Positions 1 to 64,000 of a DNA stretch of 64,000 nucleotides are shown here, in pieces. How positions within the stretch are numbered: the first letter of the stretch is position 1; each line of letters begins with the position of its first letter. The notes beneath the pieces are model-generated. The model searched no databases. It was given only the letters and a program-made list of their open reading frames with translations, and was not told the DNA's origin. This stretch comes from an uncultured delta proteobacterium (GTDB lineage Bacteria > Myxococcota_A > Polyangia > Polyangiales > Polyangiaceae). Where the stretch lies: the NCBI GenBank assembly GCA_963782055.1, contig CAWAIF010000003.1, forward strand, positions 5,920,001 through 5,984,000, in the 5' to 3' direction. Made by a program: the position numbers and the translations under genes.

Positions 1-915
1 CGCCACGACGCGCTCCGGGCGGGCGTCGTTGTCCAGCAGGATGGTGTCCGGCTTCTCGCCGCGGCGCTCCAGCTCGGTGATCACCCGCGCGGCGCGGTCC
101 AGCTTGCGGCGGAAGGGGGGGCCGCCCAGCCTCAGGGTGATCGCCCCGCGGCCGACGACGAGGGTCATGCTCTCCGCCTCGCCGGTGTGGATCTCCTCGA
201 GGGAGAGACGGGCGCCGAGGGGGGACTGGCGGTAGTCGGCGGCGAGATCCAGCGCCCGCACGACAGTCCGGGCGACGCCCTCGCGGTCGGTGGAGACGCG
301 CGCGGGGTCGATGCCGGTGATGACGGGCAGGTCGCTCGGGTCGCCCAGCTCCACGCGCTTGAAGACCCGGCCGTCGCGCGTGACGAGGTAGCTGTCGCCC
401 AGCGCCACGATGGCGGCGGCCTCGCGCTCCTCGACGTGGAGGAGCACCGTGGCGGGCAGCCGGCGGGCGAGCGTCACGTCGGCGATCCACGGGTCCTCGA
501 GGAGCTTCTTCTTCGCGCGATCCAGGTCGATGGAGAAGACGTTCTCGCCCATCGCGATGCCCGCCTCGGAGAGGAGGACGGCGCGGGTGCGCGGGCGGGC
601 GCCGTTCTGGCCGTGGACGGCGGGGGCCCCGGCGGCGCGCGAGGCCACCGGGTCGTCGACCACGACCTCGCGCAGGGCGAAGCGCGGGCTGGTCATGACG
701 TAGCGGCGCGCCGCCCACGCCACGCCCGTGGAGACGGTGATCGCCATCGCGGCGCCGAGCGCGCTGCGGGCCAGGGAGACGGCGCGGGAGGCGCGGGGGG
801 AGGGCGGCTCCGGCGCGACGGGCGGCGGCGCCTCCTCCCCGGCCTCCTCGGCGTGCACCTCCAGCACGTCGCGGGGCGGCGCGGCCCGCGGGATCCTGCG
901 GTTGGAGGGGCGCAT
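1..915 (-). CDS. ftsQ: Cell division protein FtsQ (3' end beyond window edge)
   Basis: Manual translation from ATG at 915: MRPSNRRIPR..., one TM segment, POTRA-like GENVFSIDLDRAKKKLLEDPWIADVTLARRLP; follows murC. Confidence 0.85.
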   Translation of the reverse strand, partial: MRPSNRRIPRAAPPRDVLEVHAEEAGEEAPPPVAPEPPSPRASRAVSLARSALGAAMAITVSTGVAWAARRYVMTSPRFALREVVVDDPVASRAAGAPAVHGQNGARPRTRAVLLSEAGIAMGENVFSIDLDRAKKKLLEDPWIADVTLARRLPATVLLHVEEREAAAIVALGDSYLVTRDGRVFKRVELGDPSDLPVITGIDPARVSTDREGVARTVVRALDLAADYRQSPLGARLSLEEIHTGEAESMTLVVGRGAITLRLGGPPFRRKLDRAARVITELERRGEKPDTILLDNDARPERVVA

Positions 916-2330
916 CAGGGCTTCGCCTCCGCGGCGGCTTCGAGCATCGCCGCGAGGTCGCGCGCGCTCTGGTTGATGTCGCCGGCGCCCAGGGCGATGA
1001 CGATGTCGCCGGGGCGCACGACCTCGGCGAGGGCGTCCTTCACCTTCTTCTTGTCCTTCACGAAGCGCACCGAGTGGTGGCCGTGGGCGTGGATGGCCTC
1101 CGCGAGCGCCTCGCCGGTGGCTCCCTCGATGGGCGCCTCGCCGGCAGGGTAGACGTCGGTGACGATCAGGAGGTCCGCCTTGTTGAAGGCGCGGGTGAAC
1201 TCCTCGAAGAGGGCGTGGGTGCGGGTGTAGCGGTGCGGCTGGAAGGCGACGACGACGCGGCGGTCGAAGCCCTTCTGCGCGGCGTCCAGCGTGGCCTCGA
1301 TCTCGGCGGGGTGGTGGCCGTAGTCGTCGACGACGATGACGTCGCCCGTCTTGCCGTCGCGGCTGATGCTGGGCTGACCGATCACGGTGAAGCGGCGCTG
1401 CACGCCGTGGAAGGCGGCGATGGCGTCGCGCGTGACGTTGAGCGGCACCTCCAGCTCGTCGGCGGTGGCGATGACGGCGAGGGCGTTCTGCACGTTGTGT
1501 GCGCCGGGCATGCGCACGACGAACTCGCCCAGCAGCGCGTCGCGCTTGTAGGCGGTGAAGTGCGTCTCCAGCCCCTCGAAGCGGAGGTTCTTGGCGCGGT
1601 AGTCCGCCTGCCGTGCCATGCCGTAGGTCACGTGGCGGCGGCCGATGCGCGGCAGGATCTCCTGCACGTGCGGGTGGTCGATGCAGAGCACGCACAGGCC
1701 GTAGAAGGGGACCTGGTTGGCGAACTGCACGAAGGCGTCCTTCACCTTCTCGTGCGTGCCGTAGTGGTCCAGGTGCTCGGGGTCGATGTTGGTGATGACG
1801 GCCACGGTGGGGCTCAGGCGCAAGAAGGAGCCGTCGCTCTCGTCGGCCTCGGCGACGAAGAGGTCGCCCGCGCCGAGGCGCGCGTTGGAGCCGAGGGCGT
1901 TCACCTTGCCGCCCACGACGACGGTGGGGTCCAGGCCGGCCTGGCGCAGCACGGTGGCGACCATCGACGTGGTGGTGGTCTTGCCGTGGGAGCCGGCGAT
2001 GGTGACGCAGTACTTCACGCGCATCAGCTCGGCGAGCATCTCCCCGCGGGAGATGATGGGGACGTCCATCGCCCGCGCGCGCGCGATCTCCGGGTTCTGG
2101 GGGGCGATGGCGGTGGAGTAGACGACCACGTCGGCGCCCTGCACGTTCTGGGCGCGGTGGCCGACGTCGACGCGCACGCCGAGGGTCTGCAGGCGCCGGG
2201 TGATGTCGTTGGGCTTGAGGTCGGAGCCGGAGACGTCGAAGTCCATCGTGCGCAGGATCTCGGCCAGGCCGCTCATGCCGATGCCGCCGATGCCGACGAA
2301 GTGCACGTGACGGACGCGACCGCGGAACAT
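915..2330 (-). CDS. murC: UDP-N-acetylmuramate--L-alanine ligase
   Basis: HFVGIGGIGMSG, GSHGKTTTTSM, EADESDGSF, DDYGHHP. Confidence 0.97.
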   Translation of the reverse strand: MFRGRVRHVHFVGIGGIGMSGLAEILRTMDFDVSGSDLKPNDITRRLQTLGVRVDVGHRAQNVQGADVVVYSTAIAPQNPEIARARAMDVPIISRGEMLAELMRVKYCVTIAGSHGKTTTTSMVATVLRQAGLDPTVVVGGKVNALGSNARLGAGDLFVAEADESDGSFLRLSPTVAVITNIDPEHLDHYGTHEKVKDAFVQFANQVPFYGLCVLCIDHPHVQEILPRIGRRHVTYGMARQADYRAKNLRFEGLETHFTAYKRDALLGEFVVRMPGAHNVQNALAVIATADELEVPLNVTRDAIAAFHGVQRRFTVIGQPSISRDGKTGDVIVVDDYGHHPAEIEATLDAAQKGFDRRVVVAFQPHRYTRTHALFEEFTRAFNKADLLIVTDVYPAGEAPIEGATGEALAEAIHAHGHHSVRFVKDKKKVKDALAEVVRPGDIVIALGAGDINQSARDLAAMLEAAAEAKP

Positions 2331-3475
2331 CAGACCGCCCCCGCGTCGTGGGCCGTCAGGCCGCTGCCGTTCTGCTTCTCGCGCGGGGCGCGGAGGGGAA
2401 TGCGCGCAAGGTGCAGCAGATCGCCGGCGACCTCGTACGCGGCGTGCGGCTTGCCGGCGGCGCGCGCGGCGGCGGCCATGGTCTCGCGGTGGGCGCGGTC
2501 GCCGAGGAGCTCGCCGATCTCCTCCGCCAGGCGCTCCACGGTGGCCGCGCGCTGGACGACGCACACCGCGCCGCCCTTCGCGGCGAGCGCCTCCGCGTTG
2601 GCGCGCTGGTGGTCGTCGGCGGCGAAGGGAAACGGGACGAAGACCGCGGCGCGGCCGACGGCGGCGATCTCGGCGACGGTGATGGCCCCGGCGCGCGCGA
2701 CGACGAGGTCGGCGCGGGCGAGCTCGCCGGCGACGTCGTCGAGGAAGGGGACGACGCGGGCGGTGAGGCCGTGCTCCGCGTAGGCGTCGCGGACCGGCGC
2801 GTCGGCGCCGCGGCCGGTCTGGTGGAGCACCTCCAGCGCGGGGACGGCGCGCGCGACCTCGGCGAGCGCGAGGGGCAGGCGCTCGTTGATGGCCTGCGCC
2901 CCCAGGCTGCCGCCCATGACGAGCACGCGCGCGGTGCCGGACGCGGCGTAGGGCGAGGCGTCGAAGCCCTCGCGAAGCGGGACGCCGAGCGCGCGCACGA
3001 TGCGCGGGGAGAGCTTCGTCGCGGCCGACGGCCACGCGACGTACGCCCGCTTCGCGAAGGGCGCGAGGAGGCGATTGGCGAGGCCGAGCACGCCGTTGGG
3101 CTCGAAGACGGCGACGGGCACGCCGCGCAGGGCCGCCGCGAGGGCGACCGGGCCCGCGGCGTAGCCGCCGACGCTGAGCACCGCGCGCGGGCGGAGCGCC
3201 TTCACCAGCGACAGCGCCTCGTAGGTGGCGCGGGCGGCGACCAGCGCGCCCTTGACGGCGCGCCGCACACCGCCGCCCTTCATGGGCGCGACGTCCAGCA
3301 GCTCCAGCCGGTAGCCGCGGGCCGGCACCACGTCCTTCTCCAGGCCGCGCGGGGAGCCCGCGAAGACGACGTCCACGTCGGCCAGCTTGCGGCACGCGTC
3401 GGCCACCGCCAGGCCGGGGAAGACGTGCCCGCCGGTCCCTCCGCCGGCGACGACGAGGCAGGGACGCTCGCTCAT
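2330..3475 (-). CDS. murG: Lipid II GlcNAc transferase
   Basis: GGGTGGHVFP, GGSLGA, ARAGAIT, DHQRANA. Confidence 0.96.
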   Translation of the reverse strand: MSERPCLVVAGGGTGGHVFPGLAVADACRKLADVDVVFAGSPRGLEKDVVPARGYRLELLDVAPMKGGGVRRAVKGALVAARATYEALSLVKALRPRAVLSVGGYAAGPVALAAALRGVPVAVFEPNGVLGLANRLLAPFAKRAYVAWPSAATKLSPRIVRALGVPLREGFDASPYAASGTARVLVMGGSLGAQAINERLPLALAEVARAVPALEVLHQTGRGADAPVRDAYAEHGLTARVVPFLDDVAGELARADLVVARAGAITVAEIAAVGRAAVFVPFPFAADDHQRANAEALAAKGGAVCVVQRAATVERLAEEIGELLGDRAHRETMAAAARAAGKPHAAYEVAGDLLHLARIPLRAPREKQNGSGLTAHDAGAV

Positions 3476-4718
3476 GTGGCCGCCTCCGCCTCGTCGGCGA
3501 CCGGGGCGTCGTCCTCCACCGCCACCGGCGGCGGCACGGTGGTGTCGTCCTTGATGCGCGGCTCTCCCTGGCGGGAGATGGAGAGCAGGATCCCCGCGGC
3601 GGCGGCGTTCACCAGCAGCGAGGAGCCGCCGAAGCTGACGAAGGGCAGCGTGAGGCCCTTGGTGGGCAGGAGCGAGAGGGCGACGGCGAGGTTGAGCAGC
3701 GCCTGCACGCCGAACATGGTGGAGATGCCGAACGCCATGTAGGTGCCGTAGTCGTCCGGGGCGCGCAGGGCGGTGCGCACGCCGCGCAGCACAAGGAGCA
3801 GGAAGGCGAGGGAGAGCGCGGCGACGCCGACGAAGCCGAGCTCCTCGCCCACGATGGCGGCGACGAAGTCGTTGTGGGCCTCCGGCAGGTAGAGGGTCTG
3901 CAGGCCGCGCCCGAGGCCGACGCCCCACGGCCCGCCCGCGCCGAAGGACATGACGCTCTGGAAGGGCTGGTAGGCCAGGTCCTGCTTGTGCGCGTCCATG
4001 TTGAGCCACGCGAGGTAGCGCTCGTAGCGGTACTCGCGGAAGCGGATCGCCGCGGCGCCGAAGGCCCCGCCGAGGATGGACGCGCCCAGGATGTAGCCGA
4101 CCTTCGCCCCCGCGACGAAGAGCAGGGTGAAGGTGAGGAAGAGCAGCACGATGGCGCTGCCGAAGTCCGGCTGCTTCATGCAGAGGAGCATGAAGATGCC
4201 CGCCACGATGAGGTGCGGGAGGAAGCCGACGGTGAAGTTCTTGACCTTGTCCGCCTTCTTGGCGAGCGAGTAGGCCAGCCAGGCGACGAGCGCGAGCTTG
4301 GCCATCTCCGCCGGCTGCACGTGGACCGGCCCGATCTGCAGCCAGCGCGTGGCGCCGCCTCCGGAGTGGCCGAAGCCGACGACGCACAGGAGCAGCAGCA
4401 CGCCCACCCCGAACAGGAGCGGGTAGGTGAGCTTGTAGAGCCGGTGGTAGTCGACGCGGCTCAGGCCGAAGAGCAGCGCGAGGCCCGCGCCCGCGTAGAC
4501 GGCCTGCCGCTTCAGGTAAAACTGCGGGTCGTGCATCTGGAGCGTCGCCTGCACGGCGCTCGCGCTGTAGACCATCACCACGCCGAAGCCGATGAGGCCG
4601 ATGACCACCGCCGCCATCACCGGGTCCATCGGGCCCTTGGCGCGCGTCGCGTTGGGCGCGGCGTCCAGCGGGGCGGCGAAGTGAAGCGAGCGCTTCACGT
4701 TGGCGGGCAGACGCATCA

Positions 4719-4722
<4 letters not shown>
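3472..4722 (-). CDS. ftsW: SEDS peptidoglycan polymerase FtsW
   Basis: MVYSAS, QPAEMAKL, LPEAHNDF, LPFVSFGGSS. Confidence 0.96.
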
Positions 4723-6098
<1,376 letters not shown>

Positions 6099-6103
6099 GC
6101 GGA

Positions 6104-7246
6104 CTACCTCAGCTTCAAGCTCGACAGCGCGAGGAGGGCCAACAAAACGGAGATGATCCAGAAGCGGACGATGATCTTCGGCTCGGGCCAGCCCTTCTTC
6201 TCGTAGTGGTGGTGGAGCGGCGCCATGAGGAACACGCGCCGGCCGAGGAGCTTGAAGCTCAGCACCTGGACGATGACGCTCGACATCTCCAGGAAGAAGA
6301 CGCCCCCGAGGACGATGCTCAGAAGCTCGTTCTTGGTGAAGACCGCGCACATCCCCAGGCCGCCGCCGAGGGCGAGCGCGCCCACGTCCCCCATGAAGAC
6401 CTGCGCGGGGTAGGTGTTGTACCAGAGGAAGCCGACGCCCGCGCCGACCATGGCGCCGCAGAAGATGGAGAGCTCGCCCACGCCGGTGAGCGAGGGGATG
6501 TCCAGGTACTTGGCGACGACGAAGCGCTGCGTCGCGGAGATGCCGAGGGTCGCGCCGGCGAGGTACGCCCAGATGAGGTAGGTGCCGGCGTTGATGATGA
6601 CCGGGCCGATGGCGAGGCCGTCCAGGCCGTCGGTGAGGTTGACGGCGTTGGAGGTGGCGACGACCACCAGCACCGCGAAGATCACGTAGACGGCGAGCGG
6701 CAGCACCACCGGGTGCTTGGCGAAGGCGACGAAGGGCAGACCCAGGTGGTTGCGGATCTGCAGCCAGTCGTCGGGCAGGTGGTTGTCGGTGTAAAAGACG
6801 TAGGCGAGCACCCCGCCGCCGATGACGAACTGGCCGAGCAGCTTGTAGCGACCAGGGAGCCCCTCCGAGGTCTTGGCCTTGATCTTGAGATAGTCGTCCA
6901 GGTACCCGATGACGCCGTAGCCGGCCGTCACCGCGGTGGTGGCCCACACGAAGACGTTGCGCGGGTCGCACCACATGATGGTGGGCAAGAGGACGGAGAG
7001 CAGGATGAGCGCCCCGCCCATCGTCGGCGTGCCCTGCTTGACGAGGTGCGTGGCGGGGCCGTCGGAGCGGACCACCTGGCCGATCTGCTTCTTCTGCAGC
7101 TCGCGGATGAACCAGGGGGCGAGCCAGAAGCTGATGAGCATCGCGGTGACCGTCGACGCGATGACGCGGAAGGGCACGTAGCGCAGGACGTTCAGCCAGG
7201 AGAGCCAGGCGACGTGGCGCAGGGGGTAGAGCAGCTCGTAGAGCAC
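6104..7246 (-). CDS. mraY: Phospho-N-acetylmuramoyl-pentapeptide transferase
   Basis: GTPTMGG, NAVNLTDGLDGL, VFMGDVG, MAPLHHHYE. Confidence 0.97.
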   Translation of the reverse strand: MLYELLYPLRHVAWLSWLNVLRYVPFRVIASTVTAMLISFWLAPWFIRELQKKQIGQVVRSDGPATHLVKQGTPTMGGALILLSVLLPTIMWCDPRNVFVWATTAVTAGYGVIGYLDDYLKIKAKTSEGLPGRYKLLGQFVIGGGVLAYVFYTDNHLPDDWLQIRNHLGLPFVAFAKHPVVLPLAVYVIFAVLVVVATSNAVNLTDGLDGLAIGPVIINAGTYLIWAYLAGATLGISATQRFVVAKYLDIPSLTGVGELSIFCGAMVGAGVGFLWYNTYPAQVFMGDVGALALGGGLGMCAVFTKNELLSIVLGGVFFLEMSSVIVQVLSFKLLGRRVFLMAPLHHHYEKKGWPEPKIIVRFWIISVLLALLALSSLKLR

Positions 7247-7248
7247 GG

Positions 7249-8727
7249 CTAGGCCTGCCTCCCGCGGGAGGCGACGAGCGCGGCGACGACGCGCTCGGCG
7301 CCCACGCTGCGCGACGCCTTCACCAGCACCACGTCGCCGGGCCGGACCACGCGCGCGGCGAGCGCGGCCGCGGCCGCGGCGTCACTTGCAGAATACACAT
7401 TCACACCGGCGGCGCCGGCGCGCGCCAGCGTCCGCTCGGCGAGGCCGCCGCAACCGATGGCCACCGTCACCCCCGCGCCGGCGAGCGCGTCGCCCAGGGC
7501 GTCGTGCTCGGCCTCCGAGGCGGCGCCGAGCTCCTTCATCTCGCCGAGCACCGCGACGCGGCGGCGCTCGCCCGCCAGGTCGGCGAGGGTGCCCAGCGCC
7601 GCGCGCATGCTCTCTGGGTTGGCGTTGTAGGTGTCGTCGATGACGAGCGTCCCGTCGGCGAGGCCGACGGTGGCGGCGCGACCGCCCACGTTGCGGACGC
7701 CGGCGAGAGCTTGCGCGACCAGCTCGAGGGCGAGGGCGTGGCCCGCCGCCGCCTCCGCCGCGGCGAGCGCGGCGCACAGGTCGATCGCCGCGGCCTCGCC
7801 GACCAGCGGCAGGTCCAGCTCCACGACGTCGGTCGCGTCGGGCGAGGGGCACGCGTCGCGGCAGGGCACGCGCAGCGTCACCCGCGAGCCCTCCGCGCCG
7901 CGCGCGACCCGGTCCTCCAGGCGGTAGCGCGCGCCGGCGGCGCGGCCGAAGAGGACGGCGCGGCGCGCGCGGGTGCGCGCGAGCTGCCCCGACGCGATCG
8001 GGTCGTCGGCGTTGGCCACCGCCACCCCTTCCGGCGCGAGCGCGGCGTAGAGGGCGCCCTTCTCGCGCGCCACGTCGTCCGGCCCGCCGCCGACGCCCTC
8101 GGCGTGCGCGGCGCCGGCGTTGGTGACGACGGCCACGTCCGGCTCGCCCACCGCGGCGAGGCGCGCGATCTCCCCGCGCACGCTCATGCCCATCTCCAGC
8201 ACCGCGAAGCGATGCGCGGGCTCGATGCAGAAGGCCACCGCCGGCACGCCCACGAGGTTGTTCAGGTTGCCCGGCGTCGCGAAGGTGGGCGCCACGGTGG
8301 CGAGGAGCGCGGCGCAGAGCTCCTTGGTCGTCGTCTTGCCGGCGCTGCCGGTGATGGCGATCAGACGCGCCGGGTCTCGCCCCTCCCTCGAGCGGCGCCA
8401 GGCGCGGAGGTGGGCGCGCGCGAGATCGCCCCACGCGGCGAGGGTGTCCGGCACCGTGACGACGTCCGGCCCGGCGGGGACGTCCGCGCCCTCCTGCACG
8501 ACGACGAGCGCCGCGCCGCGCTTCGCCACGTCGGCGAGGAAGGCGTGTCCGTCGTGATGCTCGCCTCGCAGCGCCACGAAGGCGCTCCCCTCCCCCACCG
8601 CGCGGGAGTCGGAGACGACACCGTGCGCGGTCCGCCCACCGGCCGCGCGCGCGACGCGCCCGCCGGTCGCCGCCGCCGCCTCCCAGGCGGTGAGCGCCGC
8701 GCGGTTCTGCGGGATGGGGGTCGCCAT
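7249..8727 (-). CDS. murF: UDP-MurNAc-tripeptide--D-Ala-D-Ala ligase
   Basis: ITGSAGKTTTKE, DDTYNANPESM, VLVKASR. Confidence 0.95.
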   Translation of the reverse strand: MATPIPQNRAALTAWEAAAATGGRVARAAGGRTAHGVVSDSRAVGEGSAFVALRGEHHDGHAFLADVAKRGAALVVVQEGADVPAGPDVVTVPDTLAAWGDLARAHLRAWRRSREGRDPARLIAITGSAGKTTTKELCAALLATVAPTFATPGNLNNLVGVPAVAFCIEPAHRFAVLEMGMSVRGEIARLAAVGEPDVAVVTNAGAAHAEGVGGGPDDVAREKGALYAALAPEGVAVANADDPIASGQLARTRARRAVLFGRAAGARYRLEDRVARGAEGSRVTLRVPCRDACPSPDATDVVELDLPLVGEAAAIDLCAALAAAEAAAGHALALELVAQALAGVRNVGGRAATVGLADGTLVIDDTYNANPESMRAALGTLADLAGERRRVAVLGEMKELGAASEAEHDALGDALAGAGVTVAIGCGGLAERTLARAGAAGVNVYSASDAAAAAALAARVVRPGDVVLVKASRSVGAERVVAALVASRGRQA

Positions 8728-10298
8728 CAGCTCGCCCTCTCCACGCGGCGCCGCGCGAGGGCCTTCGCCGCCTCCTCACGATCGTCGAAGTGACGCTTCT
8801 GGGTGCCCACGATCTGGTAGTCCTCGTGGCCCTTGCCCGCGATGACCACCACGTCGCCGGCGCGCGCGGCGCGCACGCACAGGTCGATCGCGCGGGCGCG
8901 GTCCAGCTCGACCACGTGGCCGCGGCCGGAGCCCACCGACGCGGGGTCCAGCGCGGGGAGCCCCGCCGCCTCCACCGCCGCCTGCACCGGCGCGGCGATC
9001 GCCTGCGGGTCCTCGGTGCGCGGGTTGTCGTTGGTCACGACCGCCACGTCGGCGCGCCGCGCGACGGCGTCGCCCATCGGCCCGCGCTTGCCGGCGTCAC
9101 GGTCCCCGCCGCAACCGAAGACGCACAGGACGCGCCCCTTGCAGACCGCACGCACCGCGTCGAGCACGCGCGCGAGCGCGTCCGGGGTGTGGGCGTAGTC
9201 CACGAGCACCGTCACGTCGTCGCCGGGCTCGCCGACGCGCTCCAGGCGGCCGGGGGCGCCGCGCTCGTGCGAGAGCGCCTCGGCCGCGGCGCGCACGTCG
9301 AGGTCGAGCGCGAGCGCCACGCCGAGCGCGACCACCAGGTTCTCCACGTTGTGCGCGCCGACGAGCGGCGAGCGCACCAGGACCGCGCCCGAGGGCGTGT
9401 GCAGCGTGGCGTCGATCCCGTCCTCGGAGAGCTCCACGCGGGAGGGGACGATGTCGGCCTCGGTGCCGCGCCGCGCGCTCACGCGGATCAGCGGCCCGGC
9501 CACGCGCGACGCGAGCGCCTGCCCGAAGGCGCCGTCCACGCAGACGACGGAGGTGCCCGGCGCGCACTCCACGAAGAGCTTGGCCTTCGCCTCGGCGTAG
9601 GCGTCCATGGTGCCGTGGAAGTCCAGGTGGTCCTGGGTGAGGTTGGTGAAGGCGGCGACGAAGAAGCGCACCGCGCGCACGCGGCCCAGGGCGAGCGCGA
9701 TGGAGGAGACCTCCATCGCGACGGTGGTCGCGCCCTCGCGCTTCATCGCCAGCATCACGCGGGCGAGGTCGTCGGCCTCCGGCGTGGTGTGCGAGGCGTC
9801 GACGTCCACCCCGCGGAAGCGGTGGCCGACGGTGCCGATGAGGCCGCAGCGCTCCGCGCCGAGCGCGCCGTCGACCGCCGCGCGAACCAGGTGGGCCGTC
9901 GTGGTCTTGCCGTTGGTGCCGGTGACGCCCACGATCTCCATGCTGAACGAAGGGTGGCCGTAGACGGCGGCGGAAGCCAGGGCCAGCCCCTCCATCGCGT
10001 CGGCGACGCGCACGACGGGCAGCGCGGTCTCGAGCGCGACGCCGCGCTCGGCCAGCACGGCCGCGGCGCCGCGGGCCTCGGCGTCGACGAGGAAGCGGGC
10101 GCCGTCGGAGCTCATCCCTCTGCGGGCGACGAAGAGGTCGCCCGTCTGCACGCGGCGCGAGTCGTGGTGCACCCCCTGGACGCGCACGCTCGCGTCGCCC
10201 TCCACCGCCGCGCCCTCCGGGAGCTCCCGCGCCAGCTCATCCAGGCGCAGGGCCGCGTCCGGCCGGATACGGTCGAGGTCGTCGGCGGTCACCGGCAT
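8727..10298 (-). CDS. murE: UDP-MurNAc-dipeptide--meso-DAP ligase
   Basis: GTNGKTT, DYAHTPD, GCGGDRD, DNPR (meso-DAP specificity motif), AGKGHE. Confidence 0.96.
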   Translation of the reverse strand: MPVTADDLDRIRPDAALRLDELARELPEGAAVEGDASVRVQGVHHDSRRVQTGDLFVARRGMSSDGARFLVDAEARGAAAVLAERGVALETALPVVRVADAMEGLALASAAVYGHPSFSMEIVGVTGTNGKTTTAHLVRAAVDGALGAERCGLIGTVGHRFRGVDVDASHTTPEADDLARVMLAMKREGATTVAMEVSSIALALGRVRAVRFFVAAFTNLTQDHLDFHGTMDAYAEAKAKLFVECAPGTSVVCVDGAFGQALASRVAGPLIRVSARRGTEADIVPSRVELSEDGIDATLHTPSGAVLVRSPLVGAHNVENLVVALGVALALDLDVRAAAEALSHERGAPGRLERVGEPGDDVTVLVDYAHTPDALARVLDAVRAVCKGRVLCVFGCGGDRDAGKRGPMGDAVARRADVAVVTNDNPRTEDPQAIAAPVQAAVEAAGLPALDPASVGSGRGHVVELDRARAIDLCVRAARAGDVVVIAGKGHEDYQIVGTQKRHFDDREEAAKALARRRVERAS

Positions 10299-10308
10299 GG
10301 GCGCACCG

Positions 10309-12373
10309 TCACGACGACTGCTCGAGCGACAGGCGCACCGAGCTGCCCTTCTGCACCGTCGACCCGGCCGACGGCGTCTGCCGCACGATGTGCCCCGTCC
10401 CCTCGACCACCGGCACCAGCCCGGCGCCGAGCACCGCGCGCACCGCGTCGCGGGCGCCCATCCCGCCCACCTCCGGCACCGCGACCGCGTCGGCGGGCGC
10501 GACGGCGGCGACGATGGGCGGCGCCGCGGCGGGCTCGGGGGGCTTCATCGCGGCGAGCGTCTTGTCCGCCGGGTCGCCGGCGCGCGACACCTGCATGCCC
10601 TTGGACGCTCCGCGTGGGGTCACCCCGAGGTAGCGCAGGCTCGCCTCCGCCACGCGGCGGAAGACCGGGCCGGCGAGATCGCCGCCGTAGTGGCCGATGG
10701 TGGGCTCGTCGAGCACGACCGCGATGACCAGCCTCGGCTTCTCGGCGGGGACGAAGCCGACGAAGGACGCGGTGAACTTGTCGGTGGAGTACCTGCCGGT
10801 CCTGGGGTCGGCCTTCTGCGCGGTGGAGGTCTTGCCGGCGACGCGGAAGCCGGGCACGGCCGCCTCGACCGCGGTGCCGCCCGGCTCGGTCACCGCGGTG
10901 AGCATCTCCGCCATCAGACGCGCGACGTGTGGCGGGATGGCCTGGCGCCGGACGTGCGTGGCCGCCTCGCGCACCACCTCCCCCGTCGTCGTCGTCACGC
11001 GCTTGACGAGGATGGGCTCCAGCAGCTTGCCGCCGTTGGCCACCGCGGCCATCCCCATCGCGAGCTGGATGGTGGTCACGCTGATGCCCTGCCCGAAGGA
11101 CGCGTTGGCGGTCTCCACGTCGTACCAGGGCCGCCCGCGCGGCCGCAGCACGCCCGACGCCTCGCCGGGGAGCGGCAGGCCGGTGACCTCGCCGAAGCCG
11201 AAGCGGCGCAGGGTCGCGTAGAGGCCGGGCTCGCCCAGCTTGAGGCCGATCTTCAGCGCGCCGATGTTGGAGCTGCGCGCGAGGATCTGCGTGGGGGTGA
11301 GCCAGTCGTTGAGGTGGGTGTCGTGGATGACGACCTTGCCCATCGCGTAGGTGCCGTGCTCGCAGAAGAATCTGCTCTGTCGGCTTGAGCGTGCCCGCCG
11401 CGAGCGCTCCGGAGAGCGTGAAGACCTTCATCACGCTGCCCGGCTCGAAGCGGTCGGTGATGGCGCGGTCGCGCCGCGACTCCACCTGCGACTCGGTGTA
11501 GTCGTTCGGGTTGTAGCCGGGCGTCGACGCGATGGCGAGGATCTCTCCGGTGCGCGGGTCCACCACCACGGCCGCGCCGCCCTTGGTCTCGTAGGTGCCC
11601 ATCGCCGCGTCGAGCTCGCGCTCGACGACGTGCTGGATGGCCTCGTCGATGGAGAGGGTGATGTCGTGGCCGGTGAGCGCCTGGTCGTCGGTCTGGCCCT
11701 CGGCGAAGATGAGGTGGCCGGCCCGGTCGCGCACGCCCTTGACGTCCTCCACGTGACCGCGCAGCTCCTCGTCCAGGGAGAGCTCCAGCCCGTCCTTGCC
11801 GAGGCCGTCGGGCGCGACGAAGCCGATGACCGGGCCGAGCAGCTCGCGGCCCGGGTAGTAGCGGTGGCCCTCCCCCTCGATGGCGATCCCGTGGATGGGC
11901 CGGTTCTGCTTCCTCGGGTCGGTGAGCACGCGCACGGCCGCGGCCTCTTCCCCGCTGATGCGTCGCTTGACCCAGAGGAAGCGGCGGCGCGTGGCGAGCC
12001 GCTCGTAGAGGGTGTTGGCGTCCAGCGAGAGCGCGGCGCCCAGGCGCAGCGACGCGTCCCGGAGCGTCGCCGTCTGCTCCTCCGGCGTGTCCACGCCGTG
12101 GAGCATCTCGACGACGTCGGCGGTGACGCTGGGCACCTCCACGCTCACCGCGAGCGGCTGGCCGTTGCGGTCGACGATGCTCCCGCGCTTGGGCTCCACA
12201 TGCAGGCGACGCTGGCGCTGCTTCTCGGCCGTCTCACGCCACGCCGGTCCGTCCTCCACCTGCACGCGGTACGCGCTGGAGACGACCGCGCCGAGCGAGA
12301 GCCCCATGACGCCGCACAGGACGCCCATGCGGACGCGGATCCAGCTCGCGCGCTTGGGGTCGAGGTTGCGCAA
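10309..12373 (-). CDS. ftsI: Penicillin-binding protein FtsI/PBP3 with C-terminal PASTA-like domain; +1 frameshift near 11370 (probable sequencing error)
   Basis: Upstream frame has EPGSVMK (SxxK); downstream frame has SSN and GKTSTAQ; deleting one base at 11369-11370 joins them as ...EQIFCEHGTYAMGKVVIHDTH. Confidence 0.93.
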
Positions 12374-12376
12374 GGG

Positions 12377-12708
12377 TCAGAGCTCCCCCGCGCCGCCGGC
12401 GGCGAGCTTGGCGTGCTCGTGGTACGCGGGAGCGGGCAGCTCGATGGTCCGCTCGGGCGGCGCCGGACCCATCCCCAGCAGGGTGGTGGCGATGATCTCG
12501 ACGCGCTCGGGCGTCTTGTAGCTCGCCGACTCCAGCTCCAGCACGCGCTTGACCTCGCGCAGGCGGGCCTGGTGGGCGCGCGCGCGGCCGAGCTCGTAGC
12601 CCAGGGAGATGGTGCGACCGCGGAGCGCCAGGTGCACGACGAAGGCGCAGACGGTCGCGATGGTGGCGAGCGTCCAGATGAGGATGAAGTGGCGGGAGTG
12701 GCGACTGC

Positions 12709-12712
<4 letters not shown>
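12377..12712 (-). CDS. ftsL: Cell division protein FtsL
   Basis: 111 aa with one TM plus coiled coil, ERVEIIATTLLGM; lies between rsmH and ftsI. Confidence 0.8.
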
Positions 12713-13727
<1,015 letters not shown>

Positions 13728-13731
<4 letters not shown>

Positions 13732-14174
13732 AGGCCGAGCTCCGCCAGACGCGCCGCCATCTGCACGCGCTCCTCGTCGGAGGTGATGTCGCAGTGCTCG
13801 CGCCAGGTCTTCTTGTCCCAGAGCTCGGCGTACTTGCCGCTGCCCGCCCACACGACGTCCTTGGTGAGCCCCGCGTGCTGGCGCAGCGTCGGAGGCACCA
13901 GGATGCGGCCGGAGTCGTCCGCCTCGCACTCGACGGCGCCGGAGACGTAGATGCGCCGGAGCTTCTGCACCGCCCTGTCGAACTGCGAGAGCTTGGCGAT
14001 GCGCTCCTCGAACGCCAGCCACTCCGGCATGGTGTACGCGACGAGGCAGGGGTCGAGCGCGCTGGTGATCACGATGCGCCGCTCGCCGATGGACGCCAGC
14101 GTGTCGCGATAGCGCGCCGGCAGGCTCGTGCGGCCTTTCTGGTCGATGGTGTGCTCGTATCGACCGCGGAACAT
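13728..14174 (-). CDS. mraZ: Transcriptional regulator MraZ
   Basis: MFRGRYEHTIDQKGR, DDSGRILVP; first gene of the dcw operon. Confidence 0.96.
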
Positions 14175-14262
14175 CGTGTGGGCCTGCCTCATCGACGGGG
14201 AGGGAAGTGGACTTGGCCAGGCGCCGGGATCGCTGCTCTACTCGCCAGCGATCGGGAGCCAT

Positions 14263-14287
14263 GGCACTTCTTGCCACTTCTTCCCAC
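14263..14287 (-). promoter_or_regulatory. Putative MraZ operator: three GTGGG-like boxes at 10-nt spacing
   Basis: Minus strand reads GTGGGAAGAA GTGGCAAGAA GTGCC just downstream of the predicted promoter. Confidence 0.7.
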
Positions 14288-14298
14288 GTGCAATTCGC

Positions 14299-14328
14299 AC
14301 GGTAGGGAAGACGAGGACCTGCTGTCAA
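14299..14328 (-). promoter_or_regulatory. Sigma70-type promoter of the dcw operon
   Basis: TTGACA-N18-TACCGT on the minus strand. Confidence 0.6.
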
Positions 14329-14428
14329 TAATCGGGCGGTTGCGAGCTGAGGGTTTCACGGCCCCACCCCGGGTCAATGATTACCCCGCACCCCTTTCGC
14401 GAGCCGGCTGGCGGGTTATGTTGTTCGC

Positions 14429-14743
14429 ATGATGCCGAAGAGGCCCCGGACGGTGAGGCGCGAGCTGGCGCGCGAGCAGGACAAGCTGGCGCGCGCCCGC
14501 GAGCAGCTGGCCGCGCTGCAGGCGGGAGGCAACCCGGAGCGTCCGGTCGTGGTGGAGTCGGCCAGCCAGATCGAGCCCCACGCGCGCTCGATGACCTGCC
14601 CCGTCTGCGGAGATCACTTCCGCGTCCTCGAGCACACCGTGCAGCACCGGCCCGGGGGATCGCTCCGCCTGGTGAGCGTGGTCTCGCCCCAGTGCGGGCG
14701 CCGGCGGACGATCTACTTCGCCATCCGGCCGCACGCCAACTGA
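14429..14743 (+). CDS. Hypothetical protein with coiled coil and CxxC zinc-ribbon-like motif
   Basis: 104-aa ORF with CPVCG and coding-like codon usage. Confidence 0.7.
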   Translation: MMPKRPRTVRRELAREQDKLARAREQLAALQAGGNPERPVVVESASQIEPHARSMTCPVCGDHFRVLEHTVQHRPGGSLRLVSVVSPQCGRRRTIYFAIRPHAN

Positions 14744-14760
14744 CCGCGGAGGACGCCTCG

Positions 14761-15372
14761 GTGCAAGAGGACAAGCCTGTCAGCGACCCGGCGTTCTGGG
14801 AGGCGGCGTACCTGGACGGCAGGGACGGCTGGGAGCTGGGGACCGCGGCGCCGCCGCTGGCCCGGTGGCTGGGCGAGGTGCTTGTGAGCGGATCCGCCCT
14901 GGTGGTGGGCGCGGGACGCGGGCACGAGGCGCGCGCGGCCGCGGAGGCGGGGTGGCCGCGGGTGGTCGGCCTGGACTTCGCGGCGACGGCGACGGCGGAG
15001 GCGGCGCGGCTGACGAGCGACGCCCTGGCCGCCCGCATCGAGTGGCGAACGCAGGACCTCTTCACCCTGGGGGAGACGGACCCGGAGCGCTACGGGCTGG
15101 TCGTCGAGCACACCTCCTTCTGCGCGATCCACCCGGACCGGCGCGCGGAGTGGCTACGCGCGGTGGGCGCGGCGCTGGTGCCCGGGGGGACGCTGCTCGC
15201 CCTCTTCTACACGCACGGCCGCCCAGGCGGCCCGCCCTTCGGCGCGCGCCGCGAGGACGTGGAGGCGCTGCTGCGCGCGGGCGGCTTCCGGATCGAGCGC
15301 GCGGAGATCCCGCTGGACAGCGTCGAGCGCCGCAAGGGCGACGAGTGGCTCGTCCTCGCGCGCCGCGGCTGA
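14761..15372 (+). CDS. TPMT-like class I SAM-dependent methyltransferase
   Basis: FWEAAY...WELG, LVVGAGRGHEA, EHTSFCAIHP, GGPPFG; GGAGG RBS before GTG. Confidence 0.85.
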   Translation: MQEDKPVSDPAFWEAAYLDGRDGWELGTAAPPLARWLGEVLVSGSALVVGAGRGHEARAAAEAGWPRVVGLDFAATATAEAARLTSDALAARIEWRTQDLFTLGETDPERYGLVVEHTSFCAIHPDRRAEWLRAVGAALVPGGTLLALFYTHGRPGGPPFGARREDVEALLRAGGFRIERAEIPLDSVERRKGDEWLVLARRG

Positions 15373-15384
15373 CGCGGGCAGGCG

Positions 15385-15954
15385 TCAGCGCTTGACCGCG
15401 ACGCACACGTGGCGACGGCAGGCCGCGCGCAGCTCGAGCGCATCCCGGACGGCGGGGCAGTGGACGTCTGGCCGCGCGGGGCAGTCGCGGGCGCACATCG
15501 CCTCGAGCTGGTCGAGAGCAGACTTCGGGACGGCGTAGGCGTCCGCCTTGCACGGGCCGCAGCAGCCGGAGAAGTTGCTCACGGTGCAGTCGGCGTCCTT
15601 CGCGCAACGCCCCGGCCTGCTGAAGGGGGACGTTGCGATGGGCGGGATGACCCCGTCCGCGCCGAGCGGCGAGACCCAGCTCGACGGCACAACGCCGGCG
15701 TCCTGCACAGAAGTCGCGGCGGTCGACGTGGCGGAGGGCGTCGGTGGGGGCGTCGCGGTCGTGGACGGAGGACCACTCGGCGCGGGCGCCGTCGTGGTGG
15801 CGGGGGTCACCGCGGACGGGGTCACCGCGGACGGGGTCACCGTGGCGGGGGTCACCGCGGAGGGGGAGCCGGGCGGCGGCGTGTCCGCTCCGCAAGCGAC
15901 CACGAGCGCGAGGAGCACGACGCTCGCCGAACACCGGACGGGGGCGCGACGCAT
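15385..15954 (-). CDS. Hypothetical lipoprotein with Pro/Thr linker and Cys-rich C-terminus
   Basis: Lipobox VVAC, VTPSA repeats, CAKDADC...CCGPC. Confidence 0.7.
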   Translation of the reverse strand: MRRAPVRCSASVVLLALVVACGADTPPPGSPSAVTPATVTPSAVTPSAVTPATTTAPAPSGPPSTTATPPPTPSATSTAATSVQDAGVVPSSWVSPLGADGVIPPIATSPFSRPGRCAKDADCTVSNFSGCCGPCKADAYAVPKSALDQLEAMCARDCPARPDVHCPAVRDALELRAACRRHVCVAVKR

Positions 15955-15984
15955 CTGCCGGATGCTACCACCGGGCCACGATGG

Positions 15985-17130
15985 CTACGCGCTCAGGATG
16001 TGCTTGGCGATCACGATGCGCTGCACCTCGCTGGTGCCCTCGCCGATCTCGCAGATCTTGGCGTCGCGCAGGTGGCGCTCCACCGAGAACTCGCGCGTGT
16101 AGCCGTAGCCGCCGTGGATCTGCAGCGACTTGTTGCACGCGCGCGTGGACGCCTCGCTGGCGAAGAGCTTCGCCATCGACGCCTCCTTGGAGTACGGGTG
16201 GCCCTGATCGCACAGCCACGCGGCGCGGTAGGTGAGCAGCGCGGCGGCGTCCAGCTCGGTCTTGCAGTCGGCCAGCATCCACTGGATGGCCTGGAAGTCG
16301 GCGATGGGCTTGCCGAACTGCTTGCGGTCCTTGGCGTAGGTGAGGCCCATCTCCAGCGCGCCGTAGCCCAGGCCGAGCGCCATGGCCGCGATGGAGATGC
16401 GGCCGCGGTCGAGGATCTTCATGGTGTCGGTGAAGCCCCGGTCCACCTCCCCCACGCGCTGGGCGTCCGACACGCGCACGTTCTCGAAGGTGAGCTCGGC
16501 GGTGTCGCTGGAGCGGCAGCCCAGCTTCTCCAGGTGCTTGCTCGGCGAGAAGCCCGGCGTGCCGTGCTCCACCACGAAGGCGGTGATGCCCTTCTGCTTG
16601 GCCACCCCGGTGTTGGTGCGGGCGAGCACGACGACGAAGCCGCCGACCGAGCCCTGCGTGATGAACATCTTGGTGCCGTTGATGACCCAGTCGTCGCCCT
16701 CCCGCTTCGCCGTGGTGGCCAGGCCGGCGGAGTCGCTGCCGCTGCCCGGCTCCGTCAGCGCCCACGCGGCGAGCCACTCCCCGGCGGCGGCCTTGGGCAG
16801 GTACTTGCGCTTCTGCTCCTCTGTCCCGAAGGAGAGGAGGTGCCCGGTGCCCAGGCCGTTGTGCGACGCGACCGTGAGCGCGAGGGAGCCGTCGACGCGG
16901 GCGATCTCCTCGACGCAGATGGCGTAGCTCGTCGTGTCCATGCCCGAGCCGCCGTACTCCTCCGGGATGCGGATGCCGAGCAGGCCGAGGGCGGCGAGCT
17001 TGGGCACGATCTCCTTCGGGAAGCGCTCTTGTTCGTCCCACTTGCGGGCGTGGGGGGCGACCTCGCTGCGGGCGAAGTCGCGCACCGTCTTGCGCAGGAG
17101 CTGGTGATGCTCGGAGAAGTCGAAATCCAT
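15985..17130 (-). CDS. Acyl-CoA dehydrogenase
   Basis: LTEPGSGSD, NGTKMFIT, RKQFGKPI, HGGYGY, IGEGTSEVQR. Confidence 0.95.
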   Translation of the reverse strand: MDFDFSEHHQLLRKTVRDFARSEVAPHARKWDEQERFPKEIVPKLAALGLLGIRIPEEYGGSGMDTTSYAICVEEIARVDGSLALTVASHNGLGTGHLLSFGTEEQKRKYLPKAAAGEWLAAWALTEPGSGSDSAGLATTAKREGDDWVINGTKMFITQGSVGGFVVVLARTNTGVAKQKGITAFVVEHGTPGFSPSKHLEKLGCRSSDTAELTFENVRVSDAQRVGEVDRGFTDTMKILDRGRISIAAMALGLGYGALEMGLTYAKDRKQFGKPIADFQAIQWMLADCKTELDAAALLTYRAAWLCDQGHPYSKEASMAKLFASEASTRACNKSLQIHGGYGYTREFSVERHLRDAKICEIGEGTSEVQRIVIAKHILSA

Positions 17131-17336
17131 TCGGGTGCCACTAGTTAGGGCCCCCCCGCGGGCGCCGTCAACGCCCTCCGCTGCTCCCTCTCCCACGGGA
17201 CGGGCGAGGACGGGATCCCGAGGCGTAGCGGTGGCCCCCTGGGGAGGGGCCCCGCCGAGTTCGCTTCGGCGGGGCGGGCGGCGCGTGCCGCCCCCGTGAG
17301 CTGTCCTGAGCAGGACGTGAATTCACTCACGTCATC

Positions 17337-18389
17337 TCAGTGGGCGACGCACACGTCGGTGTCGCCGACGTGGGTGCACCAGTAGCCGTTGGGGCACCTG
17401 TCGCCGTGGCCGCAGGGGCGCGAGCAGTACTTGTCCCCGCTGTCGTCCACGCAGACGCCGGCGGCGCAGTCGGCGCCCTTCTCGCAGGGCTCGCCCATGT
17501 CGCTCTCCGGCTTCTGCTGCTTGGGCGGCTTGACGCCCGCGTCCTTCTTCACGGTGACGACGCCGCCGTCGGTGTCGGCGGGCTCCTGCCCGCTCTTGGC
17601 CAGGGCGGAGGCGATGAGGTCGGCGAAGGCGTCCGCCCGCGTGTAGATGTTGTGCACGTCCTTGCCCTCGCAGCTGGGGCCGCCGCGCGAGACGACGCCC
17701 ATCACGTCGCCGGTGGACTCCTCCAGCGCGGGGCCGCCGGAGTCGCCGTTGCAGGTGGCCTCGCCCACCTGGAACTCGCTGTCGGTCGCGCTGAGGATCC
17801 GCACGTGATCGCGCAGGAGCTTGACGCCGGCGCTCTGCAGGTCCCCCGCCTTGCCGAAGCCGACGGCGCGCACGGTGCCGTTCTTCCTGGGGACCTTCTT
17901 GCTGATGTGCAGCGGGGCGATGCCGGCGACGTCGCGGTCCAGGACGATCGCCGCGATGTCGTGGTCGCAGAGGGTCTTCGCCTTCGGCACCACCAGCTCG
18001 CGACCGCGGGCGACGAAGGTGGAGTGCTCGACGTCGTCGCCGACGTAGATGGCGAGGGAGCTCGCCGGCCGATCGCCGCTGATCTGCACGCCGTCGGCCG
18101 GGCAGGCGACCGACTCGCTGGTGATGGAGACGCAGTGCCGGGCCGTGAGGACGACGTCGGTCGCGATGAGGGTGCCGCTGCACAGTCCCTCGCCCCCCAC
18201 GTCGATGGCGACGACGGCAGGGTCGCGCCCGTTGTCGGGCACGCCCTTGACGATCTCGGTGGTGTCGACCTGAACGGCCGCGTCGGCGCCGGCGTCGGAC
18301 GGGACGGGGCGCGCCTTGGCGGTGAGCGCACCGGAGCAGCCGGTGAGCAGGGTGGAGAGAACGAGCGTTCGAACGATGACAGCTTGCAT
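17337..18389 (-). CDS. Trypsin-like (S1) serine protease lipoprotein
   Basis: Lipobox LTGC; LTARHC, HDIA, CNGDSGGP; Cys-rich tail. Confidence 0.9.
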   Translation of the reverse strand: MQAVIVRTLVLSTLLTGCSGALTAKARPVPSDAGADAAVQVDTTEIVKGVPDNGRDPAVVAIDVGGEGLCSGTLIATDVVLTARHCVSITSESVACPADGVQISGDRPASSLAIYVGDDVEHSTFVARGRELVVPKAKTLCDHDIAAIVLDRDVAGIAPLHISKKVPRKNGTVRAVGFGKAGDLQSAGVKLLRDHVRILSATDSEFQVGEATCNGDSGGPALEESTGDVMGVVSRGGPSCEGKDVHNIYTRADAFADLIASALAKSGQEPADTDGGVVTVKKDAGVKPPKQQKPESDMGEPCEKGADCAAGVCVDDSGDKYCSRPCGHGDRCPNGYWCTHVGDTDVCVAH

Positions 18390-18420
18390 GGAACGTGACC
18401 TCCTTCGAGAGGTCGTCTCC

Positions 18421-18436
18421 GCAACGCGCGTGCCGG
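18421..18436 (-). promoter_or_regulatory. Sigma54 -24/-12 promoter of the S1 protease gene
   Basis: Minus strand CCGGCACGCGCGTTGC (GG-N10-GC), about 30 nt upstream of the ATG, with a GGAGG RBS in between. Confidence 0.6.
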
Positions 18437-18522
18437 CCACGGCGAGGCTGATTTCCCGAGCGCGCGCCTGTCCCAGGTGTCCGCGCCGCCTGTCCGGGGA
18501 CACCCCGGGTCCCGCGGAGCGC

Positions 18523-19212
18523 TCAGCGACGGCGGAGCACCATGCGCATGACCACCCAGAAGGCCAGCACGATGGCGATGGCGAAGAGCCGGGAGGTGCC
18601 CCGCGCGGCGTCGAGGACGAAGGGAAGGAAGAAGAGCGCCACCACGACGAAGACGACCAGCAGCGCGCGCACGACGCGGCTCAGGTGGCGCGGGGGCTCG
18701 AGCGGGCGCATGCGCTCCAGGCCGGCGCGCAGATCGCCGAAGCCCTCGCCGCCGCGGGGGATATCCACGACCTCCGGACTGTCCCGGCGGCCATCCCAGC
18801 CCGGCGCCAGGTCGAGCTCGAGGCCACCCAGCACGCCGGGCACCTCCCGCAGCGCGGTGATGGCGGTGGGCGGAAGCTCGTAGAGGCCGCGGAAGGTGCG
18901 CACGACCAGGGTCATGTCCTCGAGGCGCACGGTGAAGGCCCGGAGGTGGCGCTTCATGCGCGACAACGTGTATCCTGCACGTATTGCGGCGAGCAGGACC
19001 ACGGCCCCGGCGGCGCCGACGAGCCAGCCGGCCGGGGCGACCAGCAGCCGCGCGAGGGCCAGGAGCACGAAGACCGCCGGCGCCACCGCCGTCGCGGAGG
19101 AGATGGTGGCGGCGAGCAGGGCGCGCTTGCGGAGCGCTTCCTCCGACAGGCGGTACTCGGGCGCCATTGCCCCCGGTCCGCCTGGTGCCGACGGCGGGAT
19201 GTCCTCGGGCAA
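18523..19212 (-). CDS. Hypothetical membrane protein
   Basis: About four hydrophobic segments; start uncertain. Confidence 0.65.
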   Translation of the reverse strand: MPEDIPPSAPGGPGAMAPEYRLSEEALRKRALLAATISSATAVAPAVFVLLALARLLVAPAGWLVGAAGAVVLLAAIRAGYTLSRMKRHLRAFTVRLEDMTLVVRTFRGLYELPPTAITALREVPGVLGGLELDLAPGWDGRRDSPEVVDIPRGGEGFGDLRAGLERMRPLEPPRHLSRVVRALLVVFVVVALFFLPFVLDAARGTSRLFAIAIVLAFWVVMRMVLRRR

Positions 19213-19213
19213 G

Positions 19214-19624
19214 TCAGGCGTGGGGGTGCACGTTGTCGCGCACCCACTGGATGATGGTCTCGAGCGTGGTGCCCGGCGTGAAGACGCCCTGCACGCCCGC
19301 GGCCTTCAGTCGCTCCAGATCGCCCTCGGGGATGATGCCGCCACCGAAGACGATGACGTCCCCGGCGTCCTTGGCCTGGAGGGCCTCGATGACGGCAGGG
19401 AAGAGGGTGTTGTGGGCCCCGCTCATGATGGAGAGGCCGACCGCGTCGACGTCCTCCTGGACCGCGGCCGCGGCGATCATCTCGGGGGTCTGGTGGAGGC
19501 CGGTGTAGACGACCTCGAAGCCGGCGTCGCGAAGGGCGCGGGCGACGACCTTGGCGCCCCGGTCGTGGCCGTCGAGGCCGGGCTTGGCCACCAGGATGCG
19601 GACCTTGCGAGAGCTCTCGGGCAT
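19214..19624 (-). CDS. Cobalamin-binding subunit of an acyl-CoA mutase (methylmalonyl-CoA mutase C-terminal type)
   Basis: [12 protein letters not shown] (DxHxxG), SIMSGAH, GGIIP. Confidence 0.93.
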
Positions 19625-19798
19625 GGCGAACGCTTAGCGCGGGGTGGGGGGCGGCGTAAAGCGCGACCGGTCGGCCGCCCGGGGCGGGGTGAGGCGGGCG
19701 CACCGGAGCAGGGGACGCCTCGTCGGGCGGCGATTGCGCACTACCGGAGGCGTTCATGGGACTTCCGCTCGCGCACCCTTTGGGAGACACTCCAGATC

Positions 19799-21373
19799 AT
19801 GACGGACATTCCCGGCCAGGGGGGCGAGCGGGGGCATCTCGGGGGGGGCGCGGATCCGGAGAGCCGCGCGGCGCGCGCGGAGGCGCTGGTGGAGCGGCTA
19901 CGTGGGGTGCTCGCCGCGGAGGGTCTGGTGGCGTGGGAGTGGGAGGTGCCGGAGGACCGCTTCCACCGCGACGGGGGCGAGCACTTCGGTCCTGCTCCGC
20001 TCGACCTGTCCACCTTCCTGGCGGTCGTGGACGAGGAAGATCGCCCCGGCGTGGCGCGCGCCGTACGCACGTCCATCGATACCGGCGAGCCGTACCACGT
20101 CGTCTACCGCAAGGCGGTCGGCGGGGAACGGCGCTGGTTCGAGGCGACGGCGGACGTGATGCGCGACGAGCAGGGGCGCGTGGCGCGGCTCATCGGGGCG
20201 ACCGCCGACATCACCGCGCGCCGAGGCCTGGAGGAGCAGCTGCGGCGGGCGCAGAAGATGGAAGCGGTCGGGCGGCTCGCCGGCGGTGTCGCGCACGACT
20301 TCAACAACCTGCTCACGGCGATCGTCGCGTGCACCGACCTGCTGCGCACACGCCTGGCGCAGGACCCGACGGCCGTGCGCGATCTCGACGCCATCACCAG
20401 CGCCACCACCCGGGCCACCGCGCTCACGCGCCAGCTCCTCACCATCAGCCGGCGGCAGCCCGTCCAGCCGACGCTCCTCGACCTGAACGACGTCGTGTCG
20501 GAGATCGCCCGGATGGCCACGCGCATCGTCGGTGAGGACGTGGAGCTCAACACCACGATCTCGCCGGAGGCGCTCACCGTGCGGGCGGACCCGGCGCAGA
20601 TCCACCAGATGCTCCTCAACCTCGTGGTGAACGCCCGCGACGCGATGCCTGGGGGTGGAACGCTCACCCTCACGACCTCGAAGAAGGCGCTCGGCGTCTC
20701 CAACACCTTCCTGCTCCCCGCCGGGTCCTACGTGTGCATGACGGTGTCGGACACGGGGGCCGGCATGGATCAGGGCACGCTCGCCCGCGTCTTCGAGCCA
20801 TTCTTCACCACCAAGCCGGTGGGTCAGGGGACGGGGCTGGGACTCGCGACGGTCCACGCCATGGCCACGCAGCTCGGCGGCGCGGCGACGGCGACCAGCC
20901 GTCCGGGGGACGGCGCCACCTTCTCCATCCTCCTGCCGTGGCACGAGAAGCCCCCCGCGGAGGCGCGGCCGGCGCGACCCGCGACCGCGGCGCCCCGCGG
21001 CGAGCGCGCGTGCGTGCTGCTCGTGGAGGACGAGGACGCCGTGAGGCGCGTCGCCCGGCGCCTTCTGGAGTCGCACGGGCACACGGTGGTCGAGGCGACC
21101 AACGGCGTGCACGCGCTCGAGGTGTTCGAGGAGCGAGCCGCCGACATCGACGTGGTGCTCACCGACGTGGTCATGCCGAAGATGGGCGGGGTGCAGCTCG
21201 CTCGCGAGCTCCGCGAGCGTGTGCCGGAGCTGCGCATCGTGTTCACGTCGGGGTACACCGACGACGACGTCCTCAACCACGGGGTGGAGATGGGCGAGGT
21301 GAACTTCGTCCGCAAGCCCTACACCCTCGAGACGCTGCTTGGCGCGATCGCAAAGGAGCTGGCCCGTCGCTAG
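19799..21373 (+). CDS. PAS-domain hybrid sensor histidine kinase
   Basis: GGVAHDFNNLL, NLVVNARDAM, FEPFFTTK, GTGLGL; receiver LLVEDE, TDVVMP. Confidence 0.93.
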   Translation: MTDIPGQGGERGHLGGGADPESRAARAEALVERLRGVLAAEGLVAWEWEVPEDRFHRDGGEHFGPAPLDLSTFLAVVDEEDRPGVARAVRTSIDTGEPYHVVYRKAVGGERRWFEATADVMRDEQGRVARLIGATADITARRGLEEQLRRAQKMEAVGRLAGGVAHDFNNLLTAIVACTDLLRTRLAQDPTAVRDLDAITSATTRATALTRQLLTISRRQPVQPTLLDLNDVVSEIARMATRIVGEDVELNTTISPEALTVRADPAQIHQMLLNLVVNARDAMPGGGTLTLTTSKKALGVSNTFLLPAGSYVCMTVSDTGAGMDQGTLARVFEPFFTTKPVGQGTGLGLATVHAMATQLGGAATATSRPGDGATFSILLPWHEKPPAEARPARPATAAPRGERACVLLVEDEDAVRRVARRLLESHGHTVVEATNGVHALEVFEERAADIDVVLTDVVMPKMGGVQLARELRERVPELRIVFTSGYTDDDVLNHGVEMGEVNFVRKPYTLETLLGAIAKELARR

Positions 21374-21541
21374 CCGGTCGCGGTCACCGCCCGACCCTCC
21401 CCGGCCGCCCCCCTGTCCCCCCTGTCCCCCTCCCCTGTCCCCGGACACCAAACGTCGAAGTGCTAGCACGCTGACAATCCGACGTTTCAGCGGGAATCTG
21501 CGGAGAGGGGGGGTGGCATGGGGGGTGCTTTGGGGGTGGGG

Positions 21542-22139
21542 ATGGATCCTGTGTTCTTCTCGATCAAGCGGGCCTACTACGCGACGCTCAAGCTGACGCG
21601 GCGGGCGCTCCGGGCGATGGGGCTCACCGCGGCGCGGTTCGACCTGCTCGATGCGCTCTACCGGCTCGGGACGCGGTGCGTTCACCTGCAGAGCAACCTG
21701 CGGCGCGGGCTGGGCGTGGCGCGCTCCACCATCAGCCGCATGATGATTCTCGCTCGAGCAGCTCGGGCTCGTCACGCGGCGGCGCGATGGGCGCGATTGC
21801 ATCGTCGCGCTCACGGCGGAGGGGCGTCGCCGGGTGCGCCGGGCGTTCTACGGGCTGGTGCTCGTCGGGCACGTGGGGCTGGCGCTCGACGGCGCGCTTG
21901 CGCCGGGTGAGCGCCGCTGGCCCGCCGCGCGCGCCTGCGCCAGCGCGCGCAGACACCTCGAGGCGCTCTGCATGCGCATTCGCGTCGGGTTCGGCGACGA
22001 GGCCACGCTCGACAGGCTCACCGAGTACGGGTTCTGGGTGCCGAGGGAGCAGGACCGCATCCGCCGTTCGCGGAAGCATCGGGAGCGTCACCGCAAGGAG
22101 CTCGACCGCGCACACGCCCCGCCGGCGTCCACGTCGTGA
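21542..22139 (+). CDS. MarR-like winged-helix protein; +1 frameshift near 21748
   Basis: GLTAARFDLL...LGVARSTISRMM; deleting one T gives ISLEQLGLVTRRRDGRDCIVALTAEG. Confidence 0.7.
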
Positions 22140-22208
22140 CGGCGCCACGCGTGGTCGTCAGGCCCCCACCGGCGCGCCAGCCTGCGAAGGATCACGCCCG
22201 GCCGCGCG

Positions 22209-23468
22209 TCAGTGGCAGGCCGGGCGAGAACCGGGCTCACGAAGCCAGCAGGCGCCGTCGAACACCTCGCGCGGGCCTGTCCCGTCCTTGGCGAGCTTGC
22301 GCAGGATCTCGCCGTCCGCGTCGGGGTCGACCAGCCGCGCGGCGATGCGCGGGTGCGGGTTGCTCCTGTCGAGCACGTGCTCGTTGTCCGTCCACACCAG
22401 GTGATAGCCCCAGGCGAGGGCCGGCTTGCCTGCGTCGTCGAAGCTCCAGGAGAGGTCGGCGATCATTCCCAGCCGCGTCCAGCCATTGAGGTAGACGACG
22501 TGCCGGTCCTGCTGCCGCGCCGGGAAGCGCGGCGTCCAGGACTCGCCCTGGTTGGAGACGAGGTTGCCGACCGAGGCGAAGACCGGCACGCGCCGGCCGT
22601 CCTCCGTGGTCACCACCTGCAGCGGGCTGACCACGTGCGGGTGGTGAATGACGACCGCGCTCGCGCCCGCCTCGGCGACGGCGCGGGCGAGCCCGAGCAT
22701 GGCGGCGGTCTGGGGAAGGTACTCCTCGCCACCGTGGAAGATGGCGATCGTGGCGTCGCACCCGGCGTGGAAGGCGCGTGCGATGCCCAGCGCCGCCTTC
22801 AGCTGGCCTCGCCGGTCGGGTGTGGCGACCGCCAGCTCGGCGGAGCTCGCGCAGGCGGAGCGGCGCTCGTTGGAGAAGGTGGTCCACGCCACCGCGCACA
22901 CGCGGAAGCCGGGCGTGTCGACCAGCACGCGCGCCTTCCACGGGTCGTCCGCGGCGGCGCCGAGCGCGGTGGTCCCCGTGGCGTCGGCGGCGGCGAGCGT
23001 CGCGCGCAGACCGCGCCCGCCCAGGTCGCAGGTGTGGTTGTTCGCCACCGTCAGCGCGTGAAGACCCGCGTCGTGCAGGGCGCGCATCCACTCCGGCGTC
23101 GCCGCCAGCGTGAAGGTGTGGGGGACCATCCCGCTCGGATCGCCCGTCGCCGTCTCGTAGTTCGCCACCGCGACGTCGGCCGATGCGAACAGCGGCGAGA
23201 GCGGCCAGAGCGCCTCCGCCACGCGCGGCGGGTCCACCAGCTGAGGCCGGTGAGGCAGCACGTCGCCCGCGACCAGCACGCGCACCGGCCGCCGGGCGAC
23301 CTTCGCGACCGCGGCATGGGCCGGCGCCCCCCCCCGACGCGGAACCTTCGGCGGCTCCGCGGCGACCGCGAGCTGCGCGTGGTTCGCCGGGACCTGCGCC
23401 GCCGGGTCGGGCGCCCCGCACGCCGCCGCGAGGCCCACGAGCGCCAGGATCACGCGGCCGAGCGTCAT
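22209..23468 (-). CDS. CapA/PGA_cap-family metallophosphoesterase-like lipoprotein
   Basis: Lipobox LAAAC; VAGDVL, ANYET, VANNHTCD, FHGGEEY, HHPHV, SVGNLVS. Confidence 0.8.
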   Translation of the reverse strand: MTLGRVILALVGLAAACGAPDPAAQVPANHAQLAVAAEPPKVPRRGGAPAHAAVAKVARRPVRVLVAGDVLPHRPQLVDPPRVAEALWPLSPLFASADVAVANYETATGDPSGMVPHTFTLAATPEWMRALHDAGLHALTVANNHTCDLGGRGLRATLAAADATGTTALGAAADDPWKARVLVDTPGFRVCAVAWTTFSNERRSACASSAELAVATPDRRGQLKAALGIARAFHAGCDATIAIFHGGEEYLPQTAAMLGLARAVAEAGASAVVIHHPHVVSPLQVVTTEDGRRVPVFASVGNLVSNQGESWTPRFPARQQDRHVVYLNGWTRLGMIADLSWSFDDAGKPALAWGYHLVWTDNEHVLDRSNPHPRIAARLVDPDADGEILRKLAKDGTGPREVFDGACWLREPGSRPACH

Positions 23469-23572
23469 GAGCGGAATTGTCACGTGGCGCTCTCGCGATG
23501 GCCAAGAAGCCGGTGGCGACCAGCCCGCGCGTCCGCTCACCCGCGCCGAAGCGTGACCGCTCGGCGCGCCGG

Positions 23573-24805
23573 TCACTTCAGCGTGATGCGTGCCAGGCGG
23601 CACGCGCCGCCGAAGTTGGGCAGCGGGTGCGCGTAGCCCACCACGATCTGCTTCCCGTCGACGGAGCGCAGCGCCCCGTGCTCCTTGGCGAGATAGTTGG
23701 TGCCCGCGTCGCCCGTCACGAAGGCGCTGCCTGAGACCACCACCTCCGGGTCGGTCCACGGACCCGTGATGGCGTCGGCGGTGCGCAACGCGACGTCGTC
23801 GGAGAGCGGCTTGCTGTAGACGGCCAGCCACTTGCCGAGCCACGGGTTGCGCTGGATGGAGATCCCGTAGCTCGCGCGGTCGATGAACCACGCGGCCTGC
23901 GTCACGTCGGCCACCCACCCCGCGCCACTCCAGAAGGTGTACGCAGCCCTCGTCGTGGCGCCGGCGACCGGCGCCTTGGCGATCTTGCAGTGGTAGTCGA
24001 ACCCCAGCGCCTGCTCGCAGTCGAAGAGGTAGACGGTGTCGCCGTCGACCGTGGCGCCGCCGACCCCGAAGAGCGGGTCGGGCGGCTGGAAGAGGAAGCT
24101 GGGATCGCGCGTGGCCTGCGTCGAGTCCTTCGTGACGTGCGCGGTGCCGACGGCGTCCACGGCGAAGCCGCTCCCGCCGCTGCGCACGACGTGGTTGAAG
24201 AGCACCACGCCCTCCGTCGCGCTGGTCGGGATCACCGAGCCGGGCCAGAGGGCGAAGCCGTTGCCCGCGTCCGCCTGGTTCTGCGCCACCTCGGCCGGCG
24301 TGTAGGGGATGAACTCCATCGGCAGCCCGGCGTCGTCCAGCGGCTCGGTGAGGGCCAGCGGGCTCGCGGGCGTGCTCCACCCCGCGGTGCTGGAGCGCAC
24401 CGAGGTGCCGTCCTGCGCGTTCGGCTTGGTCAGGAAGGTGTCGCCGAACGTCCAGACCAGCTCGCCCCCGATCAGCCCCGACGTCGTCCCGTCGCGCCCG
24501 ACCACCGTCCCCGGCGCGCTGAAGGCGCCCAGGTCGTCGACGTGGTCGACGGCGAGCACGTGCCCCCCAGCGTCCGCTGCGGCGTCGACTCCGGCGTCGC
24601 CCGGCGCATCCGGGTTGCTGCACGCAACAACGAGCGGCAGCGCGACCGCCAGCGCGAGGACCGGCGCGCGTTCCCGGGACGTGCGCCGCGGCGCACCACC
24701 CTCCCCGTGTGGCGCGCGAAGCGCGACACCGTGGGGAGGGCGCCCACGCGCAGGGCCCGCGCGCAAGCTCTCGTGCGCGGCGACGTCCGTGTACTCTGCA
24801 CCCAT
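23573..24805 (-). CDS. DUF4185-like beta-propeller lipoprotein (start uncertain)
   Basis: Lipobox VVAC; GRDG...WTFGDTF, YTFWSGAGW, GPWTDP. Confidence 0.6.
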   Translation of the reverse strand: MGAEYTDVAAHESLRAGPARGRPPHGVALRAPHGEGGAPRRTSRERAPVLALAVALPLVVACSNPDAPGDAGVDAAADAGGHVLAVDHVDDLGAFSAPGTVVGRDGTTSGLIGGELVWTFGDTFLTKPNAQDGTSVRSSTAGWSTPASPLALTEPLDDAGLPMEFIPYTPAEVAQNQADAGNGFALWPGSVIPTSATEGVVLFNHVVRSGGSGFAVDAVGTAHVTKDSTQATRDPSFLFQPPDPLFGVGGATVDGDTVYLFDCEQALGFDYHCKIAKAPVAGATTRAAYTFWSGAGWVADVTQAAWFIDRASYGISIQRNPWLGKWLAVYSKPLSDDVALRTADAITGPWTDPEVVVSGSAFVTGDAGTNYLAKEHGALRSVDGKQIVVGYAHPLPNFGGACRLARITLK

Positions 24806-24870
24806 CGACCGGCGCGCGCGAGAGCGAGCACGGGCCCGAGCATGGGCGGGGAGGGGCATCCCTCCTCCTC

Positions 24871-26154
24871 TCATCCCTCGGTCTCCCCGAACGCCTGGTA
24901 CCGCGCGCGCTCCTCCTCGCTCGGCCATGCCTCCTTCACGATCGCGAACTTTCCATGATCGAAGGGCAGCCCCGGCGCCTCCGCCACCTTCACGATCCGC
25001 TCCCGCTCCCCGCTCGCGAGCAGCTCCAGCGCGCGGTGATGGCAGTACGGGTTGTCCCCCGCCTTGCCGAAGAGCACGTGCGTCGTCCAGTTGCAGCCCG
25101 CCATGCACGCCTCCGCGTAGTAGCAGGTGCGGCAGAAGCCGCCGAGGTCCTCCACCGTGCGGTCGCGGGTGAAGCGCAGCTCCTTGCTCTGCTCCCAGAT
25201 GTCCAGGAGCGTGGCGTCGCGCACGTTGCCGCCGACGTACTCCTCCGTCGGGAGGGAGGGGCAGCCCTTGATGTCGCCGTTGGCCTCGATGCCCAGCACC
25301 AGGCGGCCCGCGCCGCACGGCCCGCGGTGCTTCTGCGCGTACATGCTGCGCAGGTGCGCCTCGAAGGGACCGAAGTACCCGATGTTGTTGCCCGCCCAGA
25401 AGCGGACGCCCGTCTCGTCGGCGCGCGACTTGAGGCGCGCGAGCATCGGGATCACCTCCAGCACCTGATACGGCTCCAGCAGCATCTCCGGCTCGTCGCC
25501 GGCGCGGCCCATGGCGGTGGTGAGCTGCATCTGCCAGCCGTGGATCTTCTTCTTCACGAAGATCTCGAAGACCTCGGGGATCTCGTGCAGGTTGACGCGG
25601 TTGATCTGCGTGTTGGCGGCGATGGCGATGCCGGCCGCCTTGGCGTTGTCCATCGCCGCCATGGCGGCGGCGAAGCTCCCCTCCACGCCGCGCAGCAGAT
25701 CGTGTGTACTCTGCAATCCATCCACCGACACGCTGATGCTCTGGATGCCCGCCGCCTTCGCCGCGCGCGCGCGCTCCGCCGTCAGCCCGCGGCCGCCGGT
25801 GGTCATCGTGCACTGCATGCCGAGGCGGCGGATCTCCCGGGCGATGTCCACCCAGTCCTCGCGCAGGTAGGCCTCGCCGCCGATGAGGGTCACCTCCAGC
25901 ACGCCGAGCTCGTGCATCTGCCGGACGAGATCGAGCGCCTGCGCGGTGTCCAGCTCGTCCGGGCGGCCGCGGCCGGCGCGCGAGCCGCAGTGGCGGCAGG
26001 CGAGATCGCAGGCGAGGGTGATCTCCCAGACGGCGTAGATGGGGCGGACCTTGTCCTTGTCGCGCACCTCCGCGGCGAGCGGCAGCCGCCGCTTCGACGG
26101 CTCCGCCATCGGGGCGATGGGGAGGCTGCGCGGGCGGGCGCCGAGGATGGTCAC
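24871..26154 (-). CDS. Radical SAM/SPASM peptide maturase, PlpX (splicease)-like
   Basis: YAVWEITLACDLACRHCGSRAG (CxxxCxxC), GNNIGYFGP; SPASM region LGIEANGDIKGCPSL...CRTCYYAEACMAGC...NPYCHHRAL, PGLPFDHG. Confidence 0.9.
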   Translation of the reverse strand: MTILGARPRSLPIAPMAEPSKRRLPLAAEVRDKDKVRPIYAVWEITLACDLACRHCGSRAGRGRPDELDTAQALDLVRQMHELGVLEVTLIGGEAYLREDWVDIAREIRRLGMQCTMTTGGRGLTAERARAAKAAGIQSISVSVDGLQSTHDLLRGVEGSFAAAMAAMDNAKAAGIAIAANTQINRVNLHEIPEVFEIFVKKKIHGWQMQLTTAMGRAGDEPEMLLEPYQVLEVIPMLARLKSRADETGVRFWAGNNIGYFGPFEAHLRSMYAQKHRGPCGAGRLVLGIEANGDIKGCPSLPTEEYVGGNVRDATLLDIWEQSKELRFTRDRTVEDLGGFCRTCYYAEACMAGCNWTTHVLFGKAGDNPYCHHRALELLASGERERIVKVAEAPGLPFDHGKFAIVKEAWPSEEERARYQAFGETEG

Positions 26155-26520
26155 TCAGTCGCCCCCGGAGTCGAGGGTTCCGGCGTCGGGCGGCGGGCCG
26201 CCGTAGGCGCCCTGGAGCGCGTCGGGGCCGGCGTCCTTCGCGGCGGCGTCGGCGTCGGGCCCGCCGTCCGCCAGCGCCGCGTCGTCTCCGTTGCCGCCGT
26301 CGTACGGAGGGGCGGGCGCCCCGTACACGGGCGTCAGTACCACGCCGCTGCCGCAGGCCGTCGCCACCATCGTAGCGCCGGCGACGAGCACGGCGCGGCT
26401 CACGCGCCCCGGAGCCACGCGCGCAGGAATGGAGTCGACGCGCGCCTCGCCGCAGAAGGGACAGCGGGCGTCCTCCGCGCGCACGTGGCGGCGGCAGTGC
26501 TCGCAAAGGTGAAAGCTCAT
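26155..26520 (-). CDS. Putative RiPP precursor 1 (Zn-ribbon leader, lipobox, two YG motifs)
   Basis: CEHCRRHVRAEDARCPFCG; VATAC; PVYGAP and GAYGGPP. Confidence 0.8.
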   Translation of the reverse strand: MSFHLCEHCRRHVRAEDARCPFCGEARVDSIPARVAPGRVSRAVLVAGATMVATACGSGVVLTPVYGAPAPPYDGGNGDDAALADGGPDADAAAKDAGPDALQGAYGGPPPDAGTLDSGGD

Positions 26521-26532
26521 GACGTGAGCGTA

Positions 26533-26607
26533 TCAACCGCCGCAGAAGGGGCAAGCAGCGTCCGCGCGCGCGCGCGGCGGCTGGCAGCCGTCGCGGGTGA
26601 AGCTCAC
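26533..26607 (-). pseudogene. 24-codon degenerate copy of the precursor leader
   Basis: Manual translation from GTG: MSFTRDGCQPPRARADAACPFCGG*. Confidence 0.6.
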
Positions 26608-26619
26608 GGCCTCAGGCCA

Positions 26620-27081
26620 TCAAAGGTCCGGTGGGTGGTCCTTCGGCGGCTTGTGGTGACGCGGGGGCGGCGGGCCTCCGTAGACGGTGACGTGCCTGCG
26701 ACGCCCGGCGTCGGCGGCGTCCGGCGAAGCGGTGTGATCGCTCACGCCGGCGTCCGGTCCGGCCGTGTCCTCGCTCGCGCCGGCATCGGGGGGCGCGACG
26801 GTGGGGATGGGCGGGGGAGGCGCCCCGTAGGCGGGCACCGCGACCACCGTCGGCATCGGCGCGGGCGGAGACGCGGACTTGTCGGTGAACCACCCGCGCG
26901 GATCGGCGGTCGTGTTGCAGCCGACGGCGACGGCCGCGACGCCGACGAGGGCCGCGCGGGTGAGGCGAGCCGGCGCCGTCCGTGAGGGCGCGGAGGCGGC
27001 CCCGGCGGATGCACCACAGAAGGGGCACGCGGCGTCGGCGGATCGCACGTGCCGGCGGCACGCCGCGCAGACGACGAGCAT
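26620..27081 (-). CDS. Putative RiPP precursor 2
   Basis: MLVVCAACRRHVRSADAACPFCG; VAVGC; PAYGAPP and TVYGGPP; TGATG overlap with precursor 3. Confidence 0.8.
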   Translation of the reverse strand: MLVVCAACRRHVRSADAACPFCGASAGAASAPSRTAPARLTRAALVGVAAVAVGCNTTADPRGWFTDKSASPPAPMPTVVAVPAYGAPPPPIPTVAPPDAGASEDTAGPDAGVSDHTASPDAADAGRRRHVTVYGGPPPPRHHKPPKDHPPDL

Positions 27082-27443
27082 CAGTCGGTTCCGGCGTCGG
27101 TGGGCGGGCCCCCGTACGCCGCGATCGGTCCCTCGTCGGCCGCGTCCTGCGGCGGCGCGGCGTCGAGGGGCGGGCCGCCGTAAAAGACGAGCGGCCCGTC
27201 GATCGACGAGTCCTTGGCGGCGTCCAGGCCGGCGGCGTCGGCGCCGCCGTCGGTGGGCTCGGTCGTGCTGCCGCCACACGCCACCGCCACCGCCGCCACG
27301 CCGATGAGCGCCGCCGCACGGCTCTTGCGCCAGGGCGAGCCCGGCGATCGCCCGGCGCCGACGATGGTGGCGCCGCAGAAGGGACACGCGGCGTCCTCCT
27401 GCTTCACGTGACGCGCGCACCCGGAGCAAATGCAGAGCGGCAT
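27081..27443 (-). CDS. Putative RiPP precursor 3
   Basis: GGAGG RBS; MPLCICSGCARHVKQEDAACPFCG; VAVAC; VFYGGPP and AAYGGPP. Confidence 0.8.
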   Translation of the reverse strand: MPLCICSGCARHVKQEDAACPFCGATIVGAGRSPGSPWRKSRAAALIGVAAVAVACGGSTTEPTDGGADAAGLDAAKDSSIDGPLVFYGGPPLDAAPPQDAADEGPIAAYGGPPTDAGTD

Positions 27444-27632
27444 GGGCGAGACCTCCCGAGACGTCGAGGATACCGCACCGCGCCACCGCAGGGGCACGAA
27501 ACCACGGCGGGGCCGGTATCCATCCCCCTCGATGGGGTTTGGCGGGTGCTAGCGTGCAGTCCATGGCGCTGGTCCCCTGTCCATCGTGCCGACGCCACGT
27601 GCGCGAGGAGGAGTCGTGCCCCTCGTGACTGA

Positions 27633-28028
27633 CTACACCATCAGTCCCGGCAGCGGCCCCTGACCGGCCTGCCCGAAGGTGGGCGTCGGGTCCCCCATCG
27701 CCCGGGCGATGCTCACCAGCAGATCGGCGTGCCGGTGGTAGCCCACGTCGTGGAGCTGGCCGGTGTGGACCGCGCCGCCCCCGCCGCCCCCCAGGATGAA
27801 CGCCCTGACCATGTGCTTCGACACCGCCGACGCGCAGTCGCCGGTGCACTTCTTCGGGTCGTCGAAGGGCATCTTGGCGTCGACGAAGCTGGTGAGCGAG
27901 GCGAGGTCATAGCGCGGCCCGCGATCGCGCAGGGAGGGGCCGCTGCCGCCCTCGCCCTGCGCGCCGTGGCAGCTCGCGCATTGCGACGCGTAGATCGGCT
28001 TGCCGTCCTGCGCAAAATTCCGCCACAT
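27633..28028 (-). CDS. c-type cytochrome domain (CxxCH) fused to an unrelated C-terminal fragment; possible relic
   Basis: CASCH and KMP; no signal peptide; tail ends ...TFGQAGQGPLPGLMV. Confidence 0.6.
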   Translation of the reverse strand: MWRNFAQDGKPIYASQCASCHGAQGEGGSGPSLRDRGPRYDLASLTSFVDAKMPFDDPKKCTGDCASAVSKHMVRAFILGGGGGGAVHTGQLHDVGYHRHADLLVSIARAMGDPTPTFGQAGQGPLPGLMV

Positions 28029-28171
28029 TCAGCGCGGGCGCCCGACCTCTGGTCCCGGCGGCAAGGCCGACCCAGCCAGGCGTTGCAGGCGTTCCACGCC
28101 GACGACGCGCTCCTTGCACCGCACCGCAGCCGGTGCACGCCGGACAGGCCGAAAACCTGCGCGAGGCCGCG

Positions 28172-28188
28172 TTGGCATCCCCGATGCT
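28172..28188 (+). promoter_or_regulatory. Putative sigma54 promoter
   Basis: TTGGCATCCCCGATGCT (GG-N10-GC), ending 16 nt before the ATG at 28204. Confidence 0.5.
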
Positions 28189-28203
28189 CTGTAACGGGTC
28201 GTC

Positions 28204-28974
28204 ATGAAGTTCCGCAAGCTCACCGGCCTCGCGCTCGCGGTCATCGTCGCGGCGATGCCCATCGCAGCATGCGAGAACACCTACACCTACGTCCCGACCA
28301 CCAGCGCCACGGTGGCCACCGGCGGCGACCTCGCAGCCGAGTATCCCATCCCGGCCGACGCGCCGCGAGGCACGTTGCAGGTGGAGTCCTTCGGCTTCGC
28401 CGACGTGAGCTCGCCCTCGGCGCCCGATCAGCAGCTCTCCGCGCTGCACCTGCGGCTGACACTCGTGAACCACGGCACCAAGGCCTGGACGCTCGACACG
28501 CGGGCGCAGCGGCTGGACCTCGACCACCGCGGCGCGGGCGCGCCGGCGTTCGCGTCGGCGGACAAGGGGACGCCGCCGGTCGTGATCGTCCCCCCGTCGG
28601 GCAAGCGCGTCGTGGACCTCTTCTTCATGCTCCCCGCCGACATGCAGAGCGCCGGGCGCCTCCCCGCGTTCGACGCGATGTGGCAGGTGAACGACGGCGA
28701 TCAGCTCGTCCAGGGGCGCACGCCCTTCGAGCGGCTCGTCGTCGAGCCCACGCCGGCGTACACGTACGACTACGGGTCGTACGACTACTGGGGACCGCCA
28801 TACTGGTACAACCCGCACTACGCGTCGTACGGCTTCCGGGGCGAGCTCGTCGTCCCGCGCGCGTACCACCGCCACCCGGTCATCATCCACCGCGGCATCC
28901 ACAACGGTGAGCACCGCGGTGCCTTCCACGATCCGCTGCGCGCGACGCCGCACGGCGGCGGCCACCACCGCTAG
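28204..28974 (+). CDS. Hypothetical lipoprotein with Tyr/His-rich tail
   Basis: MKFRK...IAAC lipobox. Confidence 0.8.
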   Translation: MKFRKLTGLALAVIVAAMPIAACENTYTYVPTTSATVATGGDLAAEYPIPADAPRGTLQVESFGFADVSSPSAPDQQLSALHLRLTLVNHGTKAWTLDTRAQRLDLDHRGAGAPAFASADKGTPPVVIVPPSGKRVVDLFFMLPADMQSAGRLPAFDAMWQVNDGDQLVQGRTPFERLVVEPTPAYTYDYGSYDYWGPPYWYNPHYASYGFRGELVVPRAYHRHPVIIHRGIHNGEHRGAFHDPLRATPHGGGHHR

Positions 28975-29064
28975 GTGGCACCGGCCGAGGCCCGAAAAAG
29001 AACCCTGCCCGACCCAACTATTTCCCCCGACCGGTTCCTTCCATCATGAAAGGCAGGGACTACG

Positions 29065-29427
29065 ATGTCGGACTACTTCGTCGCGGGCGGTTGGGGAATG
29101 TATCCGGTGACGCTCTTCGGGTTCTTACTGGTGGCGGTGACGGCGCTGCACGCGCTGCGGCCCCGGCCCGTCTACGCGCGGCTGGCGCTCGTCCTGGGGA
29201 TCGCCACCTTCATGGCCGGGCTGCTCGGCACCGCGACGGGCATCAGCGCGACGGCACACTACATCCAGCACGTCGCGCAGCCGAAGCAGGTGGAGATCTT
29301 CGCCCTCGGCCTGGACGAGTCGCTGCACGACCTGGTGCTCTCGATGATCCTCGTGGTCGTCGCGTGCCTCATCGCCACCGTCGGCGTCCTCCGCAACGGG
29401 AGGACCTCGGCCCCGGCCGCGGCGTGA
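29065..29427 (+). CDS. Small three-TM membrane protein (MotA/ExbB-like segment)
   Basis: GGWGMYP, GLLGTATG. Confidence 0.7.
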   Translation: MSDYFVAGGWGMYPVTLFGFLLVAVTALHALRPRPVYARLALVLGIATFMAGLLGTATGISATAHYIQHVAQPKQVEIFALGLDESLHDLVLSMILVVVACLIATVGVLRNGRTSAPAAA

Positions 29428-29431
29428 GGGG

Positions 29432-29953
29432 ATGGACTCCGACGAGGCCCTCTTCCGGCGGTGGGTCGGAGGCGACATGCGCGCCTTCGACCTCCTCCAT
29501 GACCGCTTCGAGCGCCCGCTCTTCGGCTTCATACGCGCGCAGGTGGGCGACGCCGGCGAGGCGGAGGACGTGCTGCACGAGACCTTCATGGCGCTGCTGC
29601 GCGAGCGCCCGGACGAGCTGCGGAGCTTCCGCGCGTGGGTCTACACCGTCGCGCGTCACCTCTGCCAGAACCGCGTGCGGTCGCGCAAGCGCGCCGGCCG
29701 CGCGCACGAGGCGGCGGCGGTGACGGCCACCGTCCCCGCGGGAGCGCACGAGCAGCTGGAGGCGCACGAGCGCGGCGTGCTGCTGGAGCGCGCGGTCGCC
29801 CGCCTCCCCTCCTCCCTCGCGGAGGTCTACCGGCTGCGGGGCGCCGGGATGTCCTACGACGAGGTCGCCGAGATCCTCGAGGTCCCGGTGACGACGGTGA
29901 GGTCGCGCGTGCACGAGATGGTCAAGCGGTTGCGAGAAGAGGTGGCGTCATGA
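29432..29953 (+). CDS. ECF sigma factor
   Basis: AEDVLHETF, FRAWVYTVARH, SYDEVAEILEVPVTTVRSR. Confidence 0.92.
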   Translation: MDSDEALFRRWVGGDMRAFDLLHDRFERPLFGFIRAQVGDAGEAEDVLHETFMALLRERPDELRSFRAWVYTVARHLCQNRVRSRKRAGRAHEAAAVTATVPAGAHEQLEAHERGVLLERAVARLPSSLAEVYRLRGAGMSYDEVAEILEVPVTTVRSRVHEMVKRLREEVAS

Positions 29954-30309
29954 GCTGCGCGGAGATCGAGCAGGAGCTCGTCGGGTATCACTTCAACACC
30001 CTGCCCCAGGACGTACGGCGGCGGGTGGAGGCGCACCTGCCGGAGTGCGACGCGTGCGTCCGCGCCTTCGTCGAGCTCAAGCGCGACATCGAGACGGGCG
30101 AGGAGGCCCCGCGGCCCTCGGAGGCGGCGCGCCTCCGACTGCGCCGCGCGGTGGCCCGGGAGCTGGGCGTGGAGGCGCCGCGGTGGCGCTGGTGGGAGCG
30201 GCCGGCGGCGATCGCCTTCGCCGCCTCGGTGGTGCTCGCCGCCGGGATGACGACGCGCCTGCTCACCTCGCGGCCGGGCGCGCCGCCGCACGCCATCACC
30301 GATCGCTGA
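29950..30309 (+). CDS. Zinc-finger (zf-HC2) anti-sigma factor
   Basis: HLPECDAC (HxxxCxxC) plus one TM; ATGA overlap with the sigma gene. Confidence 0.85.
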   Translation: MSCAEIEQELVGYHFNTLPQDVRRRVEAHLPECDACVRAFVELKRDIETGEEAPRPSEAARLRLRRAVARELGVEAPRWRWWERPAAIAFAASVVLAAGMTTRLLTSRPGAPPHAITDR

Positions 30310-30353
30310 GGGACGACGCGCGCCGCCCCTCACGGTCCGTCACCGACCGGGGT

Positions 30354-30959
30354 TCAGCCGCCGAGGAGCCTGCGCACGCGCGAGAGCACGCCGGCGAGGG
30401 CCCCTCGCGCGGCCTCGGAGGCCGGCGCCTCGTCCGGCGAGGGGGCGGCCAGCCCCGCGGCGTCGCGCACCGCGTCGGCGAGCTCGGCCGCGTCGAACCA
30501 GATCCCGTGCACTCTACACACATCGACGGGCAGCCCCCGGTGGCCGTCGAAGGGAACGCGCTCCATCGCCGCGCGACAGACCGGGCAGGTGGCCAGCTCC
30601 CCGAGCGCGTCGCGCTGCGGGCCCTGCTCCGCCGGCAGCGGCGCGAGGTCCTCGCCCGGCACCGGGCCGAGGCTGCTGGTGTGCTCCAGCATGAGCGCCC
30701 AGTCCACCGGAGGCACGAAGCAGCCGTGACAGCCGATGCAGTAGAGCAGCGCGGCAGGCTCATCAGGCGTTTCCTGCAGCTCCAGACCGATGAAGCACCG
30801 CGGGCAGACGACCTGGAGCTCGCGGGCGCGCGGTGCCCCGGCCGGCGGCGCGGGGGCGTTGCACGCGGCGCAGCGGCCCTCGGTGAAGAAGCCGCCGCAC
30901 GAGAGGCACCGCGACGCCAGGTCCGGGGCCGACCCCGTGTCGCGGTATGGTGAGCTCAC
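30354..30959 (-). CDS. Multi zinc-ribbon (zf-TFIIB-like) protein
   Basis: CPRC, CIGCHG, CPVC, DVCRVHGIWFD. Confidence 0.75.
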   Translation of the reverse strand: MSSPYRDTGSAPDLASRCLSCGGFFTEGRCAACNAPAPPAGAPRARELQVVCPRCFIGLELQETPDEPAALLYCIGCHGCFVPPVDWALMLEHTSSLGPVPGEDLAPLPAEQGPQRDALGELATCPVCRAAMERVPFDGHRGLPVDVCRVHGIWFDAAELADAVRDAAGLAAPSPDEAPASEAARGALAGVLSRVRRLLGG

Positions 30960-30963
30960 GACG

Positions 30964-32958
30964 TCAGTCCCCCCGGACGCGCAGGCCGGAGAGCTCCATC
31001 CACGAGCCCTTCCTGGCGACCAGCGCCACGTCGCCGTGGGCGAGGGGCGACGGCGCGACCGCCTCCAGCCGCAGGGGCGTGCCCTTCTGCCCCTTGCGGG
31101 TGAGCGTCGCCTGCAGCTTGCGGTCCTTGATGGAGAGGCGCACGTGGTCGACGCGCGGGATGGTGGAGGAGCCGGCGAGCTCGCGCTCCACGTGGCGTGC
31201 GTCGATCCACACCAGCGACACGCGCCAGGGCGTGCCGGGCACGATGCGCAGGCCGGTGCCGACGCCGTCGCGCGAGGCGCCGGCCCGCAGCAGGATGGCC
31301 ACCGGGCCCTGCGCGCGAATGTCGGCGTCGACCACGACGTCGTCACCGGGGGCGGAGAGGGCGGCGGCGTCCAGCGTGCTGGTGCCGACGACCCGCACGC
31401 GGGGGCCCGCCACCGCCCCGACCATGACGTTGCCCAGCAGGTGCGAGAGCGTCAGGCCGCCGCCGCTCCACGAGGCGCCGCCGGAGACAGGAATGCGTGC
31501 ATCATGCAACATCCCGAAGGTGAGGGGCTGCCCGTTGCGGCGCACGCCGGTGACCGTGCCGCCGGCCCCCCGCGCGACCTCCCACCGGTCGTGGCCGATG
31601 GTGAAGCCGACCGCCGCGCCGTTCGGCGCGAGGCGGATGCCGGTGACCCCCAGCCACTCGCTCGAGCCATCCGTCGCCGGCTTCCCGAGCGTCGCCGAGG
31701 CGCCCGCCGCGGAGCCTGGCGGGCCCGCCGCGACGAGCACGCCCAGCGCGTCGCACACGAGGGCGAGCGACTGCGGGCGGCCGCCGAGGAAGCGGGCCAG
31801 CGCGAGATCCAGCGTGCGCGGCGCGTCCGCGAGCAGCAGGCCGAGGGCGCCGGCGACGGCGGACTCCGGGGTACCGTCCCCCGCCGGGCCGAGCAGCTTG
31901 CGCGGATCGCGCGCGGCGGACTGCGCGTCGTGCTGCGCGGCCAGCCGCAGCTCCCCGCGGTTCTGGAGGACGCGCGGCGCGACGTGCGCGGCGAGCGCGG
32001 CGGCGAGCGCGGCGAAGGGCGCCTTCACCGGCGTCCCCTGCACCTCGTCCTCCGGCAGCACGTCCGCCGCGGCGCTGGAGTCGAGCCGCACGGGCACGCC
32101 GAGCACCGCGCCGCGCGACCGCAGGGGGGCGCGACCCTCGCCGAAGTACACCGCCTCGACGTCGCCCATCGCCGAGCCGCCGACGCGCGCGAGCATCGAC
32201 CGCACCGCGGCCACGCGCGCGGGGGCCTTGCCGTCGTCGAGCACCAGCACGCGGCGCTGGATCAGGATGGAACGCCGGGCCGGATCGAGCCCCAGTCGGT
32301 CCGCCGCGTCGATGGTGCGGGTGGGCGAGTCGCTCGCCATGTCCAGCACGGCGAGGGCGAGCTGCGCCCGCGCGAGGGCCGTGTTCGGACCGACGGGCGC
32401 CGAGAGCGCGAGGACGGTGCCGTGCTTGCGCGCGTGATCGCCGAGGAGCTTGCTGCAGGCGTCGTACGTCCCCGGCGCGATGCCCGCGCGCGGGTCGTGG
32501 GCGCGCGGCGTGGGATGCCCGGCGCCGGCGATGTCCCCGCCGATGAACGCGTAGATGCGCCGCAGCTCCCGCGCCTGGTCGGGGTGGGCCTCCAGGTCCG
32601 GCGTGTGGGCGAGGACCGCGTCTGCGCGAGCGAGCAGGCCGCGGACGACGGCGGGCGCCAGCACGTTGCGTGACGCGGCGGACCCCGGGCCGAAGAGCAC
32701 CTCGTGCAGGAAGGCGACGCGCGCGTCGGTCACCGGCGTCGCCACCAGCGCGGTGGACATGGCCTGAGCCGACTCCGCGGCGGAGAGGTCCGGCCGGGCG
32801 ACCAGCGCGCGTACCTTCTGCGCGCTGGCGCGCTGCGCCCCCTGCGTGAACTGGCGGATGACGGCCGTCTCGCCGGGCGTCAGTGATGCCTGCGCGCCTG
32901 CGGGCGCCAGCAGCGCGGCCGCGAGCGCGAGGGCTCCTACGATGCTTGCATTGCGCAT
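30964..32958 (-). CDS. Hypothetical secreted protein
   Basis: 664-aa ORF with signal peptide ending AQA-S. Confidence 0.75.
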   Translation of the reverse strand: MRNASIVGALALAAALLAPAGAQASLTPGETAVIRQFTQGAQRASAQKVRALVARPDLSAAESAQAMSTALVATPVTDARVAFLHEVLFGPGSAASRNVLAPAVVRGLLARADAVLAHTPDLEAHPDQARELRRIYAFIGGDIAGAGHPTPRAHDPRAGIAPGTYDACSKLLGDHARKHGTVLALSAPVGPNTALARAQLALAVLDMASDSPTRTIDAADRLGLDPARRSILIQRRVLVLDDGKAPARVAAVRSMLARVGGSAMGDVEAVYFGEGRAPLRSRGAVLGVPVRLDSSAAADVLPEDEVQGTPVKAPFAALAAALAAHVAPRVLQNRGELRLAAQHDAQSAARDPRKLLGPAGDGTPESAVAGALGLLLADAPRTLDLALARFLGGRPQSLALVCDALGVLVAAGPPGSAAGASATLGKPATDGSSEWLGVTGIRLAPNGAAVGFTIGHDRWEVARGAGGTVTGVRRNGQPLTFGMLHDARIPVSGGASWSGGGLTLSHLLGNVMVGAVAGPRVRVVGTSTLDAAALSAPGDDVVVDADIRAQGPVAILLRAGASRDGVGTGLRIVPGTPWRVSLVWIDARHVERELAGSSTIPRVDHVRLSIKDRKLQATLTRKGQKGTPLRLEAVAPSPLAHGDVALVARKGSWMELSGLRVRGD

Positions 32959-33045
32959 GACCTCCCCCGTGAGACGGCGCGCGCGCGCTTTGTGTGCACA
33001 CGCGCCGCCGTGGAGTGGAAGACCGGGGCGACGGCCGCCGCACGC

Positions 33046-33777
33046 TCAGCTCGGAGCGTCGGCGACCTCCTCCTCGTCCTCGTCTTCGTCGTCGTCGTCG
33101 TCAGGCTCGTCGGGCAGGTTGGGCAGCGAGGCGGAGGGCGGGGGCTGGTAAGGCTTGCCCTCCTTCTCCGCCTGCTGGCGGGCCTTCTCGGCCGCGGCCT
33201 TCGCCTGCGAGACCTTCTGCAGGATGGCGGGCTTGGGCGCGACCAGCACGGTCATCGTCCGGGCCTCCATCATGGCGCGCGTCTCCACGTTGCCGAGCTC
33301 CTCGATCCCCGCGATGACGTAGGTGAGCTGCTCCTGCGCCTTCTCGGGGTGGGTGATCTCGCGGCCGCGGAAGCGCACCGTGAACTTGACCTTGTGACCG
33401 GCCTCGAGGAAGCGGCGCGCCGCCTTGACCTTGAAGTTGAGGTCGTGGTCGTCGGTCTTGGGGCGGAGCTTGATCTCCTTGATCTCGACGACGGTCTGCT
33501 TGCGCTTGGCCTCGGCCGTCTTCTTCTTCTCCTCGTACTTGTACTTGCCGAAGTCGAGGATCTTGCACACCGGCGGCTCGGCCTTGGGATTGACCTCCAC
33601 GAGATCGAGGCCCTGTTCCTGGGCCATGCGCATCGCGTCGTGGGTCTGCATCACGCCGAGCATCCCGCCGTCCGCGCCGATGACTCGGACCTCGGGGACG
33701 CGGATGCGGTGGTTGACTCGAATCTGGAACTGGCGCTGGTTCTGGCGCGGATCAAAGCGGGGACGGCCCATTGCCAT
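33046..33777 (-). CDS. infC: Translation initiation factor IF-3 with C-terminal extension
   Basis: NHRIRVPEVRVI, PPVCKILDFGKYKY, KEIKLRP, FRGRE. Confidence 0.96.
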   Translation of the reverse strand: MAMGRPRFDPRQNQRQFQIRVNHRIRVPEVRVIGADGGMLGVMQTHDAMRMAQEQGLDLVEVNPKAEPPVCKILDFGKYKYEEKKKTAEAKRKQTVVEIKEIKLRPKTDDHDLNFKVKAARRFLEAGHKVKFTVRFRGREITHPEKAQEQLTYVIAGIEELGNVETRAMMEARTMTVLVAPKPAILQKVSQAKAAAEKARQQAEKEGKPYQPPPSASLPNLPDEPDDDDDEDEDEEEVADAPS

Positions 33778-33956
33778 AACTTGGGATTTGCCTCCTGAGA
33801 GATGTGCGGGAAACTACGTGTCGTGCGAGCGCCGAACGACGACGCGCGGGAAAGGTTGACCTGAAGACTCGGCCCTCGCCCGCGGATCCCGCCCCGCACA
33901 GATAGACGACCGGCTGCCCTGTGTCCAGACAGCCCGGGCCGCATTAGAGTGGGTCC

Positions 33957-35075
33957 GTGGCAGCGAACCTGGGGGCGATCTCCGACCGGCTTTTCCGGGA
34001 TTTCATGGCGCCGCTGGTGGTCGGGGGGGCCATCGTGCCGGGCCGCCCGGTCGGGGGAAAGAACGCCCTGCTGCTGGACGAGCACCAGGCGCTCACCGAC
34101 CCCGACCTGGTGTCCCACGTGGAGGTGGCGCGGGTCCGGGCGGCGCGGGCGCTCTGGCCGCTCGACCGCGTGGAGGGGCCGACGGGCCCGGAGTGGGCGC
34201 TCGTGGCGGCGCTGCACGATCTGGTGCAGACCACGCACCCCGACCTGTCCGGCCTCTTCCGCGGGAGCGCGTCGGAGCGGCTCCTCCGGGTCGTCGACCT
34301 CACGCTCGACCGGATCCCACCACCGGCGTCGGTGGGCGACGCGCTGTCGCGGCACACCTGGATGGCGCGCATGCTGGAGATCGCGCGGACCGACACCAGC
34401 GTGCACTTCTGGGTGGGGTCGCGGCAGTTCCTCGGCGAGGAGCCGCCGGCGCGCCTGCTGGCGTGGCCGGAGCTGCGGCGGGTGCGCGTCGACAAGACCC
34501 CGCACGCGCTGCTGGACCTGCCGGCGGCGGGCGGGCACGTGGACCCGGCGCGCTTCGCCTCGGCGGTGGCGCACGTGCTGTCGCGCACGCCGCTGACCGA
34601 CGTGGCGACGTGCACGCGCCTCGAGCCGGCGTTCGCGTGGACGCCGGAGAACCTGGCGCTCGTGGCGACGCGCGGCGGCCGCACGCTGGCGCTGCGTGCG
34701 CTGGCGCGCCAGCACGAGTTGGACGTGGACGCCGCGCTCGGACGCGCGACGGCGATGCTCGTCTCGGTGAAGGCGGTGCCCGCGCTGACCATCGCCGCCG
34801 CCGTGCTGGGGGAGCGGGCGCTGGGTGCGGCGGAGGACCGGGCGCAGCGCGGCGTCCACGCGCCGGAGACGACGGCCGACGACGCGCTCTGGGCGCGGGG
34901 CGTCGGGGCCTACGTGGCGACGCAGATGATCGCGGCGCGCCCGGAGGCGTTCGCGCCCTCGCTACGCGAGGCGATCCTGGCGCAGCTCCGCCCGGAGCTG
35001 GGCGGCACGCCTGCGCGGACGGTGGGGGCGATGCTCTCGCCCGCGGCTACTTCTTCTTCAGCTGCGGGAAGCTGA
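33957..35075 (+). CDS. Hypothetical protein
   Basis: 372-aa ORF with coding-like composition; no motif recognised. Confidence 0.65.
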   Translation: MAANLGAISDRLFRDFMAPLVVGGAIVPGRPVGGKNALLLDEHQALTDPDLVSHVEVARVRAARALWPLDRVEGPTGPEWALVAALHDLVQTTHPDLSGLFRGSASERLLRVVDLTLDRIPPPASVGDALSRHTWMARMLEIARTDTSVHFWVGSRQFLGEEPPARLLAWPELRRVRVDKTPHALLDLPAAGGHVDPARFASAVAHVLSRTPLTDVATCTRLEPAFAWTPENLALVATRGGRTLALRALARQHELDVDAALGRATAMLVSVKAVPALTIAAAVLGERALGAAEDRAQRGVHAPETTADDALWARGVGAYVATQMIAARPEAFAPSLREAILAQLRPELGGTPARTVGAMLSPAATSSSAAGS

Positions 35076-35760
35076 CCGGCTCCGGCGCGTCCTCGAGGAC
35101 CTCGATCTTGCTGTAGGTGATGATGCCGTCGAGCGGATCGGACTCGACGCCGTTGGACGACTTGCTGAAGTTCACGCCGTACTTGCCGGTGACCTTCACC
35201 TTGGCGCCGATGGCGGGGAGCGGGTACGGGATGGGCACCGCCCAGAGCTCGTCCTGGAGCAGGTCCTTGTCGTCCGGTGCCTTCTTGAGATCCTTGTACT
35301 TCTTCCAGGCGTCGAAGACGTTGGCGAAGTTGGAGGCCCAGCCCATCACGCGGACCTTCCACTGGCTGCTCTTGTCGCCCTTGGCATCGGCGAGGGTGAA
35401 GGAGGGGATCTGCGTGGTGCAGCCGTCGGGGTCCTTCTTGCCGGTGGGGTGCAGGGCGCACGGGTCGACCGTGTCCATGTTGGAGTCGACGATGTAGCCG
35501 ACCACCGTGATCTCCTTGCTGGTGACCTCGGCGCTGTGGATCTCGCTGTTGAGCTGGTGGATGGCGCCGTAGACCGTGTACGCGTCGCCGTTCTTGATCG
35601 GGGTGCTCGGCAGGGTGGGCACCGCCGGCAGGTTGACCTTGCGACCCGACCACGCGGGCACCGGCTTGTACTTGTTCTCGTTGTTGCTGCACCCCGGCAG
35701 CAGCGAGGCGAAACCGGTGGAAGCAGCGAGGACCAGCAGCACGACGCCCTTGAGTTTCAT
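35047..35760 (-). CDS. Hypothetical lipoprotein
   Basis: MKLKGVVLL...LPGC lipobox; strong codon bias. Confidence 0.8.
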   Translation of the reverse strand: MKLKGVVLLVLAASTGFASLLPGCSNNENKYKPVPAWSGRKVNLPAVPTLPSTPIKNGDAYTVYGAIHQLNSEIHSAEVTSKEITVVGYIVDSNMDTVDPCALHPTGKKDPDGCTTQIPSFTLADAKGDKSSQWKVRVMGWASNFANVFDAWKKYKDLKKAPDDKDLLQDELWAVPIPYPLPAIGAKVKVTGKYGVNFSKSSNGVESDPLDGIITYSKIEVLEDAPEPVSFPQLKKK

Positions 35761-35913
35761 CTTCCGTTTCTCCATCGCAGCCGGGACGAAAAGAGGGCCC
35801 GGGCGCCTGACAGCACCGAAAAGCGCGCCGGATCGAGATATCACGGGCCGGAGCGGCGGGACAAGCGAGGTCTTTCGAGGGACAAAGCCCCGGGATCCTT
35901 GGGTGTCGCGGGC

Positions 35914-38195
35914 TCAGCCCACTCGCTTCGGGCCGTCGGCCCGCGGGAGGCGCGGCGCCTCGGCCGTCTCCAGCGCGAGCACGTCGGCGGCGCGCACCAC
36001 GTCGCCCTCGCACCGGGCGACCAGGTGCAGCACGATGGTCGCGACCTCGGCGTCCTCGCCGGAGAGCGGCCACTCCACCAGCCGCGCGAAGGCGGCATCG
36101 TCCATGCCCACCGGGCGGCCGCGCACGCGCAGCCCCTCCCGGGCGAGGCGGTCGGTGAAGATGGCGCGCAGGTCCTCCGGGCGCTCGGCGATGCTCGGCA
36201 GCCGCACCGGCGTCTCCAGCGCGGCGCCAAGGCGCGAGGCGAGCACCGGATCGAGGCGGCCGGACTCCACCAGCGTGGCCGGCTCCGCGACGGTGGTGAG
36301 CGCGAGGATGACGTCCAGCGGCTCGGCCCGCTCCCAGGGCGCGCGGCGCTCGGCGATCGACTGGCCGATCGCGCGCTGCACGTCCGCCGGGAGGGCGGCG
36401 CCGTCGAGCAGGACGAGGACGCCGCCGTCGGCGAGGGCGAGGGGCGAGGCGATGGGATCCTTCCAGCGGGCGAGGTCGTGCTCGCGGGCGCTGGTGCCGT
36501 CCACCAGGACGAGCGGTCCCTCGGCGCGTGCACCCGAGAGGTGTGCGCGGGCGAGGAAGGGCACCGGGTCGACGCCGCTGCGCGCCACGGCGACCACCGG
36601 CGCGCCGGCCTTCGCCAGCCGCTCGAGGGCGTCGTATGCCATGCGCGAGGCGGCGGCGTAGATGCCGACGGTGGCGGGCCGCGCGAGGCGCGAGGTGGCC
36701 CGGACGTGATGCGCGGCGGATCGCGAGAGCGCGTGAGCGAGCCGCTCGGCGCGGGCGTCCATGTCCTCCGCGGTGCGGGCGGCCTCCGACTCGCGCGCCA
36801 TGCTGCGCGCCAGCGCGGCGCGGGTGGTGCACGTCGCGCCGAGCTCGTCGGCGAAGGTCTTGGTGGCGCGCACCTCCTCCAGCGACATGGGGTCGCCGCG
36901 CGTCCCGCGGGGCAGCACGAGCAGGCCGACCGCCTCGCCCGCCGCCGTGACGAGGGAGGCCGCGATGGCGTTGCGATCGTCCAGGAAGGCGAGCAGCGCT
37001 CGCAGGTCGGGGCGTCGCACCTCCAGCGCGCGCAGCGCGTCGGCGCGCAGCGTCGCCTCCGGCTCCGCGGCGGCCACCTCGAGGAGGTTCGCCGGCAGCT
37101 CGGCCGGACGGGAGCGCGCGTACCCCGCGGCGTCGACGGCGAGGACGGAGGGCGGGTCGAGCAGCCACAGCTCCGGGGACGCGGCGTTCTCCCCGGCGGC
37201 GCGGCGCAGCAGGACGAGGGCGTCGGCGAGCGCGGCGTCCGGATCGTTGCGCCGCAGGGCGCGCGACGCCGCCGCCAGCGCGGCGAGGAAGTTGCCCTGC
37301 ATGGGCTGGAGCTGGGTCTCCAGGAGCGGAAGCGCGGCGCCCACCGCCAGCGCGCCGGCCACGCCGACCACCACGATCGCGCTCGCGGCGTACGGCCGGT
37401 CGGCGGCGGCGATGCCCACCAGCATCGCCACGAAGGCACCTCCCCCCCGAGCACGACCGCGCGGCGCCCGGCGCGCGCGACGCCCACCGGATCCCCCAGG
37501 CGCAGCGCGGCGACGGTCACCACCGAGGCGACGGCGGCGAGGAGCGGGAAGCCGGAGCGGAGCGGGAGCAGGCGCATGAGCAGGACGGCAAGGGTGCCGG
37601 CGCTCAGGAGCAGCAGCAGGGTGCCCGCCGCGCCGAGGCGATCTGCCGGGCCGAGCTCCAGGCGGCGATCCAGGCGCTCGACCATCACCAGGAGGAGGAG
37701 CGCGGCGACCGAGATGGCGGGTACGGCGATGGAGAAGGCGGCGGCGTGGCCGGCCAGGGACGGCGCGGCGTGGAAGGCGCTGGCCAGGTGCGCGACCACC
37801 GGTAGCGCCCACGGCAGGCCCACGAAGGTGAGGGCGAAGAAGCGGGTGCGCGGGCGCGGCACCACGACGCCGCCCAGGCCGGGCACGTTGCGCAGCGCCC
37901 ATGCCGCGGCGGAGAGGCCCACCACCCCCGCCACCGCGGCGGCGGCGCCCAGGAACCCGGGCGCGTCGTCGCCGCGGGCGAGCACCGCGATCGCCACCCC
38001 GGCCGCCCAGAGCGCCCACCCGAGGGCTCGCTCCCCGGCGCGGGCGGCGAGGCCGGCCAGGACGAGGCCTGCGAGCACCAGCGACACGCTCTCCAGGTCG
38101 GTGTGGCCGCGGTGATGCAGCGCCGCGCCGCCCACGTAGGCGACGCTGGCGAGCGCCGGAAGCAGGGCGCGACGGCGGAGGAGGGCGGCGAGCAC
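35914..38195 (-). CDS. Polytopic membrane protein with degenerate sigma54-interaction (AAA+)-like domain; frameshift in the C7 run near 37445
   Basis: Multi-TM N-terminus; ADGGVLVLLDGAALP, LPSIAERPEDL. Confidence 0.65.
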
Positions 38196-38247
38196 GGAGA
38201 CAGGTGTTTTACTTCAGATCAGGCCCTGGCGGGCTAGCATCTCCTTC

Positions 38248-39417
38248 ATGACCAGCGTGCCCATGGCGTCCCCCATCGAGCTTTCGCGCTCGCGCGGGCG
38301 CGGAGGGCGCGTGGCGGAGCTGCTGCTCGTGGGCGGCGTCACGCCGCTGCTCTTCGCCCTCTCGTGGCTGCTGCGCAAGGCGGTCGGGCTGGACGCGGCG
38401 GAGCTCGCCGCCGGCTTCACCACCTTCTACGCGGCGTTCATCGTCAACGACCCGCACTTCTCGGTCACCTACTTCCTCTTCTACAAGGACGCCCGCGCGC
38501 GCGCGTTCGGTGGCGCGTTCCGCCCGGCGCAGCGGGCGCGCTACCTGGTCGCGGGGCTCGTGGTGCCGCTGGTGCTCGGCGCCTACGCCGCCTGGGCGAT
38601 CGCCATCCGGTCGGGGCCCGCGATGGGCCTGCTGCTGCAGCTCATGTTTTTGCTCGTCGGCTGGCACTACGTCAAGCAGGGGTTCGGCGTGCTGACGGTG
38701 CTCTCCGCGCGGCGCGGCGTGCGCTTCACCCCGCGGGAGCGGCTCGCGCTGCTGGCGCACTGCTTCGCCGGCTGGGCGTACGCGTGGGCGAGCCCGTACG
38801 ACCCGGGGCGACCCGCGCAGGAGAAGGGCGTGGTGTACATGACGCTCGCGCACCCCGTGGGGCTGGAGCGGCTGACGCACGTCGTCTTCCTGGCGACGAT
38901 CGTGCCGCTGGTGTGGGTGCTCGTGCAGAAGTGGCGGCGGGAGGGACGGCTCCCCATCTTCACGCCGCTCGTCGCGTACCTGTGCAGCATCTGGGTGTGG
39001 TCCGTCTACTCGGCGGTGGACCCCGTCGTCGTCTACTTCATCCCGGCGCTGCACTCGGTCCAGTACCTGTATTTCGTCTGGCTGATGAAGCACAACGAGG
39101 GCCGCGCGCGGGAGGGGCCGCCGCACTTCGAGCTGTCCGCCAGGGTGCGCGTCGGCACGCTCGCCGTCTCCGCGCTCGCGCTGGGCTGGGTGCTGTTCCA
39201 CGGCGCCCCGACGGCGCTCGACGACATGCTCGTCCACCGCCGCGCCGCGTTCGACACGGCGCTGGGGCCGACACCGTATTTTGCGGCGCTCTACGCCTTC
39301 GTCAACATTCACCACTACTTCATGGACTACGTCATCTGGCGCCGGGACAACCCGGACACGCGGTATCTCGTCGCCGGGGCGGCACGCGTCGAGAGTCGCG
39401 ACCCCTTCGCCACCTGA
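38248..39417 (+). CDS. Hypothetical polytopic membrane protein
   Basis: His-containing motifs DPHFSVTY, WHYVKQGFG, HSVQYL, HHYFMD. Confidence 0.8.
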   Translation: MTSVPMASPIELSRSRGRGGRVAELLLVGGVTPLLFALSWLLRKAVGLDAAELAAGFTTFYAAFIVNDPHFSVTYFLFYKDARARAFGGAFRPAQRARYLVAGLVVPLVLGAYAAWAIAIRSGPAMGLLLQLMFLLVGWHYVKQGFGVLTVLSARRGVRFTPRERLALLAHCFAGWAYAWASPYDPGRPAQEKGVVYMTLAHPVGLERLTHVVFLATIVPLVWVLVQKWRREGRLPIFTPLVAYLCSIWVWSVYSAVDPVVVYFIPALHSVQYLYFVWLMKHNEGRAREGPPHFELSARVRVGTLAVSALALGWVLFHGAPTALDDMLVHRRAAFDTALGPTPYFAALYAFVNIHHYFMDYVIWRRDNPDTRYLVAGAARVESRDPFAT

Positions 39418-39509
39418 AGGCTTCGCGTGGAGGCGAGGGCTTCGGCCCTCCCGGAGGGAGACAGCGAGAGCGCCGTCAACGCGCCTCTGGACGGCTCCCG
39501 AGCGGTGCT

Positions 39510-40376
39510 ATGGTCTGGCTCGTGCCGGCCGGTGCTCCGCAGCTCCCCAACCGTCGGGCGCGCACGCGCGCGCTGCTGGCGCTCGCGCTGGCGCGGACGA
39601 CGGACGGCATCATGACCAAGCTGCTCCTCGGCCTGGGCGCGGTCATGGCGATCGGCATGGTGGTGCTCGGGGTGATCGCCGGCCGCTCCAGCGCGCCGCC
39701 GGACCTCGAGCGCGTGCCCGTCGCGACGACGATGGTGATGGCGTGGGGCGCCGGCGTGCTCATCGCCTTCTCCGCCGCGGCGCGCTCGTACTACCGCGAC
39801 CTGGACGAGGGCTACTTCGCCCTGGCCGCGCTGCGCGGGGCCTCGCCGTCGCGCTTCGTCATGGCGCGCGTCGCCGCCCTCGCGCTGGTGCTCTTCGGCA
39901 TCGCGGCGTGCGGCGCGCTGCTCGCGGGCGCCGCCGCCGCCCTCGCCGCGCACGGTGGCCGCGCAGCGCTCTACGCCTCTCGCGGGCTGATCCCCTCCTT
40001 CGCCTACGCCGCGGGCTTCGCGGTGACGGTCGCACCCCTCTCCGCCGCCATCCTCGGCACCCGCACGCGGACGGGCGGCTACGGCCTGCTCTTTTTGCTG
40101 CTCATCCTGCCTGCGCTGCTCTCCGACTGGACCGCGCAGCTCGTCCCCGCACCGTGGGCCGAGCTGCTCTCCATCCCCGGCGCGCTCGATGGCCTCGAGG
40201 CCTCCCTCTCCACGGCGTCGTTCGATCTCCTGCAGGCCGTACGCGCCATCGCCATGGTCGCCGCGTTCGCCTTGCTCGCGCTGGCGTGGGTCCGCGTGCA
40301 GGCGGCGGCGCTCGGGTCCGATCGGCGCGCGAGCGAGCGGCGCGCGCTCCAGGCGGCGCGCGGGGTGACGCCATGA
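39510..40376 (+). CDS. ABC-2-type permease-like membrane protein (start uncertain)
   Basis: About six TM segments, RDLDEGYF; coupled to the ABC-like gene. Confidence 0.6.
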   Translation: MVWLVPAGAPQLPNRRARTRALLALALARTTDGIMTKLLLGLGAVMAIGMVVLGVIAGRSSAPPDLERVPVATTMVMAWGAGVLIAFSAAARSYYRDLDEGYFALAALRGASPSRFVMARVAALALVLFGIAACGALLAGAAAALAAHGGRAALYASRGLIPSFAYAAGFAVTVAPLSAAILGTRTRTGGYGLLFLLLILPALLSDWTAQLVPAPWAELLSIPGALDGLEASLSTASFDLLQAVRAIAMVAAFALLALAWVRVQAAALGSDRRASERRALQAARGVTP

Positions 40377-41410
40377 TCGAGCTCGCCGGCGCCGCCGCGC
40401 GGCAGGGCGGCCGGCTCTTCCGCCGCGGGCCGGCGGGGATCGACCTCCACCCGACGACGCTCTCCCTCGGCGAGGGCACGCACGCGCTGCTCGGCCGCGC
40501 GGAGGACGGCGTGGGCGTCGCCCTCGCCGCGATGGCCGGCGCCCTCCGCGCGCGAGGCACCCTGCAGGTCCTGGGGGAGCCACCGCGGCGCGTGCGCAGG
40601 TCCATCGCCTACATGCCGGCGGACCCCGTGCTGCCCGAAGCGCTCAGCGTCGAGCGCGCGCTCGCCGTCGCGGCCTCCATCCGCGGCGACAGGCCGAAGC
40701 CCGCGCGCGAGGTGCTGGCCCCGCTCGGGGTGGAGGCGCTGGCGCCGCGCCGCGTGGCCTCCCTCTCGCTGGCGGAGACCCGCACGGTGGTGCTGGCGGA
40801 GGGGCTGGCGTCCGCCGCGGTGAAGGTGCTGCTGCTCTTCGAGCCCCTGCTCGGCATCGAGGCGCCGGCGGTGATCGCCCTGCCGCGCCTGCTCGCGGGT
40901 CGCCAGGGGTGCGTGGTCGTCGCCACCGCCTCCACCGAGACGGCCCTCGCCCTCGCGTCCTCCTGCGCGCTCTTCGATCGCGGCCGCCTCCTCCGCGTCG
41001 GCCCGACGGAGGAGGTCCGCCGCTGGGCGCGCGGCACCGCGCGCTTTCGCGTGGACGTGTCCGACCCGCGCGCGGTCGCCGCCCTGTTGGCGAAGGATCC
41101 CGCGGTGGCCGCCGTCGCGCTGGAGCCGCCGGGCCTGATGGCGGACGGTCCGGATCGCGACGCCCTCGCGCGGGCCATCGCCCGGGCGGTGGTGGACTCG
41201 GAGGTCGCGGTGCGGCGGATCGAGCCGCAGCCGCCGCCGGTCGAGGAGCTGAAGGCCAACGTCCTCGGCCACCTGATGGGCGTCTACCAGGCCGCGGTGG
41301 AGAAGGCGCGGACCGAGCGGGTGGCGGCGGAGCAGGCCACGACGAAGCCCCCGGCAGAGGCGCCGGCGCACGCCCCCCGGATGAACGGGACGGGCGGAGG
41401 TCACGCGTGA
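40373..41410 (+). CDS. Degenerate ABC ATP-binding-like protein
   Basis: ABC fold traces: IAYMP, RVASLSLAE, LLLFEPLLG, LFDRGRL. Confidence 0.6.
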   Translation: MIELAGAAARQGGRLFRRGPAGIDLHPTTLSLGEGTHALLGRAEDGVGVALAAMAGALRARGTLQVLGEPPRRVRRSIAYMPADPVLPEALSVERALAVAASIRGDRPKPAREVLAPLGVEALAPRRVASLSLAETRTVVLAEGLASAAVKVLLLFEPLLGIEAPAVIALPRLLAGRQGCVVVATASTETALALASSCALFDRGRLLRVGPTEEVRRWARGTARFRVDVSDPRAVAALLAKDPAVAAVALEPPGLMADGPDRDALARAIARAVVDSEVAVRRIEPQPPPVEELKANVLGHLMGVYQAAVEKARTERVAAEQATTKPPAEAPAHAPRMNGTGGGHA

Positions 41411-42090
41411 TCGCCGCGCTCGCCGCCCTGCCCTTCGCCCGCGTCACGCGCACCCGCCGCGCGCTCTGGCCCATCGCCGGGTGGGCCGTCGCGGCGGTCG
41501 GCGTCACCCTGATCACCCGGCAGCTCGGCGAGTCCAGCGCCGACCGCGCGATGCTCGGGCTCTTCGCGCCCTTCGTGCTCCCGCTGCTCGCCTACGCGCT
41601 CGCCGGCGCGGCCACCGGCGGGTCGAGCGTGCGCGAGGGCATCCGTCCGCTGGTCGCCTTCGGCGCGGGGGGCAGCCGTGCGGCGCTGGCGCTCGCCGCG
41701 GTCACCGGCGGCGCGGCGGCCGTGCTGTCCGCCGTCCTCGCGTGCGCGCTGCTCGCCATCGCGCACCGCGTCGGGGACGTCCCCCTCGGCCACGACCTCG
41801 CCACCACCGCGTGGGTCTCCGCGCTCGCCGGCGCGACGCACGCCACCTACTTCCTCGCCGGCGCCGCCTTCGGTCGGCGGGGCGGCGGGCGGGGCGTCAT
41901 GCTCTTCGCCGACTGGCTCCTGGGCTCGTCGCACGGCGCCGCTTCCCTCTTCTCGCCGTACGCCCACACGCGCAGCCTGCTGGGCGGCGTCGCCGCGATG
42001 GGGGTCTCGCAGCGCGCGAGCAGCGGGCTGCTGATCGCGCTGATGGCGGTGAGCGTCGGCGTCGTCGCGTGGCGCGGCCGCGGGGCGTGA
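41407..42090 (+). CDS. Permease-like membrane protein
   Basis: About six TM segments; GTGA overlap with the upstream gene. Confidence 0.6.
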   Translation: MIAALAALPFARVTRTRRALWPIAGWAVAAVGVTLITRQLGESSADRAMLGLFAPFVLPLLAYALAGAATGGSSVREGIRPLVAFGAGGSRAALALAAVTGGAAAVLSAVLACALLAIAHRVGDVPLGHDLATTAWVSALAGATHATYFLAGAAFGRRGGGRGVMLFADWLLGSSHGAASLFSPYAHTRSLLGGVAAMGVSQRASSGLLIALMAVSVGVVAWRGRGA

Positions 42091-42126
42091 CCTCGCCCCC
42101 AGCCCCGTCTCCGCCTCACCCCCCAG

Positions 42127-42153
42127 CCCCCTCTCCCTATGAGGGAGAGGGGG
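42127..42153. repeat. REP-like or terminator hairpin between convergent genes
   Basis: Perfect 12-bp stem: CCCCCTCTCCCT-ATG-AGGGAGAGGGGG. Confidence 0.65.
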
Positions 42154-42168
42154 AGCGTGAGGGGGAGG

Positions 42169-43824
42169 TCATTTCGGGTTGGGGGGGGGCGGGGCGCAGT
42201 CGCCGCCGCCTTCGATCTGGGCGTTGACGCGGAAGGTGTTCAGCTTCGCCCAGCTCTTCGGCATCTGCTTGGGGATGGTGCCGTCCTCGCGGACGTTCTC
42301 CACGCTGTAGGCGTGCTGGTTCCAGATGCGGCGCGTGGGGATCCAGCGCTTCTGCGCGTCCTGCAGCACCTCCACGGTGTTCTTGTAGTTGGCCGGGTTG
42401 GTTCCGCCCTTGTTGGAGACGACGACGATGTCCGCCGAGCCGTCGTTGTCCACGTCCGCCACGACCGGGTACTCGATGAGCGTGCCGCTCGAACGGGGGT
42501 AGGTGAGCTCCTGCTTCCCGGTGGCGCCGTCGAAGATGTAGAGCGCGTCCTGATCGCCGTAGACCGCGTCGGCGATGCCGCGGCCGAGGAAGTCGAACGC
42601 CGTCGCCGAGGCGAGGCCGCTGGTGTCGTCGATGGGCTGCGACCAGCTCACCGAGAGGTTGGTCCCGTTGAGGTGGTAGATGGTGAAGTGGCTGCAGCTG
42701 GAGTTGGCGATGTCGGCGTGGCCGTCGCCGTCGAAGTCGGTGACCACCGCGGGCTTGGACCAGCAGTTGGGGCTCGTCGTCTTGTCGTAGAGCTGCACCG
42801 GACCGAGCTTCACCGTGCCGTCGTTCTCCAGGACCATGACGCCATCCTGCCGCGCGACGAAGATCTCCGGCTCCGGATCGGAGTCCAGGTTGGCCACCTG
42901 CGGCTGCCCGGGCGGCCCGGGGATCTTCCAGTACAGGCTGCCGTCGGAGTGCAACGCGGCGTTTCCGAAGATGACCTCCAGCTTGCCGTCGCCGTCCAGG
43001 TCCGCCGCGGTGTTGGCCGGGCACCAGTATTGCCCCTGGAAGGCCGACTCGTCGTAGGCGAACTTGTGGTTGCCCTTGTTGTCGAACACCTCGAACGCCG
43101 CGATGATCTCCGGGCTGCCGTCGCCGTCCAGGTCGTAGATGCCGATGGCGTGGCAGTACGAGTTGGTGTTCTGCTTGTAGATGCCCACGTCCTTGCCGAC
43201 CCACTTGATCTTGCCGTGGTTGTCGTACGCCACCAGGTGGCCCTGGACGTCGTTGGTCACCACCTCGGGGATGCCGTCGCCGTCGATGTCCCCGAACGCC
43301 GGGCTGACGCTCGCGTCCACGGTGCCCTCGAAGGTGTACTCCACCTTCCCGGTGTCGCCGGCGAGCATGTAGATCTGGCCGGCCGCGCCCGGACCGCCGC
43401 CGCTGATGGTGACGATGACGTCCGGCACGTCGCAGAGGTTCACCTCGCCGTCGCCATTGTCGTCGGTGAAGTTGCCGACGAGCGGCGTGACGATGCTGCC
43501 CTCGATGCCGTACCCGCCGCCCTGGGGCGGCGGCGCCGTCCACGTCCACTTCACCTCGGGGGTGAAGGAGTTGGGCGGGGAGGACTTGGTGCACGTACCG
43601 GCGTTCTCCCCGTCCGGCGGGACGTGGCACTTGTCGATCGGCGGCGGCGCGACGTCCTTCTGCACCACGTCGCCGAAGTTGGCGCCGCTGTCGTCCGGCT
43701 GCAGGACGCCGGAGTCGCCGCCGTCCGCGTCGCCGAACACGGCCTTGTCGCTGCTGCCGCACTGCGCGCAGAAGAGGAAGATGCCCACGCCCGCCGCGGT
43801 GAGGGCAAGAAGAGAGTGCCGCAT
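42169..43824 (-). CDS. FG-GAP/VCBS-repeat secreted protein (probable lipoprotein)
   Basis: Repeated DLDGDG/DIDGDG, EYPVVADVDNDG, RRIWNQHAY. Confidence 0.88.
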   Translation of the reverse strand: MRHSLLALTAAGVGIFLFCAQCGSSDKAVFGDADGGDSGVLQPDDSGANFGDVVQKDVAPPPIDKCHVPPDGENAGTCTKSSPPNSFTPEVKWTWTAPPPQGGGYGIEGSIVTPLVGNFTDDNGDGEVNLCDVPDVIVTISGGGPGAAGQIYMLAGDTGKVEYTFEGTVDASVSPAFGDIDGDGIPEVVTNDVQGHLVAYDNHGKIKWVGKDVGIYKQNTNSYCHAIGIYDLDGDGSPEIIAAFEVFDNKGNHKFAYDESAFQGQYWCPANTAADLDGDGKLEVIFGNAALHSDGSLYWKIPGPPGQPQVANLDSDPEPEIFVARQDGVMVLENDGTVKLGPVQLYDKTTSPNCWSKPAVVTDFDGDGHADIANSSCSHFTIYHLNGTNLSVSWSQPIDDTSGLASATAFDFLGRGIADAVYGDQDALYIFDGATGKQELTYPRSSGTLIEYPVVADVDNDGSADIVVVSNKGGTNPANYKNTVEVLQDAQKRWIPTRRIWNQHAYSVENVREDGTIPKQMPKSWAKLNTFRVNAQIEGGGDCAPPPPNPK

Positions 43825-43846
43825 GTCCACCTCCGAGACCGAAAGC

Positions 43847-44110
43847 TTACGCCCCGCCGCCCTCTCCGGCGAGGCCCGAGAGGCGAGCCCGCAGCTCCCT
43901 CGTCAGGTCGATGACGCGCCCCTCCACGACGAAGGTCCCGTCCTCCTGGCGCTTGCAGGCGTGCACCTTGATGCGCACGGGGGCGCCGTCGTTCAGCACG
44001 CCGGAGGGGCGCGAGCCCGGCGGGGAGGAGGTCGTGGACACCAGGGCGATCGCCTCGCCGTCCAGCCGCCGCACGTCGGCCTCGCCGCCCTTCTCCCAGC
44101 GCAGGTGCAT
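43847..44110 (-). CDS. Small hypothetical protein
   Basis: MHLRWEKGG...SPPGSR...IKVHACKR, directly downstream of smpB. Confidence 0.65.
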   Translation of the reverse strand: MHLRWEKGGEADVRRLDGEAIALVSTTSSPPGSRPSGVLNDGAPVRIKVHACKRQEDGTFVVEGRVIDLTRELRARLSGLAGEGGGA

Positions 44111-44112
44111 CC

Positions 44113-44616
44113 TCAGCCCCTCTCCCGTTCCTTGCGCGAGCGCCCGATCGCCTCGCGCGCCTCGCGGTCCGCCTCCCGCTTGGCGATCTCCTGGCGCTTG
44201 TCGCCCTTCTTGCGGCCCTTCGCCACGCCGAGCTCCACCTTCACCTTCCCGCGCTTGAAGTACAGGCGCAGCGGGATGACGGTGAAGCCGCCGCGCTTCA
44301 CCGCCTCGTGGATCTCGGCGATCTCCCCGGCGTGGAGCAGCACCTTGCGCGAGCGCCGCGGCTCGTGGGGGAACGCGGTGGCCTGCTCGAAAGGTGCAAT
44401 ATACAGCTGCTTCAGCCACACCTCCCCGCGCTCCTCCGTGGCGTAGGCGTCGGCCATCTCCACCTTGCCCGCGCGCAGCGACTTCACCTCGCTGCCCACG
44501 AGCACCAGCCCGCCCTCGTAGCGCTCCTCGATGGCGTAGTCGAAGAACGCACGCCGGTTTTTGACGATGACCTTCTCGCCGCTTTCTTCGGGCTGCTTCA
44601 CGGGGCCGGGGAACAT
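44113..44616 (-). CDS. smpB: SsrA-binding protein
   Basis: NRRAFFDY, GSEVKSLR, RKVLLH, KGRKKGDKRQ. Confidence 0.96.
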   Translation of the reverse strand: MFPGPVKQPEESGEKVIVKNRRAFFDYAIEERYEGGLVLVGSEVKSLRAGKVEMADAYATEERGEVWLKQLYIAPFEQATAFPHEPRRSRKVLLHAGEIAEIHEAVKRGGFTVIPLRLYFKRGKVKVELGVAKGRKKGDKRQEIAKREADREAREAIGRSRKERERG

Positions 44617-44654
44617 AGCGCAACGGCCGACGAACGCATGGTACAAGAACCGAC

Positions 44655-44855
44655 ATGCTCGTGCGGTCGGTCCCCCTCGCGGTCCTCGCCGCGCTTGCGC
44701 TCCTCGCCGGCGCGGCCTGTCACGACAACAGCGTGCGCCCGCCTCCCTCCATGCCGCCGGTGGCTCCGGCGGCGGTCTCCGCCGCGCCGGCGGCGAGCGT
44801 GGCGGCGCCTTGCGACGACGCCCACGCCGACCCCGCCGGGACGTGCGAGCGGTGA
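44655..44855 (+). CDS. Small putative lipoprotein
   Basis: Hydrophobic N-terminus ending AGAAC; GTGA overlap with the NUDIX gene. Confidence 0.5.
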   Translation: MLVRSVPLAVLAALALLAGAACHDNSVRPPPSMPPVAPAAVSAAPAASVAAPCDDAHADPAGTCER

Positions 44856-45433
44856 CACGCCGCGCGCGCCCCTTCGTCCTGCCCCCTCCCCGCATCGCGC
44901 CGTGGACGGTCGGGCCCGGGGAGCGACGCGGCTCGTACTCCGTCTTCGACGTCGACCGGTACCCGCTGCGCGACGGGCGCGGCGACGACCGCGGCGAGGC
45001 CTTCCTGATCGCCGCGCGCGACTGGTGCAACGTCGTCGCGCTCACCGAGGAGGACGAGCTGGTGCTCGTCTGGCAGTTCCGCTTCGGCCCGCGCGTCATG
45101 TCGCTGGAGCTCCCCGGCGGCGTGATGGACGACGGCGAGACGCCCGCCGGGTGCGCGCGTCGCGAGCTGCTGGAGGAGACGGGCTACGAGACGGCGTCGC
45201 TCGAGCCGCTGGTGGTGGTGCACCCCAACCCCGCGCTGCAGGCCAACCGCCTGCACGCGTTCCTGGCGCGCGGCGCGGTGAGGACACGGGATCCCGCCTT
45301 CGACGATCAGGAGGAGTGCGAGGTGGCGCTCGTCCCGGTGGAGCACGCCGCGCGCCTGCTCGACGAGGGCCACATGACCCACGCCCTGTGCCACGCCGCG
45401 CTGGGCGCCTTCCTGCGGCGCCGCGCCGGCTGA
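44852..45433 (+). CDS. NUDIX hydrolase (ADP-ribose pyrophosphatase-like)
   Basis: ELPGGVMDDGETPAGCARRELLEETGY Nudix box. Confidence 0.9.
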   Translation: MTRRARPFVLPPPRIAPWTVGPGERRGSYSVFDVDRYPLRDGRGDDRGEAFLIAARDWCNVVALTEEDELVLVWQFRFGPRVMSLELPGGVMDDGETPAGCARRELLEETGYETASLEPLVVVHPNPALQANRLHAFLARGAVRTRDPAFDDQEECEVALVPVEHAARLLDEGHMTHALCHAALGAFLRRRAG

Positions 45434-45587
45434 CGGACTCCATTGCGCATTACGTCGGTTCCGGATCAGTGCTGTAGGTACATGTGCCGCGCCGATTGCC
45501 ACCTTGTCCGTTGACACGGCCGAGCTGGCTCGTATGCTCATCGAGCCTCGATCGCACGTCGTGATCGTGGGGGACGGGAGCAAGGCG

Positions 45588-47311
45588 ATGAAGCGGCTGG
45601 GCTGGGCTGGGCTGGGCTGGGCTGTAGTCTTCTGGGCTTGATGCTCGCCGGTTGCCCCCCGCAACCCCCGCCGGGCCCATCCTCCTCGGCCGTGACGTAC
45701 GACATCGAGATCCGCTCTCACGGCAACCTCGTCTTCGGCGACGTGCTGAGCTCGACGAACACGTCGTGGGAGTGGGGGCCCGGATCGATCCAGCCGGTGC
45801 CCACCTTCGAGCTGCTCGGCAGCAACGATCTGAGCGCCCGCCTGCGACTCGCTGGCTCCTCCATCTCCAGCCAGAACCTGGCGCAGCTCGCGCTCTTCGC
45901 GCGCGATCCGCGCGAGGTGACCGACACCCTGGACACCACGTTCGATCCCACAGTCTGGGAGGCGACGACGAACCCCTGCGCGCTGCCCGGCGTGCGGTTC
46001 GTCACGGCGGAGAGCATCCCCAACGCGGCCTACCAGGAAGGCAGCACCACGGCCCCCATCGTGACCGGGGACTTCTGGACCGACCCGCCCTGCGCCACGG
46101 GCCCTGGCGCGGTGCCCGACGGGCATGGCAGCATCAAGTCCATGCGCACCTACCGCGAGGGGCTGTGCCGCGCCTCGGTGCCGCTCGGGCCCATCGTGCA
46201 GCAGATCGTCGGCTCGCTGAAGCAGGAGCTGGCGGGCGCCGTGCTGAAGGCGCCCTACTGCTCCGACGCGTTCGTGCAGTACATGGACACGACGACCTAC
46301 CTCTCCCACCAGAGCACGGCGTCCGATCGGCTGCCGGACGCCGTCCCTTCTGGAGGCTTCTCCTTGCTCTTCGGCTCCCAGTTCCACCACTACCTCCCCA
46401 TCCCCGACACGTTCACGCAGGTGAGCTACCGCTACGAGCTGCGCCTCTCCGACGGCCGGCTGACGGCGGCGCCCTTCAAGAACGAGCTGGCCGCGCAGGG
46501 CTACAGCGCGTCGGACGCGATCACCGCCCTGCAGGGCGGGCTGGAGAACGACATTCCGGCCGCGATCAACCAGGCGTCCGACTTCAGCCAGGTGATCGCG
46601 CCGGCGCTTGAGAACAATCAGACGACGTGCACGCAGGATGAGGAGTGTGGACCCAGCGAAGGTTGCCTGCCTTCGCCAACTTTGCCGGGCAAGCGCACCT
46701 GCCAGCACTACACACTCGGGACCTGTGAACCGGAGACGGACCCCTCGACGGGGAAGCCGGTGTCGAGCATCACGGCGGACTTACTCCTGTGCAAGGGTGC
46801 ACGGGACCTATTCCGTACGGCAATCGACCGTGGCGCCGACCAGCTCGGGCTCTCGTCGGCGGACAAAGGCGCACTCGAGGCGACGGCGGATCATTTCACG
46901 CTGCAGAAGTACGACAACTGGCGCTGCCGCCAACCCACGAACGGCCGCGACGACCCCACCGAGCACTACCGGTGCGAGTACGTCGTCCGGGCGAAACGCC
47001 TCAACGTGTACCCGGAGAAGGTCGACCTCGTCTTCTTCGACGAGAAGGAGCTACAGAACGAGGCCTACGCGGCCTATGTCGCGCTGGCAAGCCTGGGTGC
47101 GACCTCGCAGATGTGTACCTCGGGCCCCGACACCACGGCCTACCGCGCCTTCTACGGCAGCGATAATCCGCACGACGAGCAGCTCGTGGTCGCAAAGTAC
47201 CGGGACGCGATCACCTGCGTGGGCAACAATCCCGGATACTTCTGGGACAAGCTCACCCCCTGGCAGTACTACTTCTTCGGGGTACTCGCCGGGCTTTCGC
47301 TGGCGCCCTGA
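45588..47311 (+). CDS. Large hypothetical lipoprotein; ATG at 45588 is out of frame with the body because of (GGCTG)6
   Basis: Body ORF 45638-47311 begins at MLAGC; with five repeat units it reads MKRLGWAGLGCSLLGLMLAGC. Confidence 0.7.
45595..45624 (+). repeat. Simple sequence repeat (GGCTG)6
   Basis: Six perfect units read directly from the sequence. Confidence 0.95.
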
Positions 47312-47313
47312 CC

Positions 47314-48111
47314 ATGCGGATCGCGTCTTGGTCTTGCGCGCTCGTGGTGCTGGCGAGCCTCGGCTGCGGCGCCGTGGCGCCGGATGACTCGGACGGGGGC
47401 TCGGCGAACGACGGGGGCACGCGGGACGCGGCAGATGGCATGGCGGAGGCCGAAGCGGGCTGGACCCAGTGCTCGGCCCCAAACGGGTTGGCAGTATGTG
47501 ACGGCCCCAACTGTCCATCCATCTCGGACACATGCAACTGTGCCGATGACGCGCTATTTGGCAAAGCGGACGGCGGCGCACTCTCGTACTGTGTGAATGA
47601 TGCGTACGCTCAATACGGATCACCTGCGGATGATTGCGAGTTCGGTTGCCTCGACGGCAACTACTGCATGGCGCTGGTGTGGCACTGGCCCGACAACTTC
47701 GTCTGCTCGCCCCCCGATATGAAGCGCCTCTACGAGCAGAACGGCGCGGCCGACCGGATCCACTACGCCGACTGGAGCACCTACACCGGTGACGCCCTCC
47801 CGACGCCGGCGACCTGCCCCACCCTGCCCGGGGTCCCGCTCTGCGGAGGTCCCTGCGCGCCCTGCGGGACGGCGCAGCGCTGCACCGGCCGGTCGCCGCT
47901 GCACCCCTACAGCCTCTGCGTCCCGGAGGTCGGGAACCTCAACCCGGGGTGCAGCACCGCGAAGCCCGCCTGTCCTGCCGGCCACTCGTGCTTCACCTTC
48001 AAGGTGGACTCGGCCTCGCAACCGCTCGCCGACTCCCACGGCTACTGCATGCCCACCGCCGACTGCCAGGCCGCGGCGTCCAGCCTCCCAGGAGGCGGGA
48101 GCTGTCAGTGA
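47314..48111 (+). CDS. Cys-rich lipoprotein, paralogue A1
   Basis: Lipobox SLGC; YADWSTYTG, CGGPCAPC, CTGRS. Confidence 0.8.
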   Translation: MRIASWSCALVVLASLGCGAVAPDDSDGGSANDGGTRDAADGMAEAEAGWTQCSAPNGLAVCDGPNCPSISDTCNCADDALFGKADGGALSYCVNDAYAQYGSPADDCEFGCLDGNYCMALVWHWPDNFVCSPPDMKRLYEQNGAADRIHYADWSTYTGDALPTPATCPTLPGVPLCGGPCAPCGTAQRCTGRSPLHPYSLCVPEVGNLNPGCSTAKPACPAGHSCFTFKVDSASQPLADSHGYCMPTADCQAAASSLPGGGSCQ

Positions 48112-48911
48112 CGCGCGCCGCGCTCCTGGGGGTGCTCCTGGCGCTCGGGTGCGGCGGCCGCACCGGGCTCGGCGTCACGGGCTCCGGCCGCGACGGGAGC
48201 GCCGGGCGGGACGGCTCGGCCGACGGGGGCGACGCCGGCCCGGTGGACCCCTGCGTCGTGGACGGCGTACGCCTCTGCGGCCCCGGCTGTCCGCCGATCG
48301 GGACGCCCGCCTGCTGCGTCGCCAGCCTCGACCGCGAGACGGACTCGCCGCTCGGGGCAGGGCTCTGCTGGACCGACCTGGCCGATCAGGGCCAGCGCTC
48401 CTGCGTCGCGTGCCGCGACGGCGAGGCCTGCGTCGAGCGGGCGCCCGGATCGCTCGTGTGCGTTCCGCTGGGCGTCTGCGAGCGGCTGTACGCGATGGGC
48501 GCGGGCCGGGCCTGCCGCTACGCCGACAAGAGCCCGTACGACGGCCGACCGCTCGCAGCTCCGACGGACACCTGCCCGAACGACATCGACGGCAAGAGCC
48601 TCGCCGGCCGCTACATCGTCTGCGGCGGCGCGTGCGGTGCCTGCGCCGCGGACTACGTGCCGTGCACCGGGCGGTCCGCCGACCGCTCCTTCGGCATCTG
48701 CCCGTCGCTCGACGAGATCGCCCCGACCTCGCCGGACCGGGCCATCCGCTGCTCCAGCGGCAAGCAGTGCCTGGGCGCCCACGACGGCCTGTGCGCCGTC
48801 TTCGACGTGGACCCGGCGGACCAGTCGACCGCGCACAGCTACGGGACCTGCCTGGACCCCTGCACGCTCGCGCTGCCCGGCGGCCACATCACCTGCTACA
48901 CGGCCCAGTGA
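48108..48911 (+). CDS. Cys-rich lipoprotein, paralogue A2
   Basis: GTG start; lipobox ALGC; YADKSPYDG, CGGACGAC, CTGRS. Confidence 0.8.
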   Translation: MTRAALLGVLLALGCGGRTGLGVTGSGRDGSAGRDGSADGGDAGPVDPCVVDGVRLCGPGCPPIGTPACCVASLDRETDSPLGAGLCWTDLADQGQRSCVACRDGEACVERAPGSLVCVPLGVCERLYAMGAGRACRYADKSPYDGRPLAAPTDTCPNDIDGKSLAGRYIVCGGACGACAADYVPCTGRSADRSFGICPSLDEIAPTSPDRAIRCSSGKQCLGAHDGLCAVFDVDPADQSTAHSYGTCLDPCTLALPGGHITCYTAQ

Positions 48912-49050
48912 CGACGCCTGTGCCCCTGCGACGCGGGTCCACGCGGCGCTCTCGCCCGCTCGCGCTCCCCCTTTCGCGCCCACACGCATCGGGCTCGGGA
49001 CTCCGGCCACCAGGGTTTGGCGGCGGCGCTCCGTGCAGGCGGCCTGGACC

Positions 49051-49374
49051 TCAGTGCCCGCCCACGAGTCGCACCAGCGTGCCCAGCACGTGATCGATCC
49101 GGCTGCGCAGGTCCGCCTCCAGCTCTGGCACGTACCCCATCGCTGCGCCGACCTCGAAGCAAGCCTGCACCTCCCGCAGCGATCCCAGCGCCGTGTGGTA
49201 CCGGGCCGCCCTGTTCCGTCCGCGCGAGTACATCCCCTCCGCCACGTTCAGCGGCGCGCTCGCCAGCGCCCGCCGGCACTGCCGCGCAAGATCCGGATCG
49301 TGCCGCTCGACCTGCCGCACCAGAGGCCCAAGCGTCCGAACCAGCTCCAGCAACACCGGGTAGATACGCAACAT
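49051..49374 (-). CDS. Four-helix-bundle protein (23S rRNA IVS protein-like)
   Basis: LARQCRRALASAPLNVAEG...ALGSLRE. Confidence 0.85.
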   Translation of the reverse strand: MLRIYPVLLELVRTLGPLVRQVERHDPDLARQCRRALASAPLNVAEGMYSRGRNRAARYHTALGSLREVQACFEVGAAMGYVPELEADLRSRIDHVLGTLVRLVGGH

Positions 49375-49750
49375 CGACTCACTCCTTGCAGCGCGCCCGC
49401 GCACCGCGCGCGGGGGCTGAATGCCCACACCCGCCGCGCGCAGGAGCTGTCGAGGCTGCGAGCGAAGCGAGCACCGCCCGGAGCCACGCGCAGGGCGCGC
49501 AGCGCCCGAGCATGGCGAGGACGGCCCCGGCCTCGACAGCTCCGAGCACGGCGGGACCATCGCGTCCCCCGAGCGAGCTCCCCCTCCCGTCAGCGAAGTC
49601 GGTCCTGTTCCCCCTCCCCCCCGCGCCCGCGCCCGCCCCCCCTCACGCACTCGCCCCCGCCCCCCTCACGCGCCCGCGCTCCCTTGCGCCCCCGCCCCCC
49701 TGGACCCCGGCCTCGGGCGCGTCCTGCCATCACTGGCGACGCGCGACACC

Positions 49751-50743
49751 TCAGCTCCGCTCGGTGTCGTGCTCCGGCAGCACGCCCTCGGTCATGTCGA
49801 ACAGCGCGCGCTGCAGGAACGCCCGCCCGTCGCCCACGCCCAGCGCCAGCGCCTCGCGGCGCAGGTCGTAGCCCATCACGCCGGCGTGCGCGTAGCGGAC
49901 GCGCGGATCGGGATCGAGGGCGCGGTCCAGCACCGCGGCGAGCCCCTCGGGCAGGACGGGGTCGGTGACCGCGCGACGCACGTAGCCCTCGCGCGCCAGC
50001 TCGAAGACCGCGCGCTCGTCCAGGTGCGGGTCGAAGCGCGGCCCGCGCAGCAGCTCGTGCAGCATCACGCCCAGGGCGAAGACGTCGGCGCGGGCGTCGC
50101 CCGGACCGCCGCACGCCACCTCCGGCGCCAGGGCGGCCAGCCGCCGTCGCAGCGCCTCGCCGGTGCGGCGCACGCCCGACGCCACCAGGCTCTCCCCGCG
50201 GGTGCCGAAGTCGGACACCTTCACCTCGCCGTTCCACGAGAGGAGCACCTGCCGCGGGGAGAGATCGCGGTGCGACATGTTGAGCATGACGCCCTCGTCG
50301 TTGCGCGCGGCGCGCGCGCCGGTCAGCCCCTCCGCGGCCTCCACGCCAACGAACAGCGCGATGTCGAGCGGCACGCGCCGTCCGGCGGCCTCGTAGCGCT
50401 CGGCGAGCGTGGCGAGGGAGCAGCCCTCCACCAGCTCGCTCACGACGCACGGGTGCTCGTCGAGCATCAGCAGCTCGTGGACCTGGACCACGTTGGGATG
50501 CCGGACGCACGCGACGCGGCGAATGGTCTGGGCCAGACCGTACATCGCCTCCGTGTCGTTGCCCGTCACGTCCAGCACCTTGGCCGCCACCCGGACGCGC
50601 AGGCCGAAGCCCAGCGCGAGGGTGGCCACGTGGAGCGTCCCGAAGGTGCCCCGGCCCACCGCCGGCCCCAGCACCAGGTGGCGGGTGCCCTGGATGGGGT
50701 AGACGTCCGCGGGGAGCGGCCGGGGGGTGAGCGGTGCGGTCAT
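49751..50743 (-). CDS. Hanks-type Ser/Thr kinase-like protein
   Basis: GRGTFG, VAAK, HPNVV, HRDLSP, DFG, APE, DVFALG. Confidence 0.88.
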   Translation of the reverse strand: MTAPLTPRPLPADVYPIQGTRHLVLGPAVGRGTFGTLHVATLALGFGLRVRVAAKVLDVTGNDTEAMYGLAQTIRRVACVRHPNVVQVHELLMLDEHPCVVSELVEGCSLATLAERYEAAGRRVPLDIALFVGVEAAEGLTGARAARNDEGVMLNMSHRDLSPRQVLLSWNGEVKVSDFGTRGESLVASGVRRTGEALRRRLAALAPEVACGGPGDARADVFALGVMLHELLRGPRFDPHLDERAVFELAREGYVRRAVTDPVLPEGLAAVLDRALDPDPRVRYAHAGVMGYDLRREALALGVGDGRAFLQRALFDMTEGVLPEHDTERS

Positions 50744-50931
50744 GCTGGAGAGGACCTAGCAAGGTCCGAACCGCACCGGGAAAGCTGCCGCCACCTCCAC
50801 TTTTCGCGGATCTCGTCTCCGGCGAGCGACGCGCTGGATCCGCGCGGATCCTCCGCCGGAGATCCACGCGGAAACGTGGGTCAATCCGCGTGCGGGTGGG
50901 CGGCGCTCGCCCTTTGTGGGAGGCTCGGCGC

Positions 50932-51231
50932 GTGAGAGAGGTCGCGCGACCACGGCTGCACTTCTTCGTTTGCGGAAACGCGCGTGACGCCGGCTCCCCC
51001 CTCGGGGCAGGATGTGGCGCACGAGGTCAAGGCGTGTACGAGGCGATGAAGGACGAGGTGGCGCGGCGCGGAGCCCACGCGGAGGTGTGGGTGACCCGGA
51101 CGGCATGCCTGGGCGTCTGCCCGAAGACGGGGTGCGCGGTCGCGGAGTACCCGCGCGGCCGCGTCGCCGCCGAGGTGACCGCCGCCGAGGCCGTCGCCTG
51201 GCTGCGCGCCGCGATGGACGAGGGCGCATGA
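50932..51231 (+). CDS. Thioredoxin-like [2Fe-2S] ferredoxin
   Basis: HFFVCGN...GCG...TACLGVCP. Confidence 0.8.
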   Translation: MREVARPRLHFFVCGNARDAGSPLGAGCGARGQGVYEAMKDEVARRGAHAEVWVTRTACLGVCPKTGCAVAEYPRGRVAAEVTAAEAVAWLRAAMDEGA

Positions 51232-51467
51232 CACAGGTCCAGCTCGATTCGGTGCAGAAGCTGGTGGAGGAGATGGAGGAGCTGCAGCGGCGGAAGGTGC
51301 TCGAGCTCGCGCGACGCCTTCGCCCGGACCTCACGCCGGAGGACGTGCGCAACCCGCACGACTTCCCCGAGCTCGACGACAAGGACTGGCACTACGAGGA
51401 CGGCGTGCTCACCGGCATCCAGAGCGTGGCGAGCGCGCTCCGCGCGCTGGGGCGAGGTCCGGCGTGA
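51228..51467 (+). CDS. Small hypothetical protein
   Basis: TPEDVRNPHDFPEL...YEDG; coupled to both neighbours. Confidence 0.7.
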   Translation: MTQVQLDSVQKLVEEMEELQRRKVLELARRLRPDLTPEDVRNPHDFPELDDKDWHYEDGVLTGIQSVASALRALGRGPA

Positions 51468-52114
51468 GCGGCAAGAAGGTGAAGAAGGGGCACCCCTTCG
51501 CCGCGCTGCGCGACGTGAAGCTCGAGCCGAAGGCGCAGCCCGCCGCGCCGCGCCCTCGCAAGGCGCCGAAGGTCAGCGCCCAGGACGAGGAGCTCGCCTT
51601 CCACCGGATGATGGCGGGCGTCACGCCGATGCGGGGCAAGTCGCGCATGCCGCGCAGCGTGGAGGTGCCCCAGCCCAGCGCGGAGAAGAAGGCGGCCCAG
51701 CGCGCGCAGCTGGAGCCGGAGCGCGACGCCGAGGACGCGCGCTCGCGGCTGGACGGCCTGGTGAAGACGCGCTTCGAGGTGCGCGACGACGGGCGGCGCG
51801 CGGAGGGCCGCCGCGTCGAGACGCCGCCGGCGGTGCTCCGGCAGCTCAAGCAGGGACGCTTCCCCATCGATGCGCGGCTGGACGTGCGCGCGCTGCCCTC
51901 CGCCGACGCGCGCGTCTCCATCGATGCCTTCCTCCGCAAGATGCGCTCGCGCGGGGAGCGCTGCGTGCTCGTCGCTTACGGCGCCGAGGAAGGCAAGACC
52001 CTGCGCGGCGAGGTCACCGCGTGGCTCTCGCAGGGCGCGACGAGCGCGCAGGTCTCCGCCTTCGCCACGCCGGCCGACGACGAGCACGCCGTGGTGATCC
52101 TTCTCCGCCGCTGA
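51464..52114 (+). CDS. Smr/MutS2 C-terminal domain protein
   Basis: RQLKQGRFPIDARLDV, RCVLVAYG, LRGEVTAWL. Confidence 0.75.
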   Translation: MSGKKVKKGHPFAALRDVKLEPKAQPAAPRPRKAPKVSAQDEELAFHRMMAGVTPMRGKSRMPRSVEVPQPSAEKKAAQRAQLEPERDAEDARSRLDGLVKTRFEVRDDGRRAEGRRVETPPAVLRQLKQGRFPIDARLDVRALPSADARVSIDAFLRKMRSRGERCVLVAYGAEEGKTLRGEVTAWLSQGATSAQVSAFATPADDEHAVVILLRR

Positions 52115-52276
52115 CGGGAGCCCCCCCGAGACTGAGCCGCGACCGGTCATGACGCGCAGCGGCACGGCGAAGAACGCCATGGCGTCGCGAAGCGACGGGT
52201 ATTAGGCTCGCCGGACCTGCGGGCAAGCCCCCGCGGCGAGCGGTGTGAAGGGGGCAGCCGACTTTCGGAGCACAAG

Positions 52277-53194
52277 ATGGTCGACAAGGTTCAGAAGATC
52301 TGGCTCGACGGCGAGCTCTTGGACTGGGACGCGGCGAACGTCCACATCCTCACGCACAGCCTCCACTACGGGCTGGGCGCGTTCGAGGGCATCCGCGCCT
52401 ACAAGCGACCGAACGGGTCCTACGTCTTCCGCCTGAAGGAGCACATCGACCGCCTCTACGACACCTGCAAGCTGACGCTGCTGGCGCCCAAGCCCTCGCA
52501 CGCGCAGGTGATGGAGGCGTGCGTCGAGCTGCTGCGCGCCAACAAGATGGAGGAGGGCTACCTCCGGCCGATGGTCTTCGTGGGCGAGGGCGCGATGGGC
52601 ATCTACGCGCCGAACAACCCGGTGCGCACCACCGTCATCGCGTGGAAGTGGGGCGCGTATCTCGGCGACGAAGCGCTCAAGAACGGCATCCGCGCCAAGA
52701 TCAGCTCCTTCGCACGGCACCACATCAACGTGTCGCTGGCCAAGGGCAAGATCATGGGCCAGTACACCAACAGCGTGCTCGCCAAGCGCGAGGCGAAGTT
52801 CGGCGGCTACGACGAGGCCATCATGCTCGACGTCCAGGGCTACGTCTCGGAGGGCACGGGCGAGAACATCTTCATCGTGAAGGACGGCGTGCTCATCACG
52901 CCGGATCTCTCCGCCTCCATCCTCGCCGGCATCACCCGCGACACCGTGCTGACGCTCGCCCGCGAGGAGGGCATCCCGGTGCGCGAGGAACGCATCACCC
53001 GCGACCAGCTCTGGCTCGCCGACGAGGCCTTCTTCACCGGCACCGCCGCCGAGGTCACGCCCATCCGCGAGGTGGACAACCGCACCGTCGGCGAGGGCAA
53101 GCCCGGACCGGTCACGCTGCGCGTACAGAAGCGCTTCTTCGACATCGTCAAGGGCAACGACGCCTCGCACCCCGAGTGGCTCACCAAGGTTTGA
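52277..53194 (+). CDS. ilvE: Branched-chain amino acid aminotransferase
   Basis: HSLHYG..FEGIRAY, EGTGENIF, LAGITR, GTAAEVTP. Confidence 0.96.
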   Translation: MVDKVQKIWLDGELLDWDAANVHILTHSLHYGLGAFEGIRAYKRPNGSYVFRLKEHIDRLYDTCKLTLLAPKPSHAQVMEACVELLRANKMEEGYLRPMVFVGEGAMGIYAPNNPVRTTVIAWKWGAYLGDEALKNGIRAKISSFARHHINVSLAKGKIMGQYTNSVLAKREAKFGGYDEAIMLDVQGYVSEGTGENIFIVKDGVLITPDLSASILAGITRDTVLTLAREEGIPVREERITRDQLWLADEAFFTGTAAEVTPIREVDNRTVGEGKPGPVTLRVQKRFFDIVKGNDASHPEWLTKV

Positions 53195-53832
53195 GGCTGG
53201 CGCTCACGGTCGCCGTCACGGTCGCGATCGTGGGGTGCGCGGGCGGCTCCTCCAGGCCTGGCCCGGCGCCGCCCCCGGCCGCCACCGCGCCCTCCGGCCC
53301 GCCCACCTTCTCCGCACGAGCGCGCTACCCGCGCTTCCACTCCACGCGCTTCGGGCTCTCCCTGCCGCTGCCCGAGGGCAAGCAGTGGCGCATCGACGAC
53401 CACTCGCATCGCGAGCTCCGGGCCACGCACGCGCCGACGCGCTCGGAGGTGCGCGTGTATGCCTGGCGAGAGCGCGACCTGATGAACCGCGCCCGCTGCG
53501 AGGGACGCGCGCGCGATCTTGGCCTGGTGCCCGACCTGGACGCCACCATGCTCGAGCAGGAGGTGGTGACGCAGCCGGCGGGATGGGACGGCCGCGTGTG
53601 GCTGGGCCTGGAGACCCGGAGCACCGGCGCGGGAAAGCCCACCCTGATCGGCCACCTGATGGAGTTCTCTGCACGGATGAGGCGCTGCCTCTTCTTCTAC
53701 TACCGGACGGAGGTGCCCGGCGGCGATGAGCGGATGCTCTCCGCCCGCCTCGCCGTCATCCGCCTGCGGGTGCTGGGGGACCTCACCGTGGACTCCTTCG
53801 GAGTGGTCCAGCGCCAGCCTTTCGAGGAGTGA
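53191..53832 (+). CDS. Hypothetical lipoprotein
   Basis: TTG start overlapping the ilvE stop; lipobox IVGC. Confidence 0.7.
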   Translation: MRLALTVAVTVAIVGCAGGSSRPGPAPPPAATAPSGPPTFSARARYPRFHSTRFGLSLPLPEGKQWRIDDHSHRELRATHAPTRSEVRVYAWRERDLMNRARCEGRARDLGLVPDLDATMLEQEVVTQPAGWDGRVWLGLETRSTGAGKPTLIGHLMEFSARMRRCLFFYYRTEVPGGDERMLSARLAVIRLRVLGDLTVDSFGVVQRQPFEE

Positions 53833-54120
53833 CCGGCCCGCTCCGGCCCCCTGCATCTCTTGCGCTTACCGCCGATCCGGGTTCTCCTCGGTGGGTCACG
53901 ACTGTTTCCGGTTTTGACACGACGCTCTCTCCGATTCTGGAGAAGGTCGCGGCGCGCGGCGAGGTTTCGTGGCGGGCCCGTTGGGTCGCAGCAGGCAACG
54001 GCACGTGGGGCAGGCGGGGTCCCCTCCTGCAGCTCTCGCGCGGTGTTGGCGGCCCCTCCGTGTCAGAGCGCGTGGCGCGTTCCGCGCACCCCTGGGCCGT
54101 CCACTGCGAGACGATCAACC

Positions 54121-54537
54121 ATGGGTACGAGGCTCTACGTCGGGAATCTTTCGTTCAGCTCCACGGACGACACGCTGCGCGCGGCGTTCGCCGAATCGGG
54201 CGAGGTGGTCGATGCCCACATCGTCAAGGACCGTGAGACCGGCCGCTCCCGCGGCTTCGGCTTCATCACCATGGGCAGCGACGAGCAGGCGCAGCGCGCC
54301 ATCCAGTCGATGAACGGGGCGATGCTCGACGGGCGCCCGCTGCGCGTCAACGAGGCGCAGGAGCGCGCCGACCGCGGCTTCGGCGGTGGCGGTGGCGGGG
54401 GCGGCGGGGGCGGCGGCTACGGCGGCGGGGGCGGTTACGGCGGTGGCGGCGGCTACGGCGGCGGCGGCGGGCGCGGCGGACGCGGCGGCGGGCGTGGCGG
54501 CGGCGGGCGTGGAGACCGCGGCGGCCGCGGACGCTGA
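54121..54537 (+). CDS. RRM RNA-binding protein with Gly-rich tail
   Basis: LYVGNL (RNP2), RGFGFI (RNP1), GGY/RGG tail. Confidence 0.95.
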   Translation: MGTRLYVGNLSFSSTDDTLRAAFAESGEVVDAHIVKDRETGRSRGFGFITMGSDEQAQRAIQSMNGAMLDGRPLRVNEAQERADRGFGGGGGGGGGGGGYGGGGGYGGGGGYGGGGGRGGRGGGRGGGGRGDRGGRGR

Positions 54538-54697
54538 TCGGCGCGCCCTACACAGGACAACGGCCCGGTCCCCCACGTGAGCACGTGAGGGCCGGGCCGC
54601 CTTGCTTTGTCCCGCGCGCTCGCTCGATACCGGGCCACGATCTTTGTGGACGATTTGTCGCCGCCGGCGTCCTCGCCCCGCGCGTAGCGTCGAGCGC

Positions 54698-56347
54698 ATG
54701 AAGAGCACCCCAAGGGAGGGCATCGCCCGGGTCGTCAATCTGGTCCTCGTCATCGCCGCGGCAGCATGCTCCGGCAACCACGAGGACGTCGGAACGGGCG
54801 CGCAGAAGCTCATCTCGCTCGGAAGCCTCGTTCACGTGGACGCCGCCGACACCACGGCTGAAGACCACAACCTCTCCGGTGTCTTCACCCAGGCCTCCAG
54901 CCCGACGGCGCCCAACATCTACGCCGTCGGATTCGAGAACGACGAGACAGACTACTCAAATCTGCCGAACTATCCGTTCGGCTGGGCGTGGTCAACGTCG
55001 AGTTCCGGGTCCTACACGAGGTGCTATGATCACGCGACGGGTTGTACGGCGCTCCATACCAGCGCCATCTCCGACTGGTACGCCTGGGGCGGACAGCCGA
55101 GCCTCGCCGCGGACGGGGTCGGGAACGTCGCGTACGTCACCCTCTACAAGTCATCGTCCACGTCGGGCCTCGACCAGGTCGCGGTCGTCATGTCGCACGA
55201 CGGCGGCGAGACCTTCGGGGGGAGCGACGGCAAGATGCTGTCCCTCACCGACGGCGCCGGGGAGGGGTGCGACTCGGGCACCCAGCGCCTCCCCAACGTG
55301 GCGGTGGACATCACCACGACGCCCCCGACGTACTGGGCGGTCTGGGGCCACAAGGGGTCGGGGTCGTTCGGTGGCTGCATCCGCAGCTTCACCTACGATC
55401 CGACCAGCGACACGGTGAGCACCGGCGGCCCCGCCGCGGCAGGCTACACCATCGACAACATGGAGCGCGAAGGGCTCGACGATGGCCAGGGTGCGCTCAT
55501 CGTGCAGGCCGCCGACGGCATGGTCACCGTCGCGTACGACAACCAGGACAACGTCGCCTCGAGCTGCCCCGCGGGCAACAACGGAATGGCGTGGGAGACG
55601 GTGAGCACGGTCAACGGGGCGGACTGGACCTCCAAGAGCCGCGTCGTCCACACCAGCACATTCGACTGGTGCGCGATCGGGAACACCGACGGCACGGACG
55701 ACTCCACGTCGCGGATCATCAAGGGCACTCGTGAGTTCGACTTCATCGTCGCACCCGACGGCAACTCGTACCTGGCCGTGAACGACACCAACGACTCCAT
55801 CCGGCTCTACATGAGCGCGACGCGAGGTGTGAAGATCCCCGGGATCGGCGCCACCAACGACAGCCCGTGGCGAGAGTATTGTGACGGGGGCAGCGGGGCC
55901 ACCAGTAACTGGACCGCTCCCGGCGCCGCATGCTCTACCGCGCTCGTCGCCCCCGGGACGGAGGTGTTTCGCCCGGTGCTCTCGGCCGACGGCAACAGCC
56001 GTATCTCGCTGATGTGGTACCAGCGTGTGGACCCTGTGGGTGGCGGGCACGGCGTGGAGGTCGAGTACATGGGCAACGTGGCCCCTCGAATGCAGTCGAG
56101 CCCCGCGTCGGGGTTGCAGGGCGGCAGCTTCCAAGGCCCAACTACGCTGGAGAGTTTCTTCGATCCGAACCCGAGCCTGTACACCGATCGTCATAAGGCC
56201 CTGGGGTTCTACATGACCATGCCCTCATCACGGCTGGCTGCTGCAGCCGCGCTCGGCACCAACGACGCGCAGCCGTACTGGACGTTCGTAAGCAGCGCGC
56301 CCTTGCGTGTCATCGACACGCGGAGCGTCACGCTAACGCCTCCTTGA
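54698..56347 (+). CDS. Large hypothetical lipoprotein with a BNR/Asp-box motif
   Basis: Lipobox AAAC; SHDGGETFG Asp-box. Confidence 0.75.
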   Translation: MKSTPREGIARVVNLVLVIAAAACSGNHEDVGTGAQKLISLGSLVHVDAADTTAEDHNLSGVFTQASSPTAPNIYAVGFENDETDYSNLPNYPFGWAWSTSSSGSYTRCYDHATGCTALHTSAISDWYAWGGQPSLAADGVGNVAYVTLYKSSSTSGLDQVAVVMSHDGGETFGGSDGKMLSLTDGAGEGCDSGTQRLPNVAVDITTTPPTYWAVWGHKGSGSFGGCIRSFTYDPTSDTVSTGGPAAAGYTIDNMEREGLDDGQGALIVQAADGMVTVAYDNQDNVASSCPAGNNGMAWETVSTVNGADWTSKSRVVHTSTFDWCAIGNTDGTDDSTSRIIKGTREFDFIVAPDGNSYLAVNDTNDSIRLYMSATRGVKIPGIGATNDSPWREYCDGGSGATSNWTAPGAACSTALVAPGTEVFRPVLSADGNSRISLMWYQRVDPVGGGHGVEVEYMGNVAPRMQSSPASGLQGGSFQGPTTLESFFDPNPSLYTDRHKALGFYMTMPSSRLAAAAALGTNDAQPYWTFVSSAPLRVIDTRSVTLTPP

Positions 56348-56378
56348 CCTCGTGGCACAAGCTGCTAAACCGCGGAGG

Positions 56379-57122
56379 ATGCGGCGAGCCGCGCTCCGAT
56401 TCATCGCCCTCGTGGGCGCCGGTGCCCTCATCGTCGCTGGCGCCTGCGGGGGCAAGCTCGTTGGCTACGACACCCCCGGTGGCTTCGATGACGCTGGCGT
56501 GTTCCATCAGCCCGACGGTGCTGTCCTGTTCGGGCCGGGCTCCGGCTGCGCCGGCTTCGACGCGGCGGCGTACACGCCCGCGCCGGCTTGTTCACCGCTC
56601 TCGCCGGTGCACGACCTCGTCGCAGACACGAACTCAACGTGCAACACGTGGGCAGGGAACTTTTCCATCGGGTACCCCGTGTACACCCTGTGCTGGGCGT
56701 GTCCCTCCGCCCAAGATCCTCGATGTGCCCAGGACGCCGGACCGTACGCTTGCGGTGCCCAACTCGACCCCCGGAAGGATGGGGGTGCTCCGGTCCGGTG
56801 CAACCCGGGGCCTGAGGGCGACGCGTACTGCGCGGCGTTCTACCAGCAGTTCGTCCGCGGCGACGGGAAGGCGATGGGCAGATGCGACATGGTCTGCCTC
56901 CCGAACGACAACTGCGATTGTTGGAAGGATGCTCCCTATGAGAGGAACGGCACGGACCACAAGTACGGGGACTGGGGGTACAGTCCGCGATGCCCGGACC
57001 GGGACTTCGTCGGGATGTGCGTCGACCCCTGCGGAGGAGGGCATGCCGTACCGGAGAGCCTGTGCGTCAAGCGGCCTGGGAGGACGGCGTCGATGGAGGG
57101 GTACTGCGCCGATCCGCCGTGA
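56379..57122 (+). CDS. Cys-rich lipoprotein, paralogue B1
   Basis: AGAC lipobox; PGGFDDAGVFHQPDG...GDAYCAAFYQQ...CADPP. Confidence 0.8.
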   Translation: MRRAALRFIALVGAGALIVAGACGGKLVGYDTPGGFDDAGVFHQPDGAVLFGPGSGCAGFDAAAYTPAPACSPLSPVHDLVADTNSTCNTWAGNFSIGYPVYTLCWACPSAQDPRCAQDAGPYACGAQLDPRKDGGAPVRCNPGPEGDAYCAAFYQQFVRGDGKAMGRCDMVCLPNDNCDCWKDAPYERNGTDHKYGDWGYSPRCPDRDFVGMCVDPCGGGHAVPESLCVKRPGRTASMEGYCADPP

Positions 57123-57203
57123 TCCGTCGAGCGCTACCGGGCCGGGACGAGCCGGTAGCCCAGCCCGGCGACGGCCTCGATGACGGCACGAGAACCGGCG
57201 AGC
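57016..57203 (+). repeat. Direct repeat copy 1 (~190 bp)
   Basis: Nearly identical to 60611-60806. Confidence 0.9.
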
Positions 57204-57580
57204 CACCCTGGTCCGTCCTTCCAGTGACACCGGACGGCCCCACTTCGCATAAGTAAGAGTCGATTGCGTGAGCGCGCCGGGTCGCGGCGCCGGTCGCGTG
57301 GCGCGGGTGCGCGGTCGCGAAATCGACGGTTGGACGAAGCCGGTGCGCGGCAGCGGCGAGGCGGTGGCCTCGGAGCCCTATGGGGAAGTTGGCGGCGTGT
57401 GGGTCACGTGTGCGGGTGCGCGAGGTGCCGAGCGGGCGGCGGGACGGCGCTCGACGCGGGCGTCCCGGAGCGCGCAGCGGGCAGCCGTGCGTGCTCGGAG
57501 GGCGGGTTTTCGTGGCGCGGATGGACAGGGGCCTGGGCCGCACTCGTGGAGCGAGCGCAGTGGAGCACGACGCGGGGAGA

Positions 57581-58738
57581 TCATGCGGCCCCCGGCGGGG
57601 CGCGAGCTCGGGGCTCGGGCAGCGCGGTGCGCACGAGGGCAGGCGTGTGGCAAGCGGGGCAGCGGCGCAGGTCGATGCCCGCGATTCGCAGCAGCAGGTC
57701 GGCGGCGTCGGCACGGCGCTCCGGTCGCGCAGCGGGCGCGTGCGGACCCAGTCTGCGGCGCGCGGTCTCGAGGCGCGTGGTGGCGTGGCTGGCGGAGTGC
57801 AGGCCGTAGTGGCGGATCTTGACGAAGCCGCGCGGCAGCACGTGCTGGACGAAGCGCGCGAGCAGCTCCTCGGCCGGGACGGTGACCGACTTGCCGTCTC
57901 TGGTGCGGAAGGTGACGCCGCGCTCGCCCATCGAGACGAAGCGGTGGTTGCAGATGCCGACGCGGTGCGTGTAGCGACCGAGGTAGCGGATGACCTGAGC
58001 GGGGCCGCCGAAGGGTCGCTTGGCGTAGACGACCCAGGCCTTGCGTCGGAGCGCCAGCAGGTCGACGCCGCCCAGGTCGACGAGGCCGCGCGCGTGGGCG
58101 CGCTCGAGAGCGGCGAGCATCTTGCCGCGAAAGAGGGCGCCCATCACGCGCACGGGGAAGAGGAAGCGACGGCGCGCGCGCACCCAGCGCGCGGCGTCGC
58201 CGGTGAGTCCGCCGCCGGTGACGATGGCGTGCACGTGGGGGTGGAAGAGCAGCGCGCGCGTCCAGGTGTGCAGGACCATCGTGACGCCGAGCTCGGCGCC
58301 GAGCCACTTCGGATCCCGCGCGAGGGTGGCCAGCGTGTCGGCCGCGCTCGCGAAGAGCATGTCGAAGACCCGCGCGCGCGAGCGCCGCGCGACGGTGCGC
58401 AGCTCGGCGGGGAGCGTGAAGACGACGTGGAAGTAGTGCACGGGCAGAATGCGCTCGAGCCGCGTGGCGACCCACCGCGCCTGCGCGAGCGACTGGCACT
58501 TGGGACAGTGCCGGTTGCGGCACGAGTTGTACGACGGTCGCTCGAGCCCGCACGCGGTGCACACGTCCAGATGTCCGCCCAGCGCGGCAGTCCGGCATCG
58601 CTCGATCGCCCGCAGCGCCGACCGCTCCTCGGGACGCAGCACGCGGCCGCCGGCGAAGGCCTCGCCGTGGGCGCGCACCACGTCCGCGAGCTCGATGGGC
58701 GCCGCGCGCGTGCGCGCGGGCGCACACGACGGGTGCAT
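57581..58738 (-). CDS. IS91-family (Y2, rolling-circle) transposase
   Basis: CRTAALGG, YNSCRNRHCPKC, HVVFTLP, LHTW...HPHVH, YLGRY, RHYGL. Confidence 0.93.
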   Translation of the reverse strand: MHPSCAPARTRAAPIELADVVRAHGEAFAGGRVLRPEERSALRAIERCRTAALGGHLDVCTACGLERPSYNSCRNRHCPKCQSLAQARWVATRLERILPVHYFHVVFTLPAELRTVARRSRARVFDMLFASAADTLATLARDPKWLGAELGVTMVLHTWTRALLFHPHVHAIVTGGGLTGDAARWVRARRRFLFPVRVMGALFRGKMLAALERAHARGLVDLGGVDLLALRRKAWVVYAKRPFGGPAQVIRYLGRYTHRVGICNHRFVSMGERGVTFRTRDGKSVTVPAEELLARFVQHVLPRGFVKIRHYGLHSASHATTRLETARRRLGPHAPAARPERRADAADLLLRIAGIDLRRCPACHTPALVRTALPEPRARAPPGAA

Positions 58739-58744
58739 CGGGGC

Positions 58745-59588
58745 TCAGGGCAGCGCGTCGAGGGGGCTCTGAATCGACTGCACGCGGGCGGTGCTCACGT
58801 GCAGGTAGGCCATCGTGCTCCTGAGCGACGCGTGCCCGAGCAAGACCTGCAACGTGCGAAGGTCGGTCCCTGCGTCGAGCAGGTGCGTGGCGAAGCTGTG
58901 GCGCAGCGTGTGCGGCGACACGCGCCGGGTGATGCCCGCGCGCCGCGCCGCCTTGAGGATCGCCCGGTGGACGGCCGCGCGCGTGAGGAGCGCCGGGCAC
59001 GCGCCCCGGAAACAGCTGCGGTCCTGCGGGTCGTGACGCCTTCCAGTACGCGCGCAGCGTCGCCAGCAGCCTCGCGCTGAGCATCACGTAGCGCTCACGC
59101 CCGCGCTTGGTGTGCCGCACGTGCAGGAGCATCCGCTTCGGATCGATGTCGTCCACCCGGAGCTTGCACACCTCGCTCACGCGCAGCCCCGCCCCGTAGG
59201 CGAGCATCACCAGGGCCCGGTGCTTGTGGCTCGTGAGCGCCGCGAGCAGCCGCGCCACCTCCGCGCTCGTCAGCACCACCGGCACGTGCATCGGCACCCG
59301 CATGCGCGCCATCCCCAGCGTCGCCTCCGGCCGCTCCAGCGTCACCTCGTAGAGAAACCTCAGCGCGGCCGCGTGCACGTTGACCGTCAGCGCCGCCAGC
59401 CTGCGCTCCGCCACCAGGTGCAAGAGGAACGTCCGGATCTCCGCCGCCCCCAGCGCGCACGGCGACCGCCCGTGGTACTGCGCGAACCGCCGCACGCACC
59501 CCACGTACGTGGCGATCGTGTTGGCGCTCATCCCTCGCAGCGCGAGGTCCTCGCTCATCGTGTCCCGCAGTCTTCGCTTCGCACCCAT
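58745..59588 (-). CDS. Tyrosine recombinase/integrase; -1 frameshift near 58990
   Basis: YGAGLRVSE in the first frame; [20 protein letters not shown] in the shifted frame. Confidence 0.9.
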
Positions 59589-59838
59589 CGCGGCCTCCTT
59601 CGGCTCCGCGCGCGCCCACGAGCGGGCGGCGCGCGCCGCAGGATCGCCCGCATCACGGCATGCGAGGGCTACGAGGCGGGCTCGTCACCGCGCACACGCT
59701 CGCGAGGCTCCCGGCTCGCGAGCGAGCTTGATGCGGAGCCACGCTGCCGCGCAGCGGCTTCGTCCAAGAGGGATGTCGTAAACTTTCGCGCCCGACCGCG
59801 CTAGCATTTCCTATGCGCGGCTGCTATCCAGACCCCAA

Positions 59839-60597
59839 ATGCTCAGGGCCGCGCTCCGGATCACGACCATCGCATGCGCCACAGGTGTCTTCGCTGCTGG
59901 CGCGTGCGGTGGCATGGTGGTCGGGTACGACATCCCGGGAGGCCTCGATGACGCCGGGGTGTTTCACCAGCCGGACGGCGCGATCCTCTTTGCGCCCGGA
60001 TCGGGCTGCACCGGCTTCGACGCAGCCATCTTCGAGGCGCCGCCGTCGTGCCAGATACAAGTGCGCTCGTCAGAAGTGGATCCGATTCCGGATGAGAACT
60101 CGCGGTGCGCAGTCTGGGGGGCTGGAGCGCTCACGATTCATTATCCTGTCGACACTTACTGCGTCCCCTGCGACCTGGGCGACAAGTGCGCGGCGGACGC
60201 GGGCAAGTGCATCGCCGTGCTGGGGGCGCCTAAGACCCCAGCCCTCAGGTGCAATCCGGGAGCGGCTGGCGATGCGTATTGCGCCGCCTTCTTTCAGCAG
60301 TACGTCCGTGGTAATGGCGTAGCTGCTGGCCGATGCGAACGTCTGTGCTACCAGAACAATAATTGTCAATGTTTCAAGACGAGTCCGGATTCGTCTGGGA
60401 CGCACAAATACGGCGATTGGGACTCCAACCCGCGCTGCCCTGACGAGGATTTCATGGGGACTTGTGTTCCGGACGGACCCGGACCTCATTTCTGCAGCGA
60501 GCACGTAACGTTTGGCGTGAAGCTCCCTGACGGGCTGTGCGTGAGCCGAGACGGGAAGGAGGCCACGCCTGAGCCATTCTGCGCCGACCCTCCTTGA
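59839..60597 (+). CDS. Cys-rich lipoprotein, paralogue B2
   Basis: AGAC lipobox; PGGLDDAGVFHQPDG...GDAYCAAFFQQ...CADPP; visibly lower GC than the core genes. Confidence 0.85.
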   Translation: MLRAALRITTIACATGVFAAGACGGMVVGYDIPGGLDDAGVFHQPDGAILFAPGSGCTGFDAAIFEAPPSCQIQVRSSEVDPIPDENSRCAVWGAGALTIHYPVDTYCVPCDLGDKCAADAGKCIAVLGAPKTPALRCNPGAAGDAYCAAFFQQYVRGNGVAAGRCERLCYQNNNCQCFKTSPDSSGTHKYGDWDSNPRCPDEDFMGTCVPDGPGPHFCSEHVTFGVKLPDGLCVSRDGKEATPEPFCADPP

Positions 60598-60610
60598 TTA
60601 CATGAGCGCG

Positions 60611-60806
60611 TGTGCGTCGACCCCTTGCGGAGGGCGGAGGAGGGCATGCCGTCGCGGAGAGCCTGTGGGTCGAGCGGCCTGGGAGGACGGCGTCGATGGA
60701 GGGGTACTGCGCCGATCCGCCGTGATCCGCCGAGCGCTACCGGGCTGGGACGAGCCGGTAGCCCAGCCCGGCGACGGCCTCGATGACGGCACGAGAACCG
60801 GCGAGC
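60611..60806 (+). repeat. Direct repeat copy 2
   Basis: Matches 57016-57203, with small indels at the 5' end. Confidence 0.9.
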
Positions 60807-61459
60807 TGCTCGCGCAGGCGGCGGATGGCGGCGCTCACCGCCTTCGGCGCGGGCGTTCGCGCGTAGCCGTCGCCCTCGACAGCTCGGCGTAGGTGGCGAC
60901 TCTGGGCGACCTTGCGGCGAGGACGAGCAGCAGCGTCCGCTGTCCGGGCGTGAGCTCGCGAGGCTCGCCGTTCACGCGAATCTCGCCGTGGTCCGGGTCG
61001 AGGACGAGCCCCTCCACCTGGACCGGAGCCGCGAGCATCCGCCCGGACTCGCGGCGCACGAGGGCGGCCAGCAGCGCGAAGAACTCCGCCAACGCCCCGA
61101 TCGGGCAGGACATCACGGCGTCTGCGCCGTCACCGAACGCGCGCACGCGCTCGGCCTCCGTCCAGTCAGCGCCGGTATACAGCAGGAGGGGGACGGAGCT
61201 CGGGAGCGCGCGAACGGCCCTCACCAGCTCGTGGCCGTCCATCGAACCCGGGCCGAGGTGAACGTCGATCGCCGCGACGTGGACAGCGGACTTCTGCACC
61301 AGGGGGATCGCCTCGGCACCAGAAGATACGAACCGGCAGCTCCAGCCGTGCGCGTCGGCCACCAGCTTGCTCGCGTCCGCCCCCCAGCGCGCGCTTCAGC
61401 GTGGAGTGGACCAGCGTGTCGTCGTCGACGACGAGCAGACTCCTCGGCGCCGTCCCCAT
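60737..61459 (-). CDS. OmpR-family response regulator with two apparent frameshifts (near 61382 and 60880)
   Basis: LLVVDDD; IDVHL...MDGHEL; GADAV; third frame AIRRLREQLAGSRAVIEAVAGLGYRL. Confidence 0.75.
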
Positions 61460-61542
61460 GAAGCCAAGAATAGCAAGGTAGGCGGCGAATGCACACCTCG
61501 AACTGGTGACAACCTCGCAAAGCCCTTGTTGCAGGGCGCCTC

Positions 61543-62825
61543 TCAGAACTGCGCCTTCTCGGTCGAGCCCTCGAGAGCGAGCGTGGAGGCCGCGCCGCCG
61601 GAGATGACCTGCGCCACCTGGTCGAAGTAGCCGGTGCCCACCTCGCGCTGGTGGCGCGTGGCGGTGTAGCCGTCCTTCTCCGCCGCGAACTCGGCCTGCT
61701 GCAGCTCGCTGTAGGCCGCCATGCCGCGGTCGCGGTACTCGTGCGCCAGCTCGTACATGCCGTAGTTGAGGGCGTGGAAGCCCGCGAGGGTGACGAACTG
61801 GAACTTGTAGCCCATCGCGCCGAGCTCGCGCTGGAACCTGGCGATGGTGGAGTCGTCCAGGTGCTTCTTCCAGTTGAAGCTGGGCGAGCAGTTGTAGGCG
61901 AGCATCTTGTTCGGGAACTCCTTGCGGATGCCCTCGGCGAAGCGCTTCGCCTGGACGAGGTCCGGCGTGGAGGTCTCGCACCAGATCATGTCGGCGTAGG
62001 GCGCGTAGGCGAGCCCGCGCGCGATGGCGGTCTCCAGGCCATTCTGCAGGTGGTAGAAGCCCTCGGCCGTGCGCTCGCCCTTCTTGATGAAGGGGTGATC
62101 GCGCTCGTCGATGTCGCTGGTGAGGAGCTTGGCGCTGTCGGCGTCGGTGCGGGCCACCAGCACGGTGGGCACGTCGTAGACGTCCGCCGCGAGGCGCGCG
62201 GCGACGAGCGTACGGATGAACTGGCTGGTCGGCACGAGCACCTTGCCGCCGAGGTGCCCGCACTTCTTCTCGCTGGCGAGCTGGTCCTCGAAGTGGACGC
62301 CGGCGGCGCCCGCCTCGATCATGCTCTTCATCAGCTCGTGGGCGTTGAGCGGGCCTCCGAAGCCGGCCTCGGCGTCGGCCATGATGGGCGCGAGCCAGTA
62401 GCGCTCGGCCTTGCCCTCGGCGACCTCGATCTGGTCGGCGCGCAGCAGCGCGGCGTTGATGCGCCGCACGACGGCGGGCACGCTGTCGGCGGGGTAGAGG
62501 CTCTGGTCGGGGTACATGCGGCCCGCCGTGTTGGCGTCCGCGGCGACCTGCCAGCCGGAGAGGTAGACGGCCTTGAGGCCCGCGCGGACCTGCTGCACGG
62601 CCTGGTTGCCCGTCAACGCGCCCAGCGCGGCGACGTAGTCCTCGGTCTGGAGCAGGTGCCAGAGGCGCTCGGCGCCGAGGCGCGCGAGGGTGTGCTCGAC
62701 ACGGAAGGAGCCGCGGAGCCTGACGACGTCCGCCTGGGAGTAGGGCCGCTCGACGCCGTCCCAGCGATCGCTCCTGCGCGCGTGCTGCCCTGTCTGGAAG
62801 TGGGTGGGGAGGGTGGTGGCGGCGC

Positions 62826-62829
<4 letters not shown>
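61543..62829 (-). CDS. aceA: Isocitrate lyase
   Basis: [27 protein letters not shown]. Confidence 0.98.

Positions 62830-64000
<1,171 letters not shown>

Follow-up and report, generated by a model that had tools for sequence, protein, structure and literature searches.

Introduction

The closest described relatives of the locus reported here are spliceotide systems, in which a radical SAM enzyme (splicease) acts at xYG sites of small precursor proteins. The type I systems of Pleurocapsa (PlpX/PlpY/PlpA and PcpXYA) have several precursors per enzyme, precursors with a Nif11 or nitrile-hydratase leader, and a Y gene; the accessible text of PMC11002830 assigns their enzymes to TIGR04103 (IPR026482). 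The type II systems RhaA/RhaX, RcsA/RcsX and RasA/RasX of Rheinheimera are Y-independent, and the N-terminal region of their substrate engages the enzyme (PMC11414181; PMC11626197). In these binary systems the leader contains a helix that activates the enzyme, fusion of the RhaA helix to the enzyme gave a leader-free splicease, and the product is a released peptide (PMC11414181; the accessible part of its supplement names types II, III and V). Spliceotide chemistry and protease inhibition have been shown for these other systems in the available portions of PMC11414181 and PMC11626197, the latter of which also records that the RcsA DYG site stays unmodified and that some YG sites are unreacted. 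According to the review PMC9811515, in the part available, no native product of a spliceotide system had been isolated by that time.

The GDL/DUF1843 systems (TIGR03913; represented here by Azospirillum, L085, and Aureibacter, L086) are two-component, with YG-containing small proteins, short DUF1843 precursors that lack a signal, and a zinc finger as the C-terminal domain of the enzyme. Scott et al., in 2022, reportedly described splicing activity of such GDL-type systems and set out a scheme of types I-V. The enzyme family treated below and its reaction are already known; the unusual form lies in substrates of predicted zinc-finger lipoprotein type. We found no literature match for myxobacterial tyramine excision, lipoprotein splicease substrates or keto-amide lipoproteins, and the accessible parts of PMC11876861, PMC10885120 and PMC13647313 contain nothing on this precursor class; the survey of Scott et al. 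2022 may already list this clade.

Results

Layout of the locus

The locus lies in a window of 64,000 nucleotides and comprises an enzyme gene (X) and three precursor genes (A1-A3), with the following features:

24871-26154, minus strand: X, a splicease-clade enzyme with radical SAM and SPASM domains, 427 aa from GTG
26109, minus strand: alternative ATG start of X, giving 412 aa
25987-26010, minus strand: CxxxCxxC radical SAM cluster motif of X, Cys49/53/56, invariant in 113 aligned homologs
25354-25374, minus strand: main predicted docking patch for the finger on X, residues 246-252 (412-aa form), from complex model and conservation
Residues 259-261 and 330-334 of X (412-aa form): additional predicted docking residues, from the complex model
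25120-25317, minus strand: SPASM domain of X with auxiliary-cluster cysteines (Pfam PF13186, residues 280-345)
26155-26520, minus strand: A3 precursor, 121 aa
26452-26505, minus strand: A3 zinc finger
26353-26355, minus strand: A3 lipobox Cys56
26323-26325, minus strand: A3 VYG site, Tyr66
26203-26205, minus strand: A3 AYG site, Tyr106
26533-26607, minus strand: relic of a precursor head between A2 and A3 (repeat families D2/D3, translation)
26620-27081, minus strand: A2 precursor, 153 aa
27016-27069, minus strand: A2 zinc finger
26917-26919, minus strand: A2 lipobox Cys55
26827-26829, minus strand: A2 AYG site, Tyr85
26680-26682, minus strand: A2 VYG site, Tyr134
27081-27443, minus strand: A1 precursor, 120 aa, GGAGG 7 nt before the ATG
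27375-27434, minus strand: A1 zinc finger
27276-27278, minus strand: A1 lipobox Cys56
27180-27182, minus strand: A1 FYG site, Tyr88
27114-27116, minus strand: A1 AYG site, Tyr110
27563-27628, plus strand: head of a fourth precursor, cut short and divergent from A1 (finger profile, translation)

The original prediction described four co-oriented, tightly packed genes, with three paralogous ORFs of 120-153 aa upstream of the enzyme. The paralogy was confirmed, since A2 and A3 are 52-53% identical to A1, and all four genes lie on the minus strand within the span given for them. The tight packing holds for A1 and A2, which overlap by 1 base, and for A3, which abuts X, but not for A2 and A3, which are separated by 99 nt containing a decayed finger-coding relic. 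This relic is in frame with A3 and has 24 codons that end in CPFC-G-G-stop, with a degenerate first Cys pair. In the divergent head (21 codons; finger profile score, 29.5 bits), the stop falls inside the finger, and the translation is 81% identical over 21 aa to the start of a homologous precursor (L021). Third-position GC of the four genes is 0.88-0.96 in the coding frame. No sigma-70 promoter-like site was found at the locus, and its one terminator-like match is at chance level. We rejected the flanking genes as further components of the system, since only 1 locus has a match to the DUF4185 gene and none to the cytochrome c gene. Elsewhere, the same genome encodes a second enzyme and three further finger-tagged genes, and X probably serves such distant genes as well. 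Two of the three are orphans, located on C3 near 119,000 and 1,478,300, with a CYG member among them.

X belongs with the spliceases

X exceeds the Pfam cut-offs for both Radical_SAM and SPASM, and its AlphaFold2 model has a mean pLDDT of 90.8. X clusters with the families of PlpX (TIGR04103) and of the GDL enzymes (TIGR03913) and passes neither cut-off, scoring 481 bits against 725 for TIGR04103 (a true member scores 853) and 444 bits against 591.75 for TIGR03913 (a true member scores 761); the next family scores 156. True members of the two families reach 414.5 and 438.7 on each other's model, which X surpasses. A FastTree analysis covered 61 of 150 representatives, with 14 loci drawn at random from the myxobacterial set and 5 from the cyanobacterial set, and without P0159 (an apparent frameshift chimera). 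In it, the myxobacterial clade (95) joins the type I enzymes of cyanobacteria (95), and these two together join the GDL enzymes (96). Because the tree is unrooted, we claim no direction of finger transfer. Of 126 columns conserved over 80 enzymes, 40 each of type I and of GDL type, X retains 112, compared to 69-89 in 22 more distant SPASM proteins. TIGR04103 members stand in for PlpX itself in these comparisons: the cyanobacterial scans (160 loci) contain no Pleurocapsa strains, and the GDL-seeded scan (11 loci) contains no Rheinheimera. No solved splicease structure is among the PDB matches of X, of which SkfB and PqqE are best (E 1e-19 to 4e-17). The nearest relatives are from Myxococcota, in agreement with the myxobacterial origin first proposed.

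Radical SAM families often switch reaction, and X could act on YG by a different radical mechanism, for example by cross-linking Tyr or cleaving a side chain. Identity of X to the type I and GDL enzymes is only ≈50% (51% to one TIGR04103 member), and X falls below both cut-offs and differs at 14 conserved columns. Against this stand its grouping with the PlpX family, the same xYG motif in the substrates, and the five enzyme motifs named in the original prediction, all of which are present in X and common to PlpX family members. We consider a different reaction quite unlikely and, by analogy to PlpX, splicing at YG by X very likely.

The precursors carry YG sites behind a finger and a lipoprotein-type signal

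Each A protein is composed, in order, of a zinc finger (C-x2-C-x10-CPFC), a basic stretch, a hydrophobic segment, a lipobox Cys, and a disordered tail rich in Ala, Gly, Pro and Asp that contains two xYG[AG]P sites. Translation verified all six predicted sites. Six of the 7 Tyr residues in A1-A3 precede Gly, the exception being Tyr73 of A3. In the A3 model, the finger has pLDDT values of 85-94, and the rest (50-64) lacks secondary structure. Judged from their sequences, the A proteins are not classical leader-core peptides; they have a putative finger, lipoprotein-type signal and lipobox. Profiles from Pfam and NCBIfam detected no Nif11 or nitrile-hydratase (NHLP) leader in the precursors, and Pfam detected no DUF1843. 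There is no NCBIfam family for them (at most 1 of 102 members matched any family), and an Atlas search returned unnamed Myxococcota clusters only. The residues preceding YG here (Val, Ala and Phe) lie outside the native sites, with Met or Leu, of the spliceotide literature searched.

The YG motif is conserved in homologous precursors, as the spliceotide reading had anticipated. From 135 rows, 3 were dropped before counting (one antisense artefact, and L050 and L072, which look real and missed the stricter pattern), leaving 132 for the lipobox count; exclusion of 8 contig-cut ORFs left 124 complete precursors for the Tyr counts. In these, 330 of 377 Tyr residues precede Gly, where Gly frequency is 12% and Phe-Gly 6%. 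At least one YG occurs in 122 of the 124, none before the lipobox Cys, and homologs have up to five spaced sites. In a further 45 regions, all 44 complete finger ORFs have YG.

Could the A genes encode ordinary low-complexity lipoproteins whose position next to X is accidental? Tails of this kind are frequent in the genome, and YG[AG]P is near its expected count (82 observed compared to 68 expected in 16,118 high-GC3 ORFs). However, among the 79 ORFs with this motif, it occurs twice in only 3, all finger-type precursors (A2 falls outside the high-GC3 filter), and Tyr precedes Gly in 8% of cases (18 of 226) in 452 ordinary short-signal ORFs of the genome compared to 88% in precursors. Moreover, a finger ORF lies within 4 kb of X in 69 of 80 X loci, with 9 of the remaining 11 cut by contig ends, and 40 of 58 precursor matches have an X match no more than 5 kb away. 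Chance proximity is thus extremely improbable. Among 201 genomes of the phylum, which are kin and not independent, X was found in 57 and a precursor head in 28, of which 27 carry X and the last has a split X; in 6 of 20 X-centred regions no precursor was seen. Among ORFs of at least 120 codons, the homologous loci have no recurrent family that would correspond to the Y gene of type I systems (a shorter Y would escape), and the window contains no evident Y gene.

The precursors resemble bacterial lipoproteins, the substrates of Lgt and LspA, in having a basic stretch followed by a hydrophobic segment, a lipobox of the form [LAV]-x-[AG]-C, a small +2 residue, and a disordered tether; unlike these, they add an N-terminal finger extension of ≈35 residues and YG sites in the tether. 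A pattern rule for a basic n-region, hydrophobic segment and lipobox-like Cys matched 121 of the 132 precursors, with Ala or Gly at -1 in 114 of the 121, and the lipobox letters and tail composition match those of the 452 ordinary short-signal ORFs. An OmpA peptidoglycan-binding domain follows the lipobox Cys at the end of one homolog, and 4 of 8 other homologs tested have a Cys-rich PF11617 motif above cut-off. Lgt and LspA are encoded in the genome. Lipidation is not universal, because Asp occupies the Cys position in 4 of 5 complete precursors of one locus (L267). The lipobox Cys is at residues 55-56 in A1-A3 and at a median of 60 in homologs, after the N-terminal finger; in classical signal peptides the Cys comes much earlier. 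Tat export was rejected, as the S/T-R-R-x-F-L motif is in 0 of 132 precursors. By analogy to general lipoprotein biology, export of the A proteins as lipoproteins is likely.

The finger is found on the substrate and is predicted to dock on X

The GDL-type and precursor fingers share the consensus C-x2-C-x10-CP[HF]C and match with a profile-profile probability of 98.4%. When the enzyme-finger profile was run against 95,581 ORFs of this genome, the six precursors ranked first. The finger is at the enzyme C-terminus in 120 of 120 GDL enzymes compared to 0 of 120 myxobacterial near homologs, and in none of 92 enzymes from myxobacterial loci or 78 type I enzymes. Thus, the finger is the enzyme C-terminus in GDL systems and the substrate N-terminus here. 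As described for the type II helix, the element of the GDL and myxobacterial systems appears able to sit either on the substrate or at the C-terminus of the enzyme. A finger in cis is not required in every case, because one precursor of L276 has none and the fingers of the L272 and L273 precursors are degenerate. Foldseek placed RanBP2/NZF-type fingers, which are protein-binding, at the top (rmsd ≈1 Å over 26 residues), with E values of 0.6-1 that are not significant, so this likeness is a lead only.

A model of the X-precursor complex scored 0.86 compared to 0.39 for the best control; among reference pairs, 116 of the 157 solved ones and 2 of the 215 mismatched ones attain the mark, a rough calibration since our models used their own alignments and zinc. 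The runs share at least 24% of contacts, with partner pLDDT of at least 51. Confident contacts are all on the substrate finger, whereas the YG site and hydrophobic segment are placed without confidence. Two predicted docking residues, His261 and Tyr330, are common to finger-using enzymes and changed in type I; such positions make up only 2 of 14 interface residues compared to 12 of 362 others (p = 0.09). On the basis of this model, the substrate finger probably docks on X.

These results bear on whether the locus makes classical released peptides, in which YG sites would be spliced, the finger and hydrophobic helix would serve as a leader, with the helix in the role of the activating helix of PlpY or RhaA, and housekeeping proteases would free short keto-amide peptides. 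The activating helix of binary leaders (PMC11414181), the repeated short YG units of many homologs, which resemble multi-core precursors, and the four L267 precursors without a lipobox Cys are consistent with this scheme. By contrast, the Cys is nearly invariant in a context like that of the genome's ordinary lipoproteins, one homolog has an OmpA domain after it, the confident contacts are on the finger, and no peptidase or exporter family recurs near homologous loci. Released peptides therefore seem unlikely. Given the finger, signal and lipobox of the precursors, and with neither a peptidase nor a transporter conserved beside them, a protein anchored in the membrane is the more probable product.

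Discussion

The spliceotide reading of this locus stands with respect to enzyme clade, YG conservation and myxobacterial kinship, and was incomplete in that it overlooked the finger and the lipoprotein signal. We propose a pathway that includes both. A precursor with finger, basic stretch, hydrophobic segment, lipobox Cys and a tail with two xYG[AG]P sites would be bound in the cytoplasm by X through the Cys-x-Arg-His face of the finger, which in A3 includes Arg11 and His12, as the complex model predicts; related enzymes bear the finger on their own C-terminus, whereas here the substrate would supply it. By analogy to PlpX and RhaX chemistry, X would cut out the equivalent of tyramine from xYG, a change of -135.06 Da, and leave alpha-keto-beta-Phe, -Ala or -Val in the backbone. 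As in general lipoprotein biology, Sec would export the unfolded chain, Lgt would add diacylglycerol to Cys55/56, and LspA would cut off finger and signal, yielding lipid-anchored tethers of 65-99 residues with up to two keto-amides. Taken jointly, finger-guided cytoplasmic splicing followed by export as lipid-anchored keto-amide proteins is the account we lean towards, by a modest degree.

The final step is the least certain: the tethers may act as envelope-bound inhibitors or traps for Ser or Cys proteases, a function that we suggest tentatively. The same pathway could serve another purpose, with the electrophilic keto-amide acting to cross-link the tether to partner proteins or to amines of the envelope, or to tune a surface matrix. 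The keto-amide is uniquely electrophilic in proteins, according to the accessible part of PMC9811515, and up to five spaced sites together with envelope domains in homologs would suit a tether. Nevertheless, no partner gene is conserved, and tested spliceotides inhibit proteases whereas unspliced forms do not, in the available portions of the literature searched; we regard a cross-linking or matrix role as rather improbable.

A membrane-anchored form would offer a concrete target, namely defined masses in the membrane fraction, and would carry this peptide chemistry over to proteins in the envelope of predatory bacteria, which are surrounded by proteases. The portable finger of 25 residues might serve as a small tag for splicing or, joined to the enzyme as was the RhaA helix, give a splicease that needs no leader. 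It is conceivable, at somewhat less than even chances, that a splicease has here become a genome-wide editor of envelope proteins, with the finger as a removable address tag before the lipoprotein signals of adjacent or scattered genes. If so, any finger-tagged gene would yield a lipid-anchored protein with keto-amide warheads.

A splicease-clade enzyme gene preceded by three precursor genes

The four co-oriented genes of the original prediction are genuine: all lie on the minus strand, and GC3 in each coding frame falls within 0.88-0.96. The window corresponds to G000:C3:5920001-5984000.

27081-27443, minus strand: A1, precursor
26620-27081, minus strand: A2, precursor paralogous to A1
26155-26520, minus strand: A3, third paralogous precursor
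24871-26154, minus strand: X, radical SAM/SPASM enzyme

The tight packing also proposed holds for most of the array and fails between A2 and A3, which are separated by 99 nt instead of abutting. This gap holds a decayed copy of the precursors' zinc finger (C-x2-C-x10-CPFC), and a truncated, divergently oriented precursor head lies 120 nt upstream of A1. Together with homologous precursor arrays that reach seven genes, these apparent remnants point to repeated duplication and loss of precursor genes. The truncated head could also be an assembly error. An ORF for a small protein with a cytochrome c domain (Pfam PF13442; 27633-28028, minus strand), whose tail looks unrelated, ends 4 nt from this head; it has no paralog in the genome and none in the other loci, and a deletion may have produced this junction.

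Downstream of X lie genes for a DUF4185 lipoprotein (23573-24700, minus strand) and a PGA_cap (CapA-like) protein (22209-23500, minus strand), neither of which is conserved beside X elsewhere. A row of genes for a small membrane protein, an ECF sigma factor and a likely anti-sigma factor (29065-30309, plus strand) is ~1.6 kb from the locus. An ORF for a secreted trypsin-like serine protease with a GDSGGP motif (17337-18503, minus strand) lies ~6 kb downstream of X; its sole relevance is that enzymes of this type are inhibited by keto-amides.

All six YG[AG]P sites listed in the original prediction are present in the precursors. The motif alone is near chance genome-wide (82 observed, 68 expected); two copies occur in 3 of 79 motif-bearing ORFs, and all 3 are finger-type precursors.

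Placement of X within the splicease clade

X contains Pfam Radical_SAM and SPASM domains. Its best NCBIfam model is TIGR04103 (481 bits; cut-off 725), followed by TIGR03913 (444 bits; cut-off 591.75), and the next model scores 156 bits. True members of either family reach 414.5 and 438.7 bits on the model of the other, so X is as near to each family as the families are to one another. TIGR04103 is the PlpX family and is equivalent to IPR026482. IPR026482 is described as the PlpX family in PMC11002830. A FastTree phylogeny (87 rows) places the myxobacterial enzymes in one clade (support 95) that joins the cyanobacterial type I enzymes (support 95), and this group joins enzymes with a C-terminal finger (support 96). 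Of 126 columns that are conserved in a set of 40 type I and 40 GDL (TIGR03913) enzymes, X keeps 112, compared to 69-89 in 22 more remote SPASM proteins. Each of the five PlpX-like motifs originally listed was found in X; 75-78 of the 78 type I enzymes carry them, and none of the 22 remote proteins does. These results, in which PlpX is represented by family members, bear out the predicted placement and imply that X is a splicease by descent that falls outside both curated families. The closest relatives of X carry the titles Myxococcales or Polyangiaceae, which points to a myxobacterial host.

Two further proteins are either natural fusions or gene-calling errors: in P0125, a finger and signal-like stretch precede a splicease-clade enzyme, and in P0161, a lipobox-like tail follows a more distant enzyme.

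Precursor architecture and YG sites

Each A protein begins with C-x2-C-x-R-H-x7-C-P-F-C, after which come a basic region, a hydrophobic segment and, at residue 55-56, Ala/Gly-Cys; only the finger folds with confidence (AlphaFold2). No NCBIfam or Pfam family covers these precursors. Finger ORFs (135 in total) are present in 69 of 80 loci around X relatives, and 9 of the 11 loci without one are cut by contig ends. Dropping 3 rows left 132 precursors, 124 of them complete. In the complete set, Tyr is followed by Gly in 330 of 377 cases, Pro stands two places past Gly at 274 of the 330 YG sites, and 122 of 124 precursors contain at least one YG, never ahead of the lipobox Cys. YG is conserved in homologous precursors, as the original prediction expected. 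The control set comprised 452 long ORFs of the source genome that have a short classical signal and a first Cys and were selected without regard to lipobox letters; their lipobox letters (370 have Ala/Gly at -1) and tail make-up match those of the precursors, but Tyr precedes Gly in only 18 of 226 cases. The residue before YG is Leu at 111, Ala at 56, Phe at 19 and Val at 14 of the 330 sites. Since an RcsA DYG site stayed unmodified, according to passages of PMC11626197, and Phe, Ala and Val are rarer than Leu at this position, the six sites are candidates only.

The lipobox rule is passed by 121 of 132 precursors, and the source genome encodes Lgt (3 matches) and LspA (2 matches). Tat export was rejected, with a Tat motif in 0 of 132. 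Asp replaces the lipobox Cys in 4 of 5 complete precursors of locus L267, which counts against lipidation as a rule. This locus (G049:C128:72000-76000) consists of six arrayed finger-tagged YG genes, and the region fetched around them contains no enzyme; the enzyme gene of its genome (L266) is split across two frames. One homolog (L024:3282-4010) is a finger-lipobox-YG precursor that terminates in an OmpA peptidoglycan-binding domain. PF11617 scored over cut-off in 4 and below it in 1 of 8 other homologs tested. Besides X and A, the 80 loci contain no widely recurring gene family, and no peptidase or exporter is among the recurring genes.

Distribution and orphan precursors

X occurs in 57 of 201 phylum genomes (E 1e-100) and the precursor head in 28 of 201 (E 1e-6); since the genomes are related to one another and some may also be represented among the X-relative loci, counts are kept separate. 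X is present in 27 of the 28 precursor-head genomes and split in the remaining one. Forty of the 58 precursor hits have an X match no more than 5 kb away; the other 18 lack one in that range. In 45 fetched regions, YG is present in 44 of 44 complete finger ORFs, orphans included, and absent from two cut by region or contig ends. Twenty X-centred regions from genomes without a precursor-head match comprise 9 with a finger ORF, 5 more with a YG-bearing ORF and 6 with none.

A second splicease-clade enzyme of the source genome shares 60% identity with X and has its own precursor (L001, G000:C3:2323866-2325519). This finger-lipobox precursor directly follows the enzyme, and its one PYG lies close to the end, in a context that contains Cys. 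Two orphan finger-tagged precursors (G000:C3:119002-119448 and about 1478300-1478534) are far from either enzyme. The latter has a shortened first Cys pair and YG directly after the lipobox Cys, a placement also found in 9 of the 44 complete finger ORFs of the fetched regions. Two X genes occur in 18 of 80 loci (L039, L045-L047, L052, L056, L062-L064, L067-L070, L074-L076, L081, L082); the copies are divergent (52-63% identity to X for the second) and precursors lie between them, hinting at two specificities.

A zinc finger shared with GDL enzymes

GDL enzymes, which have DUF1843 precursors, carry a C-terminal finger with the same spacing as that of the A precursors. It is present in 120 of 120 GDL-type enzymes versus 0 of 120 myxobacterial near homologs, and is missing from all 92 enzymes taken from myxobacterial loci and from all 78 type I enzymes. 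The exact C-x2-C-x10-C-P-[HF]-C occurs in 119 of the 120, and its spacing is common to 101 of 130 precursors; one precursor of locus L276 lacks the finger. When the 95,581 ORFs of the source genome are ranked with a profile of enzyme fingers only, its six precursors come out on top, followed by the truncated head, and enzyme-finger and precursor-finger profiles align with 98.4% probability. Two GDL-type enzymes (Azospirillum, L085:2420-3970; Aureibacter, L086:2956-4380) end in the finger plus a predicted helical stretch unnamed in Pfam.

Complex modeling predicts that the finger docks on X. Modeled together with X, residues 1-75 of A3 gave a score of 0.86, compared to 0.39 for the best control. 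Of 157 solved pairs, 116 reach the docking mark, as do 2 of 215 mismatched ones; these counts are approximate here, as our model had its own alignments and a zinc ion. Runs had at least 24% of contacts in common, with partner pLDDT of at least 51. Confident contacts are predicted between finger residues 1-21 (chiefly Cys9, Arg11 and His12) and X residues 246-252, 259-261 and 330-334. A sequence search of solved structures returned no splicease, which makes it unlikely that the X-A3 pair scores well through memorization of a solved complex. His261 is kept in 107 of 109 myxobacterial and 39 of 40 GDL enzymes, and Tyr330 in 109 of 109 and 40 of 40; both are changed in 40 of 40 type I enzymes. Such changes affect 2 of 14 interface versus 12 of 362 other positions (p = 0.09), and this pattern is only suggestive of finger docking.

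Proposed pathway

An iron-sulfur enzyme must work in the cytoplasm, ahead of export, and X would modify the A proteins there before they are exported. Export would be by Sec, which the unfolded tail suits, and processing by Lgt and LspA would yield a lipid-anchored tether 65-99 residues long. By analogy with the systems described in PMC11414181 and PMC11626197, X would excise tyramine at xYG, and the keto-amide product would inhibit proteases.

The enzyme family and its reaction are already known; according to PMC10849128, Scott et al. 2022 reported splicease-like enzymes in 189 genera. A full-text literature search returned no description of this precursor class, although Scott et al. may include the clade. 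The precursor architecture, the pairing of X with A proteins, selection on YG and the shared finger are evident in the sequences. The splicease-clade enzyme with finger-lipobox precursors is a real system.

Follow-up and report, generated by a model that had tools for sequence, protein, structure and literature searches.

Candidate spliceotide precursors of Myxococcota that combine a zinc-ribbon leader with a lipoprotein-type signal

Three precursor genes lie directly upstream of a radical SAM/SPASM gene

The window, i.e., the whole 64,000-nt stretch of DNA analyzed here, comes from an uncultured delta proteobacterium (Polyangiaceae; assembly GCA_963782055.1) and corresponds to positions 5,920,001 to 5,984,000 of contig CAWAIF010000003.1. 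Three short open reading frames, P0001 to P0003, are co-oriented with the gene for a radical SAM/SPASM enzyme, P0004, and lie directly upstream of it. The stop codon of P0001 overlaps the ATG of P0002, and the stop codon of P0003 abuts the GTG start of P0004. The features of the locus and its surroundings are as follows, in window coordinates.

27633-28028, minus strand: small cytochrome c
27081-27443, minus strand: candidate precursor P0001, 120 aa, an ORF with ribbon, lipobox, and two XYG sites
27375-27428, minus strand: ribbon of P0001
27279-27323, minus strand: hydrophobic stretch of P0001
27276-27278, minus strand: lipobox Cys56 of P0001
27177-27185 and 27111-27119, minus strand: XYG sites of P0001 (FYG and AYG)
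26620-27081, minus strand: candidate precursor P0002, 153 aa, an ORF with ribbon, lipobox, two XYG sites, and a Pro-rich basic tail
27016-27069, minus strand: ribbon of P0002
26920-26961, minus strand: hydrophobic stretch of P0002
26917-26919, minus strand: lipobox Cys55 of P0002
26824-26832 and 26677-26685, minus strand: XYG sites of P0002 (AYG and VYG)
26155-26520, minus strand: candidate precursor P0003, 121 aa, an ORF with ribbon, lipobox, and two XYG sites
26452-26505, minus strand: ribbon of P0003
26356-26400, minus strand: hydrophobic stretch of P0003
26353-26355, minus strand: lipobox Cys56 of P0003
26320-26328 and 26200-26208, minus strand: XYG sites of P0003 (VYG and AYG)
24871-26154, minus strand: radical SAM/SPASM enzyme P0004, 427 aa, with matches to TIGR04103, TIGR03913, and Pfam Radical_SAM and SPASM
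23576-24799, minus strand: DUF4185-like protein (match below the cutoff; domain start uncertain)
22212-23390, minus strand: PGA_cap (CapA-like) protein
17337-18503, minus strand: trypsin-like protease

The three precursors share one layout, in which a four-Cys ribbon is followed by a basic Pro/Ala linker, an uncharged hydrophobic stretch, a lipobox Cys, and a core. A preliminary description of this DNA had picked out the ribbon motif, the hydrophobic stretch, and a Pro/Asp/Ala/Gly-rich core holding the YG sites, and all three elements were recovered. The motif CxxC-x-RHV-x6-CPFCG occupies residues 6 to 23 of P0001 and P0003 and residues 5 to 22 of P0002, and from this motif the ribbon is inferred to bind zinc. 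The hydrophobic stretch, led by [ST]RA[AV], begins at residue 41 in each precursor and ends in VAVAC (P0001, Cys56), VAVGC (P0002, Cys55), or VATAC (P0003, Cys56). Both XYG sites of each precursor lie C-terminal to the lipobox Cys, in cores that are 57 to 73% Pro, Asp, Ala, and Gly. If cut before the Cys, the predicted mature chains would be 65 aa (P0001), 99 aa (P0002), and 66 aa (P0003) long.

Searches of P0001 to P0003 against Pfam and NCBIfam gave no family above the cutoff, only weak zinc-ribbon and RING matches, and a promoter scan at the locus found nothing exceeding shuffled sequence. A six-frame scan of the 7.58-Mb genome with a loose CxxC..CPxC pattern yielded eight matches, five of which belong to this precursor family; the motif is therefore not a chance occurrence. 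An HMM search added a sixth family copy. Two copies are orphans without an adjacent enzyme: one (L001:7003-7449; G000:C3 near 119003) has Asp at position −1 of the Cys, and the other (L125:1679-2032; G000:C3 near 1478310) has YG immediately after the lipobox Cys.

P0004 belongs to the PlpX splicease clade

P0004 holds CxxxCxxC at residues 49, 53, and 56 plus the SPASM cysteines and lacks a C-terminal ribbon. Its best family is TIGR04103, the PlpX family, at 481 bits, under the cutoff of 725 bits. The match to TIGR03913 reaches 444 bits, under the cutoff of 591.75 bits, and stops at profile position 391 of 477. Because P0004 is 47 to 51% identical to annotated members of both families, namely the nif11-class enzymes (51% for a Nostoc maturase) and the GDL-type enzymes, it represents a sister subfamily. 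Its nearest relatives are found mostly in genomes labeled Myxococcales, Polyangiales, or deltaproteobacterial. In a quick tree, P0004 groups with annotated members of these families, apart from the outgroup; the tree leaves its base open and favors no direction of fusion or fission. A sequence search of the PDB returned no solved splicease, the best matches being SkfB and PqqE. By sequence, P0004 is a member of the PlpX splicease clade of radical SAM/SPASM enzymes, whose characterized members are described as excising tyramine at XYG (PMC11414181, PMC9811515).

The same genome encodes a second enzyme paralogue, 60% identical to P0004 (C3:2324320-2325519, minus strand), with its own ribbon/lipobox precursor. 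The precursor at this second locus (L002:6867-8652, equivalent to G000:C3 2323866-2325651, minus strand) has a single YG followed by two more Cys residues near the C terminus. Elsewhere, locus L085 (G119:C4) has a tandem pair of enzyme genes that flank precursors, and one of the enzyme frames stops 59 residues past CxxxCxxC. In genome G074 (L146 and L135), the enzyme, an adjoining ORF, and a distant precursor share the same short YG-containing terminal peptide, which may represent a repeat or an insertion site, stem from an assembly artefact, or act as a self-substrate.

The precursor family spans Myxococcota and pairs core Tyr with Gly

A ribbon ORF was present at 67 of 80 enzyme loci and at 26 of 29 further loci from the phylum; among the loci without one, several are short contigs, and L015 was recovered by a looser pattern. 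The locus scan gave 171 ORFs (168 unique), from which a final set of 159 precursors was retained after leaving out two without Cys (L037 and L087, the latter also without the hydrophobic stretch) and seven cut by the end of a locus or contig. Judged by these sequences, the precursor family is real and widespread and spans Myxococcota.

YG follows the Cys in 155/159 locus precursors and precedes it in none, and 398 of their 428 core Tyr residues are followed by Gly. A leader-only profile search gave 6333 proteins at E ≤ 0.001; statistics were drawn from the 150 matches listed, minus 18 multi-ribbon proteins. Among these 132 listed matches, YG follows the Cys in 123, and 295 of 313 core Tyr residues are in Tyr-Gly. 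The control rate was 148/1568 in 719 host lipoprotein-like ORFs, chosen by a heuristic with a lipobox pattern.

We hold it very probable, on the basis of these sequence features, that P0004 splices the precursors. Other chemistry at Tyr or at the conserved Cys in place of tyramine excision, e.g., a thioether or aryl cross-link, would be compatible with the position of P0004 under both family cutoffs, with the C-Y-G adjacency found in 6/159 precursors, and with a truncated complex model (see below) in which Cys56 points into the barrel. It is nonetheless very unlikely, given the identity of P0004 to both nif11-class and GDL-type enzymes, the strict Tyr-Gly pairing, a Cys-to-first-YG spacing that ranges from 1 to 80 residues across the family, and the retention of YG in Cys-less paralogues.

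The preliminary description had called for a motif search across Myxococcota with a check of linkage to the radical SAM gene. In a sample of 151 genomes from the phylum, the enzyme, called at E ≤ 1e-100 plus one broken copy, was found in 41, and full-length leader matches were found in 35, of which 34 carry the enzyme. The match in the one remaining genome is a membrane protein without YG, i.e., false, and the linkage was thereby borne out. Related genomes in the sample are not independent, and the presence of precursors beside the enzyme is partly circular because some loci had helped to build the leader profile; their absence from the 110 enzyme-less genomes is not. In total, an enzyme is encoded no more than 6 kb away for 54 of the 76 leader matches, and the other 22 are located elsewhere. 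The 21 real distant ORFs all have YG and all occur in enzyme-bearing genomes and are therefore probably substrates in trans. Among the seven enzyme genomes without a leader match, four have divergent precursors, one has a YG protein truncated at the edge of a contig, and the fetched flanks of the other two showed none.

Across 110 enzyme loci, we found no conserved peptidase or transporter (an ABC signature occurred in three frames and a C39-like motif in none), in line with the earlier suggestion that a dedicated peptidase is absent. Conserved accessory genes were also considered and set aside, as the recurring clusters proved to be antisense shadows, Ser/Thr kinases, or synteny of close kin. 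None of the DUF4185-like, PGA_cap, trypsin-like, and cytochrome c neighbors of the present locus is among the recurring neighbor families listed.

The ribbon is modeled on the enzyme, and similar ribbons occur on related enzymes

The preliminary description had proposed that the zinc ribbon is the leader recognized by the maturase. In agreement with that proposal, a complex model placed the ribbon on the enzyme, and similar ribbons were found on GDL-type enzymes. For the model, an alignment was supplied for P0004 and another for residues 1 to 56 of P0003, and Zn as well as three 4Fe-4S clusters were carried along. The model scored 0.91 and the best of three controls 0.03; the score mark was reached by 116/157 solved pairs versus 2/215 mismatched pairs, a benchmark that is only rough for this purpose. 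Model runs share at least 87% of contacts, with partner pLDDT of at least 63. The confident part of the modeled interface comprises leader residues 1, 3, 5, 9 to 12, 14, and 21 to 22, centered on His12, and a predicted ribbon-binding patch on P0004 at residues 261 to 267, 274 to 276, and 345 to 349. The leader residues His12, Pro21, and Phe22 are at least 90% conserved across the family, and Gly262, Pro263, Glu265, Tyr345, and Tyr346 are invariant in 110 enzymes. The hydrophobic stretch received no confident placement. Cys56, the cut end of the truncated leader, contacts P0004 residues 91, 118, 120, and 143 in the model, which could be an artefact or a hint of another chemistry.

Covariation of the leader His with Tyr345 was considered as docking evidence and was not counted, as most of it comes from a single clade. 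Of the Tyr345 enzymes at loci where a leader was detected, 97 have His-only leaders, two have leaders with no His, and one is mixed, and the single non-Tyr345 enzyme has a leader with no His. The pattern is not independent support because the His-less or degenerate leaders share one branch, which also holds a locus with a canonical His leader (L148).

P0002 weakly matches positions 428 to 465 of TIGR03913 (E = 0.11), and a comparison prompted by this match showed that the GDL-type enzymes from Azospirillum, Aureibacter, and Ralstonia carry a similar ribbon, followed by a helix, at their C termini. The short DUF1843-type substrates of the GDL enzymes have no ribbon, nor does the Nostoc type I enzyme. 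The leader HMM matched the C-terminal extension in 14/14 GDL-type enzymes at 21.6 to 31 bits, although 11 of the 14 had been collected using that same region, and the background of the ribbon HMM reached 22.4 bits for the best unrelated ribbon among 80,727 genome ORFs and up to 21.6 bits for unrelated PDB ribbons. These sequence matches make a modest case that the leader ribbon and the GDL enzyme ribbon are homologous. A C-terminal ribbon was found in 0/124 myxobacterial enzyme frames. The complementary placement of the ribbon, on the substrate or on the enzyme, suggests that this module needs to be positioned on the enzyme, and it parallels the engineered C-terminal leader fusions described in PMC11414181.

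In a single case, a plasmid enzyme of Tropicibacter oceani (L116:2692-4314), a precursor-type ribbon is fused at the N terminus. This enzyme groups with the myxobacterial enzymes in the quick tree; its neighbors are a second radical SAM gene, a phosphotransferase, and two peptidases, with no ribbon precursor nearby.

It is also conceivable that the helix rather than the ribbon activates the enzyme, as a Y protein or RhaA leader helix does, with a product that stays in the cytoplasm or that a general protease frees as a soluble RiPP. Activation of spliceases by a helix of the leader or of the Y protein is described in PMC11414181, GDL enzymes carry a long helix after the ribbon, loci L144 and L145 retain the helix while the ribbon is degenerate, and L087 has no signal. 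However, the complex model puts the ribbon, not the helix, on P0004. An HMM of the helix alone misses both the GDL helix and the Nostoc Y protein and instead finds signals of host lipoproteins, some of which begin with the same SRAAL, and the OmpA and PF11617 cores described below indicate export. This reading is distinctly improbable. The specific resemblance of SRAAL to RRALI of the GDL enzymes and to the Nostoc Y helix was likewise dropped, since the helix-only HMM matched none of them and ordinary host lipoprotein signals also start SRAAL-like. An AlphaFold model of a GDL enzyme, built from a 10-sequence alignment (mean pLDDT, 63.5), shows the ribbon and then a long helix and is uninformative on docking. 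Docking of the ribbon on the splicease as a recognition leader, as modeled, is quite probable.

The hydrophobic stretch resembles a lipoprotein signal

A lipoprotein-type signal had been proposed for these precursors, and the statistics of the lipobox, as well as its likeness to host signals, are consistent with that assignment. Position −1 of the Cys is Ala in 95, Gly in 50, and Ser in 5 locus precursors (150/159), and position +2 is Gly in 63 and Ser in 50 (113/159). Positions −12 to −2 are uncharged in 150/159, and a basic residue (K/R) lies upstream in 156/159. A PROSITE-like lipobox pattern was passed by 143/159, including P0001 to P0003. The 719 host lipoprotein-like ORFs have Ala in 421 and Gly in 212 at −1, Gly in 230 and Ser in 157 at +2, and Leu in 214 and Ala in 194 at −3, a comparison in which the shared lipobox is partly built in, as the host set had been chosen with a lipobox pattern. 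An HMM of the helix plus lipobox recovers ordinary Met-started host lipoprotein signals.

The precursors thus have a basic n-region, an uncharged h-region, and a lipobox Cys, but the Cys lies deep. Ordinary lipoproteins have it within about 35 residues of the N terminus; Cys55/56 of P0001 to P0003 is about 20 residues deeper, and across the family its position ranges from 38 to 81 (median, 61). P0001 to P0003 have no internal Met at −30 to −12 that could bypass the ribbon, and our literature search found no precedent for a folded ribbon ahead of a lipoprotein signal. The spacing between ribbon and Cys ranges from 15 to 45 residues; the position of the Cys therefore follows that of the hydrophobic stretch rather than that of the ribbon. 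P0001 to P0003 all have Ala at position −3, versus the canonical Leu given in PMC9360617.

In locus L137 (G050:C128:72000-78000), ten ribbon precursors are arrayed away from the enzyme, and most of them end in a PF11617-type motif. Five of the ten have the lipobox Cys, and the other five have Ala with an end compatible with signal peptidase I. The lipobox Cys is thus not universal in the family, which qualifies the preliminary description. A Cys-less precursor in L142 has a canonical Ala-His-Ala cleavage site. Such Cys-less variants support export but show that any lipidation is optional.

A domain scan of 13 precursors found OmpA in one core and PF11617 in four, above the cutoffs; both are extracytoplasmic domains. 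The OmpA member (L023:4282-5007) has a single YG in addition to the ribbon and lipobox, and its OmpA domain lies at the C terminus. The genome carries Lgt (three matches) and LspA (two matches). Export by the Tat pathway was considered and rejected, as the twin-Arg consensus occurs in 3/166 precursors and any RR in 35/166.

The precursors could instead be spliced and not lipidated, with the stretch as an uncleaved membrane anchor, the ribbon inside, the core outside, and the Cys serving for a disulfide dimer or missed by Lgt. The depth of the Cys, the Cys-less paralogues, and the noncanonical −3 position would fit such an anchor. On the other side, the −1 and +2 preferences mirror those of the host lipoprotein-like ORFs, the hydrophobic stretch is short and finishes at the Cys, and the Cys-less L142 member has an Ala-x-Ala site. 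We regard the anchor as unlikely, and export with lipidation, as read from the sequences, as likely.

The system differs from described spliceotide and lipoprotein pairs

The locus has the sequence features of the spliceotide class, i.e., a PlpX-clade enzyme with adjacent precursors that carry XYG motifs. Type I systems, such as PlpA/PlpX/PlpY and PcpAXY of Pleurocapsa (TIGR04103; described in PMC11414181, PMC9811515, and PMC11002830), have enzymes of the same clade and XYG targets. They differ from the present system in having a Nif11 leader and a separate Y gene rather than a ribbon leader and a lipobox signal. P0001 to P0003 gave no Nif11 match, which upholds the earlier statement that the leader is not of the Nif11 type, and the leader HMM had no match to Nostoc X, Y, and A proteins. 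No Y-like gene was found at the locus or as a recurring neighbor in a clustering that covered ORFs of at least 110 aa. P0004, at 481 bits, also falls short of the 725-bit cutoff, so the type I combination of enzyme, Nif11 leader, and Y protein is absent. The binary type II systems RhaXA, RcsXA, and RasXA of Rheinheimera and the engineered RhaX-leader fusion are presented in PMC11414181 and PMC11626197 as two-component, with no Y protein, and with a leader element that works on the substrate or fused to the enzyme C terminus. The type II element is a Y-like helix, whereas the element here is a zinc ribbon plus a lipoprotein signal, and a coincidence of binding site is not implied.

The GDL-motif/DUF1843 systems (TIGR03913; Azospirillum L113 and Aureibacter L115) have enzyme cores 47 to 50% identical to P0004. 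Both kinds of enzyme have GPxE and the CYY patch, and a similar ribbon occurs in both systems. In the GDL type, the ribbon is the C-terminal extension of the enzyme, and the DUF1843 substrates, 55 to 70 aa long, carry neither ribbon nor signal. In the present system, it is the substrate that bears the ribbon, and P0004 ends before the ribbon position. P0004 is under the 591.75-bit cutoff and lacks the C-terminal extension and DUF1843 substrates of that type, and 0/151 genomes from the phylum had a match above this cutoff.

The catalogued Bacteroidota pair TIGR04133 and TIGR04134 likewise combines an rSAM/SPASM enzyme with a putative lipoprotein. In the one member inspected (L150:2402-3981), the lipoprotein has EYGTP 12 residues after the lipobox Cys; lipoprotein substrates therefore have a precedent. 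That lipoprotein differs in its signal, which is short and of the ordinary kind, and in lacking both a ribbon and a low-complexity multi-YG core. P0004 scores 156 bits against TIGR04133 (cutoff, 425), and TIGR04134 was found in 0/6 genomes, including the source genome. On this sequence evidence, we classify the system as a putative lipoprotein variant of the spliceotide class that is neither type I, GDL type, nor TIGR04133/04134. Myxobacteria were reportedly part of the 2022 survey of Scott, and the system may thus already be one of its types. As related in PMC10849128, that survey covered 189 genera and confirmed 27 pairs. None of the papers covered by our literature search describes a spliceotide that is lipid-anchored or has a ribbon leader.

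A proposed path from precursor to lipid-anchored product

The explanation that we favor, with some reserve, is that pre-lipoproteins are the substrates of a two-component spliceotide system. The first step would take place in the cytoplasm, where the four-Cys ribbon at the N terminus, which includes a conserved His, would dock, as modeled, on the splicease beside the SPASM domain. P0004 would then excise tyramine at XYG, leaving reactive ketoamides in the precursor backbone before export; splicing is placed in the cytoplasm because P0004, an Fe-S enzyme, lacks a signal and depends on SAM. The hydrophobic stretch would next function as a signal peptide whose n-region is unusually long, and export would probably be post-translational through Sec, so that the ribbon stays inside. 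Host Lgt would lipidate the Cys and LspA would remove the ribbon and signal together, and a cluster-encoded peptidase or transporter would therefore not be needed. The product would be a 65- to 99-residue lipid-anchored chain with two ketoamides in the envelope, and any protein bearing the ribbon leader would be a substrate in trans. On sequence grounds, then, the predicted products are lipoproteins of that size rather than released peptides, and relatives carry folded domains.

By analogy with the protease inhibition reported in reviews for three synthetic spliceotides (PMC9811515, PMC10849128), the likeliest role of the products, which we put forward tentatively, would be to trap serine or cysteine proteases while tethered.

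More speculatively, several observations might be joined in a single reading, which as a whole we consider possible rather than probable. The ribbon would be a portable splicease tag and a disposable "modify, then export" cassette, carried on the substrate in Myxococcota, on the enzyme C terminus in the GDL type, and on the N terminus in one Tropicibacter plasmid. It would keep the pre-lipoprotein on the oxygen-sensitive enzyme until spliced, after which LspA would discard it. Myxococcota would display repertoires of backbone-spliced, multivalent ketoamide lipoproteins, with up to ten paralogues per array and many in trans, and in C-Y-G members, one of them in this genome, the lipidated Cys would become a β-amino-α-keto residue.

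Section 2.6 of a 2022 review (PMC9811515) records no native spliceotide isolated as of that time. If the products are lipoproteins, small-molecule extraction would miss them, the membrane fractions of culturable myxobacteria could hold them, and the natural function of spliceotides would become testable. The proposed path, if true, would link RiPP chemistry with the general lipoprotein pathway, LspA taking the part of the leader peptidase. A ribbon of ∼25 residues usable on either substrate or enzyme would then be nature's equivalent of the leader fusions that have been engineered for protein splicing, and it might serve as a tag with which ketoamides are displayed on cells.
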